Of a DNA stretch of 63,909 nt, positions 1-63,909 are shown in pieces. The notes below the pieces were generated by a model. The model worked only from the letters and a program-made list of their open reading frames with translations. It was not told the origin of the DNA and did not search any database. The stretch is from Candidatus Magasanikbacteria bacterium CG11_big_fil_rev_8_21_14_0_20_39_34 (GTDB lineage Bacteria > Patescibacteriota > Patescibacteriia > Magasanikbacterales > UBA922): contig PCWN01000011.1 in the NCBI GenBank assembly GCA_002787355.1, forward strand, positions 121,101 to 185,009, written 5' to 3'. Position 1 is the first letter of the stretch; every line of letters begins with the position of its first letter. A program made the translations under genes and the position numbers.

Positions 1-1
1 T

Positions 2-571
2 CAACAGATTCGGCATACATTTATCCCCGAGTCAATTTTCCTTCATTTTTTAGAGAAAAGACGGGGACTTTTAGATGGGATCGTTATAACGGGGGGAGAG
101 CCAACTCTTATGGGGGATCTTTTACCATTTATGAAAAAAATAAAAGAAATGGGTTTTCTTGTGAAGCTTGATAGTAATGGGAATAGACCGGAAATTTTAT
201 CTGAGGCAATTGAAAAAAATCTTGTGGACTATATTGCCATGGATCTCAAGACAAATTTTGCAGGGTATAAAAATTTAGTTGGGAAGCTTGTAAGAACGGA
301 AAAAATTGCAGAAAGTATAAATCTTATAATGCGAAGTGGAGTAGATTATGAATTTCGTACGACATTGGTAGATGAGATTCACTCAAAAGAGGTTATGGAA
401 GATATGAGAAGTATGATACGGGGTGCAAAAAGATTATATCTTCAACAATTTAGAAAAGAAAAAACATTGGATCCTCGTTTTGAATCGTTTCAAGCATTTT
501 CTTCGGAACGATTAAAGGAAACGATAGCATTTTTTTCTGAAGATATTGAAAGTGTAGACATTAGGTTATAG
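2..571 (+). CDS. nrdG: Radical-SAM activating enzyme, C-terminal part (anaerobic ribonucleotide reductase / PFL activase-like); the 5' end lies outside the window
   Basis: The frame is open from base 2 (QQIRHTF...). The motifs GIVITGGEPTL, KLDSNGNRPE and VDYIAMDLK match the class III RNR activase-type radical SAM family. Confidence 0.6.
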   Translation, partial: QQIRHTFIPESIFLHFLEKRRGLLDGIVITGGEPTLMGDLLPFMKKIKEMGFLVKLDSNGNRPEILSEAIEKNLVDYIAMDLKTNFAGYKNLVGKLVRTEKIAESINLIMRSGVDYEFRTTLVDEIHSKEVMEDMRSMIRGAKRLYLQQFRKEKTLDPRFESFQAFSSERLKETIAFFSEDIESVDIRL

Positions 572-626
572 TCTTTCATGTTTTCATATGTTATACTGAG
601 GGTAATAACTTTTTACGAACGCATTT

Positions 627-2804
627 ATGAAAAAATTTGTTTTTTTAGGGATTATCTTTGGGATAAGTTTTTTTTGGTTTTCCGTTGGAAATGCAGCTTC
701 TTGCCAATTGACGGTAGGAAATGTTTATAAAGTAAAGGGAAGTCCTTCGGTATACTATGTATCGGAAGGTTGTAAAAAACGTCCTATTCGAAGTGGTGAT
801 GTTTTCTTTAGCTATTTCACAGCTTGGTCTGAAGTTATCACAACTACTCAAGATAAACTTAAAGCGGTTCCAGATCATGAATTAGGTTTTTTGCCTTGGG
901 GGCCAAAGCGAGAATTTCAAAACGGTTCTCTTGTAAAGACCACCGATGATGGAAAAGTCTATCTTTATGTAAATGGTGAGTTAAAACCTATTGCGGATGC
1001 TGCTGCTTTTTCTGCGCAGGGTTTAAAATGGGAGTGGATAGAAGATGTTGCACCAGAAGTTGTTGCGAAATTTAAAAAGGCACAAGAACTTACCAAAGAT
1101 TCCGATCTCCCAAAATCTACAGTATTCAAGTACGATGATTCTGCGGATGTGTATGTTCTCGATGAAGAAAATGGTCAAAAAGTAAAACGCCATATACAAA
1201 GTATTGATGAACTCAAAAAACTGTATAGACTTGATAGAATTTTGGTAATCTCACGCGATAAAGCTTTTCAGAATGGTTTGGTTTTAAACCCACAGGATAC
1301 AACAGACAACACTGAGGTAACTCCTCGCCCGGGGGTTGGCCCGATAGCTTTGCCAATTGATGTAAAAAGGGTTTCAGATATAAGGAGCATTCAGGAGGCA
1401 TTGAAACTTTTTTATGCAGATCATGGTTATTATCCTGAAGGAAAAGGTACATTTGATGGAATGCTTATGACTTCACTTTGTGAGGATGGTTTCTCTGATT
1501 TGTGTCGATCAAAAACTGTTTACATGAAAAGTTTTCCAAGAGATCCGGGAAAATTTGCGTACGAATTTGAAAATTTTACCGGAAAAAGTTATACCATAAC
1601 GTTTCAGATTGAGAGCCCCGTTGGAAATTTAAAGGCAGGAACTATTGTCGCTACTCCAGAGGGAATGAAGACCATCAAACAAATGGAAACCATGAAAGAT
1701 ACGTCTTCTTCTGATAAAAGTGGGGGCTATGTTTCTTGTGCACCTGATTTGAAAACTGGTGATGCAGATATTGAGCTTTGTAAAGGATATATTTTTCACC
1801 ATATTCCATCAAATATTGATATAACGGTACGAGGATTTGATCAGAACAAATTGGATATACACATGGTAAAGCATAAGGATAATGGGAAGACGGTAGATTT
1901 TAATTGGACTTTATACAAAGGGGAAAAAAGATCTATAACTTTTTTTGATAATGCTGGAACACTTTTTGAGTTAACCTATAAGGGACAAGAACTCATGGTG
2001 AAGGGGCGAGGAATTATTCCTCTTCTCAATATCAAATCAGTGGTAACAGAAAAGCATGTTTCAACTGACGCGGATTTAGTTCCTGTAGATCCGCAAAGTG
2101 ATGTAGCTATCCCACCATCGGCAGAGAAGCTTCCTTGTAAAAATGCAGATTCCTATGGGGCACTCTATGATGACATGAATATTCATTTGTGTCCGCTACA
2201 GTCTTGGCATCAACTTCAAGGAAAGTTTGCCATACAGTATGTAGACATGGATACGGTACTTGAGACCATAAAACTTAAGGTTTTCGGTATGGATGGCGAT
2301 GATCCTGCTGCGGGAAGATTGGTAACCTTAAAGCTACATGAAGGAACTTCTTTCATGATTGGTTCGGTAGAAGGAAAGCCATATCATATTGCTCTGTATT
2401 TTGCAGGAGAAGGTTTTTACATGAATGAAGCATTCTTTCGTATGAGTGTTATTCCGGAAGATGGAACGAAACGCTGTTATACGGAACACAAATATGAGGC
2501 TTTGGGTGAAGAAGATACTTTTGTAGATATCTGTGTGGGACAAATTCTTGGAATGCTGCATGGGAACTTTCGTATGAAATTGATTTCTGTTCGTCCGGGT
2601 GGAGAAGTTACGCTCAATGTCTCTCGAGTAAAAGAGTATAATTGGAATGATGGGCAGGATCTTATTCTCCAGCCAGGAAATAGTTATGAACTTACTACTA
2701 CTGATGCTGTGCGCAGTGAGTTTGCGTATAAAATATCCTTGGTGTATAAGTACCAGAATGCAGACGGAAATCCCGTATTTGCTCTTAAGGCAGAAAAATT
2801 ATAA
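627..2804 (+). CDS. Secreted multidomain protein: signal peptide, N-terminal repeats, an internal pilin-like globular module, and three C-terminal Cys-loop repeats
   Basis: N-terminus MKKFVFLGIIFGISFFWFSVGNA is signal-like. VSDIRSIQEALKLFYADHGYYPEG...FPRDPG..YTITFQIE resembles the globular part of GspG/type IV pilin-like proteins. Three repeats of about 110 aa start CAPDLKTGDADIELC, CKNADSYGALYDDMNIHLC and CYTEHKYEALGEEDTFVDIC. Confidence 0.7.
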   Translation: MKKFVFLGIIFGISFFWFSVGNAASCQLTVGNVYKVKGSPSVYYVSEGCKKRPIRSGDVFFSYFTAWSEVITTTQDKLKAVPDHELGFLPWGPKREFQNGSLVKTTDDGKVYLYVNGELKPIADAAAFSAQGLKWEWIEDVAPEVVAKFKKAQELTKDSDLPKSTVFKYDDSADVYVLDEENGQKVKRHIQSIDELKKLYRLDRILVISRDKAFQNGLVLNPQDTTDNTEVTPRPGVGPIALPIDVKRVSDIRSIQEALKLFYADHGYYPEGKGTFDGMLMTSLCEDGFSDLCRSKTVYMKSFPRDPGKFAYEFENFTGKSYTITFQIESPVGNLKAGTIVATPEGMKTIKQMETMKDTSSSDKSGGYVSCAPDLKTGDADIELCKGYIFHHIPSNIDITVRGFDQNKLDIHMVKHKDNGKTVDFNWTLYKGEKRSITFFDNAGTLFELTYKGQELMVKGRGIIPLLNIKSVVTEKHVSTDADLVPVDPQSDVAIPPSAEKLPCKNADSYGALYDDMNIHLCPLQSWHQLQGKFAIQYVDMDTVLETIKLKVFGMDGDDPAAGRLVTLKLHEGTSFMIGSVEGKPYHIALYFAGEGFYMNEAFFRMSVIPEDGTKRCYTEHKYEALGEEDTFVDICVGQILGMLHGNFRMKLISVRPGGEVTLNVSRVKEYNWNDGQDLILQPGNSYELTTTDAVRSEFAYKISLVYKYQNADGNPVFALKAEKL

Positions 2805-2829
2805 AAATTGCTTATTTAAGCCAAAAAAT

Positions 2830-2861
2830 AAAAACTCCAAGCGTATCTTGGAGTTTTTTTT
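2830..2861 (+). terminator. Intrinsic terminator after the 627-2804 gene
   Basis: Stem aaaactccaag / cttggagtttt with a 5-nt loop, followed by a T-run. Confidence 0.8.
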
Positions 2862-2890
2862 ATAATTATATGTCCATTTCGTTGCTCTAC

Positions 2891-2918
2891 TTGACAATAT
2901 CTCATTTTGTGCTAGAAT
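2891..2918 (+). promoter_or_regulatory. Sigma70-type promoter with extended -10
   Basis: TTGACA (2891-2896), 16-nt spacer ending in TGc, then TAGAAT (2913-2918). Confidence 0.6.
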
Positions 2919-2924
2919 GCATTG

Positions 2925-3106
2925 TTAAATAAAAAATATGAATAGAAACTATCATCGCCACACAAAGGTACAGATTCTCTCTTGCATGGATATGCATTTT
3001 AGAGCTTATTTTTGCTTGCTTGGCTGCGGCGATGTTCATTTTCGTGATTAACTCTCTCGTAAAATAAAAAATCGTCTTGGCGAGGTAAGCCAAGACGATT
3101 TTTTGT
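2925..3106 (+). promoter_or_regulatory. Orphan leader or small RNA of about 180 nt, ending in a strong intrinsic terminator directly upstream of the MFS gene
   Basis: Lies between the promoter at 2891-2918 and the terminator atcgtcttggc / gccaagacgat (3071-3099) plus T-run. Long-range pairing catcgcc ... ggcgatg. There is no SD-preceded ORF. The MFS ATG is at 3150. Confidence 0.45.
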
Positions 3107-3149
3107 TTTGGAAAAACCTCGAAGAGGCCCTTTTTCACGGGAGAGGAAC

Positions 3150-4325
3150 ATGCATAGGACGATTCGTGTTTTCTTGGGTTTGAGTTTCCTGTTTTACTTT
3201 GGGATATCTCTGACCACCACCACCTACAGTCTCTTTCTCCTTTCAAATGGTCTGGACATGTTGGAGGTGAATCTGGTCAACACCATCTTTCACCTCAGTT
3301 TCTTTTTCTTGGAGATCCCAACGGGAGTGGTTGCAGACATCTTTGGTCGAAAGGTGTCCTATCTCATTTCCATTTTCCTTTGGGGAGTCACTGCCTTCGT
3401 TTATGCGAGTAGCGATACGTTTTGGGGCTTTGCATTGGCAGAGTTTCTTGCGGCCATTGCGGGTACTTGCGCCTCGGGTGCCTTTGATGCGTGGGCTATT
3501 GATCGTCTCTCAAACGAGGGATACAAGGGAAGCCTGAGCCAGCTCCTTGGACAAAAGAACAAACTTAAATCGCTGGCAATGCTCCTTGGAGGTGTACTTG
3601 GGGGATACCTCGGGAGCGTGAATCTTGCGCTTCCATGGATGGTTCTTGGGGCGTTCATGTTCTTCAAGGTTCTTCTTACCTTCTTTTTCATGCAGGAAGA
3701 GTGGGAAAAGAAAGACAAAGAGTTCCATCTTTGGAGGAGTCTTAAAGAAACTCTGCGCGCCTCTGCGGTATACATTCGTAAATCGCAGAGTTTCCGGCAG
3801 GTCATTCTTTGGGATGCGGCATTTGTCTTTGCGCTCCAAGCGGCAAATATGCAGTGGCAGCCATTCTTTCTCCACATGCTTTCGAGTCTAGAGCTGTTAA
3901 GCTTTGTGAAAGCAGGAATTGCCATAAGCCTTTTTCTGGGGGCGGAGCTGCTGGTGCGTCTGAAGGGAAGGATCCCTGCGCGACGGTTAATTCCGGCACT
4001 CCTCTTTGGCATTGGCAGCTTGGTTGCACTGTGTACGTTGAGTCTTGGGTGGGTGTTTTCTCTGAGTACTTTCATGGTGCATGAATTGCTTCGAGGAATG
4101 TACTATCCTGCACTCATGGCATACTTGAACGAAGATATGCCGGCCAAACAGCGAGCAACCATAAACTCCGTAGCATCAATGATCCGAGGTCTCTTTGGAG
4201 CCTTGGGCTTGGTCTTTTCTGGAGTGTGCGCAAAGCACCTTGGAATTTCGTCCACATGGATGATCTCCGGGGGGATACTTGCATTGCTTGGCCTCTTCTT
4301 TTTGAAGCGTAAACCCACCATATAG
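3150..4325 (+). CDS. MFS transporter
   Basis: About 12 hydrophobic segments and a DIFGRK-type loop motif after TM2. ATG 3150 is preceded by GGGAGAGG. Composition is clearly GC-richer than the flanks. Confidence 0.8.
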   Translation: MHRTIRVFLGLSFLFYFGISLTTTTYSLFLLSNGLDMLEVNLVNTIFHLSFFFLEIPTGVVADIFGRKVSYLISIFLWGVTAFVYASSDTFWGFALAEFLAAIAGTCASGAFDAWAIDRLSNEGYKGSLSQLLGQKNKLKSLAMLLGGVLGGYLGSVNLALPWMVLGAFMFFKVLLTFFFMQEEWEKKDKEFHLWRSLKETLRASAVYIRKSQSFRQVILWDAAFVFALQAANMQWQPFFLHMLSSLELLSFVKAGIAISLFLGAELLVRLKGRIPARRLIPALLFGIGSLVALCTLSLGWVFSLSTFMVHELLRGMYYPALMAYLNEDMPAKQRATINSVASMIRGLFGALGLVFSGVCAKHLGISSTWMISGGILALLGLFFLKRKPTI

Positions 4326-4465
4326 GGGCAAGGAAAATTTTCTTGCCCCACAAATACTCCTTGATATGGGTATTTTTTTTTGCTATGATACGGGATATTA
4401 GTATCTTGAAGAAACAATTAATTTTCAAGAAAGATATCTATTTTATTCAAATGAGTCTATTTCAT

Positions 4466-5758
4466 ATGATAGCCTTGATAAAACAAGTTTCGAATTTTGT
4501 AGGAGAAGAAGTTACTGTGCGGGGGTGGCTGTATAATTTTCGTTGTTCTGGAAAGATTGCTTTTTTGGAACTTCGCGATGGAAGTGGTTTTTTGCAGGCA
4601 GTGGCTTCAAAGGAGGAAGTAGGGGAAGAGATGTTTGATACCATTGGAAAATTGACTCAGGAATCATCTATCATAGTTACGGGTACTATTGTTGCTCATC
4701 CAAAACAAGAAGGCGTTTTTGAAATGCAAGTTTCGAACATTAAAGTTGTTCAAATTGCTCAAGAGTATCCTATTACCAAAAAAGAACATGGACCAGATTT
4801 TTTGTTGAATAACAGACATCTCTGGCTCCGAAGTAAAAAGCAGTGGGCTATTCAGAGGGTTCGTGATGTTGTGATCATGGCAATGTATGAGTACTACCAT
4901 AGTTTGGAGTATATCAAGATTGATACGCCAATTATCACCCCAAATGCATGTGAAGATGCAACAGAGCTTTTTGAAATAGAATACTTTGATGAAGGAAAAG
5001 CATTTTTATCACAATCTGGACAACTTTATTTGGAGGCGGCTGTGATGTCAGTTGGCCGTGCTTTTGACTTTGGACCTACATTTCGTGCAGAAAAAAGTAA
5101 AACTCGTCGTCACCTTACAGAATTTTGGATGCTTGATGCAGAAGCTGCATATGTTGAGCATGAAGAAAACATGAAAATTCAAGAAAACCTTATTTGTTTT
5201 GTGGTAAAGAGGTGCTTGGAGCACTGTGCAACTGAGCTTGCGATACTTGAACGAGATCTTGAACCATTGAAAAAAATTCAGGCTCCATTTATTCGACTTA
5301 CCTACACAGAGGCAATTGATAAACTGCAGCAGCTTGGAAGTGATATTCGTTTTGGAGATGATTTGGGGAATGATGATGAAGGTCTCTTAACACAAAATGA
5401 AGAGGTACCAGTATTTATTCATAAGTGGCCCAAGAAAATTAAACCTTTTTATATGAAGACCGATCCGGAAAATCCAGATTTGGTTTTAAATAATGATTTG
5501 ATTGGTATTGAAGGTGCTGGGGAAATTATTGGAGGCTCGCAGCGTGAGGATGATTATGATATACTCAAAGCGAGGATCCAGGAAATGGGATTTGTTGGTG
5601 AAGAATATGAGTGGTACTTGGATCTTCGAAAGTATGGAAGTGTCCCACACTCCGGTTATGGTGTAGGATTGGAGAGAGTGGTTCGTTGGATCTGCGGTGT
5701 GGAACATATTCGTGAAACAATTCCGTATCCTCGAATGATTAGTCGGTTAAAACCATAG
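4466..5758 (+). CDS. asnS: Asparagine--tRNA ligase (archaeal/compact type)
   Basis: Class IIb OB fold (VTVRGWLYNFR..GKIAFLELRDGSG). Motif 2 is FRAEKSKTRRHLTEFWMLDAE and motif 3 is GYGVGLERVVRWICG. The start is ambiguous between 4451 and 4466; the 4343 extension is unlikely. Confidence 0.85.
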   Translation: MIALIKQVSNFVGEEVTVRGWLYNFRCSGKIAFLELRDGSGFLQAVASKEEVGEEMFDTIGKLTQESSIIVTGTIVAHPKQEGVFEMQVSNIKVVQIAQEYPITKKEHGPDFLLNNRHLWLRSKKQWAIQRVRDVVIMAMYEYYHSLEYIKIDTPIITPNACEDATELFEIEYFDEGKAFLSQSGQLYLEAAVMSVGRAFDFGPTFRAEKSKTRRHLTEFWMLDAEAAYVEHEENMKIQENLICFVVKRCLEHCATELAILERDLEPLKKIQAPFIRLTYTEAIDKLQQLGSDIRFGDDLGNDDEGLLTQNEEVPVFIHKWPKKIKPFYMKTDPENPDLVLNNDLIGIEGAGEIIGGSQREDDYDILKARIQEMGFVGEEYEWYLDLRKYGSVPHSGYGVGLERVVRWICGVEHIRETIPYPRMISRLKP

Positions 5759-5760
5759 AT

Positions 5761-6600
5761 GTGAATTCATCATGTTACAAGTGGTATGAAAAGAAAAGAG
5801 GAAAAAAATTTATTTTCCTCTTTCTTTTTGTTGTTCTTTTTTTTCCAACGAATATATTTGCACAAATAGTTGATTCTTCAGTAGATATTCGAGGTAATGA
5901 ATCCTCAACATTTCTTGATACACAGAGGATTATACCAACACTTTTTGGGAGAAGTTTAGCTGGAAGTGATAAATTGAACTTTTATTATTTTTCTGTATCA
6001 AGTGTTGGAAAAGATACCCTAAATATGCATTGGAAAACGGAACGTCCAGGGAAGGCGTATATTCTCATCCATGATTCACAGACACTTCAAGATGAAAGTT
6101 TTGTAACAAAGGATGCTGCATTGGAACATTCCATAGATTTACCCATAGCAAATTTAAAAACAGCTACCTACCAAATAGCTTTTTTAGAAGATGAAAGTAA
6201 ACAGGTAGTTGAGACGCTTCCGTTTTCCCTCCAGAAAAATAAACAGGACCTTATTTTGAAGAGTTTATCGGAGGAAAATAGTGAATGGGAAGAGGGGGTA
6301 ACGCTTCATCCGGAGGTTTCTGAAAAAACTGAGTTTGTTGATTCATGGAGCAAAATAGATTCCAATACACTTCCTCTTTTGAGTGCTTTTTCAAAATTTT
6401 CACATGCAGACAAACAAGGTAGAGAAAGAAAAGGGAAAGAATTGTATTCAAGTGGAGACGATTTTTATTTTGAATTCAGTTTTATGAAGTTGTGGGTGAC
6501 CCTATTTTCTTATAACACTTATACTTTGGTTCCATTATTGGGGGTGAATTCTTTATTTCAAGCGTTGATTTCATTTATCCTCCCTATTTTTCTTTGGTAA
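5761..6600 (+). CDS. Hypothetical secreted/membrane protein
   Basis: N-terminal hydrophobic segment FIFLFLFVVLFFPTNIFA and a C-terminal hydrophobic tail. GTG start in the ORF track. No recognisable domain. Confidence 0.5.
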   Translation: MNSSCYKWYEKKRGKKFIFLFLFVVLFFPTNIFAQIVDSSVDIRGNESSTFLDTQRIIPTLFGRSLAGSDKLNFYYFSVSSVGKDTLNMHWKTERPGKAYILIHDSQTLQDESFVTKDAALEHSIDLPIANLKTATYQIAFLEDESKQVVETLPFSLQKNKQDLILKSLSEENSEWEEGVTLHPEVSEKTEFVDSWSKIDSNTLPLLSAFSKFSHADKQGRERKGKELYSSGDDFYFEFSFMKLWVTLFSYNTYTLVPLLGVNSLFQALISFILPIFLW

Positions 6601-6649
6601 GTTATTAATACGTGATATAATAGTGTAACAGGGGAAATGATATTAAAAT

Positions 6650-7330
6650 ATGCTTTCTCATTTGGAGGTAAAAAAACATTGGATTTTGGGTACAACACTG
6701 GTCCTGTTTTTTGTGTTTGGTTTTCACTTTGATGTATGGGGTGAAACAACGGATGCATCCGTTGATGTAATAACAACAACAAGCACTCCAGTCATTATTC
6801 AATGGGCTGTTCCTCAAAACCGAGTAGGAGATCCAGGGACCAATGATGATATGTTATTTTATCTTACCGTGCGTACTGCAAGTAATGCCGATGATGTCAT
6901 TTTATATACTCAAACCGATTTGGCTACCACAACTGAGGCAGGTACCTATGAAACGCCTATTTTACTTCAAGGAATTTCACCGGGGACCTATGATATAGGG
7001 ATAAAAGGTGGAGCTCAGTTGACGCAAATTTTAAATAATGTGGTACTTGGGGAGACCACAACCACACTTAATTTTACACAAGCAGATAATAGTTCATTGA
7101 AAGGAACCCGGGTTCTTCTTTCTGGGGATGTAAGTGGAGATGCAACCAGTCCGGCAACATTGGGGGATGATGTAGTAAATTCTGTGGATATATCGTTGCT
7201 GATCGATGCCCTTGATGATACTGATGCCACAGGGAATGGAATACGTTCCAATTTAAATCAGGACTCAGCGGTGAATTCGGTAGATCTCAGTATTATGTTG
7301 GACAACCTTGATGCTGAAGGAGATAACTAA
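6650..7330 (+). CDS. Secreted protein with C-terminal dockerin-like duplicated Ca-binding repeats
   Basis: Signal-like N-terminus. SGDVSGDATSPATLGDDVVNSVDISLLIDAL and NLNQDSAVNSVDLSIMLDNL match the two-segment dockerin pattern (D.N.D..vn..D...l...l). Confidence 0.7.
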   Translation: MLSHLEVKKHWILGTTLVLFFVFGFHFDVWGETTDASVDVITTTSTPVIIQWAVPQNRVGDPGTNDDMLFYLTVRTASNADDVILYTQTDLATTTEAGTYETPILLQGISPGTYDIGIKGGAQLTQILNNVVLGETTTTLNFTQADNSSLKGTRVLLSGDVSGDATSPATLGDDVVNSVDISLLIDALDDTDATGNGIRSNLNQDSAVNSVDLSIMLDNLDAEGDN

Positions 7331-7337
7331 AAGTATC

Positions 7338-10013
7338 ATGTTTTTTCAAAAGAAGAAAAAAAACATTTATTTTTTAGGAGCTGTTTTATCGTTCTTTGCT
7401 TTTTTTAGTTACGCCTTCGCGGGAGCTCCTTCTGGGGCCGATACCTTTCAGTTATTAACAAGTGTTGCAACCGGTGGAGATAATACCGGGGACGGTGGAA
7501 CTGGAAATGTTGCTGATTATAACTATTATTATGTTGGTCAAAGTTTTATTACTACTATACAAATAGTATCTGGAGGAACGACTGCCTCCAATATATGGAT
7601 TGATTATGATTCCGTAAGTACTACCGCAAGCAATATTACCAATGGGACCTATTTTAATACCTGGTCAGGGCAAACAATAAACACAACGGCCAGGGGAACC
7701 GGATTAGGAAGAGCCTATATCACAGGATCAAACATCCCGGTAGTGCAATCAAGTGGGACGGGGAATTTCGGAACGGTTACTTGGACACTCAACAGACCAA
7801 CGGCTGCAAATTATGGCACGGGTGGGAGTAAGGTTTTGGATATAAATGTAGGAAGTATTGGTAATACTACGGAGAGTAATATATCACTTTCGGGGGTAGA
7901 TCTTTTGGATGATGCTGAAGATTTTCATTATCATGTTTGGGCGGATACGAAGAAACCGTTTGCTGGAAATCCCAGTCCAAGTGATGCTTCAAATTCGGTA
8001 AGCATTGATAGCAACTATGTATTTGATTTGCGGGACACTCTGAATGGTGAAGGAGATAATACAGGAGTGGGAACGGGAGTAGACACCAGTGAACCTCCAG
8101 GTGCGATTACCTTTAATGATGGTGGTGGAGCAGTAGACTACACTTCTGTGGATTCATTTTCTTGTTCTGGTTTGTGGGGGACAAATTTGTGTACTGTTAC
8201 GGTAAATCCTGGAAGCCCCCTGAGTATTGCTGGGGATACACGTAACTGGAAGTACAATACTACCTACACCGTGCAAATTGGTGGTTTTCAAGATTTGGCA
8301 TCAGAGAGTCAAGATCAGTTGGGGGATACCAATGGGCCAAATGTAATGAATCAAAAGACCTATACTTTTACGACAGAAGCAGATAGCGTTGCTCCTCGAG
8401 TGACTGCGGAAACTCCTGTACGATCAAGCACAGGAGTTGCGACTACTACAAACATTGTGCTAACTTTGCAGGATAGAAAGACCTATGCGAATGGTCCATC
8501 CGGTACGGGTATAGATGCTTCCACCTGTCGTATTAATATTAGCTCTTCTTCATTTAGTTTGACAACGTATCAACAAGGGGATGCAGGAGTAACGGTTGGT
8601 GCCGTGGATTATGGATATCAATTTACTATAAATCCAGCAACCAACTTTGGTCAGAATGAAACAGTTGCCGTAAGTGTATATGATTGTGAAGATTTGGCTG
8701 GAAATACACTTACAACAGATAATTATAATTTCTCTACAGCAGATACAGCACCTCCCGTGGTAGATACACTCAACCCGGCAGATGACGCAGAAATTGCAAC
8801 GGATGGTACCATTGGTTTTCATATAAAAGATACGGGTGTTGGAGTTGATTTGGATGAAGTGGTGATTTATGTAGACGGAGTATATTACACAACGGCTGGG
8901 GGATCGGGAACGGTTACCTCGGATGGTACGGTTATTAGTTATAGCTCAAGTTTGGACTTTGATGGAGGAAATTATGTTGGAGATACTACTTCGCGTTCCG
9001 GAAGTTCAGATGACTATACTTTTGTCATTGATCCAGAAGATGACTTTAATGCCAATGCAACAATTCCAATTATTATCTATGCAAAAGACCTCTCTGGCAA
9101 CATTATGTCTCATTATGTTTATGCAATTTCTGCAGAGGCAGTGGCCTGTGCCGCTGGGTCCACCTATTGTGGAGCAAATACAGAATTTTCTGGTGGTTTA
9201 TGTGTAGGAACAGGTGGAGGATCATGTGTTTCTGGTGCAACCTATTGTGGGGATAATACTCAATTTAATGGAAGTAAATGTGTTTCAAACTTCTCTTGTG
9301 GGGATTCAGGTGGAAGTGCCGCTTATACGGTGGTCAGAGAAATTAGTAATGTTACGGTTTCACAAGTGGATGAAACATCTGTCTTGTTAACATGGAGTAC
9401 GAATGGACCTGGTTCGTCACGTGTTGTGTATGACACGCAGTCACATGATGGGAGTTCCACACAAAATTATGACTACAAATTTTTCACAAAAGAAAAAGAT
9501 GAAAGTAAGTATACACATTCCGTTGTTGTGGAAGGATTAGTGCCAGGACAATTATATTATTTTAGGCCTGAATCTCGTGTATGGGGTGCGGGTGTATTTG
9601 GAGATGAAGTGCAAATGACTCCATTTTTTGCGACAAAAATAGTTGAGAAAGAAGTGTATGTAGAGAAAGAAAAAACCTCGACAGATGAAAATATTCCTCC
9701 GGTTGCAGATACACAATGTGAACCACAAGTTGAGGAAAGAATTGTATACCGTCAAGTTCCTGTTTTTTCTTGCCCATCATCGGAGATATCGGATGTTCCT
9801 GTGGAGATTCCTACAAGTCCTTCTCAAAAAAAACCTACACAACCTGATTCTGCTATACAGGCAACACAAGAAACAAAACGTCTCAGCGTTCAGTTGGTAA
9901 AGGATAATGCATTCCAACCATTATCATATACAGAAGTCTCGAAAGATGAAGTAGCTGTAGAAATACGTGGAAAGGCTGCACCCAATACGGAGCTTACGAT
10001 TATTGTTTACTAA
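7338..10013 (+). CDS. Large surface protein: signal peptide, possible cohesin-like N-domain, three SbsA/Big_5-like Ig modules, a Cys-rich repeat, and an FN3/PAP-N-like domain. It ends at an in-frame TAA inside an Ig-like domain.
   Basis: MFFQKKKKNIYFLGAVLSFFAFFSYAFA signal. Modules begin DTKKPFAGNPSP, DSVAPRVTAETP and DTAPPVVDTLNP. FN3-like segment is VSQVDETSVLLTWSTNGPGSSRVVYD...GLVPGQLYYFR. Confidence 0.8.
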   Translation: MFFQKKKKNIYFLGAVLSFFAFFSYAFAGAPSGADTFQLLTSVATGGDNTGDGGTGNVADYNYYYVGQSFITTIQIVSGGTTASNIWIDYDSVSTTASNITNGTYFNTWSGQTINTTARGTGLGRAYITGSNIPVVQSSGTGNFGTVTWTLNRPTAANYGTGGSKVLDINVGSIGNTTESNISLSGVDLLDDAEDFHYHVWADTKKPFAGNPSPSDASNSVSIDSNYVFDLRDTLNGEGDNTGVGTGVDTSEPPGAITFNDGGGAVDYTSVDSFSCSGLWGTNLCTVTVNPGSPLSIAGDTRNWKYNTTYTVQIGGFQDLASESQDQLGDTNGPNVMNQKTYTFTTEADSVAPRVTAETPVRSSTGVATTTNIVLTLQDRKTYANGPSGTGIDASTCRINISSSSFSLTTYQQGDAGVTVGAVDYGYQFTINPATNFGQNETVAVSVYDCEDLAGNTLTTDNYNFSTADTAPPVVDTLNPADDAEIATDGTIGFHIKDTGVGVDLDEVVIYVDGVYYTTAGGSGTVTSDGTVISYSSSLDFDGGNYVGDTTSRSGSSDDYTFVIDPEDDFNANATIPIIIYAKDLSGNIMSHYVYAISAEAVACAAGSTYCGANTEFSGGLCVGTGGGSCVSGATYCGDNTQFNGSKCVSNFSCGDSGGSAAYTVVREISNVTVSQVDETSVLLTWSTNGPGSSRVVYDTQSHDGSSTQNYDYKFFTKEKDESKYTHSVVVEGLVPGQLYYFRPESRVWGAGVFGDEVQMTPFFATKIVEKEVYVEKEKTSTDENIPPVADTQCEPQVEERIVYRQVPVFSCPSSEISDVPVEIPTSPSQKKPTQPDSAIQATQETKRLSVQLVKDNAFQPLSYTEVSKDEVAVEIRGKAAPNTELTIIVY

Positions 10014-10019
10014 ACATGT

Positions 10020-11114
10020 ATGGCTGATACTATCCCAATTTACAAAACACAGTCAGATGCGCAAGGAAACTGGACACTTCAGATCAAGACTCCAACAGAG
10101 GGGGGCATGCATGCTGCTGTGATTGTTACACAAGATGGCCAAAAGGATACCGTTTTGTTTCATGTACAAGATAAGCCGGGAACGTCACCAGAAACTCTTC
10201 CAGTAGAAATTTCTCCAAAGACAACTATTTTACAAACGTCACAATCTCCTCAGCAAGATAATACACCAAAAGTTTCCGTCTCAGTAGGTTTTTTGTGGAT
10301 ACCCATGGTACTTTTGGTTTTGTTTATTTTGGTACTGGTGGGAAATATGATTCGTCTGGCAAAAAAGGCCGACTTAACACAGAAAGAACAGAAAAGAGGA
10401 AAGTATACCAATCATGCCCTTTTACTGGGGATTGCTATTCTTTTATCTACTTTGGGAGCATTTTTATATTTTGATTATCATTCCTACAAAAATATAGCAA
10501 AGCAAATTCTTCCAAAGACACAATCAATTTCAGATAGAATTTCACCCTATCAAGTTCCAACCCCAATTTCTGGAGATATTACTGGTTTGATTCTTGATTC
10601 TGTGGAGATGACACCGGTTGAAGGAGTGGATGTATCCGTTGGAGAAATTGGTATTCGCACAGGTCAGAGTGGGCAATTTCGTTTTATGCAGTCAAAGAAT
10701 GTAAATGGTATAAAGGTAACCCAGTCTGATTTACCTACGCCGGTCTACTATGCCATCAACTCGGTTAAAGATAATCGGTTGTATTATAATTCTGCAATGT
10801 TTTCAGAACTATTTCATATTTTAGATCTTGAATCGAGACAATTTATTGGTCAAATTTATGAAAATTTGGATGATCATGTCAAAGCTGAAAAAAAATTAGA
10901 AGATTTTATACAAGGGTATGAGCCGCTTTTTGGAAAAACAGATTTTCCGGTTGGAAAGATGACGATTCAAAGTATAGAAACACTGAATAGAAAACGTGTA
11001 CTTGGTTACAATCATTTGTTTGATCATCTGGTGAAAATTAATATTATAAAAAATTCTTTTGTACGAACATATTATCTGAACTATGATAACGGACAATGGA
11101 CGTATGTAGATTAA
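10020..11114 (+). CDS. Same-frame continuation of the surface protein: rest of the Ig-like domain, two TM segments, and a CarboxypepD_reg-like segment
   Basis: Same reading frame as 7338-10013, separated only by TAA ACA TGT. ADTIPIYKTQSDAQGNWTLQI completes the Ig motif begun by IRGKAAPNTELTIIVY. TM segments are FLWIPMVLLVLFILVLVG and ALLLGIAILLSTLGAFLYF. Confidence 0.7.
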   Translation: MADTIPIYKTQSDAQGNWTLQIKTPTEGGMHAAVIVTQDGQKDTVLFHVQDKPGTSPETLPVEISPKTTILQTSQSPQQDNTPKVSVSVGFLWIPMVLLVLFILVLVGNMIRLAKKADLTQKEQKRGKYTNHALLLGIAILLSTLGAFLYFDYHSYKNIAKQILPKTQSISDRISPYQVPTPISGDITGLILDSVEMTPVEGVDVSVGEIGIRTGQSGQFRFMQSKNVNGIKVTQSDLPTPVYYAINSVKDNRLYYNSAMFSELFHILDLESRQFIGQIYENLDDHVKAEKKLEDFIQGYEPLFGKTDFPVGKMTIQSIETLNRKRVLGYNHLFDHLVKINIIKNSFVRTYYLNYDNGQWTYVD

Positions 11115-11130
11115 TTCGGTTTAAATCCTT

Positions 11131-12114
11131 ATGGCGAAGAAAAAACATTCAAAGAAGTTACCAAAAACACTTCCAGTCAACTTTGTAAATCGTCTGGAGT
11201 CAATATATGGGAGGACTCTCAAAGAAGAAATTTTAAAAACATTTGTTGACAAACCAACTACTTTTCGCGTAAATACTCTCCGTGCTGATAGATCAAAAAT
11301 TTTGGAAGTTTTGCGAGAGCATCATTTTTCCGTTGAAAAAGTAGGTTGGTATGAGGATGCTTTTATTTTAAAAAATAAGAGTAAACGTGAATTGACGGAT
11401 CTTGATATATATAAAGAAGGTTTTATATACATACAAAGTTTAGCAAGTATGGTTCCTCCATTGGTTCTCAATCCGGTTCCAGGGGATAAGGTACTTGATT
11501 TGACCGCTGCTCCTGGGAGCAAAACCTCTCAAATGGCGGCATTTATGAAGAAAAATGGGGAATTAGTTGCCAATGATCTCAATAAAGTGCGATTTTTTCG
11601 ATTGAAAGCCAACATGGAAATACTGGGGGTGAGCGAACCTTTTGAGGGTTGGGACTTCCATTTGAGAATGGAGGATGCATCCGTGCTCACTACCGAATAT
11701 GCTGAATACTTTGATAAGGTTTTGTTGGATGTTCCCTGTAGTGGCGAGGCTCGGTTTATTGAAGGATATCCAAAAAGTTATGGATATTGGAGTGAAAAGA
11801 AAATAAAAGCATTGGGATATCGTCAGCAGAAGATTTTATTTTCTGGCTGGAGTGCTTTGAAAAAGGGTGGGAGCATGGTTTATTCCACGTGCACACTTGC
11901 TCCAGAGGAAAATGAAGTACGCATAAGCAAATTTTTGGATAGAGTTGGAGAAGAGGCAATGATTGAAAGTATATCGGTGAAGGGGTTAAAAGTTGCCAAG
12001 CCAGTTATGGAGTGGAAAGAAAAAAAATTACACAAGGAAGTCGCAAAGACTTTGCGTATACTTCCTACAAACCAAATAGAAGGTTTTTTTGTCGCAAAAA
12101 TAACCAAGCGATAA
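11131..12114 (+). CDS. RsmB/NOP2/Sun-family RNA cytosine-C5 methyltransferase
   Basis: SAM motif VLDLTAAPGSKTSQMA. Catalytic region is DKVLLDVPCSGE and YSTCTLAPEENE. Confidence 0.85.
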   Translation: MAKKKHSKKLPKTLPVNFVNRLESIYGRTLKEEILKTFVDKPTTFRVNTLRADRSKILEVLREHHFSVEKVGWYEDAFILKNKSKRELTDLDIYKEGFIYIQSLASMVPPLVLNPVPGDKVLDLTAAPGSKTSQMAAFMKKNGELVANDLNKVRFFRLKANMEILGVSEPFEGWDFHLRMEDASVLTTEYAEYFDKVLLDVPCSGEARFIEGYPKSYGYWSEKKIKALGYRQQKILFSGWSALKKGGSMVYSTCTLAPEENEVRISKFLDRVGEEAMIESISVKGLKVAKPVMEWKEKKLHKEVAKTLRILPTNQIEGFFVAKITKR

Positions 12115-12119
12115 ATTTT

Positions 12120-12518
12120 ATGCTCAGAAGGAAAAAAATTCAGTTTGAACATTATATGATTTTTTTTAAAGAGATCTCGGTTGTGAGCGCTGTCATGATT
12201 TTGTTTTTATTGACCATCATATTTTTTGTACAACCAAATGGAACTTTCTTTTTAAAGTATTGTATACCTATTGTTGGTGTTCTTTGTGGTGTTATTACGA
12301 TTGGTTTTTCAGGTTGGATGTTTGTATATTGTTTGGAAGGGTATATTGCAAAAAAATTATTATTGCATGGTGGAGATTTTTTTGGTATTACAAAATTTAA
12401 AGGAAAAACAGCACGTTTTTGGGCAGTTGTAGGAATGGTGTTGTCGATTTATTTTGCTATTTTGTGCCTTTTGGCGCTGTTTACCCTCTTTTTTATTTTT
12501 ATTTTTTTAGCTACTTGA
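12120..12518 (+). CDS. Small integral membrane protein (hypothetical)
   Basis: Four hydrophobic segments. ATG 12120 lies just after the upstream stop; the 12012 extension overlaps the methyltransferase gene and is unlikely. Confidence 0.55.
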   Translation: MLRRKKIQFEHYMIFFKEISVVSAVMILFLLTIIFFVQPNGTFFLKYCIPIVGVLCGVITIGFSGWMFVYCLEGYIAKKLLLHGGDFFGITKFKGKTARFWAVVGMVLSIYFAILCLLALFTLFFIFIFLAT

Positions 12519-12571
12519 CGTCTATTTCTGAATTATACTATTATTATCATATAATTTTTTAATCAAATACT

Positions 12572-13045
12572 ATGGGTAAGGAGGCAAAATTTGATACCTT
12601 AGATGGCAGCAATGTGAAAGTTGGGATTGTTGCTGCTCGATGGAACGATAAATATACATATTCGTTGGTGGAGGGGTGCAGGGAATCTCTTGTGGAATGC
12701 AATGTAAAGGCAGAAAATATCACCGGCATATTTGTTCCCGGTGCCTATGAAGTGCCCTTGGGTGCAAAACATCTTTTAGATACCACGGATGTTGATGTTG
12801 TGGTGGCGGTAGGTTGTCTCATTAAGGGTGCTACCATGCATTTTGAATACATCTGTGAGGCTGTAAGCCAAGGAATAATGCGTTTGAACCTAGATTATGG
12901 GAAGCCGGTAATTTTTGGAATTTTGACATGCTTAAATGAAGAGCAAGCTCAAGAACGTTCTATAGGAGAGCATAATCATGGTATTGGCTGGGGGAAAACC
13001 GCCGTTGAAATGGTTCTTCTTCAACAAAAGAAGATTGGAATGTAA
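12572..13045 (+). CDS. ribH: 6,7-dimethyl-8-ribityllumazine synthase
   Basis: VGIVAARWN..., VPGAYEVPL and VVAVGCLIKGATMHFEYI are typical of lumazine synthase. Confidence 0.85.
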   Translation: MGKEAKFDTLDGSNVKVGIVAARWNDKYTYSLVEGCRESLVECNVKAENITGIFVPGAYEVPLGAKHLLDTTDVDVVVAVGCLIKGATMHFEYICEAVSQGIMRLNLDYGKPVIFGILTCLNEEQAQERSIGEHNHGIGWGKTAVEMVLLQQKKIGM

Positions 13046-13064
13046 TATTTTGCTTAATAAAGAG

Positions 13065-13093
13065 AAAAAAGCATGAAATTCATGCTTTTTTTA
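13065..13093 (+). terminator. Intrinsic terminator after ribH
   Basis: A-run, gcatg / catgc hairpin, then T-run. Confidence 0.65.
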
Positions 13094-13171
13094 TTCATTT
13101 TTTATAAGGGGGCTCCTCTTGCATTTTCGGTTTAATATGGTATCCTAATCCTGTTAATGTAAACATTTTAT

Positions 13172-14935
13172 ATGTATAGAACACATACCTGTGGGGAATT
13201 GAACAAGACTCATGTAGGAGAGGAAGTAACACTTTCCGGTTGGGTTCACAAGAGAAGAGATCTTGGGGGGCTTATTTTTGTAGATTTGCGTGATAGATAT
13301 GGAATGACTCAAATTATCTTCCATCCAGAGACGGTACAAAATTTTGCATTGGTTGAGGGATTAAAGTATGAATACGTTATAAAGGTAGTTGGAAAGGTAA
13401 TAGAACGTGAAACTTCCACCGTAAACCCAGATTTATCAACAGGAATGATTGAAATTGAAGCAAAGGAAGTTGAAATTTTATCTTTGGCAAAGGCAATGCC
13501 TTTTGAAATATTTGAAACTTCAAAGGGAGAAGAAGATGAAGAGTTACGTTTAAAATATAGATTTTTAGAGCTTCGTCGTGAACGTCTTCGGGACAATATC
13601 CTGTTTCGTGCAAAAATGATTGCACATATTCGTCAGTACATGGAAAAGAAAAACTTTGTGGATATTGCAACCCCTCTTCTCACGGTAAGTTCACCAGAGG
13701 GGGCTCGAGATTTTTTGGTTCCAAGTAGAATTCATCCTGGAAAATTTTATGCATTGCCACAGGCTCCACAGCAATATAAGCAGCTTCTGATGGTGGCAGG
13801 ATTTGATAGGTATTATCAGATTGCACCATGTATGCGAGATGAGGATCCTCGTGCAGATAGATCTCCGGGTGAGTTTTATCAACTTGATTGTGAAACAAGC
13901 TTTTTAACAAAGGAAGAGTTTTTTACACTTATGGAACCACTTTTTTGGGAGCTTACGGAGGAGGTTGCCGGTAAACAAGTTCTTCAGAAACCATTTCCAA
14001 GAATTCCGTATAAAGAATGTTTAGAAAAATATGGTGTTGACCGTCCTGATTTACGTTTCGGACTCGAAATACAAAACATTTCTGAATGGGGACAGGGGAC
14101 TGGATTTAAAGTATTTGATGAAGCCGAATTTGTTCGAGTGCTTATGGTTCCTGGAGGCGCTGCTTTTTCTCGCAAGGAAATTGAGGAAGAGTTTGAAGAT
14201 CTTGCGAAACGAGCACATGCAAAAGGTCTTGCTTGGATGAAGTATGTGGGTGGAAAATTTGAAGGGAGTATTGCGAAGTTTATTTCAGAGGCTAAACTTG
14301 ATGAACTTAAGGTACTTGTACAGCCAGAAGAGGGAAGTATCCTTTTCTTTTCTGCGGATAATTGGCATGTTTCATGTGGTGCATTGGGTGCGGTTCGAAG
14401 TCTTGTCGGTGATAAACACAATCTTAAGGATCCAAATATCGTTGCTTGGGCTTGGGTGGTAGACTTTCCTATGTATGAATGGAATGATCAAGAAAATAGA
14501 GTAGATTTTGGGCATAACCCATTTTCTATGCCACAGGGTGGTTTGGAGGCTTTAAATTCGGAGGATCCTTTAAATATTCTGGCAGATCAGTATGATATTA
14601 TTGCCAATGGATTGGAGCTTTCATCAGGTGCTGTGAGAAATAAGGATCCACAGGTTATGTATCGTGCTTTTGAACTGGCGGGTTATAGCAAAGAGGACGT
14701 GGATAAGAAATTTGGTCATATGATTGATGCGTTTGAATACGGTGCTCCTCCTCACTGTGGTTTTGCTCCTGGCATTGATCGATTGGTGATGCTCTTGCGT
14801 GGTGAACCAAATATCCGTGCTGTTGTTCCATTTCCAAAGAATCAAAAGGCAGAAGAGCCAATGATGGGAAGTCCGTCTTTTGTAGATCAGAAACAGCTGG
14901 ATGAATTGAGTATTGCTGTCAAAAAAGATAAATAA
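13172..14935 (+). CDS. aspS: Aspartate--tRNA ligase, bacterial type
   Basis: MYRTHTCGEL..VTLSGWVHKRRDLGGLIFVDLRDRYG, motif 2 FYQIAPCMRDEDPRADRSPGEFYQLD, motif 3 GFAPGIDRLVMLL. At 587 aa it includes the GAD insertion. Confidence 0.95.
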   Translation: MYRTHTCGELNKTHVGEEVTLSGWVHKRRDLGGLIFVDLRDRYGMTQIIFHPETVQNFALVEGLKYEYVIKVVGKVIERETSTVNPDLSTGMIEIEAKEVEILSLAKAMPFEIFETSKGEEDEELRLKYRFLELRRERLRDNILFRAKMIAHIRQYMEKKNFVDIATPLLTVSSPEGARDFLVPSRIHPGKFYALPQAPQQYKQLLMVAGFDRYYQIAPCMRDEDPRADRSPGEFYQLDCETSFLTKEEFFTLMEPLFWELTEEVAGKQVLQKPFPRIPYKECLEKYGVDRPDLRFGLEIQNISEWGQGTGFKVFDEAEFVRVLMVPGGAAFSRKEIEEEFEDLAKRAHAKGLAWMKYVGGKFEGSIAKFISEAKLDELKVLVQPEEGSILFFSADNWHVSCGALGAVRSLVGDKHNLKDPNIVAWAWVVDFPMYEWNDQENRVDFGHNPFSMPQGGLEALNSEDPLNILADQYDIIANGLELSSGAVRNKDPQVMYRAFELAGYSKEDVDKKFGHMIDAFEYGAPPHCGFAPGIDRLVMLLRGEPNIRAVVPFPKNQKAEEPMMGSPSFVDQKQLDELSIAVKKDK

Positions 14936-14948
14936 GTTTATGAATTTT

Positions 14949-14990
14949 AAAAAGACAGGTTCGCTTTAGTACGCCTGTCTTTTATTTTTT
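14949..14990 (+). terminator. Intrinsic terminator after aspS
   Basis: aaagacagg / cctgtcttt stem followed by a T-rich tract. Confidence 0.75.
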
Positions 14991-15011
14991 GTGAAAGATA
15001 TTTTAGAGGGT

Positions 15012-16436
15012 ATGCTATTTAGTTCATTTGTTTTCCTTTTTTTCTTCCTCCCACTTTTCTTATTGGGATATTATTTGGTACCGAAAAGATGGAAAAATGC
15101 ATTTATCCTCTTGTGTAGTCTTGTTTTTTATGCTTGGGGAGCTCCTAAATTTGTCTTGCTGCTTGTGGGAAGTTCTTTCTTAGACTATATTTTTTCTCAA
15201 CAGATTTCACATCACGGAAGACAAAAAACAAAAAAGATACTTCTTTTCTTTTCTATTTTTTTTAACGCAAGTCTTTTACTTTATTTTAAATATGCCAATT
15301 TTTTTGTATCAGAATTAAATCATTTTTTACAATTTTTTGATATTGAAAATATATCTCTTGCAAAAATAATACTTCCAATTGGTATTTCTTTTTTTACTTT
15401 TCAAAAAATAAGTTATTTAGTAGATGTATACAGAAAAATAGCTAAACCGGCACCAAATTTTTCAAGTTACTTATTGTATGTGGTCCTTTTTCCACAACTC
15501 ATAGCCGGCCCAATTATTCGATATCATGATATCCATTTGCAAATACAAAAAAGGGAGCACACTCGTGAAAAATTTTTAGAGGGAGTCTATCGGTTTTGCA
15601 TTGGTCTTGCAAAAAAAGTACTAATAGCAGATATTTTAGCGGGTTTAGTGAACCCCATTTTTGATCTTCCTTCATCTGATCTTACTATGGTTTTTGCGTG
15701 GCTTGGTGCAATAGCATATGCATTGCAAATTTATTTTGACTTTTCTGGTTATTCGGATATGGCTATCGGTTTATGTAAAATGATGGGATTTGATATTCCA
15801 GAAAATTTTCATATGCCCTACATATCTCGCAATTTTACTGAATTTTGGAGAAGATGGCATATTTCCCTTTCTCAATGGATGAAAGAATATCTCTATATTC
15901 CATTAGGAGGAAACCGTGTTTCATCTGCAAGAATGTATCTAAATTTGTGGATTGTCTTTTTACTCTCCGGACTGTGGCATGGTGCAAGTACCACATTTAT
16001 TTTTTGGGGTGCATTTCATGGTTTTTTTCTCATGCTTGATAAGATGTTTTGGCTTCGAATTTCAGAATACTTCAAAACATTTTTTAATACATTATTAACC
16101 TTTTTGCTTCTGTGTCTTTCATGGATATTCTTTCGTGCAGATACGATAGCCGACGCTTTTTTATATTTACAGAAAATGTTTTTTGGTACAAATGTATCAC
16201 AAACACTTCTTTATGATTTTGCAACGAATCGGTCACTTTTCATGCTTGCTATTGCCCTCTGTATAAGTTTTTTCCCGGCTTTTAGATTTTACAAAAAAAT
16301 ACAGGAGATGCTACAACAAATTTCCCTACATAAAATCCTTCATGGAAAATTTATTTTTTCTTTAGTCTTACTTTTCATGAGCATTTTATCAATGGCAAAT
16401 GCAAGTTTCAATCCTTTTATTTATTTCAGATTTTGA
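15012..16436 (+). CDS. MBOAT-family membrane O-acyltransferase (AlgI/DltB-like)
   Basis: MLFSSFVFLFFFLPLF N-terminus. WRRWHISLSQWMKEYLYIPLGGNR and the conserved His in LSGLWHG are MBOAT hallmarks. Confidence 0.85.
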   Translation: MLFSSFVFLFFFLPLFLLGYYLVPKRWKNAFILLCSLVFYAWGAPKFVLLLVGSSFLDYIFSQQISHHGRQKTKKILLFFSIFFNASLLLYFKYANFFVSELNHFLQFFDIENISLAKIILPIGISFFTFQKISYLVDVYRKIAKPAPNFSSYLLYVVLFPQLIAGPIIRYHDIHLQIQKREHTREKFLEGVYRFCIGLAKKVLIADILAGLVNPIFDLPSSDLTMVFAWLGAIAYALQIYFDFSGYSDMAIGLCKMMGFDIPENFHMPYISRNFTEFWRRWHISLSQWMKEYLYIPLGGNRVSSARMYLNLWIVFLLSGLWHGASTTFIFWGAFHGFFLMLDKMFWLRISEYFKTFFNTLLTFLLLCLSWIFFRADTIADAFLYLQKMFFGTNVSQTLLYDFATNRSLFMLAIALCISFFPAFRFYKKIQEMLQQISLHKILHGKFIFSLVLLFMSILSMANASFNPFIYFRF

Positions 16437-16437
16437 T

Positions 16438-17589
16438 ATGAAACGTTGGGATAGAAAACTTTTTTCTTTTTATATCGCATTTTTTTTGCTTATTCTTTGT
16501 TTACCAATATTACAGAAAATTTTTGATATATTGCCAAAGCAAGAACTTAAAGGATATACCTATGAAAAAGAATTTATTTCATTAGGGATGCATTCATGGT
16601 GGTCTGGGAGTTTTCAAAAGAATTTCACAAACTGGTTTTCAGATTATATTGGGTTTCGTGGTTATATGGTGAAGCTTGATAATGAACTCAATTTACGCAT
16701 TTTTCGTGAAATATCTGCAAGTACACAGACAAAGATTGTGCTTGGGAAAGATCATCAGCTCTATGAAAAGGGATATATAGATGGGATCAACAATAAAGAT
16801 TGGGTAAGTAGCGGTTTTTTGCATGAGGAAGCAAAAAAAATTATTACGCTCCAGAATAAGTTGAAAGCACGTGGGATAACACTAGAAATTTTAATTGCCC
16901 CAAGCAAGGCTACAATATACCCAGAATTTATCCCAGAAAAATATACTCATATTTCTGAACATAAAAAAACAAATTATGATAGGATGATTACTTTTTTAGA
17001 GGATGAAGGTATACACGTTTTTGATGCAAATCGCTATTTTTTGGAAAGAAAAGAAAGTAATACGTATCCTTTTTTTACACGTTCAGGGACGCATTGGAAT
17101 TATTACGCGGCGTGTTTAGTATCAGAGGAGTTGCTTCAGCAAATTTCTGAATATTCCAATAAAAAATTAGGAAAAATAGTATGCGAGCCCGTAAGTGTTG
17201 ATAATATCGCGTATGGTACCGATAGGGACCTTTTGGATGTTATAAATATATGGAATCAGGGCCAATTTTTGAAGGATATACCTCATCCAACAATTAAATT
17301 TGTGAGTGGAGAAGATTCATTAGACAAAATTTTATGGGTGGGCGACAGTTTTAGTTGGACGGTATTGAGTATTTTTGAAAAAGCTGATGTTTATAAAAAA
17401 CGAAATATGTATTACTATTATAGTAGAGAATTCATTTTCCCAAGTGGTGAAGAAAAACGACTGGATAGAGAGAATATAGATTGGGATGAGGTATTTTCTC
17501 ATGAAGTCATTGTCATTGAGGCTACACAGACTGCAATGAATTCTATTGGGTTTGGTTTTGTAGATGCAGCTCTCAAACATTTAGAATAA
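16438..17589 (+). CDS. AlgJ/AlgX-like (SGNH-like) O-acetyltransferase partner protein
   Basis: N-terminal TM segment. RSGTHWN resembles the D/GxHW motif of the AlgJ/AlgX family. ATG overlaps the MBOAT stop in tgatATG, which suggests coupling. Confidence 0.65.
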   Translation: MKRWDRKLFSFYIAFFLLILCLPILQKIFDILPKQELKGYTYEKEFISLGMHSWWSGSFQKNFTNWFSDYIGFRGYMVKLDNELNLRIFREISASTQTKIVLGKDHQLYEKGYIDGINNKDWVSSGFLHEEAKKIITLQNKLKARGITLEILIAPSKATIYPEFIPEKYTHISEHKKTNYDRMITFLEDEGIHVFDANRYFLERKESNTYPFFTRSGTHWNYYAACLVSEELLQQISEYSNKKLGKIVCEPVSVDNIAYGTDRDLLDVINIWNQGQFLKDIPHPTIKFVSGEDSLDKILWVGDSFSWTVLSIFEKADVYKKRNMYYYYSREFIFPSGEEKRLDRENIDWDEVFSHEVIVIEATQTAMNSIGFGFVDAALKHLE

Positions 17590-17593
17590 ATGT

Positions 17594-18322
17594 ATGAATA
17601 CTTTTAGTTGTCTGATTATACCAGTATATAATGCGGAATCTCTTTTAGAGAGAACTTTTATTGAACTGAATAGTTATTTGCAATTCCGTAGTGATATAAA
17701 AGTTGTTTTTGTAGATGATGGGAGTACCGATAGAACATCACTATTCCTGAAGATGTATGCTGCATCGGCACTTTTTCCATTAGAAATTGTAAAAAATAGT
17801 GAAAACTTTGGAAAAGGGTATTCAATAAAAAAAGGATTGGGACTTTGTGCCCAGGCAGACTGTGTTGGCTTTACCGATGTAGATTTACCCTATGGCTTAA
17901 AAAAAATTGACGAAGCAATAGATCAGATAAAAGAATACCATTGGGATGCTGTAGTTGGGGATAGGACACAGATTCAGGGAGTGCGGCAATACTCATGGTA
18001 TAGAAAGCAATGTGCTCGATTTTTTAGATTTTTACTGCCATCAAAGATAAAAGAAATAGGTGACACTCAATGTGGTCTCAAATTCTTTCAAGTTTTTGTG
18101 GCCCAAGATGTTTTCTCACGGGTTCACACTAATCGTTGGGTATTTGATTTGGAGGTTTTATTATCATTGGTTGAAAAAAATTATCGTATCTACCAACTTC
18201 CTGTTTCAAGAATTTCATTGGAGTGGGGTGGAGGTGGGGTTTCCCTTTTTAAACACGGCATACAAATTTTGAAGGATTTATCTTCCATTTATTATCGAAT
18301 GTGGCGTGGTGATTTTAAGTAA
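17594..18322 (+). CDS. Family 2 glycosyltransferase (polyprenyl-phosphate sugar transferase-like)
   Basis: IIPVYNAE, VFVDDGSTDRT and FTDVDLPY (DxD region) indicate a GT-A fold. Confidence 0.8.
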   Translation: MNTFSCLIIPVYNAESLLERTFIELNSYLQFRSDIKVVFVDDGSTDRTSLFLKMYAASALFPLEIVKNSENFGKGYSIKKGLGLCAQADCVGFTDVDLPYGLKKIDEAIDQIKEYHWDAVVGDRTQIQGVRQYSWYRKQCARFFRFLLPSKIKEIGDTQCGLKFFQVFVAQDVFSRVHTNRWVFDLEVLLSLVEKNYRIYQLPVSRISLEWGGGGVSLFKHGIQILKDLSSIYYRMWRGDFK

Positions 18323-18328
18323 TACAAA

Positions 18329-19984
18329 ATGAAAAAGCTACTCTCTACAATTGAAAAGAAAGTTTTTTTCTTTTTTATCCTGCTTGGAATAAATCTTATT
18401 CTCTTTAGAGAAACGCTGCATATTGGTTTTTTGAGTGATGACTTTCATATGCTATCGGTAACGGCCCATCAGGAGGGAGTTTTGTCCTATTTTACACATA
18501 ATATTATTGGAACACGTCAGGGGAGTTCGTATGGACCACTGTGGAATGTACTTTTTTCTCTTGAATACCTTTTGTTTGGTCTCAAAGCTTTTTTTTACCA
18601 CTGTTTAAGTGTATTTTTTCATTCTACCATTGCATTTTTTGTTTTTTTGCTCGCCAAAAAATTTACACAAAAAGAGAAGATTGCTTTTGGGGCTGCAATA
18701 CTTTTTTCGGTATTCCCAGGGCATGTAGAGGCCATTTCTTGGATTTCTGTACAAGTACATCTATTGGCAAGCTTGCTATTTTTGCTTGCCTTATACTTTT
18801 ATGTTTGTTTTTTGGAAGAAAAAAAGGGTACCTACTATTTTATGTCGCTTCTTTTTTCTTTTGGTTCGCTCCTTACGAAGGAAATTGGGGTTACCTTTTT
18901 TTTAGCCATTTGCTTACTTGAATTATTTTATGTGGGATTTACACATTCAGGGAATCTTTTTGAAAGGATAGGTTCATTTTGTTTAAGGGCTTTGAAGAGA
19001 ATAATTTTGCCATTTGTCATTTTGGTAGCATATTTTATGTTGCGAATATATGCCACAGGGGTTTTTGCAGGTTCATATTCAAAATCTTCATTTTCGTTTA
19101 ATTTTTTTACATATTTTAAAACTTTTTTAGAAATTTCATTGAGCATATTTCTTCCTTTTCATTGGAGAAATGTTGCCGTTTCCTTTCTAACTTCGCATCT
19201 TTTTTTCTTTGGGGTAGGATTTGTTATTTTGGTTTTTGTCATACTTTTTTTAAAAAAATGGAGAAAGACACTTTTGCTTCTCCTTTCTTTATATGGAGTG
19301 ACCGCTCTTCCATATTTAGAACTTTCTCTTAATCCAGTGAATTATGAAGGAGAAAGATATGGGTATTTGGTTTCCGTCTGGATGGCTATCATTCTTGCCA
19401 CGTCTTTCTATGTTCTCTTGGAAAAATGGCAAAGAAGGCGTGTTGGTGTACAGATTTTTTGGTTGTGTATTTTTGCTATGAGCTTTTTTTTAGGAATTTT
19501 TTCTTATCAAAAAATTCCTTTGTGGAAGACTTCTGGAGAAATGGTCCAAAAGATTATCAAAAGCGGACAAACGCTTTCTATCCCAAAAGATACTTTTATC
19601 TATTTTATTGGAATGCCAGATAATATAGATGGGGCACAGGTTATGCGAAACGGAATATTTGAAGTATTAGAAATTTTTTCTGGTCAACATCTCCAGGGAA
19701 AAAGAGTAGGTATGTTTTCATATTTTTTAAAGGATACCATGAGTGATCCTTATATACGAGTACAAAATACCAAAATGGGGTATGTCCTTGAAAGTGATTC
19801 AAAATTATCATTTACGGGTTTTCCTGAACTTTCAGAAGAACATTTCCATTTTATTTTGAAGGACTTTACCATGCCGGGGTTTCTTGGATCTTCTATTGAA
19901 ATAGAGAGGATACAAAGCCAAGAAAGTCCTGAAATGGCGCGTTTCGTATATTTTAACGGGGAGGCCTTACAGGAAATTGAGTAA
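18329..19984 (+). CDS. Polytopic membrane protein, probable GT-C (ArnT/PMT-like) glycosyltransferase
   Basis: About 11 TM segments followed by a soluble C-terminal domain. An early extracytoplasmic acidic loop (LSDDFHML) is typical of GT-C enzymes. It lies adjacent to the GT2 gene. Confidence 0.5.
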   Translation: MKKLLSTIEKKVFFFFILLGINLILFRETLHIGFLSDDFHMLSVTAHQEGVLSYFTHNIIGTRQGSSYGPLWNVLFSLEYLLFGLKAFFYHCLSVFFHSTIAFFVFLLAKKFTQKEKIAFGAAILFSVFPGHVEAISWISVQVHLLASLLFLLALYFYVCFLEEKKGTYYFMSLLFSFGSLLTKEIGVTFFLAICLLELFYVGFTHSGNLFERIGSFCLRALKRIILPFVILVAYFMLRIYATGVFAGSYSKSSFSFNFFTYFKTFLEISLSIFLPFHWRNVAVSFLTSHLFFFGVGFVILVFVILFLKKWRKTLLLLLSLYGVTALPYLELSLNPVNYEGERYGYLVSVWMAIILATSFYVLLEKWQRRRVGVQIFWLCIFAMSFFLGIFSYQKIPLWKTSGEMVQKIIKSGQTLSIPKDTFIYFIGMPDNIDGAQVMRNGIFEVLEIFSGQHLQGKRVGMFSYFLKDTMSDPYIRVQNTKMGYVLESDSKLSFTGFPELSEEHFHFILKDFTMPGFLGSSIEIERIQSQESPEMARFVYFNGEALQEIE

Positions 19985-20009
19985 AAACCATATATGGGGT
20001 ACAATAGGG

Positions 20010-20732
20010 ATGTTTTCTATGAAAAAAGATCTTCAACTCGAACAATTTAGTGGCCCTCTTGATTTGCTTTTGAGTCTTATATCTGAAAATCAGTTGGATA
20101 TTTCTCAAATTGCCATTTCAAAGGTGACGGAACAGTATTTGGATTATTTGAGCCAGTTGGATGAATCAAAGGCTGAAGAATTAGCTGATTTTTTGGTTGT
20201 AGCCTCAAAACTTCTTCTCATGAAAGCAAGAAAGCTTATGCCTCAGTTTGCGCTTGCCGAGGAAGAAGGACCGAGTTTGGAAGACCAGCTTCGTTTGTAT
20301 AAACTTTTTGTTGACGCCAGCCGAAAAATAAATAGTCTCTGGGACCAGCCTCAGAGAGGTTTCTTTCGAGTAGAACCTCCAAGAAAGGCCGAAGGGTTTG
20401 TATGGCCTGAAAATGTTGATCCCCAAGCGATGAAGGAAACTTTTTTGCATCTGTTGTCTCGTTTGAAACCACCAAAGGACCTTCCTCAGGCATATATTGA
20501 TAAGGCCATTTCCATGAAGGAAAAAATTGATACGATCCGTAACTTACTCAAAAAAAGGAAGAAAGCATACTTTTTTGATGTACTTGATCAGGCACAGAAT
20601 AAAACCGAAATTATCGTAAGCTTCCTTGCAATTTTGGAATTAGTTAAACAGCGAACTGTGTTTTTAAGTCAAGATAGCACCTTTGGTGATATTGCCATGG
20701 AAGCGGTCCGTGACGAAAAGGAACTCATTTGA
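20010..20732 (+). CDS. scpA: Segregation and condensation protein A
   Basis: LEQFSGPLDLLLSLI..NQLDISQIAISKVTEQYL is the ScpA signature. The start may be 20010 or 20019. Confidence 0.85.
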   Translation: MFSMKKDLQLEQFSGPLDLLLSLISENQLDISQIAISKVTEQYLDYLSQLDESKAEELADFLVVASKLLLMKARKLMPQFALAEEEGPSLEDQLRLYKLFVDASRKINSLWDQPQRGFFRVEPPRKAEGFVWPENVDPQAMKETFLHLLSRLKPPKDLPQAYIDKAISMKEKIDTIRNLLKKRKKAYFFDVLDQAQNKTEIIVSFLAILELVKQRTVFLSQDSTFGDIAMEAVRDEKELI

Positions 20733-20758
20733 TATAATCATCTTACTTAATCTATTCT

Positions 20759-21298
20759 ATGGAAATTATTCCACGTATTGAATCTATCTTATTTGTTGCT
20801 TCCAAACCTTTGCGTACCGACAAAATAGCAAAGGCATTGGAAGTTTCGGTAGGAAAAGTTGAGGAGGCAATCAAAATATTGGAAATGAAATTTAATCGTG
20901 ATGATTCAGGCATTCATATTCTTTGTGTTGAAAATACGGTACAGATGTCCACTCATCCTGGTTGTGCAGATGTCATAGAAGGTTTTGTAAAAGATGAAAT
21001 AGCCGGAGAACTTACTCGTGCACAGCTTGAGACACTCACGGTTGTAGCATATAGAGGGCCCATTACTCGGCCTGAGTTAGAACAGATACGTGGGGTAAAT
21101 TGTTCAGTTATCTTACGTAATCTTATGATGCGGGGTCTTATAGATGAGCGTGAAGAAAAGGAGAGCTTGATGCCCGTCTATACCTTGACCGTAGAGGCAT
21201 TAGCACACCTTGGGGTAGAAAAGGCTGACTTATTGCCGGATTACAATACCTTAAAAAATCATGAATATATTGAAAATGTACTTCAGGAAGAATCTTAG
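20759..21298 (+). CDS. scpB: Segregation and condensation protein B
   Basis: [12 protein letters not shown]..., [29 protein letters not shown]. Confidence 0.85.
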   Translation: [179 protein letters not shown]

Positions 21299-21318
21299 AA
21301 TATTGTAATATTTTTTTC

Positions 21319-22422
21319 ATGGAACATGATAATAAAACATTGGCAGAAAAGTATGCATTGCCAGAACAAAAAAAACAGACTTCTTTTTTTGTAAAAAATT
21401 GGGATGACATTGTTGCAGCAGCATTGGTTTGTTTTACATTCCTTTTTGTATTTATCTTTTCGGGAGTATTCCCAACAAAGTGGAGCGAAACAAGACTGGT
21501 GAATGCAACACAAAAAATGAAACTTCCTGTTTTGGCATCATTTTTCTCGGGAGATCTTTCCCAAAAGAGTGGTGGGGATGTAAATGTATCTCCACCTGCA
21601 AAAATTATTGCACCATCTCCTCAATTTATTGGGGATGAAATGCTTGATCCCGAACAGTTTACCGCAAAGAGTATTTTTGTGCGTGATATTCGATCGGGGT
21701 CTGTCTTGTTTCAGAAAAATCCGTTTGAACAGCGCCCTATGGCAAGTATTACAAAGCTTATGAGTTCCTTGGTGATTTTGGAAAGAAATCCGGATTGGAC
21801 AGCAACAACTACGGTGGTCTCTGATGCTTTGATAGATAATCACATGTATGCTGGGGATACATATACAGAGGAGGAACTTTGGTATGCTTCTCTTGTGGGA
21901 TCTTCTAATAAAGCCATTTTTTCTCTTGCAGAAGCCGTTGGGATTTCCAGAGAATCCTTTGCAGATCGTATGAATCAAAAAGCTATGGAACTTGGGATGA
22001 GTCATACCAGTTTTGTAGAACCCACAGGACTAGACGAAGGGAATATTTCTACTGCGGCAGATATTGAAAAGCTTCTCTCTGCTGCACTGGATAAAAAAGA
22101 AATTCAAGATGCCGTTTTAACGCAAGAATTTACTTTATATTCAAATGAAAGAGAGAAGACACACCATATGTGGAATACCGATTGGCTTCTTTTGGGATGG
22201 ATTCCACATCACTTTGCTCACTTTTTAGGTGGAAAGACGGGATATATTGATGCCTCGCTTTATAATTTTACTATGCGGGCTGGAGACGAAAATGAAAATT
22301 ATATAGATGTGGTAGTACTTGGTGCCGATACTCATGAGGGAAGATTTACGGAGGCGCGAGATGTCGCAGAGTGGGTTTTCCAAAATTATAAATGGCCAGT
22401 TACCAGCAAAAAAACAGAATAA
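21319..22422 (+). CDS. D-alanyl-D-alanine carboxypeptidase (S11 serine peptidase, low-MW PBP)
   Basis: N-terminal TM segment. SxxK (ASITKLM), SxN (GSSNKA) and KTG (GGKTGYI) motifs occur in the correct order. Confidence 0.85.
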   Translation: MEHDNKTLAEKYALPEQKKQTSFFVKNWDDIVAAALVCFTFLFVFIFSGVFPTKWSETRLVNATQKMKLPVLASFFSGDLSQKSGGDVNVSPPAKIIAPSPQFIGDEMLDPEQFTAKSIFVRDIRSGSVLFQKNPFEQRPMASITKLMSSLVILERNPDWTATTTVVSDALIDNHMYAGDTYTEEELWYASLVGSSNKAIFSLAEAVGISRESFADRMNQKAMELGMSHTSFVEPTGLDEGNISTAADIEKLLSAALDKKEIQDAVLTQEFTLYSNEREKTHHMWNTDWLLLGWIPHHFAHFLGGKTGYIDASLYNFTMRAGDENENYIDVVVLGADTHEGRFTEARDVAEWVFQNYKWPVTSKKTE

Positions 22423-22425
22423 GTT

Positions 22426-22929
22426 ATGTTTCATATTAACCCTGTAGATTGGTTTTCTGGGCTTTCTCCAGAGTGGGCCGTTTTTTGGACTTCCATGATT
22501 CCTATTACGGAGATTCGTGCATCTATTCCATTGGGAATTGAGGTGTATGGTTTGCCCATTTGGAAAGTTTGGGTTATCTCCGTTTTGGGAGATATTTTGC
22601 CACCAATTTTTATTCTCATGTGTATACCATATTTTCATAAGTGGGCTGTGAATAAAAAATTTTTTGGTCCGGTACTTGCTAAACTCTTGGAAAGAGCAGA
22701 GAAAAAATTCTCTGGTAAGTTTGCAAAATATGGTGTGGTGGCTTTGGTTCTTTTTGTGGGAATACCGCTTCCTTTGACTGGTTCGTGGACTGGTTCACTT
22801 GCTGCTTTTGTATTCAATATTCCTTATAAAAAAGCTGTAAAACTTATTTTCTTTGGTGTTTGTCTTGCTGCTACCATTGTAACGCTTATTACCCTTTTTG
22901 CGAGTGAAGCTCTCCATTTTTTTCTTTAA
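22426..22929 (+). CDS. Small membrane protein of the 'small multidrug export' family (PF06695-like)
   Basis: IPITEIRASIPLGI... and four TM segments. Family assignment is from memory of the motif. Confidence 0.55.
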   Translation: MFHINPVDWFSGLSPEWAVFWTSMIPITEIRASIPLGIEVYGLPIWKVWVISVLGDILPPIFILMCIPYFHKWAVNKKFFGPVLAKLLERAEKKFSGKFAKYGVVALVLFVGIPLPLTGSWTGSLAAFVFNIPYKKAVKLIFFGVCLAATIVTLITLFASEALHFFL

Positions 22930-22950
22930 GAAAATATATTAAAAAAAAAG

Positions 22951-22980
22951 AAAAACAACCCGAGAAAAGGTTGTTTTTTT
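22951..22980. terminator. Bidirectional hairpin between the 22426 gene and the convergent tRNA-Leu genes
   Basis: aaacaacc / ggttgttt stem flanked by an A-run and a T-run. Confidence 0.7.
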
Positions 22981-22981
22981 G

Positions 22982-23065
22982 TACCGATGGTGGGACTTGA
23001 ACCCACACACTCTTGCGAGCACATGCACCTGAAGCATGCGTGTCTACCAGTTCCACCACATCGGC
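22982..23065 (-). tRNA. tRNA-Leu (anticodon CAG), type II with long variable arm
   Basis: Reverse complement is GCCGATG TG GTGGAACTGGTAGACAC G CATGC TTCAGGT GCATG ... GTGGG TTCAAGT CCCAC CATCGGT A. It folds by hand into a cloverleaf. No CCA is encoded. Confidence 0.9.
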
Positions 23066-23084
23066 AGAGGTGTATGGTTATCTG

Positions 23085-23168
23085 TGCCCAGAGAGGGAAT
23101 CGAACCCTCACGATGTTACCATCACGGGATTTTGAGTCCCGCGCGTCTACCAATTCCGCCATCTGGGC
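23085..23168 (-). tRNA. tRNA-Leu (anticodon CAA), type II
   Basis: Reverse complement is GCCCAGA TG GCGGAATTGGTAGACGC G CGGGA CTCAAAA TCCCG ... GAGGG TTCGATT CCCTC TCTGGGC A. Confidence 0.9.
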
Positions 23169-23201
23169 ATATTTGTGAAAACAGCAAAATTATATTCCTT
23201 T

Positions 23202-23230
23202 TTGATAAAATTGTCAATGTATTGTATAAT
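23202..23230 (+). promoter_or_regulatory. Sigma70-type promoter upstream of parA
   Basis: TTGATA, 17-nt spacer, TATAAT. Confidence 0.55.
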
Positions 23231-23319
23231 AGTCCACGAGGGAATGCATTTTTATAGATAGCTTTTTTGCTAAATATGAAGCATTTCAGGCATTCTGTTA
23301 TTTATTTTGATTTCTTTCC

Positions 23320-24084
23320 ATGTCGAAAATTATTGCTGTTGTCAACCAAAAAGGGGGAGTAGGAAAAACAACCACAGCTATGAATTTAGCTGCTTTTTTA
23401 GCAGATATGGGGAAAATGGTCTTATTGGTGGATATGGATCCACAAGGAAACGCAACCAGTGGACTTGGGTTTGATCGTAGAGAATTAGAGGCTGGACTCT
23501 ATGAAGCCCTTTCTTCAAAAAAGAGAATTCATGATGTTGTATTTAATACTGCCCATGATGGGTTACGTTTGGTTCCTGCCACCAAAAATTTAGCAGGGGC
23601 AAATGTTGAGTTAGTTTCTGAAGAGCAACGGGAATGGATACTGTTTAAATTGCTTCAAGAACTTCGTCATGCCTACGACTATATTATTATTGATTGTCCA
23701 CCATCTTTGGGGCTTTTGACGGTCAATGCATTGGTTGCATCAGATGAAGTGTTAATTCCTGTACAGGCTGAATATTATGCTTTGGAAGGTTTGGGACAGC
23801 TTTTGGAGACCATTGCTTTGGTTCAACAACACATAAAACCAGAACTGGAAATTTTGGGCGCCGTGATTACTATGTTTGACAAAAGAACACGATTATCTTC
23901 TGAAGTATTAGATGAACTTTATAAATATTTTCCGGATCAAATTTTTCGTTCTGTGATTCCAAGATCCGTTCGTTTAGCAGAGGCGCCGAGTTTTGGAAAA
24001 ACTATTTTGCACTATGAACCTCGAGGAAAAGCTTCCAAGGCGTATAGAAAACTTGCAGAGGAAATTTTAAGCAAACATAAATAG
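23320..24084 (+). CDS. parA: ParA/Soj chromosome partitioning ATPase
   Basis: Deviant Walker A in VVNQKGGVGKTTT; DCPPSLG; typical length. Confidence 0.9.
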   Translation: MSKIIAVVNQKGGVGKTTTAMNLAAFLADMGKMVLLVDMDPQGNATSGLGFDRRELEAGLYEALSSKKRIHDVVFNTAHDGLRLVPATKNLAGANVELVSEEQREWILFKLLQELRHAYDYIIIDCPPSLGLLTVNALVASDEVLIPVQAEYYALEGLGQLLETIALVQQHIKPELEILGAVITMFDKRTRLSSEVLDELYKYFPDQIFRSVIPRSVRLAEAPSFGKTILHYEPRGKASKAYRKLAEEILSKHK

Positions 24085-24112
24085 CATATTCATAAATCGT
24101 CAATTTTATTCT

Positions 24113-24976
24113 ATGGCATTAGGCAAAGGGCTTGGGTCTCTTATCCCACAAGACAACAAGAAGGAAAAAAATACAAAATCAGTCGTAAAAAAACCTTCTG
24201 ACGATGGTCAAAAAATTTGGCACATTCCATTATCTGAGATAGTGCCCAATACAGAACAACCAAGAAAAGATTTTTCCCATACCGCTATGGAAGACTTAGT
24301 GGCCTCTATAAAACAATATGGGATTCTTCAGCCGGTTACGGTAACAGAGCGAAACGATGGGGGATATGAGCTGATTGCTGGTGAGCGTCGGTTTCGAGCA
24401 AGCCAGATTGCAGGGCTTGCTACGGTTCCCGCATTGGTGCGTTCTGCCACAGAACAAGAAAAATTGGAGCTTGCTTTGATTGAAAATATTCAAAGACAGG
24501 ATTTGAATCCCATTGAAGAGGCATTTTCTTTCAAACGGCTTATGGATGAGTTTGGAGTCAAGCAAGATGAAATTGCCAAACGTGTTGGAAAAAGCCGGCC
24601 TCAAATTTCCAATACGGTTCGACTTTTAGAACTTCCCGATGAAATACAGCAGGCACTCATGGATGGGAACCTTTCTGCATCAAAAGCACGTACACTCCTT
24701 ACACTCAAAGATGCTCATGAACAGCTTGAGATGTTTCGGAGTATGATGGGACAGGGTATTACTGTTCGAGAGCTTGAGCAGCAAGTTGCTACAAAAGATT
24801 CTCGTTCAAAAAAAGGGTCAAAACGTCGTGATCCAAATATTTTGGCACAAGAACAGTTATTGGAAGAGCGATTTGGAACAAAAGTGCGAATTAGTAAAAA
24901 AGGAGAAAAGGGCAGCATTATCTTTGAATATCATTCTCTGGAGGAGCTGAAAAGGCTTCTTGGAGAGTTTTACTAA
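24113..24976 (+). CDS. parB: ParB/Spo0J partition protein
   Basis: NTEQPRKDF, ILQPVTV..YELIAGERRFRA (ParB box), an HTH region, and a C-terminal dimerisation tail. Confidence 0.9.
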   Translation: MALGKGLGSLIPQDNKKEKNTKSVVKKPSDDGQKIWHIPLSEIVPNTEQPRKDFSHTAMEDLVASIKQYGILQPVTVTERNDGGYELIAGERRFRASQIAGLATVPALVRSATEQEKLELALIENIQRQDLNPIEEAFSFKRLMDEFGVKQDEIAKRVGKSRPQISNTVRLLELPDEIQQALMDGNLSASKARTLLTLKDAHEQLEMFRSMMGQGITVRELEQQVATKDSRSKKGSKRRDPNILAQEQLLEERFGTKVRISKKGEKGSIIFEYHSLEELKRLLGEFY

Positions 24977-24977
24977 T

Positions 24978-25460
24978 ATGATGGAAGGAAAGGGTCATGA
25001 AATGCAATTATCTGCATTGAAGGACTTTAAAAAAAATGTGCCGCACCTTACCGAGGTGGGAGGAAAGACCTACAATGTTGATTTGCTTGAACAAAGTGCA
25101 ACAGAATTAAAACCAGAATATTTTGATCTTCAAAATAGAGATGCTTTAGAAGATATTCTTGAGAGCAAATATTGGAAAGATGAAAATGGAAATTTTCTTG
25201 GTCCAAGCGATGTGATTCGTGTGTTTAATGATTGTGGTCATGATTGGGAGCAAGTCCTACAGAGGAAGCCAGAATGGCGTCTACACATAGAAAAAATACG
25301 GAATGTCCCATTGAATTTACCAGCTTTGGTATATCAAGGTGTGCTTATTGATGGTATTCACAGGTTTACACGTGCTTTGTGTGAGGGACATGCATCTCTT
25401 CTTGTGAAAGTTCTTCCGGAGCTTCCAAGTAATGCCGTGTATGTGAGTGAAGAATCATAA
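24978..25460 (+). CDS. Small ParB-N/sulfiredoxin-fold-like protein (hypothetical)
   Basis: LPALVYQGVLIDGIHRFTRAL resembles the (I/L)xDGxHR core of ParB-like nuclease domains. ATG lies 1 nt after the parB stop. Confidence 0.45.
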   Translation: MMEGKGHEMQLSALKDFKKNVPHLTEVGGKTYNVDLLEQSATELKPEYFDLQNRDALEDILESKYWKDENGNFLGPSDVIRVFNDCGHDWEQVLQRKPEWRLHIEKIRNVPLNLPALVYQGVLIDGIHRFTRALCEGHASLLVKVLPELPSNAVYVSEES

Positions 25461-25504
25461 GACGGTTTTCTTCTTCAAAAATTTTATTTTTTGTCCAAAT
25501 CTAT

Positions 25505-25524
25505 CCGCCAAAAGGCGGTTTTTT
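25505..25524 (+). terminator. Intrinsic terminator after the parAB cluster
   Basis: ccgcc aaaa ggcgg followed by tttttt. Confidence 0.7.
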
Positions 25525-25603
25525 GTCCATTTGATTCAATCTGTGAAATCCGCTATTATAGAGGCATTGTGCTTTAGCTATAATAGAAGGAAGGTCTTTC
25601 TTT

Positions 25604-28600
25604 ATGAATTTTGTCCATCTTCATGTACATTCACACTATTCTCTTCTCAATGGGCTTACCAAAATTAAGCCTTTGGTTTTGGCTGCGAAACAACGGGGTT
25701 TTACCGCACTTGCATTGACAGACAATGGAGCAATGTATGGTGCCATTGAGTTTTACAAAACATGCATAGCAGAGGGGATTAAACCCATTATTGGTTTTGA
25801 TGCATATGTGCAAAATAATGATATTCAAAATGGAGAGATGGGACAGGGGCAAAAAATATATCGCATGGTGCTTTTAGCAGAAAATTATGAAGGGTATGTG
25901 CGACTTATGAAACTTTGTTCAGAAGGACAGCTCTATGGTCTTGTGAATGGAAAACCCTGTATAAATCGTGAAATGATGCAAAAGTATACGGGGGGAATTA
26001 TTGCATTATCTGGAAATATTGAAGGAGAAATTCCACAGCTTCTCAAAGACGGAAATATAAAATTAGCAGAAAAGTTGGCAAGAGAATATGAAACTCTTTT
26101 TGGAAAAGATAATTTTTATTTGGAACTTCAAGATCATCCAGCAATAGAGGGGCAGCTTGATGTGAACACAAAACTTGTTCAACTTTCCAAAGATACGGGA
26201 ATACCACTGGTGGTAAGTAGAGATGTCCATTATCTTCAGTTTGAAGACGCAGAGGCACAGGACATTTTGCGTTGTATCTCTGAGGGGTGGAAAGTGGATT
26301 ATACGGATCGTGAGGATTACCGACATGTTGATCGCTCTTTTAATACACAGGAAGATATCACTTCTCGATTTCGTCATATACCGGAGGCAATTGAAAATAC
26401 TGGAAAGATCGCTGATCGAGTAAATTTAGAGATTGAGCTGGACAAATGGCATTTTGCTCCTGTGGAATTGCCCCCGGGGAAGAATGCTGATGATGTTCTC
26501 CGAGAAGAGGCGTTTCGGTGTGCACCTACTTTTTTTCCTGAAATGGGAAAAGAAATTGTGGATCGATTGGAGTATGAATTGGATATTATCAAAACAAAAG
26601 GATATTCCCCATATTTTATCTGTGTAGCGGATTTTGTGGATTATGCCAAACAACATGGAATTGTAGAGTCTACGCGTGGATCCGCAGCGGGGTCGTTGGT
26701 TTCATATGTTCTTGGGATTACTACAGTTGATCCTATACGATTTAAACTTCCTTTTGAACGGTTTTTGAATCCATTCCGTCCAAGTCCTCCTGATATTGAT
26801 ACGGATTTTGCCGATGATAGAAGAGAAGAAATGATAGAATATGTGACACGAAAATATGGTGAAGATAAGGTTGCACAGATTATTACATTTGGAAGTATGG
26901 CGGCTCGTGCCTCAGTTCGTGATGTTGGGCGGGCATTGGGGCTTTCTTATAACTTTTGTGATCAGGTAGCAAAACTTATTCCTCCAGGTGCACAGGGTTT
27001 TCCTATGACCATTGAGCGTGCATTAAAAGAGGAACCGGATCTTAAAAAACTTTATGAATCCAATGATGACGTACAACGTCTTCTTACGCTTGCACAAAAG
27101 GTAGAAGGTTGTGCACGTCATACATCCATCCATGCTGCAGGAGTAGTGATTTCTCCAACACCCCTAACGGACTTTTCTCCTGTCCAACGTGAAACTGGAG
27201 GAGAAAAATTGGTCACCCAGTTTGAGATGAAGTCAGTTGAAGCTGCAGGAGTTCTAAAGAATGACTTTTTGGGTATTCGCAATCTTGCTATTTTGGGAAA
27301 TGCAATGGAAATCGTAGAGAAAACTACGGGAGAGAAAGTGAATATTTATAATCTCCCACTGGATGATGAAAAAACATTTGATATGCTTGCACGTGGAGAG
27401 ACGATGGGGGTTTTTCAGCTCTCCGGAAGTGGTATGACCAGGTGGCTCAAAGAACTCAAACCAAATCGTATTGATGACATTATGGCCATGGTGGCGCTCT
27501 ATCGCCCGGGGCCAATGGAATGTATTCCAGAATACATTCAACGAAAATATCATCCAGAGCTTATTAAATTTCCGGATCCACGACTTGAAGATATTCTCAA
27601 GATGTCTTATGGATTATTGGTCTACCAGGATGACGTTATGCTTACGGCTATTACTTTGGCCGGCTATGACTGGATGGATGCAGATAAATTTCGAAAGGCC
27701 ATGGGAAAGAAAATTCCAGAGGAAATGGCAAAGCAAAAAATTCAATTTTATGACGGATGTCAAAAAATTGGTGGTTTAAAAAAAGAGGTAATTGATGATC
27801 TTTGGCATGCTATTGAACCATTTGCGGCATATGGTTTTAACAAAGCTCATGCGGCAAGTTATGGAATGGTGGCGTATCAGACGGCTTATATGAAAGCGCA
27901 TTACCCGGTCCAGTATATGACATCTATTTTACAGGCGGAATTTGGAGATGTAGATAAGGTAGCCGCGATTGTGCAGGAATGTCATAGAATGAATATTGAA
28001 GTGCTTCCTCCGGATATCAACGAAAGCTTTAAAAACTTTGCTATGGTATCCAAACCCGGAGAAAAAGGAAGAATCAGGTTTGGACTTACTGCCATAAAAA
28101 ATGTAGGTGAACATATTTGTGATGTTATCTACCGTGAACGAAAAGCAAATGGACAATACAAAAATCTCGAAGATTTTCTTACACGAATACAAGATAAAGA
28201 CTTAAATAAACGTTCGCTTGAGAGTCTTATTCAGGCTGGTGCTCTCGATTATTTTAAGATAGATAGAGGGATACTTCTGGCAAGTATTGAAAATCTTCTT
28301 TTCTTTTCAAAGCAACTCAAAGAGAAAGAAAAATCTCATCAAGATTCACTCTTCTCAGGGACCAATATTGAACTTGATAGTAAAGTTATCTTATCAAATG
28401 TAAAAGGACAAGAAGCGACGATGGCACAAAAGTTGGTTTGGGAAAAACAATTGATGGGACTCTATATTTCTTCACACCCTTTTCTTGAGTATGAAAAACT
28501 TTTTGGGGATACGCTCACACCACTTAACGCGTGTGAATATTTTGATCGTGATGCATGGATTGTCATTGGAGGAGTTGTTGATAAAATTCAAAAGAAAATT

Positions 28601-29107
28601 ACCAAGAAAGGAGATATCATGCTTTTTGTAACGATTCAAGATACAAGTAGTTCTTTGGAGCTCTTGGTGTTTCCAAAAACATATAAAACTACACAGACTC
28701 TTTGGGCGGAAGGTGCTTGTGTTTGTGTAGTGGGAAAAACACCACGTGAAGAGGGAGAAAATAAAGTGTATGTGGAGAATTTATATGTTCTCAATCATGA
28801 GAATAAAGAATCGGTTGCACGGCAGGTAAAGATGGGTTTCTCAGGACTTTCCAAAGAAAAAAGTAAAAAAGCGGGTTCTGAAACACCAAGAGAAAAGTCT
28901 ATCACGCTCACCCTGTCTGCAGAAGATTTACAGAGCAAGGGAAATGAACTCAAAGAATTTTTTGCAAAAAATCCGGGTGAATATCAGGTATATATACGTG
29001 TGGGGGGGAACATGATCCGCGCCAATTCAAAAATTGGCTGGGATGATACTATACAGGAGGTATTGCGAGGAATCATTGGGGAGAGTGTAGGAGAAGTTTC
29101 TTCTTAA
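25604..29107 (+). CDS. dnaE: DNA polymerase III alpha subunit
   Basis: PHP domain FVHLHVHSHYSLL. Also the palm/fingers (GFNKAHAASYG) and an OB fold. 1167 aa. Confidence 0.95.
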   Translation: MNFVHLHVHSHYSLLNGLTKIKPLVLAAKQRGFTALALTDNGAMYGAIEFYKTCIAEGIKPIIGFDAYVQNNDIQNGEMGQGQKIYRMVLLAENYEGYVRLMKLCSEGQLYGLVNGKPCINREMMQKYTGGIIALSGNIEGEIPQLLKDGNIKLAEKLAREYETLFGKDNFYLELQDHPAIEGQLDVNTKLVQLSKDTGIPLVVSRDVHYLQFEDAEAQDILRCISEGWKVDYTDREDYRHVDRSFNTQEDITSRFRHIPEAIENTGKIADRVNLEIELDKWHFAPVELPPGKNADDVLREEAFRCAPTFFPEMGKEIVDRLEYELDIIKTKGYSPYFICVADFVDYAKQHGIVESTRGSAAGSLVSYVLGITTVDPIRFKLPFERFLNPFRPSPPDIDTDFADDRREEMIEYVTRKYGEDKVAQIITFGSMAARASVRDVGRALGLSYNFCDQVAKLIPPGAQGFPMTIERALKEEPDLKKLYESNDDVQRLLTLAQKVEGCARHTSIHAAGVVISPTPLTDFSPVQRETGGEKLVTQFEMKSVEAAGVLKNDFLGIRNLAILGNAMEIVEKTTGEKVNIYNLPLDDEKTFDMLARGETMGVFQLSGSGMTRWLKELKPNRIDDIMAMVALYRPGPMECIPEYIQRKYHPELIKFPDPRLEDILKMSYGLLVYQDDVMLTAITLAGYDWMDADKFRKAMGKKIPEEMAKQKIQFYDGCQKIGGLKKEVIDDLWHAIEPFAAYGFNKAHAASYGMVAYQTAYMKAHYPVQYMTSILQAEFGDVDKVAAIVQECHRMNIEVLPPDINESFKNFAMVSKPGEKGRIRFGLTAIKNVGEHICDVIYRERKANGQYKNLEDFLTRIQDKDLNKRSLESLIQAGALDYFKIDRGILLASIENLLFFSKQLKEKEKSHQDSLFSGTNIELDSKVILSNVKGQEATMAQKLVWEKQLMGLYISSHPFLEYEKLFGDTLTPLNACEYFDRDAWIVIGGVVDKIQKKITKKGDIMLFVTIQDTSSSLELLVFPKTYKTTQTLWAEGACVCVVGKTPREEGENKVYVENLYVLNHENKESVARQVKMGFSGLSKEKSKKAGSETPREKSITLTLSAEDLQSKGNELKEFFAKNPGEYQVYIRVGGNMIRANSKIGWDDTIQEVLRGIIGESVGEVSS

Positions 29108-29135
29108 AAAAACTGCGTTACAGACGCAGTTTTTT
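29106..29135. terminator. Bidirectional terminator between convergent dnaE and tsaD
   Basis: aactgcgt / acgcagtt stem with a flanking A-run and T-run. Confidence 0.8.
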
Positions 29136-29136
29136 G

Positions 29137-30210
29137 TTAAGTAATTTTCCAGTTTGGATTTGCTTGTATATCTCTCCAAGATGTGAAATTTTTATTTTTT
29201 GCTTTCCAGTAAGCTGCCACTCCAATCATGGCAGCATTATCCATGGCGTAGGGAAGTGGAGTCAGATAAAGCGGAAGAGCTTCATCGTATTGTTTGATTT
29301 TTTTCTCCAATGTTTCTCGAAGTCGCTTATTCGCAGATACTCCTCCAACGAGGAAAACGGTTTTTGGTTGATACCGTTCTATGGCTCGAAGCATTTTATG
29401 AGTAAGGACGTCCACAATTGCTCCCTCAAAGGAAGCACAAAAGTCTTCAAGTGTTGGAGGGTTCTGAGGTTCTGCAAAAATACCAACAGGGAGAGCACTC
29501 AGATTGATATGTGCAGCAGAGAGCTTATTGTCACGAAGCCAGTAAAGTGCAGAAGTTTTAAGACCAGAAAAACTAAAATCAAAATCAGGGGTATCTTTCA
29601 TGGGACGAGGAAAAGGGATAGCATCAGGATTCCCATCTTTTCCAAGTTTGGAAATTTTTGGTCCACCGGGATAGCTTAAGTCAAGCATCTTGGCCACCTT
29701 GTCAAAACATTCTCCAGCGGCATCATCACGTGTACCTCCAATTTTTTCATAGACTCCATGATTTTTCATGAGAATAATTTCTGTGTGTCCCCCCGAGACG
29801 GTGAGGCAGAGTATGGGAAAAGCTATTTTTGAAAAAGACTGGTCGGGATGCAAAAAAACAGAATGGAGGTGTCCTTCGATATGATTTACGGGTATAAGAG
29901 GAATATCCCAAAGGTAGGAAAGTGTTTTGGCTGCTTCTACTCCGACAATAAGACCGGTAATAAGACCAGGGCCTGCAGTGACGGCAATGGCATCAGGCTT
30001 TTTTTGCCCTTCCATTATTTCTTCTATGAGGGGGATAATATTTTCTGCATGAGTTCGTCCCGCTACTTCCGGAACGACTCCACCATATTTTTTATGTATT
30101 TCAATTTGGCTTGCAGTTTTTTCTGCAAGTATTTTAACCTGTGTATCTGAAAAATTGAGCAATGCTACGGATGTATCATCACATGAACTTTCTATTGCAA
30201 GGATATTCAT
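29137..30210 (-). CDS. tsaD: tRNA N6-adenosine threonylcarbamoyltransferase
   Basis: MNILAIESSCDDTSVAL, HIEGHL, and the GGVSAN motif near the C-terminus. The ATG at 30210 is preferred over the TTG at 30225. Confidence 0.9.
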   Translation of the reverse strand: MNILAIESSCDDTSVALLNFSDTQVKILAEKTASQIEIHKKYGGVVPEVAGRTHAENIIPLIEEIMEGQKKPDAIAVTAGPGLITGLIVGVEAAKTLSYLWDIPLIPVNHIEGHLHSVFLHPDQSFSKIAFPILCLTVSGGHTEIILMKNHGVYEKIGGTRDDAAGECFDKVAKMLDLSYPGGPKISKLGKDGNPDAIPFPRPMKDTPDFDFSFSGLKTSALYWLRDNKLSAAHINLSALPVGIFAEPQNPPTLEDFCASFEGAIVDVLTHKMLRAIERYQPKTVFLVGGVSANKRLRETLEKKIKQYDEALPLYLTPLPYAMDNAAMIGVAAYWKAKNKNFTSWRDIQANPNWKIT

Positions 30211-30243
30211 AACATTTCTATACAAAGACAGAGATATAGTATC

Positions 30244-30270
30244 AAAAAAGTGGCAACCATGCCACTTTTT
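30244..30270 (-). terminator. Hairpin terminator downstream of tRNA-Glu
   Basis: gtggca acca tgccac flanked by A and T runs. Confidence 0.6.
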
Positions 30271-30274
30271 TACT

Positions 30275-30349
30275 TGGTAGCCCGTAGGGGAATCGAACCC
30301 CTGTTTTCGGGATGAAAACCCGATGTCCTAACCACTAGACGAACGGGCC
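30275..30349 (-). tRNA. tRNA-Glu (anticodon UUC) with genomically encoded CCA
   Basis: Reverse complement is GGCCCGT TC GTCTAGTGGTTAGGAC A TCGGG TTTTCAT CCCGA AAAC AGGGG TTCGATT CCCCT ACGGGCT A CCA. Confidence 0.9.
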
Positions 30350-30483
30350 AGTTAGAAATCTCTAATTGGCAAAATTTTTGTTGTATTCCAAAAAGATATG
30401 CAGCGATTATACAGGTTTTTTGTTTTTGAGTCAAGGAGGAGAATAGGGGATTTCCCAAAATTAAAGAAAAAAACAATTTTTAA

Positions 30484-30512
30484 TTGACAAAAAAGGTTTT
30501 TTCACATATAAT
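30484..30512 (+). promoter_or_regulatory. Perfect-consensus sigma70 promoter driving the GC-rich island
   Basis: TTGACA (30484-30489), exactly 17 nt of spacer, TATAAT (30507-30512). Confidence 0.75.
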
Positions 30513-30518
30513 AGTGCA

Positions 30519-30990
30519 CATTCCGTTTCTGGGGTGGCTCCAAAGGGAGCCTGAAAAGGGGAGACGTGCTGTTCTCAGAAGATTCGGGGAGGGACCCTGT
30601 TGGGGTTTCGTTGGCTCGCAGGGGCTTGTCGCCCCTCTGGGCCGTTCGGGGGGCTGCTGCAGGTGAGAGGCGGCGACGGACAGCTGCAGCTACGGCTGTA
30701 CCCAACGATCTCTCGGGGGCTGATCGCCGTAGGATCCTTCTGGAGGGAGACTATCTGTGAGCTCCGGACAGGAAAAACGTGGAGTTCTCAGCAGGGGTAG
30801 AAGGGGGCAGCTCGTCATTGCTACCGGGGAGAGGACGTTCTATCGCGTTGCAGATGCACGCGACTTCGCTCCCCCAGGCACCAATATCGAGCAGTTCATC
30901 GGCCTTTCGGTAGCATTCGTCCCGCACCCGCAGAAAAAGCGAGTTGCGCAGAGTGTTCGTCTTCTAAGCAAATAAATACCCACCAGAATG
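30519..30990 (+). ncRNA. Candidate large structured RNA of unrecognised class (GC-rich island 1)
   Basis: Hand-counted 60-nt lines give 57-72% GC, against about 32% in the flanks. Multiple hairpins are present, including a UACG tetraloop hairpin and a possible 5'/3' closing helix. I found no RNase P, tmRNA or SRP signature. Confidence 0.5.
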
Positions 30991-30995
30991 AATAC

Positions 30996-31118
30996 CCATC
31001 TTCAGATCACCTAACCGCACCAAAACCTAACCACTTTATTCTAAATTTAGCAAAATTTTGAATAAAGTGGTTGGGTGATCAATCGGCTAGATGATAAAAT
31101 TTTCTTCTTTGAAGATGG
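30996..31118. repeat. Nested imperfect palindrome (three concentric inverted repeats)
   Basis: ccatcttca (30996-31004) pairs with tgaagatgg (31110-31118). gatcacc (31005-31011) pairs with ggtgatc (31074-31080). aaccactttattc (31029-31041) pairs with gaataaagtggtt (31060-31072). Confidence 0.7.
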
Positions 31119-31123
31119 AGTTC

Positions 31124-31152
31124 TTGACAGAATTTTCTTTCTTTGATATTAT
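31124..31152 (+). promoter_or_regulatory. Sigma70-type promoter of the rplJL operon
   Basis: TTGACA, 17-nt spacer, TATTAT. Confidence 0.65.
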
Positions 31153-31158
31153 ATTTGC

Positions 31159-31305
31159 ACCGCAGACCGTAGCTTCCTTACTTTGTAGGGATTAAATATG
31201 CTACCGAGGTACATAAAAAGGTGATTGGTTTACTCTGGAATTCAGAGGCCATATCCCACTTAGGTCGATATGTACATGTTTCTGTGGTAATGCCACAGTT
31301 TTTTG
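31159..31305 (+). promoter_or_regulatory. Ribosomal protein L10 leader-like 5' UTR with attenuator terminator
   Basis: A structured leader of about 190 nt lies between the promoter and rplJ. The hairpin ctgtgg taatg ccacag plus tttttt (31282-31304) lies 46 nt before the rplJ ATG. The arrangement is that of the L10_leader (Rfam RF00557). Family membership is not verified. Confidence 0.55.
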
Positions 31306-31350
31306 TTAGGGAATATTCCCTCATTACACAGTAAACTAATCGCCACATTT

Positions 31351-31872
31351 ATGGCAAAAACAAAACAACAGAAGCAGGAAGCAATGGAAAAGTTGTCAGA
31401 AGGTATTAAAAGTGCCAAATCTGTCGTCTTTGCCAACTTTCAGGGACTCAAAGTTTCTGAAATGGAAGAGCTTCGTGCAACATGTCGTGAGCAAGATATT
31501 ACTTGCGTTGCGGTAAAAAAGACTTTGGTAAAGCGTGCCCTTATGGACGCTGGAATGGATGTAGAAACCGAATCCTTTGGAGGAGGTATCGCTGCTTTCT
31601 TTGGAAATACCGATGAGGTAGCTCCTGCTCAGATTGTTGCAAAATATGCAAAAACGCATGAGATTGTAACCATCTTTGGTGGAGTCCTTGAAGGTCAATA
31701 CATAGATGACCAAAAGGTAAAAGCACTTTCAGCACTTCCAAGTAAGCAAGAATTGCTTGGTAAGTTGGTAGGAACTCTAAACGCTCCGGTATCCGGATTT
31801 GTAAATGTTCTCGCTGGAAACCTCCGAGGATTGGCAACTGTTCTCAACGCTATCAAAGATCAAAAAGCATAA
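31351..31872 (+). CDS. rplJ: 50S ribosomal protein L10
   Basis: MAKTKQQKQEAMEKL..SVVFANFQGLKVSEMEELR. It sits directly upstream of rplL. Confidence 0.9.
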   Translation: MAKTKQQKQEAMEKLSEGIKSAKSVVFANFQGLKVSEMEELRATCREQDITCVAVKKTLVKRALMDAGMDVETESFGGGIAAFFGNTDEVAPAQIVAKYAKTHEIVTIFGGVLEGQYIDDQKVKALSALPSKQELLGKLVGTLNAPVSGFVNVLAGNLRGLATVLNAIKDQKA

Positions 31873-31908
31873 ATTCTTATATATTCAACACATTTTTAAT
31901 TGAAAATT

Positions 31909-32325
31909 ATGTCTGAAGAACAAAAAAAGGACGTAGTAGTCCCAGAAAAGTTTAAAGCACTTGTTGAGCAAGTTGAACAAATGTCTGTTCTTGATCTTGC
32001 AGAACTTGTAAAAATTCTTGAAGATAAATTTGGTGTTTCAGCTTCCGCTCCAGCTATGATGATGGCAGGACCAATGATGGGAGCAGGAGACGCTGGTGCT
32101 GCTGCAGAAGAAAAAACATCATTTACTGTTGAACTTACTGCTGCAGGAGACAACAAAATCGGTGTTATCAAGGCAGTAAAAGCTGCTACCGGTCTTGGAC
32201 TTGCTGAGGCAAAAGCACTTGTAGACGGAGCTCCTTCAGTTGTAAAGGACAATGTTGCAAAGGCAGAAGCTGAAGAATTGAAGAAATCTATCGAAGAAGC
32301 AGGTGGAAAAGTTGAATTGAAGTAA
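31909..32325 (+). CDS. rplL: 50S ribosomal protein L7/L12
   Basis: Ala-rich hinge, then the C-terminal domain [54 protein letters not shown]. Confidence 0.95.
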
Positions 32326-32342
32326 ACACACCAATACAAAAG

Positions 32343-32375
32343 AAAAAGACCTCGTATAAATCGAGGTCTTTTTTT
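32343..32375. terminator. Bidirectional terminator after rplL and the convergent 32392 gene
   Basis: aaaaagacctcg / cgaggtcttttt. Confidence 0.8.
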
Positions 32376-32391
32376 ATTTTATAATTCAAAA

Positions 32392-34599
32392 TTAATAGTT
32401 AAACTTATATACTTTGTTTTGATCAAGGATGAAAATTTGTTTTATTGCGGGTTTTACTACCATACCTGTGGGCTGTTGCCATTCATCACTTGTGAATTGA
32501 GCCATTAACTTTCCATTTTTTTCCAAGAGAATAACTCGTTTTGTTTCTGGTTCGAGTATGAAAAGATAGGGGACATCACTGTAGGTCCAGAGGATAGTTG
32601 CTCCATGAAGCTCGGGTTGTAATCCTTTTATCTCAAATTCTTCTTGTTTTCCTTTTGTGAATTTTAAAATACTCGTTCCATTTTTCAGTACAAAGAGATC
32701 TCCATCTATGGCCAAGGAATTTCCTCCAGACAAATCAACCTCTTCTTGAAGCCATGGAATACCTCGATCATATCCGGTTTGTGTTTTATTATGTTTATAT
32801 ATTTGATTGGTATTGGGATCCAAAGTATAGACTCTTGTATTGTAGACAAAAACGTCAGCGATTGTGGAATTTTCATCAGAAAAAGAGATGGCTTTTTGTG
32901 TGAGACCTTGTGTTTCTTTATCAAAAACAGCAATGGCTTTAGGACCGGTTGTAAATACAACAATATCCTGTTCTTTTGGCGTTGTAGATTGAATGAGTTC
33001 TGGAATAGCGGTATGTTCCCAAATACTTGCGTCATTGGTAAGAGAACTAATTTTTATTCCACGCTTATCATTTTTACCATAAGCAAGCAGGGTGTCATCA
33101 ATGAGAGCTAAACTAACAAGTTGGGGTTGATCAATGACAGAACCGGCATCCACGACAAGTTCTGGGTGTATGAGGGTAAGCTTTTGGAGCTTTCGGAGAC
33201 CATCACTGATTTCTTCACGAAGTGCATCAATATGTTCTTTGGATGTTTGGGTATTTGTCTCAAGCTGATCAATAAGTCCTTTTGCCTCCTGATAGAGGGT
33301 GAGTGCCTTTGTATCATCGGAATAAATCTGGCTCGCACTTGCGGCATTAATTTTATCTTCAATAGACAGAAGGAGTTCTTTTTGTTGTTTTTCTGCAACC
33401 TGTTGGTCTTCTTGATGGCGAAGATACAAGAGACTTCCAGTAAAGACAACAGCGAAAATAAGTGTCAGTACAAAGAGTAATTTGCTCAGCAAAGGAAGTT
33501 CATGTACTTGAGTCTTTTTTCTTTCAATGCCATCTTGGAGCTCATCGAGTACTTGACCACGTTGTCCACCTTTGTTGGTGATTAGAACAAACATCATGAT
33601 ACAGAAGTTCAGAAGATGGCGGAGAATATTTTTGAGGAAGTTGAAAAGAAAAACAGCCGTAGAAATAAGTGATCTACCAATTCCTATGAGAATCACATTG
33701 AGAAGGGATTCTTTTTGCAGTGACTTTCTTGGACGATAATTCGTTTCAGGAGTATTTTGAAGTATCTTTTTCTTTTTTTTGTCGGAGGTTTTTTCAAATT
33801 TATTTTTGAGCGTTTTAAGTGGAGAATTTGAGACTGTTTTTTGTGGAACAAAAATTTCTGGTTCTTCTTTTTGTGTTGAACTATTTACCACCATTTCTTT
33901 TTTTTGAGATTCCGTTTCTTCGGGAGGTGCATGTTTGTCCGCGATTTTACAGAATATTCCGCCATAAGAGAAGTTACTATTTATGCCTTCTAGGGTTTTT
34001 CTTAGATGGTTTATAACTTCTGTTTGAGTTTGATTGGCAATGAGGTGTTGGAAACTTTCAAGGTCAAAATATTTTTTTACTTGCCCACTAACCACGAGCA
34101 TGGAGTCACCCCGGTTCAATTTTCCTTCTATAATATTTGAAAAAAGTTGATCAGGGGACTGTTTCCTTTTTTCTTCTTCAAGTATATCAATTACCTTGAC
34201 GGTATTGTCTTTAGTCGTGTAAAAAACCCATGCATCCATGTTGCCGTGTTCTGTAAAGGCAATTTCATTTCCCAAAATTCTTCCAATAATGCAATGGACT
34301 TGAGAATCATTCTCTTGAAGAACATGGTGGCTTCGTTTATTTATAAATTCGAGTGTTTGTTCAAAAGCTTCTTTTGAAGGAAGATCAGATTCATAAAAAG
34401 AGGATTCAAGGTCTTCAACCAATTTTTGGAGATGTTGTATTTGGCTGAGATCTCCATAGTTGATTTCTGATAACGCAAAAAAATACCCTTTTTCCATTTC
34501 AGATGGAGTGGTGGGTTCTGTGATATGCAAAAGTACGTGAGAGACTTCTCGGTTATTACCCTCTACAAAGAATTCTTTGATTGTGATAATTTCTTTCAT
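32392..34599 (-). CDS. Large membrane protein (hypothetical): N-terminal cytoplasmic domain, two TM segments, a coiled coil, and a C-terminal beta-propeller-like repeat region
   Basis: TM segments are LNVILIGIGRSLISTAVFLF and LLFVLTLIFAVVFTGSLLYL. Recurring blade-like motifs are VYTLDPNTNQIYKH, LFVLKNGTSILKF, LFILEPETKRVILL and IFILDQNKVYKF. Confidence 0.6.
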   Translation of the reverse strand: MKEIITIKEFFVEGNNREVSHVLLHITEPTTPSEMEKGYFFALSEINYGDLSQIQHLQKLVEDLESSFYESDLPSKEAFEQTLEFINKRSHHVLQENDSQVHCIIGRILGNEIAFTEHGNMDAWVFYTTKDNTVKVIDILEEEKRKQSPDQLFSNIIEGKLNRGDSMLVVSGQVKKYFDLESFQHLIANQTQTEVINHLRKTLEGINSNFSYGGIFCKIADKHAPPEETESQKKEMVVNSSTQKEEPEIFVPQKTVSNSPLKTLKNKFEKTSDKKKKKILQNTPETNYRPRKSLQKESLLNVILIGIGRSLISTAVFLFNFLKNILRHLLNFCIMMFVLITNKGGQRGQVLDELQDGIERKKTQVHELPLLSKLLFVLTLIFAVVFTGSLLYLRHQEDQQVAEKQQKELLLSIEDKINAASASQIYSDDTKALTLYQEAKGLIDQLETNTQTSKEHIDALREEISDGLRKLQKLTLIHPELVVDAGSVIDQPQLVSLALIDDTLLAYGKNDKRGIKISSLTNDASIWEHTAIPELIQSTTPKEQDIVVFTTGPKAIAVFDKETQGLTQKAISFSDENSTIADVFVYNTRVYTLDPNTNQIYKHNKTQTGYDRGIPWLQEEVDLSGGNSLAIDGDLFVLKNGTSILKFTKGKQEEFEIKGLQPELHGATILWTYSDVPYLFILEPETKRVILLEKNGKLMAQFTSDEWQQPTGMVVKPAIKQIFILDQNKVYKFNY

Positions 34600-34698
34600 A
34601 CCTTACACGCAAAAACCAGAAAGCACTTTGACTTTCCTACTAAAACTGATTATACTATATTTGCTTATAAATGGGAAGTTCCCCTTAGAAACCTTTTT

Positions 34699-35301
34699 AT
34701 GGTTGAACAACTTTTTGGTTCAAATACTCGTTTTCGACTCCTACGCTTTTTCTTTTTGAAACCAGATAAGCCCTATTATGTGCGTCAGCTTGCTCGTCTT
34801 CTGGAAGTCCAGATAAATGCCATTCGTCGAGAGCTGGAAATTCTTATGGGCATTGGGCTTCTTCAAGAGGTGACCCCGAAGGAAGATGATGTGACGCGAA
34901 AAATTGGCTCCCCAAAGCGAAAATATTATCTTTTGAACCCAGACTGTATTATATATCCAGAAATGCAGGCTCTTTTTGTAAAGGAAAATGCTATTGGTCG
35001 TGAAGATTTTGTTCGGGACATGTGTGAAAAGGCTGGTGATATTAAGTTTTTTCTGCTTACGGGGCGTTTTACGGGGTATACCAAGGCATCGACAGACCTT
35101 TTATTAGTGGGAGAAATAAAGCCAAGGATTCTTATGAATCTCATTACCCAATATGAGAAGGATTTTGGTCACGAGCTTCGATATACCATTATGACGGAAA
35201 AGGAGTTTATAGAAAGAAGATACGTCATGGATAAATTTATTTATACACTTTTTGAGGGGCCTCACTTGAAATTGGTTGATAAAATTGGGAATGGAAAATA
35301 A
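34699..35301 (+). CDS. Winged-helix (ArsR-like) transcriptional regulator with extra C-terminal domain
   Basis: GSNTRFRLLRFFFLKPDKPYYVRQLARLLEVQINAIRRELEIL. The promoter-like TTGACT-17-TATACT lies at 34628-34656. The 34525 extension overlaps the divergent gene. Confidence 0.65.
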   Translation: MVEQLFGSNTRFRLLRFFFLKPDKPYYVRQLARLLEVQINAIRRELEILMGIGLLQEVTPKEDDVTRKIGSPKRKYYLLNPDCIIYPEMQALFVKENAIGREDFVRDMCEKAGDIKFFLLTGRFTGYTKASTDLLLVGEIKPRILMNLITQYEKDFGHELRYTIMTEKEFIERRYVMDKFIYTLFEGPHLKLVDKIGNGK

Positions 35302-35348
35302 ATGCGTAAGAAGAGAATATTCTCTAAGTTTGGTTTTGACTTGAATAT

Positions 35349-35732
35349 ATGTACTTGATGATAGATCCCTCGCTTCAAGGAAGCATACGTCTTTTGCTTC
35401 TTGGAAAAGATACTCGAATGGAAAAAGATTTCCCTGCAGAAAATAGGGAACTCCTTTTGTGTGTAGATGAGTTTTTACATGAAAATAAGTGTCCGGTTGA
35501 AAATCTTTTAGGAGTATTTGTAGTTCTTGGGAGTGGAGGATTTACCAGTACAAGGATTGCCGTTGTAGTTGCAAATACCATGAGTTATGTTCAAAAAATT
35601 CCCGTTGGTCCTCTTGATTCCAAACAATGGGATTGTTCCTATGATCAGATAAGTGCTTGTTTACTCCCATTGGGACAGTATGTATCTGCAATATATAGTG
35701 GAGAGCCAAATATTACAAAAGGAAAAAGTTGA
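35349..35732 (+). CDS. tsaB: Short TsaB/YeaZ-like protein (t6A pathway partner of TsaD)
   Basis: LLGVFVVLGSGGFTSTRIAVVVANTMSY matches the GPGSFTGLRIG region of TsaB. At 127 aa it is truncated relative to the canonical length of about 230 aa. Confidence 0.55.
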   Translation: MYLMIDPSLQGSIRLLLLGKDTRMEKDFPAENRELLLCVDEFLHENKCPVENLLGVFVVLGSGGFTSTRIAVVVANTMSYVQKIPVGPLDSKQWDCSYDQISACLLPLGQYVSAIYSGEPNITKGKS

Positions 35733-37231
35733 TTTTACAAATTATGTTTTCAGATCATACACGTTATCGATTTTATGAAATGCTTCCAGGGTTATCCATC
35801 TGGGGGACTCTTTTTTTGGGGATTTACCTTTCGTTCATGCATCCCATTATAATGGTGTATTTTATTATCCTTTTTGATGTTTACTGGGTATTGAAGGTTT
35901 TAAATTTTTCTTTTTATCTTTTGGTTGCATGGTTTCGATTTCACAAAGTGAAAAAAATTGAGTGGACTACTCGACTAAAAAGTGAATGCACTGATTATAC
36001 CTCAAAATATCATATTATTTTTTTGACCCTATATAATGAAAACTGGGATGTAGTTGAAAGTAGTCTTTCAAGTTTATCAAATGCCATTTATGCAAAAGAA
36101 AATTTTGTGGTGGTAATAGCAGGAGAACAAAGAGCGGAAGAAAATTTTCATCATATTTTTTCCAAAGCAAAGGAACAGTTTGGTTCACAGTTTGGTTATC
36201 TTTTGGGGTATCTTCATCCCTCTGATCTGGAAGGGGAAATTCCAGGAAAAGGATCGAATCTTCATTATGCAGAAACACAAACAAAATTTTTTGTAGACGA
36301 GCGGGGCTGGGATTATAAAGATGTCATTGCGACCGTCTTTGATATTGATACCGTTTGTAATAAAGAATATTTTGCATATCTTACGTACCTCTACTGCACA
36401 CACCCAAATCCTACAAGAAGTTCTTTTCAACCAGTTGCTCTTTTTAACAATAATATCTGGAATTCACCGGCAATTCTTCGTATCATGGCATTTGGAACAA
36501 CTTTTTGGATTATGACCGCACTTGCACGACAAGATGCATTGGTCACATTTTCCTCACATTCCATGAGTTTTCAAGCTTTGGTAGATGTTGGTTTTCATGA
36601 AAAAAGGATTGTAAGTGAAGATTCACGAATCTTTTATCAGTGTTTGCTTCATTATAACGGGAAATATGAAGTGACTCCGATGTATATGCCGGTATCTATG
36701 GACACTGTGCGTGATGATTCTTGGTGGATAAGTATAAAAAATCTGTACAAACAGCAAAGAAGATGGGCTTGGGGAGTGGAGCATGTTCCATTTTTATTGT
36801 TTGAGTTTAGAAAAAAGGGGAAGCTCATCCCACTATGGATGAAGATAAAATGGATTTTTGTAGAATGGGAAGGTAAGTGGTCATGGTGTCTGGCAGCACT
36901 TATTATTACTCTCTTGGGGCGACTTCCCATGTGGGTTGCCAGTGATACCGTAAAACAAAGTGCTTTATTTTTTAATACTCCACATATTTTAGAAAAGTTG
37001 ATGACAGTTGCCATGATTGGATTACTTCTTTCTGCAATTTTTAGTATTCCACTTCTTCCAAAAAAACCAAAAGCGGATCCACATCACAAATATCTTATCA
37101 TGTTGCTTCAGTGGATTCTTCTTCCTTTGACCATGATATTTGTGAGTGCCATTCCTGCCATAGATGCGGTAACGCATCTTATGCGTGGAAAGTATCTTGG
37201 GTTTAATGTTTCTCAAAAGAAGCGAACATAG
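35729..37231 (+). CDS. Membrane-embedded processive family 2 glycosyltransferase (cellulose/chitin synthase-like)
   Basis: N- and C-terminal TM bundles, DxD-like FDIDT, SEDSR, and the Q(Q/R)xRW motif as KQQRRWAWG. TTG 35729 overlaps the tsaB stop; an alternative ATG is at 35744. Confidence 0.75.
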   Translation: MILQIMFSDHTRYRFYEMLPGLSIWGTLFLGIYLSFMHPIIMVYFIILFDVYWVLKVLNFSFYLLVAWFRFHKVKKIEWTTRLKSECTDYTSKYHIIFLTLYNENWDVVESSLSSLSNAIYAKENFVVVIAGEQRAEENFHHIFSKAKEQFGSQFGYLLGYLHPSDLEGEIPGKGSNLHYAETQTKFFVDERGWDYKDVIATVFDIDTVCNKEYFAYLTYLYCTHPNPTRSSFQPVALFNNNIWNSPAILRIMAFGTTFWIMTALARQDALVTFSSHSMSFQALVDVGFHEKRIVSEDSRIFYQCLLHYNGKYEVTPMYMPVSMDTVRDDSWWISIKNLYKQQRRWAWGVEHVPFLLFEFRKKGKLIPLWMKIKWIFVEWEGKWSWCLAALIITLLGRLPMWVASDTVKQSALFFNTPHILEKLMTVAMIGLLLSAIFSIPLLPKKPKADPHHKYLIMLLQWILLPLTMIFVSAIPAIDAVTHLMRGKYLGFNVSQKKRT

Positions 37232-37233
37232 AT

Positions 37234-37689
37234 ATGACACAAAAATTTTTTTGTAGAAATTTAAATATCGTTGTACAAAAAAATTGGCAAAAAAGAATTT
37301 TTTTTCTTTTTTTGGGAATTCTTATGATTTTCTTTTTGCAATTTATTGGTATACCTTACACACTTTGGCCCTTGCGGATTCTTTCAATTGCCTTTCTTTT
37401 TGCACTGATCTATCTTTTTATTTTTAATTTTTTTGCTCCTAAAATTCTCCTTTCTTTGGAAAATGGCATGTTGGTTTTCTCAAACAAATATGGTACTGTA
37501 GATAAAATTAAACTCGATGAACTCAACCTAATGTTGAGATTCCAGTTGGATGTAAGTATCTTTGGTACAAAGGAAATACGTGTTAGATTTAAAAATAAAC
37601 AAGAAAAAGCACGGTTTGTAGAAGAACTTACCAAGCTTCATATTATTCCCAAACCATTTGATTTTTCCTATGTTTTTAAGAAAGCGTAA
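37234..37689 (+). CDS. Small membrane protein (hypothetical)
   Basis: Two TM segments followed by a soluble tail. Tightly packed between the GT2 and DUF4012 genes. Confidence 0.5.
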   Translation: MTQKFFCRNLNIVVQKNWQKRIFFLFLGILMIFFLQFIGIPYTLWPLRILSIAFLFALIYLFIFNFFAPKILLSLENGMLVFSNKYGTVDKIKLDELNLMLRFQLDVSIFGTKEIRVRFKNKQEKARFVEELTKLHIIPKPFDFSYVFKKA

Positions 37690-39139
37690 AAAAAATATTT
37701 TTTGGATTCTCATGCTCTGCATGGTGCTTGCGCTTATTGGTGGAATTTATTTTTTGTTTTATAGAATTTCACATTTTTTTGAGCCAAACAATCTTTTTCA
37801 AAATAGTTTTGTTCAACAAAAGATTGTCAGCTATGTAGGAGGAGATAAAAAGGACTTTGTTGGAATTTTACCAGAAATTTTAGGATTTTCTGAACCTAAA
37901 TACTACCTTGTTCTTTTTGAAAATAATACCGAATTGCGTCCTGGTGGCGGATTTATTGGAAGTTATGCCGTCTTAAAAGTGGACGGAGGAAAATTGGATA
38001 TTATAAAAGTGGAAGGTACCGAAGTTTTAGACAATGCAGCACCCTCCACATGGCGTCCGGAACCACCATCTTTTCTTCAAGCACCATTGGGAATAGATCG
38101 ATGGTACTTTCGGGATTCCAATTGGTCGCCAGACTTTCCTACTGATGCAGAAAATGCAAAGATGCTTTTTCAAGGAGAGAATGGAGAAATGGGGGATAAG
38201 ATAAATGGTGTTATCGCTTTTACTCCAACCGTTTTAGAAAGACTTTTGGGAATTCTAGGTCCCGTTACGATAGAGAATATCGAGTTTACAAAAGAAAATG
38301 TTGTGGAGCGTTTGGAACGTGAGGTTGAATATGACTATAAAGAGAAAGGTATTAAATTTCAAAATAGAAAGGATATTCTGAAGCCATTTATGGAAGCTTT
38401 AATTGCAAAGGGACAGGAAAGTTTTTGGGGACATGTTTCTGAATATATTTCTCTGATGGAAGAGCTTTTTGATCAAAAACATATCATGGCCTATTTTGAA
38501 GATGATGCTGTTCAAAAAGTTCTTTTGGCGCATAACTATGCAGGAGCTGTAAAAGTTCCGAAAGGGGATATGCTTTTGTATGTAGATGCAAATTTGTCTG
38601 CGTTGAAAACAGATTATGCATTGGAACGAAAAATTGAATACAGTATAGAACCAGATGAAAATGGCTATGTTGCAAAGGTAACCATGCATTATGACCATAA
38701 TGGAAAATTTGATTGGCGAACCACCCGCTATAGAACATTTGCAAGAATTTTTGTACCAAAGAGGAGTACACTTCTCTCTGTTGAGGGGCAACTTCCTTGG
38801 GATAATGTTCGTAAGTTAGGTGAAACCTTTAGTGGAGAGGAGTTGGGTCTTACCTGGTTTGGGGCCTATACTTCGGTTGAACCGGGACAGGAAGGTATGC
38901 TTACATTCCACTATAGGGTGAGTGATGCGGTCGCAAAAATGATACAGGCCGGAGCCTATACATTGAGTGTCCCCAAACAGTTGGGTACTTTATCCCATGG
39001 ATTGACTTTAGATCTGAATTTTGGTAAAAACATAGTATCTGCAAGCCCTGGAGAAGCACAGGAAAATTGGGGAGATGATACGTATACGATTCATTCAGAT
39101 CTTCTTGTAGATAGAGAATTTAATGTTTTTTTTGAATAG
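37670..39139 (+). CDS. DUF4012-family membrane-anchored protein
   Basis: N-terminal TM segment. NNTELRPGGGFIGSYAVLKVDGGKL matches my recollection of the DUF4012 core motif. Confidence 0.65.
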   Translation: MFLRKRKKNIFWILMLCMVLALIGGIYFLFYRISHFFEPNNLFQNSFVQQKIVSYVGGDKKDFVGILPEILGFSEPKYYLVLFENNTELRPGGGFIGSYAVLKVDGGKLDIIKVEGTEVLDNAAPSTWRPEPPSFLQAPLGIDRWYFRDSNWSPDFPTDAENAKMLFQGENGEMGDKINGVIAFTPTVLERLLGILGPVTIENIEFTKENVVERLEREVEYDYKEKGIKFQNRKDILKPFMEALIAKGQESFWGHVSEYISLMEELFDQKHIMAYFEDDAVQKVLLAHNYAGAVKVPKGDMLLYVDANLSALKTDYALERKIEYSIEPDENGYVAKVTMHYDHNGKFDWRTTRYRTFARIFVPKRSTLLSVEGQLPWDNVRKLGETFSGEELGLTWFGAYTSVEPGQEGMLTFHYRVSDAVAKMIQAGAYTLSVPKQLGTLSHGLTLDLNFGKNIVSASPGEAQENWGDDTYTIHSDLLVDREFNVFFE

Positions 39140-39168
39140 ATGTTTAAACCTGAAGTTTAATTTTTTTT

Positions 39169-40176
39169 ATGCTTATAAAAAAGGTAGCTATTGATCTTGG
39201 AACAACAAATGTTTTGGTGCATGTTCCCAAACGAGGTATTGTTATAAATGAACCTTCTGTTGTTGCGGTTTCTCGGGATGATAATAAAGTATTGGCCGTT
39301 GGAATTGAGGCAAAAGATATGATTGGAAGGACTCCGGAAACGATTATTGCGGAACGACCACTCAAAGATGGAGTAATTGCCAATTACAAGACAACAGAGG
39401 CAATGTTGCGTTATTTTATCAATAAAGCTTTCGGTGGAGTGAGATTGTTTCGTCCGGAGGTAATGATTGCTGTGCCTGCAGGGATTACTTCTACGGAGCG
39501 TCGTGCTGTAATTGATGCAGCTATGGCCGCCGGGGCACGCGCTGCCTACATCATTAAAGAACCTGTGGTAGCCGCCATTGGTGCAGATATTCCTATTGGA
39601 AGTGCCTCAGGGCATATGATTATAGATATTGGTGGAGGAACTGCGGAAATTGCGGTGATTTCTTTGGGAGGAATTGTTTCTTGTGGTTCAGTGAGGATTG
39701 GTGGAACACGATTTGATGCATCCATTTCTGAATATATACGTAGAAAATATGGTTTGGCCATTGGAGATAGATCTTCCGAGGAGGTAAAGATTAGTGTGGG
39801 GTCTGCCATGTTCATGGAAAATCCACTCAAAATGGAAGTAAAGGGAAGAGATGTTATTTCCGGTCTCCCACGTACTATTACTATTACTTCAAACGATACT
39901 ACCGAGGCATTACAAAGAGATCTTGAGGGTCTTATTGATGCGGTAAAAAGTGTATTGCACCAAACTCCTCCGGAACTTTCAGCTGATGTTATGGATAAAG
40001 GAATTATTATGTCTGGGGGTTCTTCACAGTTGCGTAATTTAGATGAGCTTTTTTCTGAAGCAACCGGTGTTGCGTGTTATTTGGCAGATGAGCCACTCTT
40101 ATGTGTTGCCAAAGGAACGGGTATTGCATTGGAAAATTTGGAAAACTACAAGCGAAGTATCATGATGACAAAGTAA
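39169..40176 (+). CDS. mreB: Rod shape-determining actin homologue MreB
   Basis: AIDLGTTNVLV, DIGGGTAEIAVISLGG, IIMSGGSSQLRNLD. Confidence 0.95.
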   Translation: MLIKKVAIDLGTTNVLVHVPKRGIVINEPSVVAVSRDDNKVLAVGIEAKDMIGRTPETIIAERPLKDGVIANYKTTEAMLRYFINKAFGGVRLFRPEVMIAVPAGITSTERRAVIDAAMAAGARAAYIIKEPVVAAIGADIPIGSASGHMIIDIGGGTAEIAVISLGGIVSCGSVRIGGTRFDASISEYIRRKYGLAIGDRSSEEVKISVGSAMFMENPLKMEVKGRDVISGLPRTITITSNDTTEALQRDLEGLIDAVKSVLHQTPPELSADVMDKGIIMSGGSSQLRNLDELFSEATGVACYLADEPLLCVAKGTGIALENLENYKRSIMMTK

Positions 40177-40224
40177 ATACTTTGATACATCTCATAAAAA
40201 TGATGAAAATAGATAAGCTTCTTT

Positions 40225-41385
40225 ATGATACTTGGCATTGATGCAAGTAAAGCAAATAAAGAAAATAAGACGGGCGTAGAATGGTATGCTTACTTTTTGA
40301 TAGAAGAGTACAAAAAAATTTTTCATCAAGGTGAAAAAGTTATTTTATACTCGCAAGAACCGCTTCGAGGAGAACTTGGGAAACTTCCGCCAGGTTGGCA
40401 GAGCAAGGTGCTCAAGTGGCCCTCATTTCGTTTTTGTTTGTGGACACAGATACGGCTATCCTTGGAGATGCTTTTTCATCCACCGGATGTACTTTTTATT
40501 CCAGCACATGTTTTTCCACTCATTCACCCCAAAAAAACCGTTATGATGGTGCACGATATTGCAGCATATCGTACACCAGAAAGTTTTAGTCAGTTTGAAC
40601 GTTTATATTCGTTATGGTCTGCCAAGTATGCGGTGAAAAATCTTTGGCGAGTCATCGTTCCGACCGTATTTACTAAATCTGAAATCTTAGAGTTTTTGCA
40701 AAAAGGGAAAAAATTAGACCCAGAAAAAATAGGATCTTTTGCGGAAAAAATGCATGTTGTGTATCATGGGTATGCACCGGAGTTTCATCCATATGAGCAG
40801 ACAGAGCAGACTCGCTCAATACTCAAGAAATATACAATAAGTAAGCCATACATTATAAGTATTGGTCGTCTGGAGGAAAAAAAGAACACAGCTTCCATTA
40901 TAGACGCCTATGGACTTTTTCGTGAGAGAAATCCAGATATGTCACTACAACTTGTCCTTGTAGGGAATCCAGGGTATGGTTATAAAAAGGTAGAGGAGGC
41001 ATTGCAACGGAGTAACTATAGGGAAGATATCATTCTTGCGGGTTGGGTTCCACAAGATGATTTGCCTTGCTTGCTTTCTTTTGCAGAGATCTTTCTATTC
41101 CCTTCAGTCTATGAAGGATTTGGGATTCCTGTGTTGGAGAGTTTTGCGGCTGGTACACCGGTTCTTGCTTCCAATATTCCAGCACTCTGTGAGGTTGGTG
41201 GGGAAGCAGCTACCTACATAGAATTTAAGGACCAGGAGGAAATTGCAAGAACGATAGAAGCGATTCTCAAAATTGATACTTTAAAAGAAGAAAAGAGAAT
41301 GCGTGGATTGGAGCGAGTAAAAAATTTTAGTTGGAAAAATTGTGCAGAAAGGACGTTCCAAATTCTTGAAGAAAAAACAAATTAA
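40225..41385 (+). CDS. GT4-family (GT-B) glycosyltransferase
   Basis: The C-terminal EGFGIPVLESFAAGTPVLAS motif (E-x7-E region) is typical of Glycos_transf_1. Confidence 0.8.
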   Translation: MILGIDASKANKENKTGVEWYAYFLIEEYKKIFHQGEKVILYSQEPLRGELGKLPPGWQSKVLKWPSFRFCLWTQIRLSLEMLFHPPDVLFIPAHVFPLIHPKKTVMMVHDIAAYRTPESFSQFERLYSLWSAKYAVKNLWRVIVPTVFTKSEILEFLQKGKKLDPEKIGSFAEKMHVVYHGYAPEFHPYEQTEQTRSILKKYTISKPYIISIGRLEEKKNTASIIDAYGLFRERNPDMSLQLVLVGNPGYGYKKVEEALQRSNYREDIILAGWVPQDDLPCLLSFAEIFLFPSVYEGFGIPVLESFAAGTPVLASNIPALCEVGGEAATYIEFKDQEEIARTIEAILKIDTLKEEKRMRGLERVKNFSWKNCAERTFQILEEKTN

Positions 41386-41403
41386 TGTGTGTAATCATAC
41401 TAC

Positions 41404-42321
41404 ATGATATTGGGACATAAAGACATACTTCATTTCTTTGAAAAAGTTATGGGAGCAGGGAAACTTTCACATGCTTATCTTTTTGATGGTCCGGAAGCGA
41501 TCGGAAAAAAAACAGTTGCCCTTCACTTGGCATCAACGTTGTTGCAAAAACAAACTGATGAACTTTCGATTTGTCCTGACTTTTTTCTTTTGGAAAGACA
41601 AAAAGATGCCAAAACGGGGAAGCAAAAAAAAGATATAGATATAGAACAAATTCGGAATTTAAGAACATTCCTCAGCAGGACCAGCTCTTCTAAAAAAGTA
41701 GTAATTATTGATGGAGCGGATTTTCTCAACATTCATTCAAGTAATGCATTATTGAAAACATTAGAGGAGCCTCCCGAGAATGCTTTTATGTTTCTCATTG
41801 CTCAAAATTCTTTTTTACTTCCGGGGACACTCCTATCAAGAATGCAAACTATCTCTTTTCGTCCTGTGAAGGATGAAGATATTCGTGAATATTTAGAAAC
41901 CCAAAAACTTACAGACGTGGAAAAAAATGAAATGCTTCAATATGCCTGTGGTGCGGTTGGAAAAATTTTTTCATGGTTAGAAGATGATGCAAAATTTCAG
42001 GAGATTCGTCTTCATGCAGAACGGTTTTATACTCTCTTTCATATTCCATTTTATGAGAAGCTTCAAAAAACTGAAGACATGTTTTTAAGTAAAGAAGATC
42101 ATATTGTTGGGCGTGAACATCTTCAATCACTTTTATCATTATGGCAAAGCTTGCTTGAGCGCTCTGTCTATAGTAATATATATGAGAATGGAGGAAAGCA
42201 TTTATGTGACAATGATCAACTTGTAAAAATTTATAATGCTATAAATTTTGCAAAAGAAAAACTGTCATTGAATATTCATCCACGACTCTTGGTGGAGAAT
42301 ATTCTTCTGGAAATTCCATAA
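41404..42321 (+). CDS. holB: DNA polymerase III delta' subunit
   Basis: KLSHAYLFDGPEAIGKKT, NALLKTLEEPPEN, SRMQTISFRP. Confidence 0.8.
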   Translation: MILGHKDILHFFEKVMGAGKLSHAYLFDGPEAIGKKTVALHLASTLLQKQTDELSICPDFFLLERQKDAKTGKQKKDIDIEQIRNLRTFLSRTSSSKKVVIIDGADFLNIHSSNALLKTLEEPPENAFMFLIAQNSFLLPGTLLSRMQTISFRPVKDEDIREYLETQKLTDVEKNEMLQYACGAVGKIFSWLEDDAKFQEIRLHAERFYTLFHIPFYEKLQKTEDMFLSKEDHIVGREHLQSLLSLWQSLLERSVYSNIYENGGKHLCDNDQLVKIYNAINFAKEKLSLNIHPRLLVENILLEIP

Positions 42322-42366
42322 AATTTTATTTTATATACTTTACATTTATCTCACTAAATCAGGGAT

Positions 42367-43467
42367 ATGAAAAAAAGTCTTATTTCAATTACCGTATTAT
42401 TGAGTACCCTTCTTTTTATGGGGTCGGGGTGTTTTAGCCTTGGACCGGAAGATCCAAACCAGCAGCCGCCAAGAACTGGTCCTGGAGGAATGTTTGTTTC
42501 AGAAGATAAGGGAGAAACCTGGACAGCCATTTCTCGAATTCCAAGGGCAGATGGAGTGAAGAGCCTTCGGGGTGTTTCTGTATACAAATTAGTCCAAGAT
42601 CCAAGTGATACGGAGGCAATGTATTGGGCTGCTCCAGGGTTGGGTATGTACTATACCTATGATGGTGGGGTTACCTGGCAACAATCTCCTCAGGTGAAAA
42701 AAGGTCTCATTTATAATATTGCGATTCATCCAAAGGATAAATGTACCGTTTATATAACAGATGGAATTAAAATTTATGTATCCAATGATTGTTCACGTCA
42801 TTGGAAAGGAATTCATGATAATATTGCCGCAGATAGCGATAAATATCGAACCGTTATTATCGATCCATTTCATACGGATAGGATGACTATCATTTCTCAA
42901 AAGGGAAGAGTATTGAGAAGTGATAATCGTGGATTTTCTTGGGATAGTATTGCCACCATAAAAAGTGGAATCAGTGTGGTAGATGCCTACTATGATCCTA
43001 TGAATGAAGATGTTATGTATGCTACCACCAAGACAAAAGGGTTATTCCGAAGTGATGATGGGGGGTTGACGTGGAGTGCTCTTCTTGATAACCTACGCCA
43101 ATATCGAGGTGCAAATGAATTCCGACGCTTCTATATGCACAAAAGCAAGCCAGATGTCCTATTCTGGATATCAAAATATGGAATTCTCCGTTCTGACGAT
43201 AGAGGAGAGACATGGTCTGCCTATGACTTGGTAACGGCTCCTGGGGTTGCAAGTATTTATGCATTTGAAATCAACCCAAAAAATGATCAAGAAATATACT
43301 ACACCGCAGCAGTAGGAAACAAATCAAGTCTTTATTACTCTGCAGATGGAGGAGTCCATTGGTTTACCAAGAAGCTTCCGTCAGATCAAATTCCAAGCAT
43401 TCTCCTTCTTCATCCAGAAAAAGAAAATAAACTTTATTTAGGATTTACCATCCCAGCAACAAATTAA
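42367..43467 (+). CDS. Lipoprotein with BNR/Asp-box beta-propeller repeats (Ycf48/sialidase-like fold)
   Basis: Lipobox LLFMGSGC. Seven SxDxGxTW-like boxes: SEDKGETW, TYDGGVTW, SNDCSRHW, SDNRGFSW, SDDGGLTW, SDDRGETW, SADGGVHW. Confidence 0.75.
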   Translation: MKKSLISITVLLSTLLFMGSGCFSLGPEDPNQQPPRTGPGGMFVSEDKGETWTAISRIPRADGVKSLRGVSVYKLVQDPSDTEAMYWAAPGLGMYYTYDGGVTWQQSPQVKKGLIYNIAIHPKDKCTVYITDGIKIYVSNDCSRHWKGIHDNIAADSDKYRTVIIDPFHTDRMTIISQKGRVLRSDNRGFSWDSIATIKSGISVVDAYYDPMNEDVMYATTKTKGLFRSDDGGLTWSALLDNLRQYRGANEFRRFYMHKSKPDVLFWISKYGILRSDDRGETWSAYDLVTAPGVASIYAFEINPKNDQEIYYTAAVGNKSSLYYSADGGVHWFTKKLPSDQIPSILLLHPEKENKLYLGFTIPATN

Positions 43468-43470
43468 TAT

Positions 43471-44022
43471 ATGCTTACGATTCACTCATACAAGGAAGAA
43501 TTTGATAAATCCATTACCTTTTTACGACAAGATATCTCTACACTGCGTACTGGACGTGCAACTCCGGCACTTGTAGAAGATATTCCTGTGGTTGCCTATG
43601 GAACAAAACAGCCTCTGAAGGCAGTTGCATCCATCTCTGTGGCAGACGCCAAGACGATAAATGTGGAACCTTGGGATAAATCACTCATCAATGATATTGA
43701 TAAATCTATTCGTGAAGGAAATTTGGGTTTTAATCCGGTTAATGATGGAAAGCTTATACGTATCCCTCTCCCAGAATTAAACTCAGAGCGTCGTGCAGAG
43801 CTTATTAAAGTTCTTCATAATAAACTTGAAAGTGCACGAATTTCCATTCGAAAAATTCGAGAAGAAGTAAAAAAACAAGTAGATGCCGCTTTTAAAAACA
43901 AAGAAGTGGCCGAAGATGAAAAATTTCAGATGGAAGATGATCTTGAAAAGCTTGTGAAAGAATATAACATGCAAATAAAAGAAATAGGTGAGAAGAAGGA
44001 AGTTGAAATTAACACCGTATAA
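43471..44022 (+). CDS. frr: Ribosome recycling factor
   Basis: LSTLRTGRATPALVEDI.V.AYG, LGFNPVNDGKLIRIPLPELNSERR. Confidence 0.95.
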   Translation: MLTIHSYKEEFDKSITFLRQDISTLRTGRATPALVEDIPVVAYGTKQPLKAVASISVADAKTINVEPWDKSLINDIDKSIREGNLGFNPVNDGKLIRIPLPELNSERRAELIKVLHNKLESARISIRKIREEVKKQVDAAFKNKEVAEDEKFQMEDDLEKLVKEYNMQIKEIGEKKEVEINTV

Positions 44023-44041
44023 AACGTGAGTAAGAAAGTTT

Positions 44042-44497
44042 ATGAAAATTGTTTTACAAAAAGTAAAACGAAGTTCTGTCGAAGTAAAAGGAAAAATCGT
44101 CGGTGAAATATCCGACGGTTATCTTTTATTGCTCGCTATACATAAAGATGATAGTCAGAAAGACGCTGATATTTTGGTAGAAAAGATACTGAAACTTCGG
44201 TTATTCTCGAGCCCCATGAGTAAAAGTTTTATGGAGCAAAATATTGTGGAATATGGTGGAGGTATTCTCGTGGTTTCACAGTTTACTTTATATGGAGATT
44301 GTACAAAAGGAACACGACCAAGCTTTTCCGACTCTGCTCCTGCGCAACAGGCTGAGGAACTCTATGAATACTTTTTGAAAAAAATTCGTGAGGAATGTGA
44401 TTTGCATCTTGAACATGGTGAGTTTGGCGCACATATGGAGGTAGAACTTATTAATAATGGTCCTATTACATTGGTTCTTGAGAGTGGGGCAGCGTAG
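44042..44497 (+). CDS. dtd: D-aminoacyl-tRNA deacylase
   Basis: MKIVLQKV..., SQFTLYGDCTKGTRPSF, NNGPITLVLE. Confidence 0.9.
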   Translation: MKIVLQKVKRSSVEVKGKIVGEISDGYLLLLAIHKDDSQKDADILVEKILKLRLFSSPMSKSFMEQNIVEYGGGILVVSQFTLYGDCTKGTRPSFSDSAPAQQAEELYEYFLKKIREECDLHLEHGEFGAHMEVELINNGPITLVLESGAA

Positions 44498-44508
44498 TTT
44501 ATGCGGAC

Positions 44509-44537
44509 TTGACTTTTTTGTTCGGTTATTGCACAAT
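44509..44537 (+). promoter_or_regulatory. Promoter of the glyQS T-box leader
   Basis: TTGACT, 17-nt spacer, CACAAT. Confidence 0.45.
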
Positions 44538-44543
44538 GAGAGG

Positions 44544-44694
44544 GTAGGGCATTGATCAGGGGTGGCATCCTGTGAGCCAAAAGACAAAATGACAAGTGAA
44601 ATTTCGGGTGGAACCGCCTCTTTGTAACTTAAATACAAAATGGCCCCGATAGTATTGTGGGAAATACATCTCGTAATACTATCGGGGCTTTTTC
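44544..44694 (+). promoter_or_regulatory. T-box riboswitch leader (glycine-specific) with terminator
   Basis: T-box sequence AAAUUUCGGGUGGAACCGCC (about 44599-44618) with a UGGA bulge. Candidate specifier GGC followed by A in GGUGGCAUCC (about 44561-44570). Terminator is gccccgatagtatt (44643-44656) / aatactatcggggc (44675-44688) plus ttttt. Confidence 0.8.
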
Positions 44695-44725
44695 ATTCTC
44701 TAAATATAATTGTATGGAAGATATC

Positions 44726-46102
44726 ATGCAAAAGATTGTTTCTCTATGTAAAAGGAGGGGATTTGTTTTCCCAGGATCAGAAATTTATGGGGGACTTGCA
44801 AACAGTTGGGATTATGGTCCTCTTGGGGCACAACTAAGAAAAAATATTAAGGATTCATGGTGGCACACGGCAGTTGAGTCTCGTAGAGATGTGGTTGGTA
44901 TTGATGGAGCACTCATGATGAATACAAAGGTATGGGAGGCTTCAGGTCATGTGGCCACATTTAATGACCCTTTGGTAGAAGATACCGTAACAAATAAGCG
45001 TTATCGCGCAGATCATCTTCTTGAAGATTGGCTCAAAAAAAATGGAAAAGAAGGAACCATCGTGGTAGATGGAATGCCTGTTGAGAAAATGGCTGCGTTT
45101 ATTGCGGAAAATAATATTGTGAGTCCGGACGGAAACCCATTAACCGAGCCAAAGCAGTTTAATCTGATGTTTCAAACTTCCATTGGAACTACCAATGATG
45201 AAAAAAATAAGGTCTATCTGCGACCAGAAACGGCACAGGCAATGTTTGTGGATTTTAAAAACGTTTTGGGAACATCACGAAAGCGACTTCCTTTTGGAAT
45301 AGCTCAAATTGGAAAGGCCTTCAGAAATGAAATTACTCCAGGAAATTTTATTTTTCGAACACTGGAATTTGAAGCCATGGAGATAGAATATTTTATTGAA
45401 GAATCTGGATGGGAAGAGCATTTTGAATATTGGGCAGAGTGGATGGAAAAATGGGCTAAAGACATTGGGATTGATACCAATAAGCTTCACAGATATGAAG
45501 TAGAGGGTGATGCGCTTGCACATTACTCCAAAAGAACTTTGGATTTCTTCTTTGACTTTCCATTTGGTTCAAAAGAATTATGGGGACTTGCATACCGTAC
45601 CGACTTTGATCTTACAAACCATGCCAGTCATTCCGGTGAAAAATTAGAGTATGCGGATCCAGATGATAATAGCAAAAAAATTGTTCCACATGTGGTTGAA
45701 CCTGCAATGGGGGTAGATAGAACGCTTCTTGCATTGATGATATCTGCCTATCATGAGGAGCAAGCAGATGGAGAAACACGAATTGTATTAAAGTTTACTC
45801 CAGAGATGGCGCCCGTGCAGGTTGCCGTCCTCCCACTTATGAAGAAGAATGGAATGTCTGAGACGGCAGAGGGAGTATTTGACTCCATTTCAAACGAATT
45901 TCGTTGTGATTTTGATGAGTCTGGAAGTATTGGAAAAAGATATAGAAGACAGGATGAGATAGGTACGCCTCTTTGTATTACTATTGATCATGATACTCTG
46001 CAGGATGGTAGCGTAACTGTACGTGATCGTGATACAATGGAACAAACAAGAGTAAAAAAAGAAGACCTTTTAGATCTTTTGAAAAAGAAACTTTGCTCAT
46101 AG
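44726..46102 (+). CDS. glyQS: Glycine--tRNA ligase, homodimeric (GlyQS) type
   Basis: MQKIVSLCKRRGFVFPGSEIYGGLANSWDYGPLG, FRNEITPGNFIFRTLEFEAMEIEYF, VEPAMGVDR. The start may be 44714 or 44726. Confidence 0.92.
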   Translation: MQKIVSLCKRRGFVFPGSEIYGGLANSWDYGPLGAQLRKNIKDSWWHTAVESRRDVVGIDGALMMNTKVWEASGHVATFNDPLVEDTVTNKRYRADHLLEDWLKKNGKEGTIVVDGMPVEKMAAFIAENNIVSPDGNPLTEPKQFNLMFQTSIGTTNDEKNKVYLRPETAQAMFVDFKNVLGTSRKRLPFGIAQIGKAFRNEITPGNFIFRTLEFEAMEIEYFIEESGWEEHFEYWAEWMEKWAKDIGIDTNKLHRYEVEGDALAHYSKRTLDFFFDFPFGSKELWGLAYRTDFDLTNHASHSGEKLEYADPDDNSKKIVPHVVEPAMGVDRTLLALMISAYHEEQADGETRIVLKFTPEMAPVQVAVLPLMKKNGMSETAEGVFDSISNEFRCDFDESGSIGKRYRRQDEIGTPLCITIDHDTLQDGSVTVRDRDTMEQTRVKKEDLLDLLKKKLCS

Positions 46103-46476
46103 GCAAAGTTCTGGTAGAAATGGTGAAGCCCGATGTTTTTCACCGGGCGGAAGGCGGGATATTGATTTCAGCCGAAGGGATCAGCGTAGCGGCCCTCGAC
46201 GACTCCCTCGCAGTGGGGGGCCGGGCAGCAGATGCCTCCACCTCGTGTGAGACGGGCATCGAGCCTCTGTTCCGGCCACTCGGTTTGGCATGAACCGCAG
46301 ACGGGGGTCGCGCCAAAGAGGCCGGTCGGTCGCTGCCTTTTGGGCAGGAGGCCGGACACGCCCACGAGGAGCGTGATGGCCTTAGGGGGGTGTTGTAGAG
46401 GCTTCGGAACCTTATGCTTCTTCGACGGCAAGAGAACTTCTCCCCAGGATTGAAATCTCCCGAGATAACTCGGGCG
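46100..46476 (-). ncRNA. Candidate structured RNA or small-ORF transcript (GC-rich island 2)
   Basis: Hand-counted lines give 65-70% GC. It is bracketed on the minus strand by a promoter (46482-46510) and a hairpin plus U-tract (ctttgcctatgagcaaag tttcttttt, about 46090-46112). Several hairpins are visible, e.g. cccgag/ctcggg at 46459-46474 and ctgcc/ggcag at 46333-46347. Confidence 0.45.
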
Positions 46477-46481
46477 CCAGC

Positions 46482-46510
46482 AGTCTACATGATTTTCTTC
46501 AAAAAGTCAA
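46482..46510 (-). promoter_or_regulatory. Sigma70-type promoter on the minus strand driving island 2
   Basis: On the minus strand: TTGACT (46510-46505), 17-nt spacer, TAGACT (46487-46482). Confidence 0.55.
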
Positions 46511-46540
46511 CCTCATAAAATTTTAGGATAAAAAATTGTT

Positions 46541-47797
46541 ATGTATAAAACCTATAAATTGAAAAACAATGCCAATGTTCTTTTGATTCCATTGCAAAAT
46601 ACTGATTCCATTACCACACTTATTATGTATCCGGTGGGGTCTCGATATGAACCGGATAAATTACAGGGTGTTTCTCACTACATTGAGCATCTCATGTTTA
46701 AAGGAACAAAAAAAAGAAAAAACACTCTTACGCTCACACGAGAGATTGATAGGTTGGGTGCTTACTATAATGCTTTTACCGGGAAAGAATATACCGGTTA
46801 TTACATAAAAACAGATAAAAAATTTACAAAAATTTCTTTGGATATCCTCTCTGATATGCTTTTCGAATCAAAATTTGATCCCAAAGAAATGGAAAGAGAA
46901 AAAGGACCCATCGTAGAAGAGTTACGAATGTACAAGGATAATCCAATCATGAACATCGATAATATTTTTGAGGACCTTTTGTTTTCTGGATCCTATCTTG
47001 GACGAGATATTGGTGGAACGGAGAAACACGTCATGAGTTTTAAAAGAAAGGATACGCTTGATTACAAAGAAAAATATTATCAGCCAAGTAACATGTATAT
47101 TGTTGTGGCCGGCAATATTGATGAAAAAACAGAAGAATTGATAGAAACATATTTTGGTACACAAAAAGATACCAAAAAACCTTCAGAAAGCTTTAAACCT
47201 TTTTCATTTGGTCCTTCTGTAAAGAAAGAAAGGCTTGTGGTAGAGCACAAAAAAACAGATCAAGTACAGATGATGCTTGGTTATCCGGGATATAAGTTTA
47301 ATGACAATAAAAATGTCATTCTCGATGTGCTCAATACTATTTTGGGAGGATCTATGAGTTCACGACTTTTTATAAAAATTCGTGAACGAATGGGGCTTGC
47401 ATATACCGTGCGTAGTGATTATGACGTTTTCCGAGACACCGGATATACCTATGTTCGGGCTGGATTGGAGCCAAAAAATATTAATAAAGCCATAAAGGCT
47501 ATAAAAGCGGAAATAGAAAAACTTAAAGAAAAAGGCGTGACGGCATCTGAGTTAAAAGATGCCAAAACACACATTCGTGGAAGCATTACCCTTTCTCTTG
47601 AAGATTCCGCTTCACAGGCAAATTGGTATGCCAAACAGTTTATGTTTGGTTCTATAGATACTCCAGAGATGTATTTGAAAAAAATTGAAAAGGTGACCAA
47701 TGAACAGATTATGAAGGTTGCTCAGCAGACATTTAAAGATACTCAGATGCGGGTTTCCATTATTGGAGATGTGAAAAAAGAAGATGTAATATTTTAG
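46541..47797 (+). CDS. M16-family (pitrilysin/insulinase-like) zinc peptidase
   Basis: Inverted zinc motif HxxEH in GVSHYIEHLMFKGT. Two-lobed length of 418 aa. Confidence 0.85.
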   Translation: MYKTYKLKNNANVLLIPLQNTDSITTLIMYPVGSRYEPDKLQGVSHYIEHLMFKGTKKRKNTLTLTREIDRLGAYYNAFTGKEYTGYYIKTDKKFTKISLDILSDMLFESKFDPKEMEREKGPIVEELRMYKDNPIMNIDNIFEDLLFSGSYLGRDIGGTEKHVMSFKRKDTLDYKEKYYQPSNMYIVVAGNIDEKTEELIETYFGTQKDTKKPSESFKPFSFGPSVKKERLVVEHKKTDQVQMMLGYPGYKFNDNKNVILDVLNTILGGSMSSRLFIKIRERMGLAYTVRSDYDVFRDTGYTYVRAGLEPKNINKAIKAIKAEIEKLKEKGVTASELKDAKTHIRGSITLSLEDSASQANWYAKQFMFGSIDTPEMYLKKIEKVTNEQIMKVAQQTFKDTQMRVSIIGDVKKEDVIF

Positions 47798-47799
47798 GT

Positions 47800-49959
47800 A
47801 TGTTTGAAAGAAGACACAATTTTAATGTTCCATTGGGAGATAAAGAACTTGAAAAACGTCATGAACATGATCCAATCTACAGGCAAGCAAGAGACAAAGA
47901 AGAAGGCGAGTATGTCCGAAGATCACCAGAGGAAATAGCAGAGATTAATAGTTTGGCCAGGCAAAAATTCATGGAGCGTCATTTCTCCGGTATTGATGAA
48001 AGTGTAACTGATCAGATGAAACGATATACGCGACGTTTATCAGATTTGGAGTATGCATTTTCTGAGGGTGACGAATATACCAGAGATCAAGTTGCCGGAA
48101 TTTCAAGAGAAGATTATATTGATGTTGGCGATGCTGTTGTTCAGTACCGCAATATTACAACACCCTTGGGGAGGAAGCGATTTGTGGAAACATTTCTTTC
48201 TAAACATTTTTTACAGAATCCTTCACTTTATTTTGACGTCTGTGCCTTTTGTGATTTGTCAGAGGAAGAAGATCTTCCAGAACGAAATGCTGCTTTAGAA
48301 TTCAAGAAGGCGCTAGGAGAGAATGTTTCTGATTTTGTGGTGAAGCAGAAGATATCTGTTACCGATGTTCCAGAAGGGAGTGTAGATAGGTGGATTGATT
48401 TTGCGAGTGTTTTACCGGATGATAAGGAAGTGGAAACATATATTAATGCAATATTATCAAGTTTTTTAGAGAAAGAAAGAGATCCTGCATCGTTTATGAA
48501 GGCACTTGCTTTTCTTACCACCGAATATACAGCTTCCTATACTCACCCATATAGAATTAAATTTTTACACAGATTTTTTTCCAAAGAAATAAATAAACCA
48601 TCGGGGGCATTTATTGACAAATATATTGGGGCTTTATTTTCAAAGGATGATGCTGTTGTTGCAGAAGCACTGCATGCCGAATTTGCAGTATCATTAATGG
48701 AATATTGTGCAAAACTTTATGAAGATGATCCAAGGACACAGGAGCTATTATCTTTACAGAAAACTGCGGCTCAGAAAGTGAGTGTGGAGATTGAAAAAAT
48801 AATTGAAAAACAAGAGAGAGAAGTTGAAACGGCTGCAGTGAGTGGTCACAAGCCAAGAAAGTTCACAAAAATAAAAAAAAGAAAGGGGCTCTCGAGCACT
48901 GCACAAGGAATTGCTGTTGAGATAACAAAATCAGAGGCATCACCTCGTATTCGGGGTATGTGGGCAGTTTTAGAACATTCTATTCGACCTGAAGTTGATG
49001 CTCGTGGTTCTTACTCTTTTCCAGGAGCTTTGTCATGTGATGCTCGTTATGCCGGAGAACTTATTCGACTTGCTACTGAAGCAAAGATAAACATTCCCGT
49101 TTTTTTGGGAAGTGAACAAGAAGAAGTTTCTTTTTTTGATGGAAAAAAATTAGTAATCCTTCCTATTGATGAGCCACGTCTTTTAGCAACGTCTCGAAAT
49201 GTCATTCATTCAGAAGGTGAACATGAGCAAGCAGATGAATTGATGTTTGAAACCTTTTCAAATACACTTGATATATGGGGGGATGAAAAACTGAAAAAGC
49301 TTGAGAAAAGAGTTTCAGAACTCAAACAGGAAATTCGCTCTGATTTAAAATACCTGGTGAATCCTCGAGGTGATAAAGTTATTATTGAAGATAACGTTCT
49401 TAATAAGGCAGGCTTAAAATCCGTAACTTTCAAAAGAACCAATGGTGGAGGTTACTTCGATTTAGATGTGGATGTAGAAGTGGGACGTTTTACTATTTCG
49501 TGCCAACTCAAAAATGATGATATGCATAGTTTTGCATTGTTTAGTAGAAGAAACGGAAAGGGGATGTCCATTTCCAGGAGAACAGAAGCAATTATTTCAG
49601 AAATTGTTTTAAGTCAACTTCGAGTACTGCTATGTGAAAATGTTCCTCTTCGTGGTACGGATACGGATTCAGAAGGTGGTGTAGAACATACAAGACCAAA
49701 GACACGGAGAGCTCACTTTCGTAAACTCCCTTCTGGGAGTGGTTTTACCGAGTCACAGCGACAAAAGGTTCTCTTTGAAACCGATAACGATATAGACTTG
49801 GCGCTTGTGAATGCGCAGCTTCAGTTGGGACCAGAGGATGGCCAAAAAACGTTTGTAACCGAAGGAGTCTGGGAAACTCTGGACGCTTCTGGAAATGATC
49901 TTCCACCATTGGAGAGAAGTGTTGCCAATGGTTCAAAAATTGCAGCAATTGCCGCTTAG
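47800..49959 (+). CDS. Large cytoplasmic hypothetical protein (719 aa), no recognisable domain
   Basis: Long uninterrupted ORF with composition typical of the host. ATG lies 2 nt after the M16 peptidase stop. No signal peptide or TM segment. Confidence 0.6.
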   Translation: MFERRHNFNVPLGDKELEKRHEHDPIYRQARDKEEGEYVRRSPEEIAEINSLARQKFMERHFSGIDESVTDQMKRYTRRLSDLEYAFSEGDEYTRDQVAGISREDYIDVGDAVVQYRNITTPLGRKRFVETFLSKHFLQNPSLYFDVCAFCDLSEEEDLPERNAALEFKKALGENVSDFVVKQKISVTDVPEGSVDRWIDFASVLPDDKEVETYINAILSSFLEKERDPASFMKALAFLTTEYTASYTHPYRIKFLHRFFSKEINKPSGAFIDKYIGALFSKDDAVVAEALHAEFAVSLMEYCAKLYEDDPRTQELLSLQKTAAQKVSVEIEKIIEKQEREVETAAVSGHKPRKFTKIKKRKGLSSTAQGIAVEITKSEASPRIRGMWAVLEHSIRPEVDARGSYSFPGALSCDARYAGELIRLATEAKINIPVFLGSEQEEVSFFDGKKLVILPIDEPRLLATSRNVIHSEGEHEQADELMFETFSNTLDIWGDEKLKKLEKRVSELKQEIRSDLKYLVNPRGDKVIIEDNVLNKAGLKSVTFKRTNGGGYFDLDVDVEVGRFTISCQLKNDDMHSFALFSRRNGKGMSISRRTEAIISEIVLSQLRVLLCENVPLRGTDTDSEGGVEHTRPKTRRAHFRKLPSGSGFTESQRQKVLFETDNDIDLALVNAQLQLGPEDGQKTFVTEGVWETLDASGNDLPPLERSVANGSKIAAIAA

Positions 49960-49974
49960 TTTTAAACAAAAGTT

Positions 49975-50718
49975 ATGAAATATATCTTTGCCAATTGGAA
50001 AATGTATTTAAGTTTTGATGAATCTTGCATTTTGATGAGTCAACTTTTGCAAGAAAAATCAGAAATGCAAAATGTGGAAGTTGCTATTTTCCCGTCTTCT
50101 ATTTCTTTTTCTGAAATAGAAAAGCTGGCACGGGGTTCACAGTGGAGTTTGGGGGCACAAAATGTTGCTTGGGTAGAAAAAGGGGCCTACACTGGTGCTG
50201 TTTCTGCACAGCTTTTTTCTGAGTTGGGAGCAAAGTATGCTTTAGTTGGGCATTCAGAGAGAAGACATATATTTCATGAAAAAAATGAGGATACACAAAA
50301 AAAGATGTCTGCTTGTTTTGAGGCGGGGCTTATACCGGTTTTATGTATTGGAGAAACACAGGAAGATCTCGAAGCAGGGAAACGCCAATACCGTCTCCAA
50401 AGGCAAATAGATGAAGCACTCATGGGGAATAATATTTCCGAAAGATCTTTCTTCATTGCATACGAACCCGTTTGGGCTATAGGGTCTGGGAGTGCTTGTA
50501 CGGCCTCTGATGCGGAAGATATCATTGGTTGGATAAAACTTCACCTCAAGGACGCTTTGGGAGTGGATAACGTACCTGTGCTTTATGGGGGTAGTGTAGA
50601 CGCTACAAATGTGGTATCCTATACAGCACAGGCTTCTATAGATGGTGTTCTCGTGGGTGGCTGTTCTGCAAAGTTTGACGAGTTTTCCTCTATTTTAAAA
50701 GCCTTTGATGGTGCATAA
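49975..50718 (+). CDS. tpiA: Triosephosphate isomerase
   Basis: ANWKMY, VGHSERR, IAYEPVWAIGSG, YGGSV. Confidence 0.95.
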   Translation: MKYIFANWKMYLSFDESCILMSQLLQEKSEMQNVEVAIFPSSISFSEIEKLARGSQWSLGAQNVAWVEKGAYTGAVSAQLFSELGAKYALVGHSERRHIFHEKNEDTQKKMSACFEAGLIPVLCIGETQEDLEAGKRQYRLQRQIDEALMGNNISERSFFIAYEPVWAIGSGSACTASDAEDIIGWIKLHLKDALGVDNVPVLYGGSVDATNVVSYTAQASIDGVLVGGCSAKFDEFSSILKAFDGA

Positions 50719-50722
50719 GCAT

Positions 50723-51634
50723 ATGAACACCCTTGTCCCATTTATTATTATCATTGTCTCTTTGGCTGTTATTATTGCCATTATTGTACGTCGATTTCCT
50801 CAATTGGCCCTTTTGGATATTGAAAGTGCTCCAGAAACCCAGGAAGGAAAAAAGAAGGATGACTTTTTGAAAAGTCGTGTGCATAAACAGGCGGAAAAAA
50901 ATAAAAAAGAACGTTTAGTACGTCTCCATCCCTATATTCAAAAACTCAAAGAAATTCAACTTAAATTTCGAAAATATGTAGGGAGAGTAGAAAAAAGAAT
51001 TATCAAAGAAAGACAAAAGGACATTTCCGCACTAACAGAGGAAGTAAAATTTCAAAAACAAGGTGAGGTTCGTTCACTGGTTCAAGTGGGGCAAAAGGCG
51101 GTGCAAGAAGGAAGGTTTGATATTGCCGAAAAGAATTTTTTAGACGCGGTAAAAGTGGATGCAAAAAATATAGATGCATACCGCGGTTTGGCAGAAGTAT
51201 ATTGTTCTCAAGATCAGGTGGATGAAGCAAAACAAACATTAGAATTTATCCTTCATCTCGATCCAAGCGATGATCATAGCATGATGAAACTTGGTGATAT
51301 CTATGCAGAAGAAGGAAAAACAGAAGAGGCTTTGTCATATTATCAACAAGCAGTTCTGGTGAATGAAATTTATGCCAGTCGTTTTGCCAAGATTTCTGAA
51401 CTTCTTTTTAAATTGGAGCAATTTGAGGCAGCCTATGAGTCTATTGAACAAGCGGTTGAGCTCGAGCCAAACAATCCTAAATATCTTGACAAATTGTTGG
51501 AAATTAGTATAATGGTAGGCACAAAAGAATCTGCTCTTCATGCATTTGATAAGCTTCGTCTGGTAAATCCGGAAAATAAGAAGCTCAAGGTGTATCGTGA
51601 AAAGATACATAAGATGTCAGAAGGGAAAGAATAA
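50723..51634 (+). CDS. Membrane-anchored TPR-repeat protein
   Basis: N-terminal TM segment LVPFIIIIVSLAVIIAIIV, a Lys/Glu-rich linker, then about four TPR-like units (AEKNFLDAVKVDAKNIDAYRGLAEVY...). Confidence 0.65.
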   Translation: MNTLVPFIIIIVSLAVIIAIIVRRFPQLALLDIESAPETQEGKKKDDFLKSRVHKQAEKNKKERLVRLHPYIQKLKEIQLKFRKYVGRVEKRIIKERQKDISALTEEVKFQKQGEVRSLVQVGQKAVQEGRFDIAEKNFLDAVKVDAKNIDAYRGLAEVYCSQDQVDEAKQTLEFILHLDPSDDHSMMKLGDIYAEEGKTEEALSYYQQAVLVNEIYASRFAKISELLFKLEQFEAAYESIEQAVELEPNNPKYLDKLLEISIMVGTKESALHAFDKLRLVNPENKKLKVYREKIHKMSEGKE

Positions 51635-51652
51635 AGAGATTATCATTAGTGA

Positions 51653-51725
51653 GCCATCTTAGCTCAGTTGGTAGAGCAACGGTTTTGTAAACCGTCGGTC
51701 CGGGGTTCGAGTCCCCGAGATGGCT
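51653..51725 (+). tRNA. tRNA-Thr (anticodon UGU)
   Basis: GCCATCT TA GCTC AGTTGGTA GAGC A ACGGT TTTGTAA ACCGT CGGTC CGGGG TTCGAGT CCCCG AGATGGC T. Confidence 0.92.
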
Positions 51726-51743
51726 CAGTGATGGTAATCAAGA

Positions 51744-51826
51744 GGGTCGGTACCGAAGCGGTCAACCGGGGCAGACTGTAAATCTGCTGGCATATGCCTT
51801 CGGGGGTTCGAATCCCTCCCGGCCCA
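51744..51826 (+). tRNA. tRNA-Tyr (anticodon GUA), long variable arm
   Basis: GGGTCGG TA CCGAAGCGGTCAACCGGG GCAGA CTGTAAA TCTGC TGGCATATGCCTTC GGGGG TTCGAAT CCCTC CCGGCCC A. Confidence 0.9.
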
Positions 51827-51831
51827 CAAAT

Positions 51832-51861
51832 AAAAACACACATAGAACTATGTGTGTTTTT
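51832..51861. terminator. Bidirectional terminator after the tRNA pair and the convergent regulator gene
   Basis: aaaacacacata gaac tatgtgtgtttt. Confidence 0.8.
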
Positions 51862-52642
51862 ATTTTCTCTTCTTTTTTTCTTTTTGGAGATATTCCCACA
51901 AAAGGTTGTAGATAAGTTTTTGTAAATCTGCAAGTTCTTTTGACTCAATGATAACTGCCATTTTTTCCTTCCATGAGGCAATAAGCATTTTGTTATCATA
52001 AATATTTACTTCGGGCGAAAATGTCATAGAACATTCTGGGAGAGATAGAGAGGTTCTCATTTCTTCGCTATCTTTCTTTGCACGTTTAAGGGACGTCTTG
52101 TTTTGAGGGAAGATGCCACGAATGGAAATTTGTGCCTCAACACGTCTTTGGTAGTAGTCCGGAAAAAAATTTGGGAGCGCGTCATGCATAGTTTCTACAT
52201 TTGCATATGACAAAATTTCTTCACTTGAGCTTAGTGTATCTTCATAGGCTTCACGCATGCCTTTTTCGCCTTCAAAAAATTGAACCTTTGGTTTGGTCGT
52301 ACTCTTTGGATTCACAAGTGAACGAAGCTCGGGAAGAATTTGTACTACACTCTTTTTCTTTTTTTCGAGTTGTTTTTCAAGTGCTTTCTTTTCATTTTCA
52401 AAATAAGAAAGAAGATATTTTGGATCGCGTGCACTATAGTATTGTCGTTTTTGTTTTTCAAATTTTGTAATGAGTCCTTTGTAGAGGAGGGAATGTAGGA
52501 TATCATAACAACTCGTTCGATTGATACCAGATTTCTTTGCAATATTGGTTACCGTCCCGGTATCAAGTTCAAGGAGCGTGAGATAAACAGCTATTTCTTT
52601 TTGAGAAAAGCCAAGTTTTTGAAGAATTTTCTGGGAAATCAT
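51860..52642 (-). CDS. TrmB-family transcriptional regulator
   Basis: LQKLGFSQKEIAVYLTLLELDTGTVTNIAKKSGINRTSCYDILHSL is the TrmB-type wHTH. ATG 52642 is preferred over the 52723 extension. Confidence 0.75.
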   Translation of the reverse strand: MISQKILQKLGFSQKEIAVYLTLLELDTGTVTNIAKKSGINRTSCYDILHSLLYKGLITKFEKQKRQYYSARDPKYLLSYFENEKKALEKQLEKKKKSVVQILPELRSLVNPKSTTKPKVQFFEGEKGMREAYEDTLSSSEEILSYANVETMHDALPNFFPDYYQRRVEAQISIRGIFPQNKTSLKRAKKDSEEMRTSLSLPECSMTFSPEVNIYDNKMLIASWKEKMAVIIESKELADLQKLIYNLLWEYLQKEKKKRK

Positions 52643-52993
52643 AGGGTTCTCATAAAAATAAAAGAGAGAAAGTTGTGGTTGTGGATAAGCTGTGAATTGT
52701 GTGTATTGTTGTGGAACAACCATCGACTAAAAAATTGTATAAAATAAGCGAAATTTTGTCAAGTATGCAAAAGAAAACATATTAGCTCTTGAGAAAAAAC
52801 ATGAAGTCATGGATAATAGGCAAGGTATGTGAGTTTTTGAAAATCATGCCCATCCACAGAATTGCTTTACAGCCAAAAACCCTCAGTGTATAATCCTTTT
52901 GTTATCTTTATCCCCACCAAAATACCTTGTGGACGGTATAACTTTGAAAAGCCGGAAGCACGGAGACTCTCTAATTCAATTAAGATTTTACCT

Positions 52994-54157
52994 ATGAAAA
53001 GAATTTTCATGGCATTTGGGACTTTTGCACTTGCACTCGTACTCGTGGGAGCAGGATGTGGAAAGACTCAACCAGATATGCAAATGCAAGACGAGAATAT
53101 GATGACGGACAATGGTCCCATCCAAGTTGGTTTTATAGGACCTCTTACGGGAGAGGCGGCAACGTATGGTGAGCCTGGAAAAAATGTGATTGCTTTGGCA
53201 GTGGAGCAGGTGAATGCTAGTGGAGGAATCAATGGACGTGATTTGCAAGTTATCTATGAAGATGGAAAATGTAATGGAAAGGACGCTTCAAACGCCATGA
53301 CCAAACTTGCGACCATAGACAATGTAAAAGCGGTCTTGGGAGGATTTTGTAGTGGAGAATCTCTTGCTGCGGCACCAATTGCCAATGAAAACAAGGTCCT
53401 TCTCTTTTCTTCAGGATCATCAAGTCCTGACCTTTCTGTACAGGGTGGAAAATACTTCTTTCGAGATTACCCAAGTGATGCTACACAAGGGAAAGTTTTG
53501 GCAGAAGCTGCCTACAAGCGTGGGTGGAGAAAAGTTGCGGTTCTCCAAGAACAGACAGATTATGCGGAGGCTCTCCAAGAAACTTTCTCAAAAAAGTTTA
53601 ATGAGTTAGGTGGAAGTGTGATCGTTGAAAAATTTCCAAGTGGAAGCTCTGATTTTCGAACACAACTTACGAAGGTAAAAGACTTTGGTGCAGATGCATT
53701 ATTTCTTACTATCCAAACTTTTAAACCAGCGGAGAATATTCTCCGTCAAAAAAATGAACTTGGTTGGAACATCCCGTTGATAGGCTCCGATATCCTTCCT
53801 GGTGGGGACATCGTTCAAAATTCTCCTGAACTTATTGAAGGAATGCTAGTTGCAGAGTATGGCGTTGATATGAATAATGAAACTCTTCAGAAGTTTATTG
53901 CAGCATATCAAGAAAAATATGGGGAAGAACCTCCATATCTCTCTTACGCACAAACAGAGTATGATTCTGTCTTTATTTTGGCAGATGCTTTGAGAGCTGT
54001 GGGAAATGATGGGGAAAAACTTCAGGAATGGTTTTCTCACCTTACGGATTGGCAAGGAGCCTCTGGCAGCGTGACTTTCGACGAGAATGGAGATAGAGTT
54101 GGAGGACACAGACTTGAAGTAATGAAGGATGGAAAAGCTGTACCAGTAGAAGAATAA
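52994..54157 (+). CDS. ABC transporter substrate-binding lipoprotein, branched-chain amino acid (LivJ/K) family
   Basis: Lipobox LVGAGCG. IQVGFIGPLTGEAATYG and DGKCNGKDA are typical of Peripla_BP_6. Confidence 0.85.
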   Translation: MKRIFMAFGTFALALVLVGAGCGKTQPDMQMQDENMMTDNGPIQVGFIGPLTGEAATYGEPGKNVIALAVEQVNASGGINGRDLQVIYEDGKCNGKDASNAMTKLATIDNVKAVLGGFCSGESLAAAPIANENKVLLFSSGSSSPDLSVQGGKYFFRDYPSDATQGKVLAEAAYKRGWRKVAVLQEQTDYAEALQETFSKKFNELGGSVIVEKFPSGSSDFRTQLTKVKDFGADALFLTIQTFKPAENILRQKNELGWNIPLIGSDILPGGDIVQNSPELIEGMLVAEYGVDMNNETLQKFIAAYQEKYGEEPPYLSYAQTEYDSVFILADALRAVGNDGEKLQEWFSHLTDWQGASGSVTFDENGDRVGGHRLEVMKDGKAVPVEE

Positions 54158-54173
54158 AAATTTTCTCTTGCAT

Positions 54174-54200
54174 AAAAGCCCGGCTCCCTCCGGGCTTTTT
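54174..54200 (+). terminator. Hairpin after the binding-protein gene (possible attenuating terminator within the operon)
   Basis: aagcccgg ctccct ccgggctt followed by ttt. Confidence 0.7.
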
Positions 54201-54278
54201 GCTTGAAGAAGACACATTTTTTGTGGTACACTAGGAAAGCGGCTTTGAGAGGAAGAAACAAGAGATTCAGTAATTTTT

Positions 54279-55163
54279 TTGAAAATGATTTTCAACCAAC
54301 TTCTCATAAACGGAATTATCGCAGGATCCATTTATGCCCTTGTGGCCAGTGGGTTTACTTTGATTTACTCGGCTACTCGATTTATTCATTTTGCACATGG
54401 TGCCATTGCTGCTGCTGGTGCGTATCTTGTGTATACTTTCTTTGTTTTACTGGGACTCAATTTTTATCTTGCCAGTTTTTTGGCCGTGCTATCTACTGCA
54501 TTGGTGGGACTTTTTTTCTTTGCCATTATTTATAGACCACTTCAGAAAAGAAAATCTTCCAATGCTATAATGTTGATTGCCGGGCTTGGTTTGATGATCC
54601 TTATAGAAAATCTTTTGTTACTTATTTTTGGAGCAGATGTAAAGAGTCTAAATTTTTTGGAAGTTGCTCGAGGAAAGGAAATTTTTGGAGCCATCATTAC
54701 ACCGCTTCAGATGGTGATTGTGGCCATTTCTGTACTTTTACTCATCTTTCTCCAATTCTTTGTCAAGAAAACTAAATTTGGGAAGAAAATGCTTGCGGTT
54801 GCAGATAATCCGGAGCTTGCTGACACGACAGGAATTAATGCAAAGGTTATCCAGTATGCAGGATTTGGAATTGGTTCTGCATTGGCGGGAGTTGCGGGGA
54901 TTCTCATTGGTTTGGAACAAAATATAGAGCCGGTAATGGGTGTTATGCTTATTGTAAAAGGATTTACGGGAGCTATCATTGGAGGGGTGACATCTCTCCC
55001 CGGAGCCATTTTGGGGAGCTATCTTTTGGGACTTTCAGAAAATTTTGGTATTTGGTATTTACCGAGTGGTTATAAGGATGCCATTGCCTTTGGGTTGCTC
55101 CTTATCTTTCTGTTGGTAAAGCCAAATGGAATATTGGGGATAAACAAGGGCGTTCGAGAATAA
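54279..55163 (+). CDS. livH: Branched-chain amino acid ABC permease, LivH type
   Basis: QLLINGIIAGSIYALVASGFTLIY...FAHG. Confidence 0.85.
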   Translation: MKMIFNQLLINGIIAGSIYALVASGFTLIYSATRFIHFAHGAIAAAGAYLVYTFFVLLGLNFYLASFLAVLSTALVGLFFFAIIYRPLQKRKSSNAIMLIAGLGLMILIENLLLLIFGADVKSLNFLEVARGKEIFGAIITPLQMVIVAISVLLLIFLQFFVKKTKFGKKMLAVADNPELADTTGINAKVIQYAGFGIGSALAGVAGILIGLEQNIEPVMGVMLIVKGFTGAIIGGVTSLPGAILGSYLLGLSENFGIWYLPSGYKDAIAFGLLLIFLLVKPNGILGINKGVRE

Positions 55164-55172
55164 ATTATTTTT

Positions 55173-56048
55173 ATGTTTTCAACCTATTTTATACATCTTG
55201 CTGTTATTATTACCATATTTATCATACTTGCGGTTTCTTTGAATTTGGTTTTAGGCTATACCGGAATGATCAATCTTGGGCATATTGCATTTTATGGTAT
55301 TGGTGCCTATGCTTCTGCGATCCTTACGATAAGTCATCAATTTAATTTTTTGCTTGCTGTTTTTTGTGGGGGATTAATTGCATCTGCATGTGGTTGGTTT
55401 CTCACGGTGATTACCAATAGGCTCAAAGGAGATTACTTTGCACTTGGTACGATGGGATTTTCTTTTGTTTCGTATGCTTTTTTCTTGAATTGGACTTCTC
55501 TTACACGTGGTCCTCTGGGAATCCCTGGGATTCCACGTCCAAAGATATTTGGTTATATTATTCGAACCAATGGTGAATACCTTCTATTTTCCCTTCTTGT
55601 TGCTATCTTGGTAATACTCTTTCTCTACTTACTTACCAGGTCTCGTTATGGAAAGCTTCTGGAAGCGGTGCGCGATGATGTAGTTGGGGTTCAGATGCTT
55701 GGAAAAAATATATTTCGTCTCAAATATCAAGCCATGATGATTTCTGCTTTTATCGCAGCCATTGCTGGGGCATTATATGGACACTATATTAGTTTTATTG
55801 ACCCTTCAACCTTTTATCTCAATGATATTGTAATTGTCCTGACTATTGTGATTGTGGGGGGATTGGCTTCTTTGAGGGGTTCTATTGTGGGAGCTCTTAT
55901 CATTACACTTATTCCAGAAGCATTACGTTTTGTACAGATGCCACCGTCCATGATTGGGCCGATGAGACAAATTGTCTATGCACTATTGCTTATCCTCATT
56001 CTCATGTATAGGCCAAAAGGGCTTTTTGGAAGGGTAGATTTGGAATAA
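55173..56048 (+). CDS. livM: Branched-chain amino acid ABC permease, LivM type
   Basis: LNLVLGYTGMINLGHIAFYGIGAY. Confidence 0.85.
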   Translation: MFSTYFIHLAVIITIFIILAVSLNLVLGYTGMINLGHIAFYGIGAYASAILTISHQFNFLLAVFCGGLIASACGWFLTVITNRLKGDYFALGTMGFSFVSYAFFLNWTSLTRGPLGIPGIPRPKIFGYIIRTNGEYLLFSLLVAILVILFLYLLTRSRYGKLLEAVRDDVVGVQMLGKNIFRLKYQAMMISAFIAAIAGALYGHYISFIDPSTFYLNDIVIVLTIVIVGGLASLRGSIVGALIITLIPEALRFVQMPPSMIGPMRQIVYALLLILILMYRPKGLFGRVDLE

Positions 56049-56068
56049 ATTTTTTTCATAGAGTGATT

Positions 56069-56797
56069 ATGATTCAAGTAAAGGACATAAAGAAAAGATT
56101 TGGAGGAGTGGAAGCTATAAAAGGTTCTCACTTTGTGATACCAGAAAAAAGCATCACCGCACTCATTGGTCCAAATGGTGCCGGAAAGACAACGTTGTTT
56201 GATATTATTACAGGATTTATTACACCGGATCAGGGAAATATTTTTTTTGAAGGGCACGACATTACCAAAAAACATCCTTTTGAAATCGCCAATATGGGCG
56301 TGAGTCGCACCTTTCAACAAGTTCGACTATTTAAGTATCTTACTCTTTTGGAGCATCTTCGTATGGTGGAAGATAATGAAGATATAAAAATTATTCGGAA
56401 CCTCTGGAAGCGAGAAAAAGTAGATAGGAGACAGTATGAGGACATATTGGAAAAATTTGGAATAGAAAGGGATTTGGATGCATTGGCGTCAGAGCTTTCC
56501 TATGGACAAAGAAAACTCTTGGATCTAGCTATGGCAGTACGGAAACCACACAAAATTTTGTTGCTGGATGAACCGGTTGCCGGTGTAAATGCCGTTGTGC
56601 AGGAAAGAATAGAGGACCTTTTATTAAAAATGAAGGAAGAGGGAGAAACCATATTGCTTATTGATCACGATATGCGTTTTGTACGAAAACTTGCAGATTA
56701 TGTTATTGCTCTTGATGCGGGTGTTGTATTGGTGGAGGGAACTCCAGAAAAAGTTTTAGCAGATAAAAGAGTATTGGAAGCGTACTTAGGAGAATAG
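56069..56797 (+). CDS. livG: ABC transporter ATP-binding protein, LivG type
   Basis: Walker A GPNGAGKTT, signature LSYGQRK, Walker B LLLDEP, C-terminal VLEAYLG. Confidence 0.9.
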   Translation: MIQVKDIKKRFGGVEAIKGSHFVIPEKSITALIGPNGAGKTTLFDIITGFITPDQGNIFFEGHDITKKHPFEIANMGVSRTFQQVRLFKYLTLLEHLRMVEDNEDIKIIRNLWKREKVDRRQYEDILEKFGIERDLDALASELSYGQRKLLDLAMAVRKPHKILLLDEPVAGVNAVVQERIEDLLLKMKEEGETILLIDHDMRFVRKLADYVIALDAGVVLVEGTPEKVLADKRVLEAYLGE

Positions 56798-56810
56798 CTA
56801 TTTATTTAAA

Positions 56811-57536
56811 ATGAGAGAATTTATGCTGAAGATAGAAAATCTCAACGCCGGGTATCACGAACTTCACGTCATCAAGGACGTGTCTTTGGAATTGAAAAGG
56901 GGAAGTATCTCAGTACTTATGGGTCCAAATGGAGCAGGGAAGTCTACACTTTTAAAATCTATTTTTAGTATAACGGATATTTTTTCTGGAGAAGTTTTAT
57001 TTGAAGGAGAAAAAATTACTGGATTACCAGCACATACACTTCTGCAAAAAGGAGTAGCTTTTGTTTCACAAGGGAGGGTAAATTTTGGTATGCTTTCGGT
57101 GATGGATAACCTCATGTTGGGGGCACATCATGTTGCAGATAAAAAAGAAGTGAAAAAAAGGCTTGAAAAGGTTTATGATCAGTTTCCCATTCTTCGGGAA
57201 AGACAAAAAGAATATGCTTTTTCTCTCTCAGGAGGGCAGCAACAGATGCTTGCCATCGGGCGTGCTCTTATGAGTGAACCAAAGCTTTTGTTGATGGATG
57301 AACCTTCACTTGGTTTGGCGCCAAAATTGGTAAAAGAACTTTTTGCCACTATTGTGGATATTCGAGAGCGATTTCAAACCACCATACTTATTGTAGAACA
57401 TAATCTCAAAAGTCTCATGGAGTTTGCAGATTATGGTTATGTCTTGGTTCAAGGAGAAGTCGTCGCAGAGGACGAATGTAGGAACCTCAAAAAAAGCGAT
57501 ATCATGCAAAAGGTATTTGTGGGGACCTTTGACTAG
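56811..57536 (+). CDS. livF: ABC transporter ATP-binding protein, LivF type
   Basis: GPNGAGKST, LSGGQQQMLAIGRAL, LLMDEPSLGLAP. Confidence 0.9.
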   Translation: MREFMLKIENLNAGYHELHVIKDVSLELKRGSISVLMGPNGAGKSTLLKSIFSITDIFSGEVLFEGEKITGLPAHTLLQKGVAFVSQGRVNFGMLSVMDNLMLGAHHVADKKEVKKRLEKVYDQFPILRERQKEYAFSLSGGQQQMLAIGRALMSEPKLLLMDEPSLGLAPKLVKELFATIVDIRERFQTTILIVEHNLKSLMEFADYGYVLVQGEVVAEDECRNLKKSDIMQKVFVGTFD

Positions 57537-57546
57537 ACAAACGCAA

Positions 57547-57999
57547 TTAGCTCATCAAATCTTTGAGCACTTCTGTCACATGTTTTTGTGGATTTACTTT
57601 TACGTAATGCTTCAAAATTTTCCCTTTTTCATCTATTAAAAAAGAATCTCGTTGGATACCCATATATTTTTTTCCATACATACTTTTTTCCGTCCAAACT
57701 CCATACTTTTCTACGACTTTTTTTTCCACGTCTGCAAGAAGAGGAAAATTAAGGTCATGTTTACAGGCAAATTTGTCATGCATATCTACCGTATCGCAGG
57801 ATACGCCAAGTACTTGTACATGATATTTTTCCAGTTGTTTGAGATTATCACGAAAATTTTGAGCTTCAATGGTACATCCTGGAGTAAGATCTTTTGGATA
57901 AAAATAGAGAAGAACTTTTTGTCCAAGATAATCTTTGAGAGCATGTTTTTTTCCTTTTTGGTCAGGAAGTGTAAATTGTGGTGCTTTTTTTCCTTGCAT
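57547..57999 (-). CDS. bcp: Thioredoxin-dependent peroxiredoxin Bcp
   Basis: VLLYFYPKDLTPGCTIEA, with the peroxidatic Cys context. Confidence 0.9.
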   Translation of the reverse strand: MQGKKAPQFTLPDQKGKKHALKDYLGQKVLLYFYPKDLTPGCTIEAQNFRDNLKQLEKYHVQVLGVSCDTVDMHDKFACKHDLNFPLLADVEKKVVEKYGVWTEKSMYGKKYMGIQRDSFLIDEKGKILKHYVKVNPQKHVTEVLKDLMS

Positions 58000-58076
58000 A
58001 TGAAGAGTTTGTTTACTATAATGGATAAAAGTAGAAAATAAAATATAAATTGTTTCAATTCTAGTATACCATATTT

Positions 58077-59147
58077 ATGCAGAATATTTTCAACATTCTT
58101 TTGGGAGTACATTTTTTAGGAAATACACTGCTTGATTACCTTATTTTTCTTACGGTATTTATTTTGGCAATACTTATTTTGAAAATTTTCCAAGGTCTTA
58201 TTTTGGTTCGTTTAAAAAAGATTGCGGAAAAAACAGAAAATACTTTTGATGATGCGATTATTGAGACATTTCAGAAAATTGGTTTTTGGTTTTTTGTTTT
58301 TTTATCTTTTGTAATAAGTCTTCGTTTTCTTTTTATTTCCGAGCAGGTTATGAGGGGACTCAATATTATTCTGGTTGCTTGCATTGCCTATCAAGTTGCC
58401 CGAGTGCTTCAGAATCTTATCAATTATGTTATAGAGTTATACCTGGATAAGGTTACCAAAACAGAAAAAGAAAAGAAACAGGGGAGAGCGATTTTGCGTA
58501 TTATTCGTGTGAGTATTTTAGGTGGTTTTTGGGTTATTGTGGGAATTATGGTACTTGCAAATTTGGGGGTAAATGTTACATCCCTCATTACCGGTTTGGG
58601 CATAGGAGGAGTAGCTATTGCACTTGCGGTGCAAAACATTCTATCGGATCTATTTAGTTCATTTACTATTTTTCTCGATAAACCATTTCAAGTTGGAGAT
58701 TATATTAAAGTAGGAAAGGACTCCGGAAATGTGGAACATATTGGTTTGAAAACTACGCAAATTAAAACATTGAGAGGTGAGGCGCTCGTCATTCCGAATA
58801 AAGAACTTACCAGCACACGAATACAAAATTTTCGTCATATGAAAAGACGCCGTGAAGCATTTACATTTGGTATTTTGTATAATACTCCCAAAAAACAACG
58901 GGTGGAGATTCCAGAGATGGTTCAATCCATTATTGAAGGTATAGAAGGCCTTGAGTTTGAAAGATGTCATTTTGCACAGTTGGCAGATTCAAGTTTAAAC
59001 TTTGAGGTAGTGTATTATGTAAATTCATCGGACTACACGTTATACATGGATACGAAACAGCAGGTGAATCTTGCTTTGATGGAAGCTTTTGAAAAGAAAC
59101 AAATAGAATTTGCCTATCCAACGCAGACGATTTACTTGGAAAAATAA
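58077..59147 (+). CDS. MscS-family mechanosensitive channel
   Basis: TM3-beta domain signature LSDLFSSFTIFLDKPFQVGDYIKVG..GNVEHIGLKTTQIKTLRGEALVIPN. Confidence 0.85.
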   Translation: MQNIFNILLGVHFLGNTLLDYLIFLTVFILAILILKIFQGLILVRLKKIAEKTENTFDDAIIETFQKIGFWFFVFLSFVISLRFLFISEQVMRGLNIILVACIAYQVARVLQNLINYVIELYLDKVTKTEKEKKQGRAILRIIRVSILGGFWVIVGIMVLANLGVNVTSLITGLGIGGVAIALAVQNILSDLFSSFTIFLDKPFQVGDYIKVGKDSGNVEHIGLKTTQIKTLRGEALVIPNKELTSTRIQNFRHMKRRREAFTFGILYNTPKKQRVEIPEMVQSIIEGIEGLEFERCHFAQLADSSLNFEVVYYVNSSDYTLYMDTKQQVNLALMEAFEKKQIEFAYPTQTIYLEK

Positions 59148-59148
59148 A

Positions 59149-59186
59149 GAAACAAAAAATTGGATGAGCATCCAATTTTTTGTTTC
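59149..59186. terminator. Long bidirectional hairpin between mscS and the convergent 59195 gene
   Basis: gaaacaaaaaattggatg / catccaattttttgtttc. Confidence 0.8.
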
Positions 59187-59194
59187 AAGAAATA

Positions 59195-60973
59195 TTATTG
59201 AAGATATTGTTGAGTATTTTTGTTGTAATCAAAAATTTTTGTTCCAAATTTTTCAAATGATACATTCAACATTTCATGAGTATATGTGTCTTCTGCTGTG
59301 ATATTCATATTCTTTAAAATCTCAGGAAGTTGGTTGTCCTTTTGTGGAACGACTTCTACCTCAAATCCAATGCGCGTGTAATCATAGGGAGGTAATTGTG
59401 AAAAGATCCAAGAAAAGTCTTTATTACTCAAGGAAAGATTTGGTCCATTGCTCACGGAAGTATTCTTGGTAAATTCTACAGAAGATCCGAGACTTCCTTG
59501 GAGTTTCAGATTTGAGAGTTCATTGGCAGTATTACCAATATTAAGAAGGACCCAAAATTTTGTGGGCATACCCTTTTTGAGTGGAAGTGGACCACGTCCA
59601 ATTTGATCTAACCCTTCGGTGTAGTATTGGATGGATGGTTCTAAGGTAAGTGCACTACTGATTGGGAGAGGTTGTATGGAAATATTTTTCGTATAGGCTT
59701 GAGATACCCCTTCTATCTTTGCACGCAATCGCAAAACAGGCTTAATATTCAGCTGTGTTCCACCACTTGGTTTGGAAACAATGGGAATATCGAGTGGATC
59801 TAGAGTAAGTATTTCTCCTGGCGCTAGATCTTTATTGAGGTGTATAACTTGAAGACCATCTTCTTGACTTGTATTGTAGCGTGTTCTGAATTTTTGAGTG
59901 TTTACAATATTTTCTGGAAGGAGTAATTCAATGTCCATATCTGAAATGGAAACATTGCCTTGATTTTCCAGTTTTATGGAAAGAGAGATTTCTTTCCCAG
60001 GAGACCCAAAGAGATTACTCCAAGTAGAGAATCCAAAAATATTGGGAGTAATAATGGCTCTTTCTTGTTCCTCCGTGTCCTGAAGGAAATTTTCATTTTG
60101 AAAATGTATTACGGGAGTTATAGAAAAAGAAAGCGTATCTTCAGAAATATTTGAATTATCAAGTTCAGCGGTAAGTTGAATATTTTGTCCTGCTGCTAGG
60201 GTATCAATATCCCATATAAATTCTTTCCCTATACTTCCTACATTCGTTTGTATATTTTTGAGAATATTTTTATAGGCAGAAAGGTCAAGAGAGATATTTT
60301 CCATGTCAGATTCAGAAGTATTTCGAAGTGTTACAGAAAGTGGGGAATGTGTACCTCGGATAAGATTTTTTTCAAGATTTACTTGTGTTTCCAAAGCAGA
60401 ACTCTCTGGTGTAATTCTGATTGAGTCGGCTTTATAAATAGGAAAAATACTTTTTTCCATTTTGAATTGTAGCGTCGCATGTGCAATTTGTTCTTTGTGG
60501 ACACTTCCAACAAAGAAACCCTTTACAACGATAAGTTGTTCCTGTTTGGGGGGAATATCTTGAAGCTGGATCTTTTTGGTATCTTCAGAGATAAAAGTAG
60601 GAGTTTCTAGTTTTGTAGTTCGAAACCCTTTTGGAGGAATGAACTGCAAAAGGGGGGAGGCGATGATATTTTTGGTGGCCTTATTTTTTATATAGATATA
60701 AAAAGTGAGCTCTTCTCCGCTTTTGAGTGGAGTTGTGGTATCTTTTTGTTCTGCTGTAATATGTATTTCTACATCTTGAATAGGTTGAGGAACATAAAAA
60801 AACCATAGCAGGGATGTTATGGCAAAAAAGGCTATGACCAGTATGAGAAACATATCAAACACAAAAAGCTTCTTTGCGTGACGAAAGTAAGGCTTGTACC
60901 TTCTATTAAAGAGATTTCGCAACAGCAACAGTGGATTCCAGGTCATAATGCGAATTTTAAGGTGATGACTCAT
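59195..60973 (-). CDS. Membrane-anchored protein with repeated DUF11/CARDB-like beta-sandwich modules (hypothetical)
   Basis: N-terminal TM segment LFVFDMFLILVIAFFAITSLLWFFYV. Recurrent segments resemble '...L.N.G...i.......LP....' (e.g. IKLENQGNVSISDMDIELLLPENI, VTLRNTSESDMENISLDL). Confidence 0.55.
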   Translation of the reverse strand: MSHHLKIRIMTWNPLLLLRNLFNRRYKPYFRHAKKLFVFDMFLILVIAFFAITSLLWFFYVPQPIQDVEIHITAEQKDTTTPLKSGEELTFYIYIKNKATKNIIASPLLQFIPPKGFRTTKLETPTFISEDTKKIQLQDIPPKQEQLIVVKGFFVGSVHKEQIAHATLQFKMEKSIFPIYKADSIRITPESSALETQVNLEKNLIRGTHSPLSVTLRNTSESDMENISLDLSAYKNILKNIQTNVGSIGKEFIWDIDTLAAGQNIQLTAELDNSNISEDTLSFSITPVIHFQNENFLQDTEEQERAIITPNIFGFSTWSNLFGSPGKEISLSIKLENQGNVSISDMDIELLLPENIVNTQKFRTRYNTSQEDGLQVIHLNKDLAPGEILTLDPLDIPIVSKPSGGTQLNIKPVLRLRAKIEGVSQAYTKNISIQPLPISSALTLEPSIQYYTEGLDQIGRGPLPLKKGMPTKFWVLLNIGNTANELSNLKLQGSLGSSVEFTKNTSVSNGPNLSLSNKDFSWIFSQLPPYDYTRIGFEVEVVPQKDNQLPEILKNMNITAEDTYTHEMLNVSFEKFGTKIFDYNKNTQQYLQ

Positions 60974-61271
60974 CTTTTTTGAGACTTTTAGGAGTGGGAG
61001 AGTAGAGGGTATTTCGGATCTTCCATCTATCTACGAACTGTCCTATCCCATGGGTATTTGATTTGTTTTTAATCGTGGTTTTATCCTGAGACCATTTTAC
61101 CAGACTTTCAAAATTTATTTTATAGCGTCCACCAACCACGATGTAGGTGATTTCATCGTTTTTGAGAGCTCGGCGGATTGTTTGGGCATTAACCCCAAAA
61201 AGCCTGGCTGCTTCCGATACAGAGACACGAATGAGCTGTCCGGGTGTTTTTTCGAGATTTCCTTGTTCCAT
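60957..61271 (-). CDS. Excisionase-family/MerR-like helix-turn-helix DNA-binding protein
   Basis: VSVSEAARLFGVNAQTIRRALKNDEITYIVVGGRYKINFESLVKW. Confidence 0.6.
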   Translation of the reverse strand: MEQGNLEKTPGQLIRVSVSEAARLFGVNAQTIRRALKNDEITYIVVGGRYKINFESLVKWSQDKTTIKNKSNTHGIGQFVDRWKIRNTLYSPTPKSLKKDESSP

Positions 61272-61631
61272 AATATTTTGTATACACTTGTCTATACAAA
61301 CCACCTCATTATAGCATATTTTTGCAAATTTGTCAAGTTTTTTGTTTTTTTGGAGTTTTTTGTTAAAAATAGCTTATTTTAGAAAAAAAATGCATTTTTG
61401 AATTTTTTTGTGAATTGATACTATTTTTTCTACTTTTTTGGTTTTTTCCCTTGCTTGAGTTTAAAAAGTACTCAAGTATGGAGAAAAAAATATTAAGAAC
61501 TCTTTCTTTTTTCCTTTGTTTTGCTTGCCTTTTATGGGGATATATGATATACTCCACCGTGTTTATTTTAGCTAACTTTAGCTTTTTTTAGTGAAAACTG
61601 TAACGTTTTTTATAATTCTGCGTCTTCTACT

Positions 61632-62171
61632 ATGAAAGACAAGATACAAGAAAAAAAACTATTGTACAAAATAGTTGTTCATAAAGACGCGGAAGCATTC
61701 GGAAGTCTTTATGACGTGTATGTCGAGCGTATCTACCGGTTTGTTTTCTACAAAGTAGGGACACGTGAGGATACGGAGGATTTAGTGAGCGATATTTTTT
61801 TGAAGACCTGGAACTATCTGGTGAGTAATAAAAATACCGAAGTGAGAAGTTTCAGTGGTTTGGTATATAAGGTAGCAAGGAACGCAGTTATTGATCTGTA
61901 CAGAAAGAGAGCAAACAGTAAGGAACACCCAATTGAACATGCTTTGGGAGTAGAAGATAGCCAATTTGAAAAAAATGAGCAAAAGCAGGAAGTAGCAGAG
62001 ATTCTTGTCTTGGTAAGACGACTTAAGTCAGACTACCAGGAAATTATCTTACTACGTTTTGTGGAAGAGCTTTCGATAAAAGAAATTGCAAAGATTCTTG
62101 ATAAAAGTAGTACCTCAGTGCGGGTCACATTACATCGAGCACTTAAGAAATTAAAAGAACTTTCTTCATAG
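61632..62171 (+). CDS. ECF-type RNA polymerase sigma factor
   Basis: Region 2 is EDLVSDIFLKTWNYL and ARNAVIDLYRKR. Region 4 is LLRFVEELSIKEIAKILDKSSTSVRVTLHRALKKLKE. Confidence 0.85.
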   Translation: MKDKIQEKKLLYKIVVHKDAEAFGSLYDVYVERIYRFVFYKVGTREDTEDLVSDIFLKTWNYLVSNKNTEVRSFSGLVYKVARNAVIDLYRKRANSKEHPIEHALGVEDSQFEKNEQKQEVAEILVLVRRLKSDYQEIILLRFVEELSIKEIAKILDKSSTSVRVTLHRALKKLKELSS

Positions 62172-62178
62172 CAACATT

Positions 62179-63579
62179 ATGCCATCTGATGTCATTCAAA
62201 AATTGAAGGGGTTGAAAAATGCCAATGGGCATGGTCGGGTAAGTCCCGATGCTCTTTGGATTCAAGAGACTCGATCTCACTTGATGGCACAAGTTCGTAA
62301 TACTACCACACAAAGTAAAAAGTCTGTTCGTGCAGAACATGTTTTTCAGTGGCTTGAAATTTTTATGCCTCATAATTACGCCGTAGCAGCACGGCGTGCT
62401 TTTGTGTTCTTACTCGTTTTAGGAGTGGCTGCAGGTGGTTGGAGTGTTGGAGCAAGTGCTTCACAGGACAGTCTTCCTGGAGATGCACTTTGGAAAGTAA
62501 AGTTGGCAACTGAAAAACTTCAAGAGGTCGCTGTTTCTGTTGTAGGAAGTAATGGTGTTCAGGTGGCAGTAAAGAAAAAAATACTTACGAATCGAGTAGA
62601 AGAAATCAAAAAACTTTCAGAAAAACCTCAGGAAGATTATCCAAAACGTATCAAGCAGGCAAAGGACCAATTGAAAACATCGGTAGCCTCTGTAAATAAA
62701 GTAGTGGGGGGCGCCGAGCCAGGACAGGCTGTACAACTTGCATTGGAAGTTTCTCAAACAACGCAGGAGGCATCCAAGGTTTTAAAGGAGGCTGGTCAAA
62801 TTTTGGATGGCACACCGGCCAATCAAGGTGAATCTCAAGAACTTTCTCAAGAGATTGATAGAACTACAAAAGAATTTAAAAAAGATACTCTTGCGGTTAT
62901 TGCGGATGCTGTGCAAAAACAAATGGACAGTGGGAGTGATATAGGGATTCAGGACGAAAACAAAATTAAAAAGGTAGTTACTGATACACTTGATGAGTTA
63001 TCCGGTGAAATAGATGAGGAAAAAACAAAAGATATCATAGAAAAAGCAAAACAGAACTCAGAGGTTGCTCGATCAGGTGATGTCGGAGATACACAGGAAG
63101 ATGTATCCAGTACCACAGATTCAACCGTTTCTTTAGAATTCAATAGTTCTACTCCAGAGCAGTTGAGTACTTCTTCCTTGAAGGTTTCAACCTCGGTAAA
63201 GAAAGTGCTTGTGACTTCTCCGGAAGAAATACATAAGGAAGATGTAAACCAGGCAATACAGGTGGTTAATCAAACTTCTCAAGAAGTCCGTCAACTTAAA
63301 GAAGAAATAACAACCCTTACACAGACAAACCAGTTAGTAGAAGCCCTTGAGCGGACAAAAACACTCAATGATGTTACCGCACAGGCAAAGGAGGGAATAC
63401 GACAGTTAGAACAGTATGTAAAGAAAGATATTGTAAGCGATCCACCTCCGGAGGACATACCAAATGTTGAATCCAAAGAGAATGGAGACATATCAAAAGA
63501 AACGACTGTTCAAGAGAATACCACTACAACAAGTACTTCGACAACAGCCGTAAAGACTGAAGAACATGTTGTAAATTAA
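62179..63579 (+). CDS. Membrane-anchored putative anti-sigma/DUF5667-like protein with long coiled-coil, low-complexity tail
   Basis: Positioned immediately after the ECF sigma gene. TM segment AFVFLLVLGVAAGGW. LPGDALWKVKLATEKLQ resembles the DUF5667 motif. Confidence 0.6.
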   Translation: MPSDVIQKLKGLKNANGHGRVSPDALWIQETRSHLMAQVRNTTTQSKKSVRAEHVFQWLEIFMPHNYAVAARRAFVFLLVLGVAAGGWSVGASASQDSLPGDALWKVKLATEKLQEVAVSVVGSNGVQVAVKKKILTNRVEEIKKLSEKPQEDYPKRIKQAKDQLKTSVASVNKVVGGAEPGQAVQLALEVSQTTQEASKVLKEAGQILDGTPANQGESQELSQEIDRTTKEFKKDTLAVIADAVQKQMDSGSDIGIQDENKIKKVVTDTLDELSGEIDEEKTKDIIEKAKQNSEVARSGDVGDTQEDVSSTTDSTVSLEFNSSTPEQLSTSSLKVSTSVKKVLVTSPEEIHKEDVNQAIQVVNQTSQEVRQLKEEITTLTQTNQLVEALERTKTLNDVTAQAKEGIRQLEQYVKKDIVSDPPPEDIPNVESKENGDISKETTVQENTTTTSTSTTAVKTEEHVVN

Positions 63580-63597
63580 AAAATTGAATTTCCTCAT

Positions 63598-63800
63598 GCT
63601 GTATGGCACTACTTTGTCACTCTATCGTGGCAAGGTGTATGCCATACAGCAGCCTCTCGAGCAATCGAGGGAAAAGGGGCAAATCCATCTTCTTATGGAG
63701 ATGGTGGTGTATATCAAAAGTCGAGCCCTACGGCGATATATACTTTACATTAATCAGAAAACTTATATGAGGGACCGTTCTTCCTAAGAAGAATGCGCGC
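63598..63800 (+). promoter_or_regulatory. Candidate structured leader upstream of the partial gene at 63826
   Basis: 11-bp helix gctgtatggca (63598-63608) / tgccatacagc (63640-63650). 7-bp hairpin capped by a GCAA tetraloop (63653-63671). Also ccatct/agatgg and ttcttc/gaagaa hairpins. Confidence 0.35.
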
Positions 63801-63825
63801 TTTTGTATAAGTCGAATTATAGCTA

Positions 63826-63909
63826 TGACACACACACTTAAATTCGTTAAAAAGAGTTTCACATGGGCAGTAGTAGCAACTACAATCGCATGGAGCATGG
63901 GTCTAGCAG
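63826..63909 (+). CDS. N-terminus of a secreted/membrane protein (partial; continues beyond the window)
   Basis: ATG 63826, then MTHTLKFVKKSFTWAVVATTIAWSMGLA..., which is signal/TM-like. The frame is open to the window end. Confidence 0.4.

Follow-up and report, generated by a model that had tools for sequence, protein, structure and literature searches.

A GC-rich island lies between the glycyl-tRNA synthetase gene (glyS), which is convergent with it, and an M16 peptidase gene in the genome of a Candidatus Magasanikbacteria (CPR) bacterium, which is otherwise 38% GC, raising the question of whether the island specifies a structured RNA or a protein. We addressed this question within a 63,909-nucleotide stretch of that genome, hereafter the window. 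The findings discussed below indicate, with a probability that we place at roughly 85%, that the minus strand of the island (island 2) carries a small protein-coding gene overlooked by annotation pipelines.

Composition and transcription signals of the island

The GC enrichment noted in a preliminary description of this DNA was borne out. GC content was 60-68% in the 100-nt windows covering 46150-46449, compared to 24-45% in the flanks; within 46101-46500 it rose as high as 65-69%, with a 150-nt maximum of 68.7%, compared to a whole-window average of 38.3%. Only three stretches in the window exceed 55% GC, namely island 1 (30501-30975), island 2 and a tRNA pair. Within island 2, the ORF described below is 66% GC and the predicted UTRs are 50-52%, such that the GC peak coincides with the ORF. 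The high GC content results in part from a composition rich in Gly, Pro, Arg, Ala and Cys (codon positions 1 and 2), together with a foreign-like third position. The island was 100% identical across 10 contigs from different samples and assemblers, and therefore is not an assembly chimera. The suggestion that islands 1 and 2 might be paralogous did not hold: comparison of 30514-30990 (plus strand) with 46085-46482 (minus strand) revealed no similarity in either orientation, with the best local alignment scoring z = 1.1 relative to shuffles in the same orientation and z = 0.5 for the reverse complement.

Scans recovered both of the signals proposed to frame the island on the minus strand, a promoter-like site and a terminator-like hairpin (Table 1), providing support for the view that it represents a self-contained transcription unit of ~380 nt wedged between glyS and the M16 gene. 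The terminator-like hairpin proper occupies 46111-46088, is followed by the tail CTTTTTCAAA, and spans the glyS stop codon (46100-46102). Several smaller hairpins were likewise present where they had been described, including ctgcc/ggcag (46333-46347), cacgc/gcgtg (46357-46375) and gatgcc/ggcatc (46231-46260) in addition to the one listed in Table 1, as was a direct repeat of gaggccgg at 46318 and 46348. These hairpins are no more numerous than expected by chance in GC-rich sequence.

Table 1. Coordinates and properties of the features of island 2
Feature	Position	Strand	Description
Promoter-like site	46482..46510	minus	TTGACT-17-TAGACT; consensus scan, 9/12 matches; in the 110-nt divergent region common with the M16 gene
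Predicted 5' UTR	46432..46475	minus	52% GC
Hairpin	46459-46474		6 bp, cccgag/ctcggg; just past the predicted transcription start, within the predicted 5' UTR
Shine-Dalgarno-like site	46440-46445	minus	GGGGAG, 8 nt 5' of the TTG start codon
ORF	46168..46431	minus	87 codons plus stop; TTG at 46431, stop at 46168-46170
Conserved core	46204..46299	minus	Residues 45-76; C-G-S-C-Q-x2-W-P-x7-L-T-R-G-G-x3-C-P-x3-C-x-G; invariant columns of two-sequence alignment A1
Predicted 3' UTR	46112..46167	minus	50% GC; 7-bp hairpin CCCGGUG-AAAAA-CAUCGGG
Terminator-like hairpin and T-rich tail	46078..46111	minus	9 pairs; overlaps the last codons and stop of convergent glyS

An 87-codon ORF is conserved at the protein level

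The length of the 87-codon ORF is not by itself significant, as 20% of island shuffles hold an equally long open frame. A homologue was, however, identified in a related locus (L080), in which a 71-codon minus-strand ORF lies immediately 5' of the M16 gene in divergent orientation, the same place that the 87-codon ORF occupies in the window; the M16 gene of L080, L081 and L082 is 73% identical to that of the window. The two products were matched by BLASTP (E = 9e-14, 34% identity over 70 residues), and tblastn of the 87-aa ORF against all fetched loci returned the L080 match with E = 4e-10. Their Smith-Waterman score of 117 far exceeded those of 5000 shuffles (mean 25 +/- 4.7, maximum 52), indicating that composition does not explain the match. 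Of the 36 possible frame pairs of the two loci, this pair alone scored high (129), while the exact antisense scored 70 and the rest 20-47.

The two loci shared no DNA-level similarity detectable by blastn. Nucleotide identity between the ORFs was 59, 54 and 29% at codon positions 1, 2 and 3, respectively (Fisher test of positions 1 and 2 vs position 3, p = 0.0004), and 16 of the 25 identical residues use different codons. Amino acids are thus conserved over nucleotides and the third position is the most divergent, as expected of a coding sequence, with the limit that this conservation rests on one pairwise comparison, since only one independent homologue lineage was found. Protein-level conservation of the ORF, which the preliminary description had itself named as speaking against an RNA, is accordingly what the BLASTP match, the codon pattern and the Smith-Waterman score reveal.

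All four cysteines, W-P and L-T-R-G-G are invariant between the two proteins, and their common motif reads C-x-S-C-Q-x2-W-P-x7-L-T-R-G-G-x3-C-P-x3-C-x-G. Searched for across 83 loci as a degenerate DNA pattern, this motif occurred in L080/L081 and in the window's own copies and nowhere else. The gene layout is likewise kept: in both copies a TTG start stands behind a G-rich Shine-Dalgarno-like site (GGGGAG in the window; GGGGGGGG, 5 nt before the TTG, in L080), the stop is equivalent, and a terminator-like hairpin follows the ORF. The start contexts are also similar (AUCCCAGGGGGG vs AUCCUGGGGAG). The N-terminal 22 residues of the window protein have no counterpart in the L080 homologue, and an internal GTG may therefore be the actual start codon. 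The gene is most likely fast-evolving.

The predicted product resembles a zinc ribbon in its cysteine spacing

The 87-codon ORF encodes a ~9.3 kDa protein whose N-terminal part is basic (pI 12.0) and rich in Pro, Lys and Arg, and whose C-terminal part is acidic (pI 5.0) and rich in Cys, a charge pattern that recurs in the L080 copy (pI 10.9 and 4.1, respectively). Its four conserved cysteines (C45-x2-C48, 20 residues, C69-P-x3-C74), all invariant in alignment A1, show the spacing of a zinc ribbon (CxxC, 20 residues, Cx4C), the gap between the two pairs lying within the ~15-25 residues expected of a zinc ribbon or Cys4 zinc finger. We consider the protein most likely to be zinc-ribbon-like, with one zinc ion probably held in the knuckle pair. 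No curated zinc-ribbon profile in Pfam exceeded its threshold with the window protein, the best match in a PDB profile search had E = 0.3, and the L080 copy reached a sub-threshold 10-13 bits against Pfam zinc-finger models. Using AlphaFold2 on the single sequence without an alignment, we obtained a pLDDT of 52 for the full protein and the C-terminal 47 aa alike, which does not confirm a zinc-ribbon fold. Searches of Pfam, NCBIfam, PHROGs, PADLOC and PDB yielded no family match, and the protein belongs to none of the families described.

Distribution among relatives

Other than in the two lineages discussed above, the gene was absent: ~70 other relatives (L084-L092 among the loci lacking it) carry no such gene at the glyS/M16 junction, and in most GTDB relatives the gap between glyS and the M16 gene is only ~40-100 nt. 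Blastn likewise found no nucleotide homologue at the syntenic locus of 67 GTDB relatives, in which the GC-rich stretches were accounted for by tRNAs, by the glyS leader or by other ORFs. The closest strain has an M16 protein 92% identical to that of the window (P0003), but its two contigs stop 33-42 nt short of the M16 gene on the upstream side, rendering its island unreadable; a GlyRS of ~92% identity, sought in order to reach that island from the other side, was not found.

The exact 87-aa sequence was absent from 15 billion predicted proteins, no gene caller having predicted the ORF, and a word-index protein search with it returned nothing. Among 1.84 billion representatives, a full HMMER scan found no more than three weak matches, and the two that were inspected are internally repetitive proteins. 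Scans of viral sequences with the degenerate motif pattern were empty, as were scans of metagenomes with the alignment and with the same pattern, the latter being a weak negative given that the collection also missed the window's own JGI contig.

Alternative readings of the island

The island had been put forward as a novel structured non-coding RNA; read in this way, the minus strand would encode an RNA of ~380 nt and the ORF would have arisen as a by-product of the GC-rich sequence. This reading draws on the presence of a GC island with its own promoter-like and terminator-like sites in an AT-rich genome, on the frequency with which open frames this long arise in shuffles at such GC, on the failure of pipelines to call a gene on the minus strand, and on the fold of the 401-nt minus strand, which gave z = -3.2 relative to dinucleotide shuffles, compared to -1.7 for the plus strand. 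However, the value of -3.2 was lost upon synonymous-codon permutation (transcript, z = +0.11; ORF, z = -0.29), indicating that it reflects the UTR hairpins and mixed composition. The 264-nt core, which corresponds to the ORF, gave z = -1.1, with 25 of 200 shuffles folding as well, and the L080 locus displayed no structure signal (z = -0.63), even though this syntenic homologue, devoid of nucleotide similarity, keeps the amino-acid motif with its third positions randomised. The island shares with the RNAs of RNase P, tmRNA, SRP and 6S a high GC content, a length of a few hundred nt, its own promoter and terminator, and a place between protein genes; unlike these housekeeping RNAs, it lacks excess stability in its core, and its conservation is at the level of the protein rather than the RNA. 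No Rfam family matched at gathering thresholds, and at E <= 10 over 45900-46700 only chance snoRNA/sRNA matches of 14-21 bits appeared; ARAGORN found no tmRNA. The absence of RNase P, tmRNA and SRP RNA reported earlier was thus confirmed. The pair CGAAGCCUC ... GGAACAGAGGCUCG resembles the RNase P P4 helix with its conserved CR-I and CR-V, but we rejected this candidate because the 3' strand of the pair falls midway along the RNA and because none of the Rfam models for RNase P matched even at E <= 10. Taken together, the RNA reading is largely refuted by the conservation of the protein, and we regard it as very improbable. It is exceedingly improbable that the real gene instead lies on the plus strand, as a 57-aa ORF (46120-46293, called by the JGI pipeline on some contigs) or a 73-aa ORF (46232-46453). 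The 57-aa ORF is represented in the protein collection (P0001, 7 contigs), and the antisense of the conserved core is somewhat similar between the loci (tblastx E = 3e-6, Smith-Waterman 70). Against this, P0001 forms a singleton cluster and its frame differs from that of the antisense similarity; codon-aligned antisense identity is 29/54/59%, making the third position the most conserved, the opposite of coding; the plus-strand ORFs of the two loci lack collinearity, with the similarity falling in residues 2-25 of one and 42-65 of the other; and neither a promoter nor a ribosome-binding site was seen on this strand.

A further alternative, which we consider improbable, is that the island represents recently acquired foreign high-GC DNA, such as a mobile-element or phage remnant, in which the ORF is a decaying or non-functional passenger, the M16 junction being an insertion hotspot that was given related cargo twice. 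GC at codon positions 1, 2 and 3 of the ORF is 0.67, 0.55 and 0.74, respectively, and the third-position value (GC3) lies >5 SD above that of host genes (0.32 +/- 0.08, maximum 0.54). This value is not common to the homologue, which is odd for a vertically inherited gene. The sparse distribution of the gene and the short glyS-M16 gap of most relatives also fit an insertion, as do other inserts at the junction, for example a TMEM43-like gene (L088) and gene X (L011/L080), and a 719-aa orphan gene inserted downstream of M16 in the window's own genome. On the other hand, the frame is intact in both lineages, and the cysteines, motif residues and start/stop/terminator layout are conserved, which argues for purifying selection. 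The GC3 of the L080 copy is close to that of its host (0.42 vs 0.35), indicating long residence. Furthermore, the island adjoins no integrase or transposase gene and has no notable flanking direct or inverted repeats, and blastn and tblastn found no match in phage or plasmid collections or viral contigs. We likewise rejected a mobile element as such, in view of the lack of meaningful terminal repeats and of phage or plasmid similarity at the DNA or protein level. A protein-coding gene is instead favored by the presence of an ORF with translation signals and conservation at the protein level, and by the absent RNA-structure signal.

Proposed function and relation to known small proteins

Based on these features, transcription of the gene would begin near 46475 from the TTGACT/TAGACT promoter-like site and end at the hairpin overlapping the end of glyS, with translation presumably starting from the TTG at 46431 behind GGGGAG as ribosome-binding site. 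In the predicted 87-aa product, the N-terminal tail would be strongly basic and disordered, and an acidic domain of ~40 residues would come after it; a single zinc ion is most likely bound in this domain by the four conserved cysteines (CxxC, 20 residues, CPxxxC), which would form a pair of knuckles similar to those of a zinc ribbon. Such a protein would most probably act as a small accessory or regulatory factor that binds either nucleic acid or a partner protein. Since the gene is divergent from the M16 operon and has a common upstream region with it in both lineages, the most specific guess that we can offer is that it acts at that promoter. That the small protein is expressed, that it binds zinc and what it does are, in this sense, all predictions from its sequence.

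The C(P)XCG micro-proteins of Haloferax volcanii are small one-domain zinc-finger/zinc-ribbon proteins (PMC11241148, PMC6562870; motif as defined in PMC11241148). The protein described here resembles these and other zinc-finger/zinc-ribbon microproteins, such as HVO_2901, in its size (70-90 aa) and in having one domain with two Cys pairs ~20 residues apart, the second starting with C-P. It also resembles them in that their genes are often overlooked by annotation and are lineage-restricted; such microproteins usually serve as regulators or accessory factors by binding nucleic acids or proteins. It differs from the C(P)XCG proteins in its long basic N-terminal tail, in its second knuckle, which is C-P-x3-C-x-G rather than C-P-x-C-G (the motifs here being CGSC and CPAPHCEG), and in its host, a CPR bacterium rather than a haloarchaeon. 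The best HMM match to the NCBIfam HVO_2901 family (NF041915) was 17.1 bits, obtained with the L080 copy only, compared to a cutoff of 80 bits, and does not amount to membership.

The small zinc-binding ribosomal proteins (bL31, bL32, bL33, bL36 and Z-type bS14) are likewise short and combine a basic tail with two pairs of cysteines, but neither Pfam nor NCBIfam gave a match to any of these, the Cys domain here is acidic, and a gene missing in most relatives cannot encode a core ribosomal protein. We also rejected a RiPP precursor, that is, a small Cys-rich peptide beside an M16 protease: conservation lies in the C-terminal Cys domain and variation in the N-terminus, contrary to the usual RiPP pattern, there are no adjacent modifying enzymes, and the M16 gene, a conserved housekeeping neighbour, occurs in ~70 relatives that lack the small gene.

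A more elaborate form of the protein-coding reading, which we judge unlikely, is that the gene belongs to an orphan microprotein family, so far limited to two Magasanikbacteria lineages and always divergent before the M16 operon. Here it might encode a zinc-ribbon regulator that was exchanged recently, possibly on a phage or episome, which would account for its foreign GC3 (0.74 vs 0.32); alternatively, its GC-rich mRNA might have a second role at the RNA level, for example in disturbing convergent glyS transcription via the shared terminator.

With the island read as a protein-coding gene, one candidate novel large RNA is struck off the list, and the CPR gene inventory gains one unannotated, family-less Cys4 microprotein. 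The relevance of this finding is modest and chiefly for small-protein specialists; it opens no long-standing question. It does illustrate a general trap in AT-rich CPR genomes, namely that a short protein gene rich in Gly, Pro, Arg and Cys can present itself as a GC-rich, hairpin-studded island with its own promoter and terminator, and that gene callers overlook such genes or place them on the wrong strand. The junction upstream of M16 is, in addition, a variable spot in Magasanikbacteria.

Composition and boundaries of island 2

As the preliminary description had proposed, the stretch between glyS and the M16 peptidase gene is GC-rich, reaching 60-68% GC in 100-nt windows across positions 46150-46449 (island 2) compared to 24-45% in its flanks and a mean of 38.3% for the window. 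With 150-nt windows, values above 55% were confined to 46101-46500, a second stretch at 30501-30975 (island 1) and a tRNA pair at 51.7 kb. Both signals proposed to frame the island on the minus strand were recovered in a consensus scan, and the smaller hairpins and repeats attributed to it were all present where they had been placed. The possibility of an assembly chimera, also raised earlier, is ruled out, since 436-nt copies of the island were 100% identical in ten contigs from differing samples and assemblers (JGI, ENA, Logan). Features are summarized in the Table.

Table. Coordinates of features discussed in the text (window positions unless a locus is named)
Feature	Position	Strand	Remarks
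glyS, class-II glycyl-tRNA synthetase	ORF 44657-46102	+	callers' start 44714; left neighbour of island 2
terminator-like hairpin, 9-pair	46111-46088	-	consensus scan; contains glyS stop codon
87-codon ORF	46168-46431	-	homologue of 71-codon ORF
promoter-like TTGACT-17-TAGACT	46510-46482	-	consensus scan
M16 peptidase gene	46541-47797	+	right neighbour of island 2
71-codon ORF, L080 gap	directly upstream of M16	-	sequence MSASALKPRFQLPRGTFTSKPPRTGTEEFQCDSCQEVWPRDQVESHLTRGGRFVCPDIECDGTLIDPWLDD
719-aa ORF	47800-49959	+	between M16 and TIM genes
island 1	30486-30990	+	TTGACA-17-TATAAT at 30486-30513
island 1 ORF, 64 aa	30566-30760	+	
island 1 ORF, 72 aa	30757-30975	+	GGAGGGAG 7 nt upstream
glyS leader	44498-44713	+	T-box-like GGGTGGAACCGCC at 44606-44618; terminator hairpin 44643-44698
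glyS leader, L016	~1900-2110		
glyS leader, L018	~2090-2270		
glyS leader, L025	~820-1000		
glyS leader, L028	~740-925		
glyS leader, L052	~2170-2350		

Protein-level conservation of the 87-codon ORF

The closest relative with obtainable upstream DNA (L080/L081/L082; M16 protein P0004, 73% identical to that of the window) has a 357-nt gap immediately upstream of M16, and the ORF within it is homologous to the 87-codon ORF of island 2 (BLASTP E = 9e-14, 34% identity over 70 residues), the two sharing the invariant motif C-x-S-C-Q-x2-W-P-x7-L-T-R-G-G-x3-C-P-x3-C-x-G. A tblastn search of all fetched loci matched L080 at E = 4e-10 (2-4e-9 with composition correction) and gave no match beyond this homologue. 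The Smith-Waterman score was 117, versus 25 +/- 4.7 (maximum 52) when one protein was shuffled 5000 times. When all 36 combinations of reading frames from the two loci were scored, this pair alone stood out (129); its exact antisense reached 70 and the others 20-47. Nucleotide similarity was undetectable (best blastn E = 0.23, in the wrong orientation). Identity at codon positions 1, 2 and 3 was 59%, 54% and 29%, respectively (Fisher p = 0.0004, for a codon alignment guided by the protein alignment), and different codons underlie 16 of the 25 identical residues. Both ORFs start with a TTG that is preceded, in similar surroundings, by a G-rich Shine-Dalgarno-like element, and both stop at an equivalent place with a terminator-like hairpin just downstream. 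Likewise, each N-terminal part is basic (pI 12.0 in the window, 10.9 in L080) and each Cys-rich part acidic (pI 5.0 and 4.1, respectively). These comparisons show a conserved, intact small ORF with predicted translation and termination signals. We put the probability that island 2 is a protein-coding gene on the minus strand at roughly 0.85, based on a single homologue lineage.

Assessment of an RNA gene

The preliminary description favored a novel structured RNA. At gathering thresholds, the only Rfam 15 matches in the whole window were five tRNAs and an L10 leader. With permissive filters, the best match within 45900-46700 had E = 2.8, and RNase P, tmRNA, SRP and 6S were absent; ARAGORN likewise found no tmRNA, in agreement with the earlier failure to find RNase P, tmRNA or SRP signatures. 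A 401-nt stretch gave a fold z of -3.2. The ORF core gave -1.1 and the homologous L080 region -0.63, and against synonymous-codon permutations within the ORF, which keep the protein and codon set constant, the transcript had z = +0.11 and the ORF z = -0.29, permuted transcripts being equally stable. The value of -3.2 is therefore accounted for by UTR and terminator hairpins and mixed composition, and an RNA-structure signal is absent from the ORF region, where an RNA reading would need one. With no Rfam match, this core z and an ORF conserved as protein, an outcome named beforehand as refuting RNA novelty, the proposed RNA was not borne out. Island 2 is instead most likely an ordinary, unannotated small protein gene encoding a new, family-less microprotein of the zinc-ribbon kind, and no new RNA class.

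The window copy has GC1/2/3 of 0.67/0.55/0.74, while GC3 of long host ORFs is 0.32 +/- 0.08 (maximum 0.54). The L080 copy has 0.61/0.52/0.42 versus 0.49/0.33/0.35 for its host M16. Amino-acid composition accounts for the high GC1 and GC2 of both copies but not for the foreign-like GC3 of the window copy, for which recent xenologue replacement or a local mutational bias is possible. Selection for mRNA structure is unsupported as its cause, the native sequence being no more stable than its synonymous-codon permutations.

Distribution of the locus

The M16 protein assigns the window to Candidatus Magasanikbacteria (CPR/Patescibacteria). The gene order RRF-(Dtd)-GlyRS-M16 is kept across ~60 Magasanikbacteria and Uhrbacteria genomes, none with blastn similarity to island 2. 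In most, the glyS-M16 gap is just ~40-100 nt, and the junction is variable, with different genes there in some relatives; these observations point to a lineage-restricted insert. The distribution of the small gene is patchy: the L011 relative carries gene X, the left neighbour of the small gene in L080, directly before M16 but lacks the small gene, as do nine further relatives checked.

Two independent assemblies of a closely related strain with a 92%-identical M16 (L078 1-42, L079 1-33), one from the same JGI sample as contig L001, both end 33-42 nt ahead of M16, barely within the conserved 'aaaaagtcaac' (-35) region. Identity of island 2 in co-occurring strains, collapsing the assembly graph, may be the cause. 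The 719-aa ORF has host-like GC, no match in Pfam or PADLOC and no meaningful match in PHROGs; TIM directly follows M16 in L080, L086, L087, L088 and L090, and the ORF is a second lineage-specific insert flanking M16. GC-rich stretches near glyS/M16 in other relatives (L024 2040-2490; L025 210-650; L053 1330-2330; L033 8400-9250) look like ORFs with a foreign-like composition, and small GC-rich inserts seem to be frequent near this locus in Magasanikbacteria.

Family and possible function of the protein

The conserved core contains four cysteines, a CxxC pair and a CPxxxC pair separated by 20 residues, which is the spacing found in zinc ribbons and Cys4 zinc fingers. Pfam gave no match for the window protein and sub-threshold zinc-finger matches (10-13 bits) for the L080 copy, for which alone NCBIfam returned the HVO_2901 zinc-finger family (17 bits versus a cutoff of 80). 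PHROGs, PADLOC and PDB sequences gave no significant match, and tblastn against phages and plasmids no match. A collection of 15 billion predicted proteins lacks the exact 87-codon ORF; some contigs instead carry a pipeline call of a 57-aa ORF on the opposite strand, a singleton. HMMER run in full against 1.84 billion representatives returned only three weak matches, the two inspected being internally repetitive proteins. AlphaFold2 with single-sequence input reached pLDDT 52. Among described proteins, the nearest in kind are the small one-domain zinc-finger microproteins investigated in Haloferax (PMC11241148); the island 2 protein does not belong to their family.

The small gene would be expressed from its own promoter, its Cys4 domain would bind zinc, and the basic tail and predicted zinc ribbon together might bind either nucleic acid or a protein partner. 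Both lineages have the gene and the M16 operon in divergent orientation, with a common upstream region of ~60-110 nt; that the protein acts as a regulator at this region is our most specific, if weak, guess.

Island 1 and the glyS leader

Island 1 reaches 67% GC behind a perfect TTGACA-17-TATAAT, and its two ORFs are linked by a GTGA start/stop overlap. It has no Rfam match, no tblastx match in any fetched locus and no significant match for its ORFs in Pfam, NCBIfam or PHROGs; a viral-contig scan found no relative of the 72-aa ORF. Paralogy with island 2 was rejected, as neither orientation showed similarity (z = 1.1 and 0.5 versus shuffles). By analogy with island 2, island 1 may comprise small protein genes too.

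The UGGA of the T-box-like sequence in the glyS leader would pair with the UCCA end of tRNA-Gly, and a strong terminator hairpin lies downstream. The Rfam T-box model did not match this leader at gathering thresholds or E <= 1. Leaders in several Magasanikbacteria (Table) have the same motif and terminator, together with a GGC-containing segment that resembles stem I, and the glyS leader may represent a glycine T-box of CPR bacteria that is either divergent or shortened.
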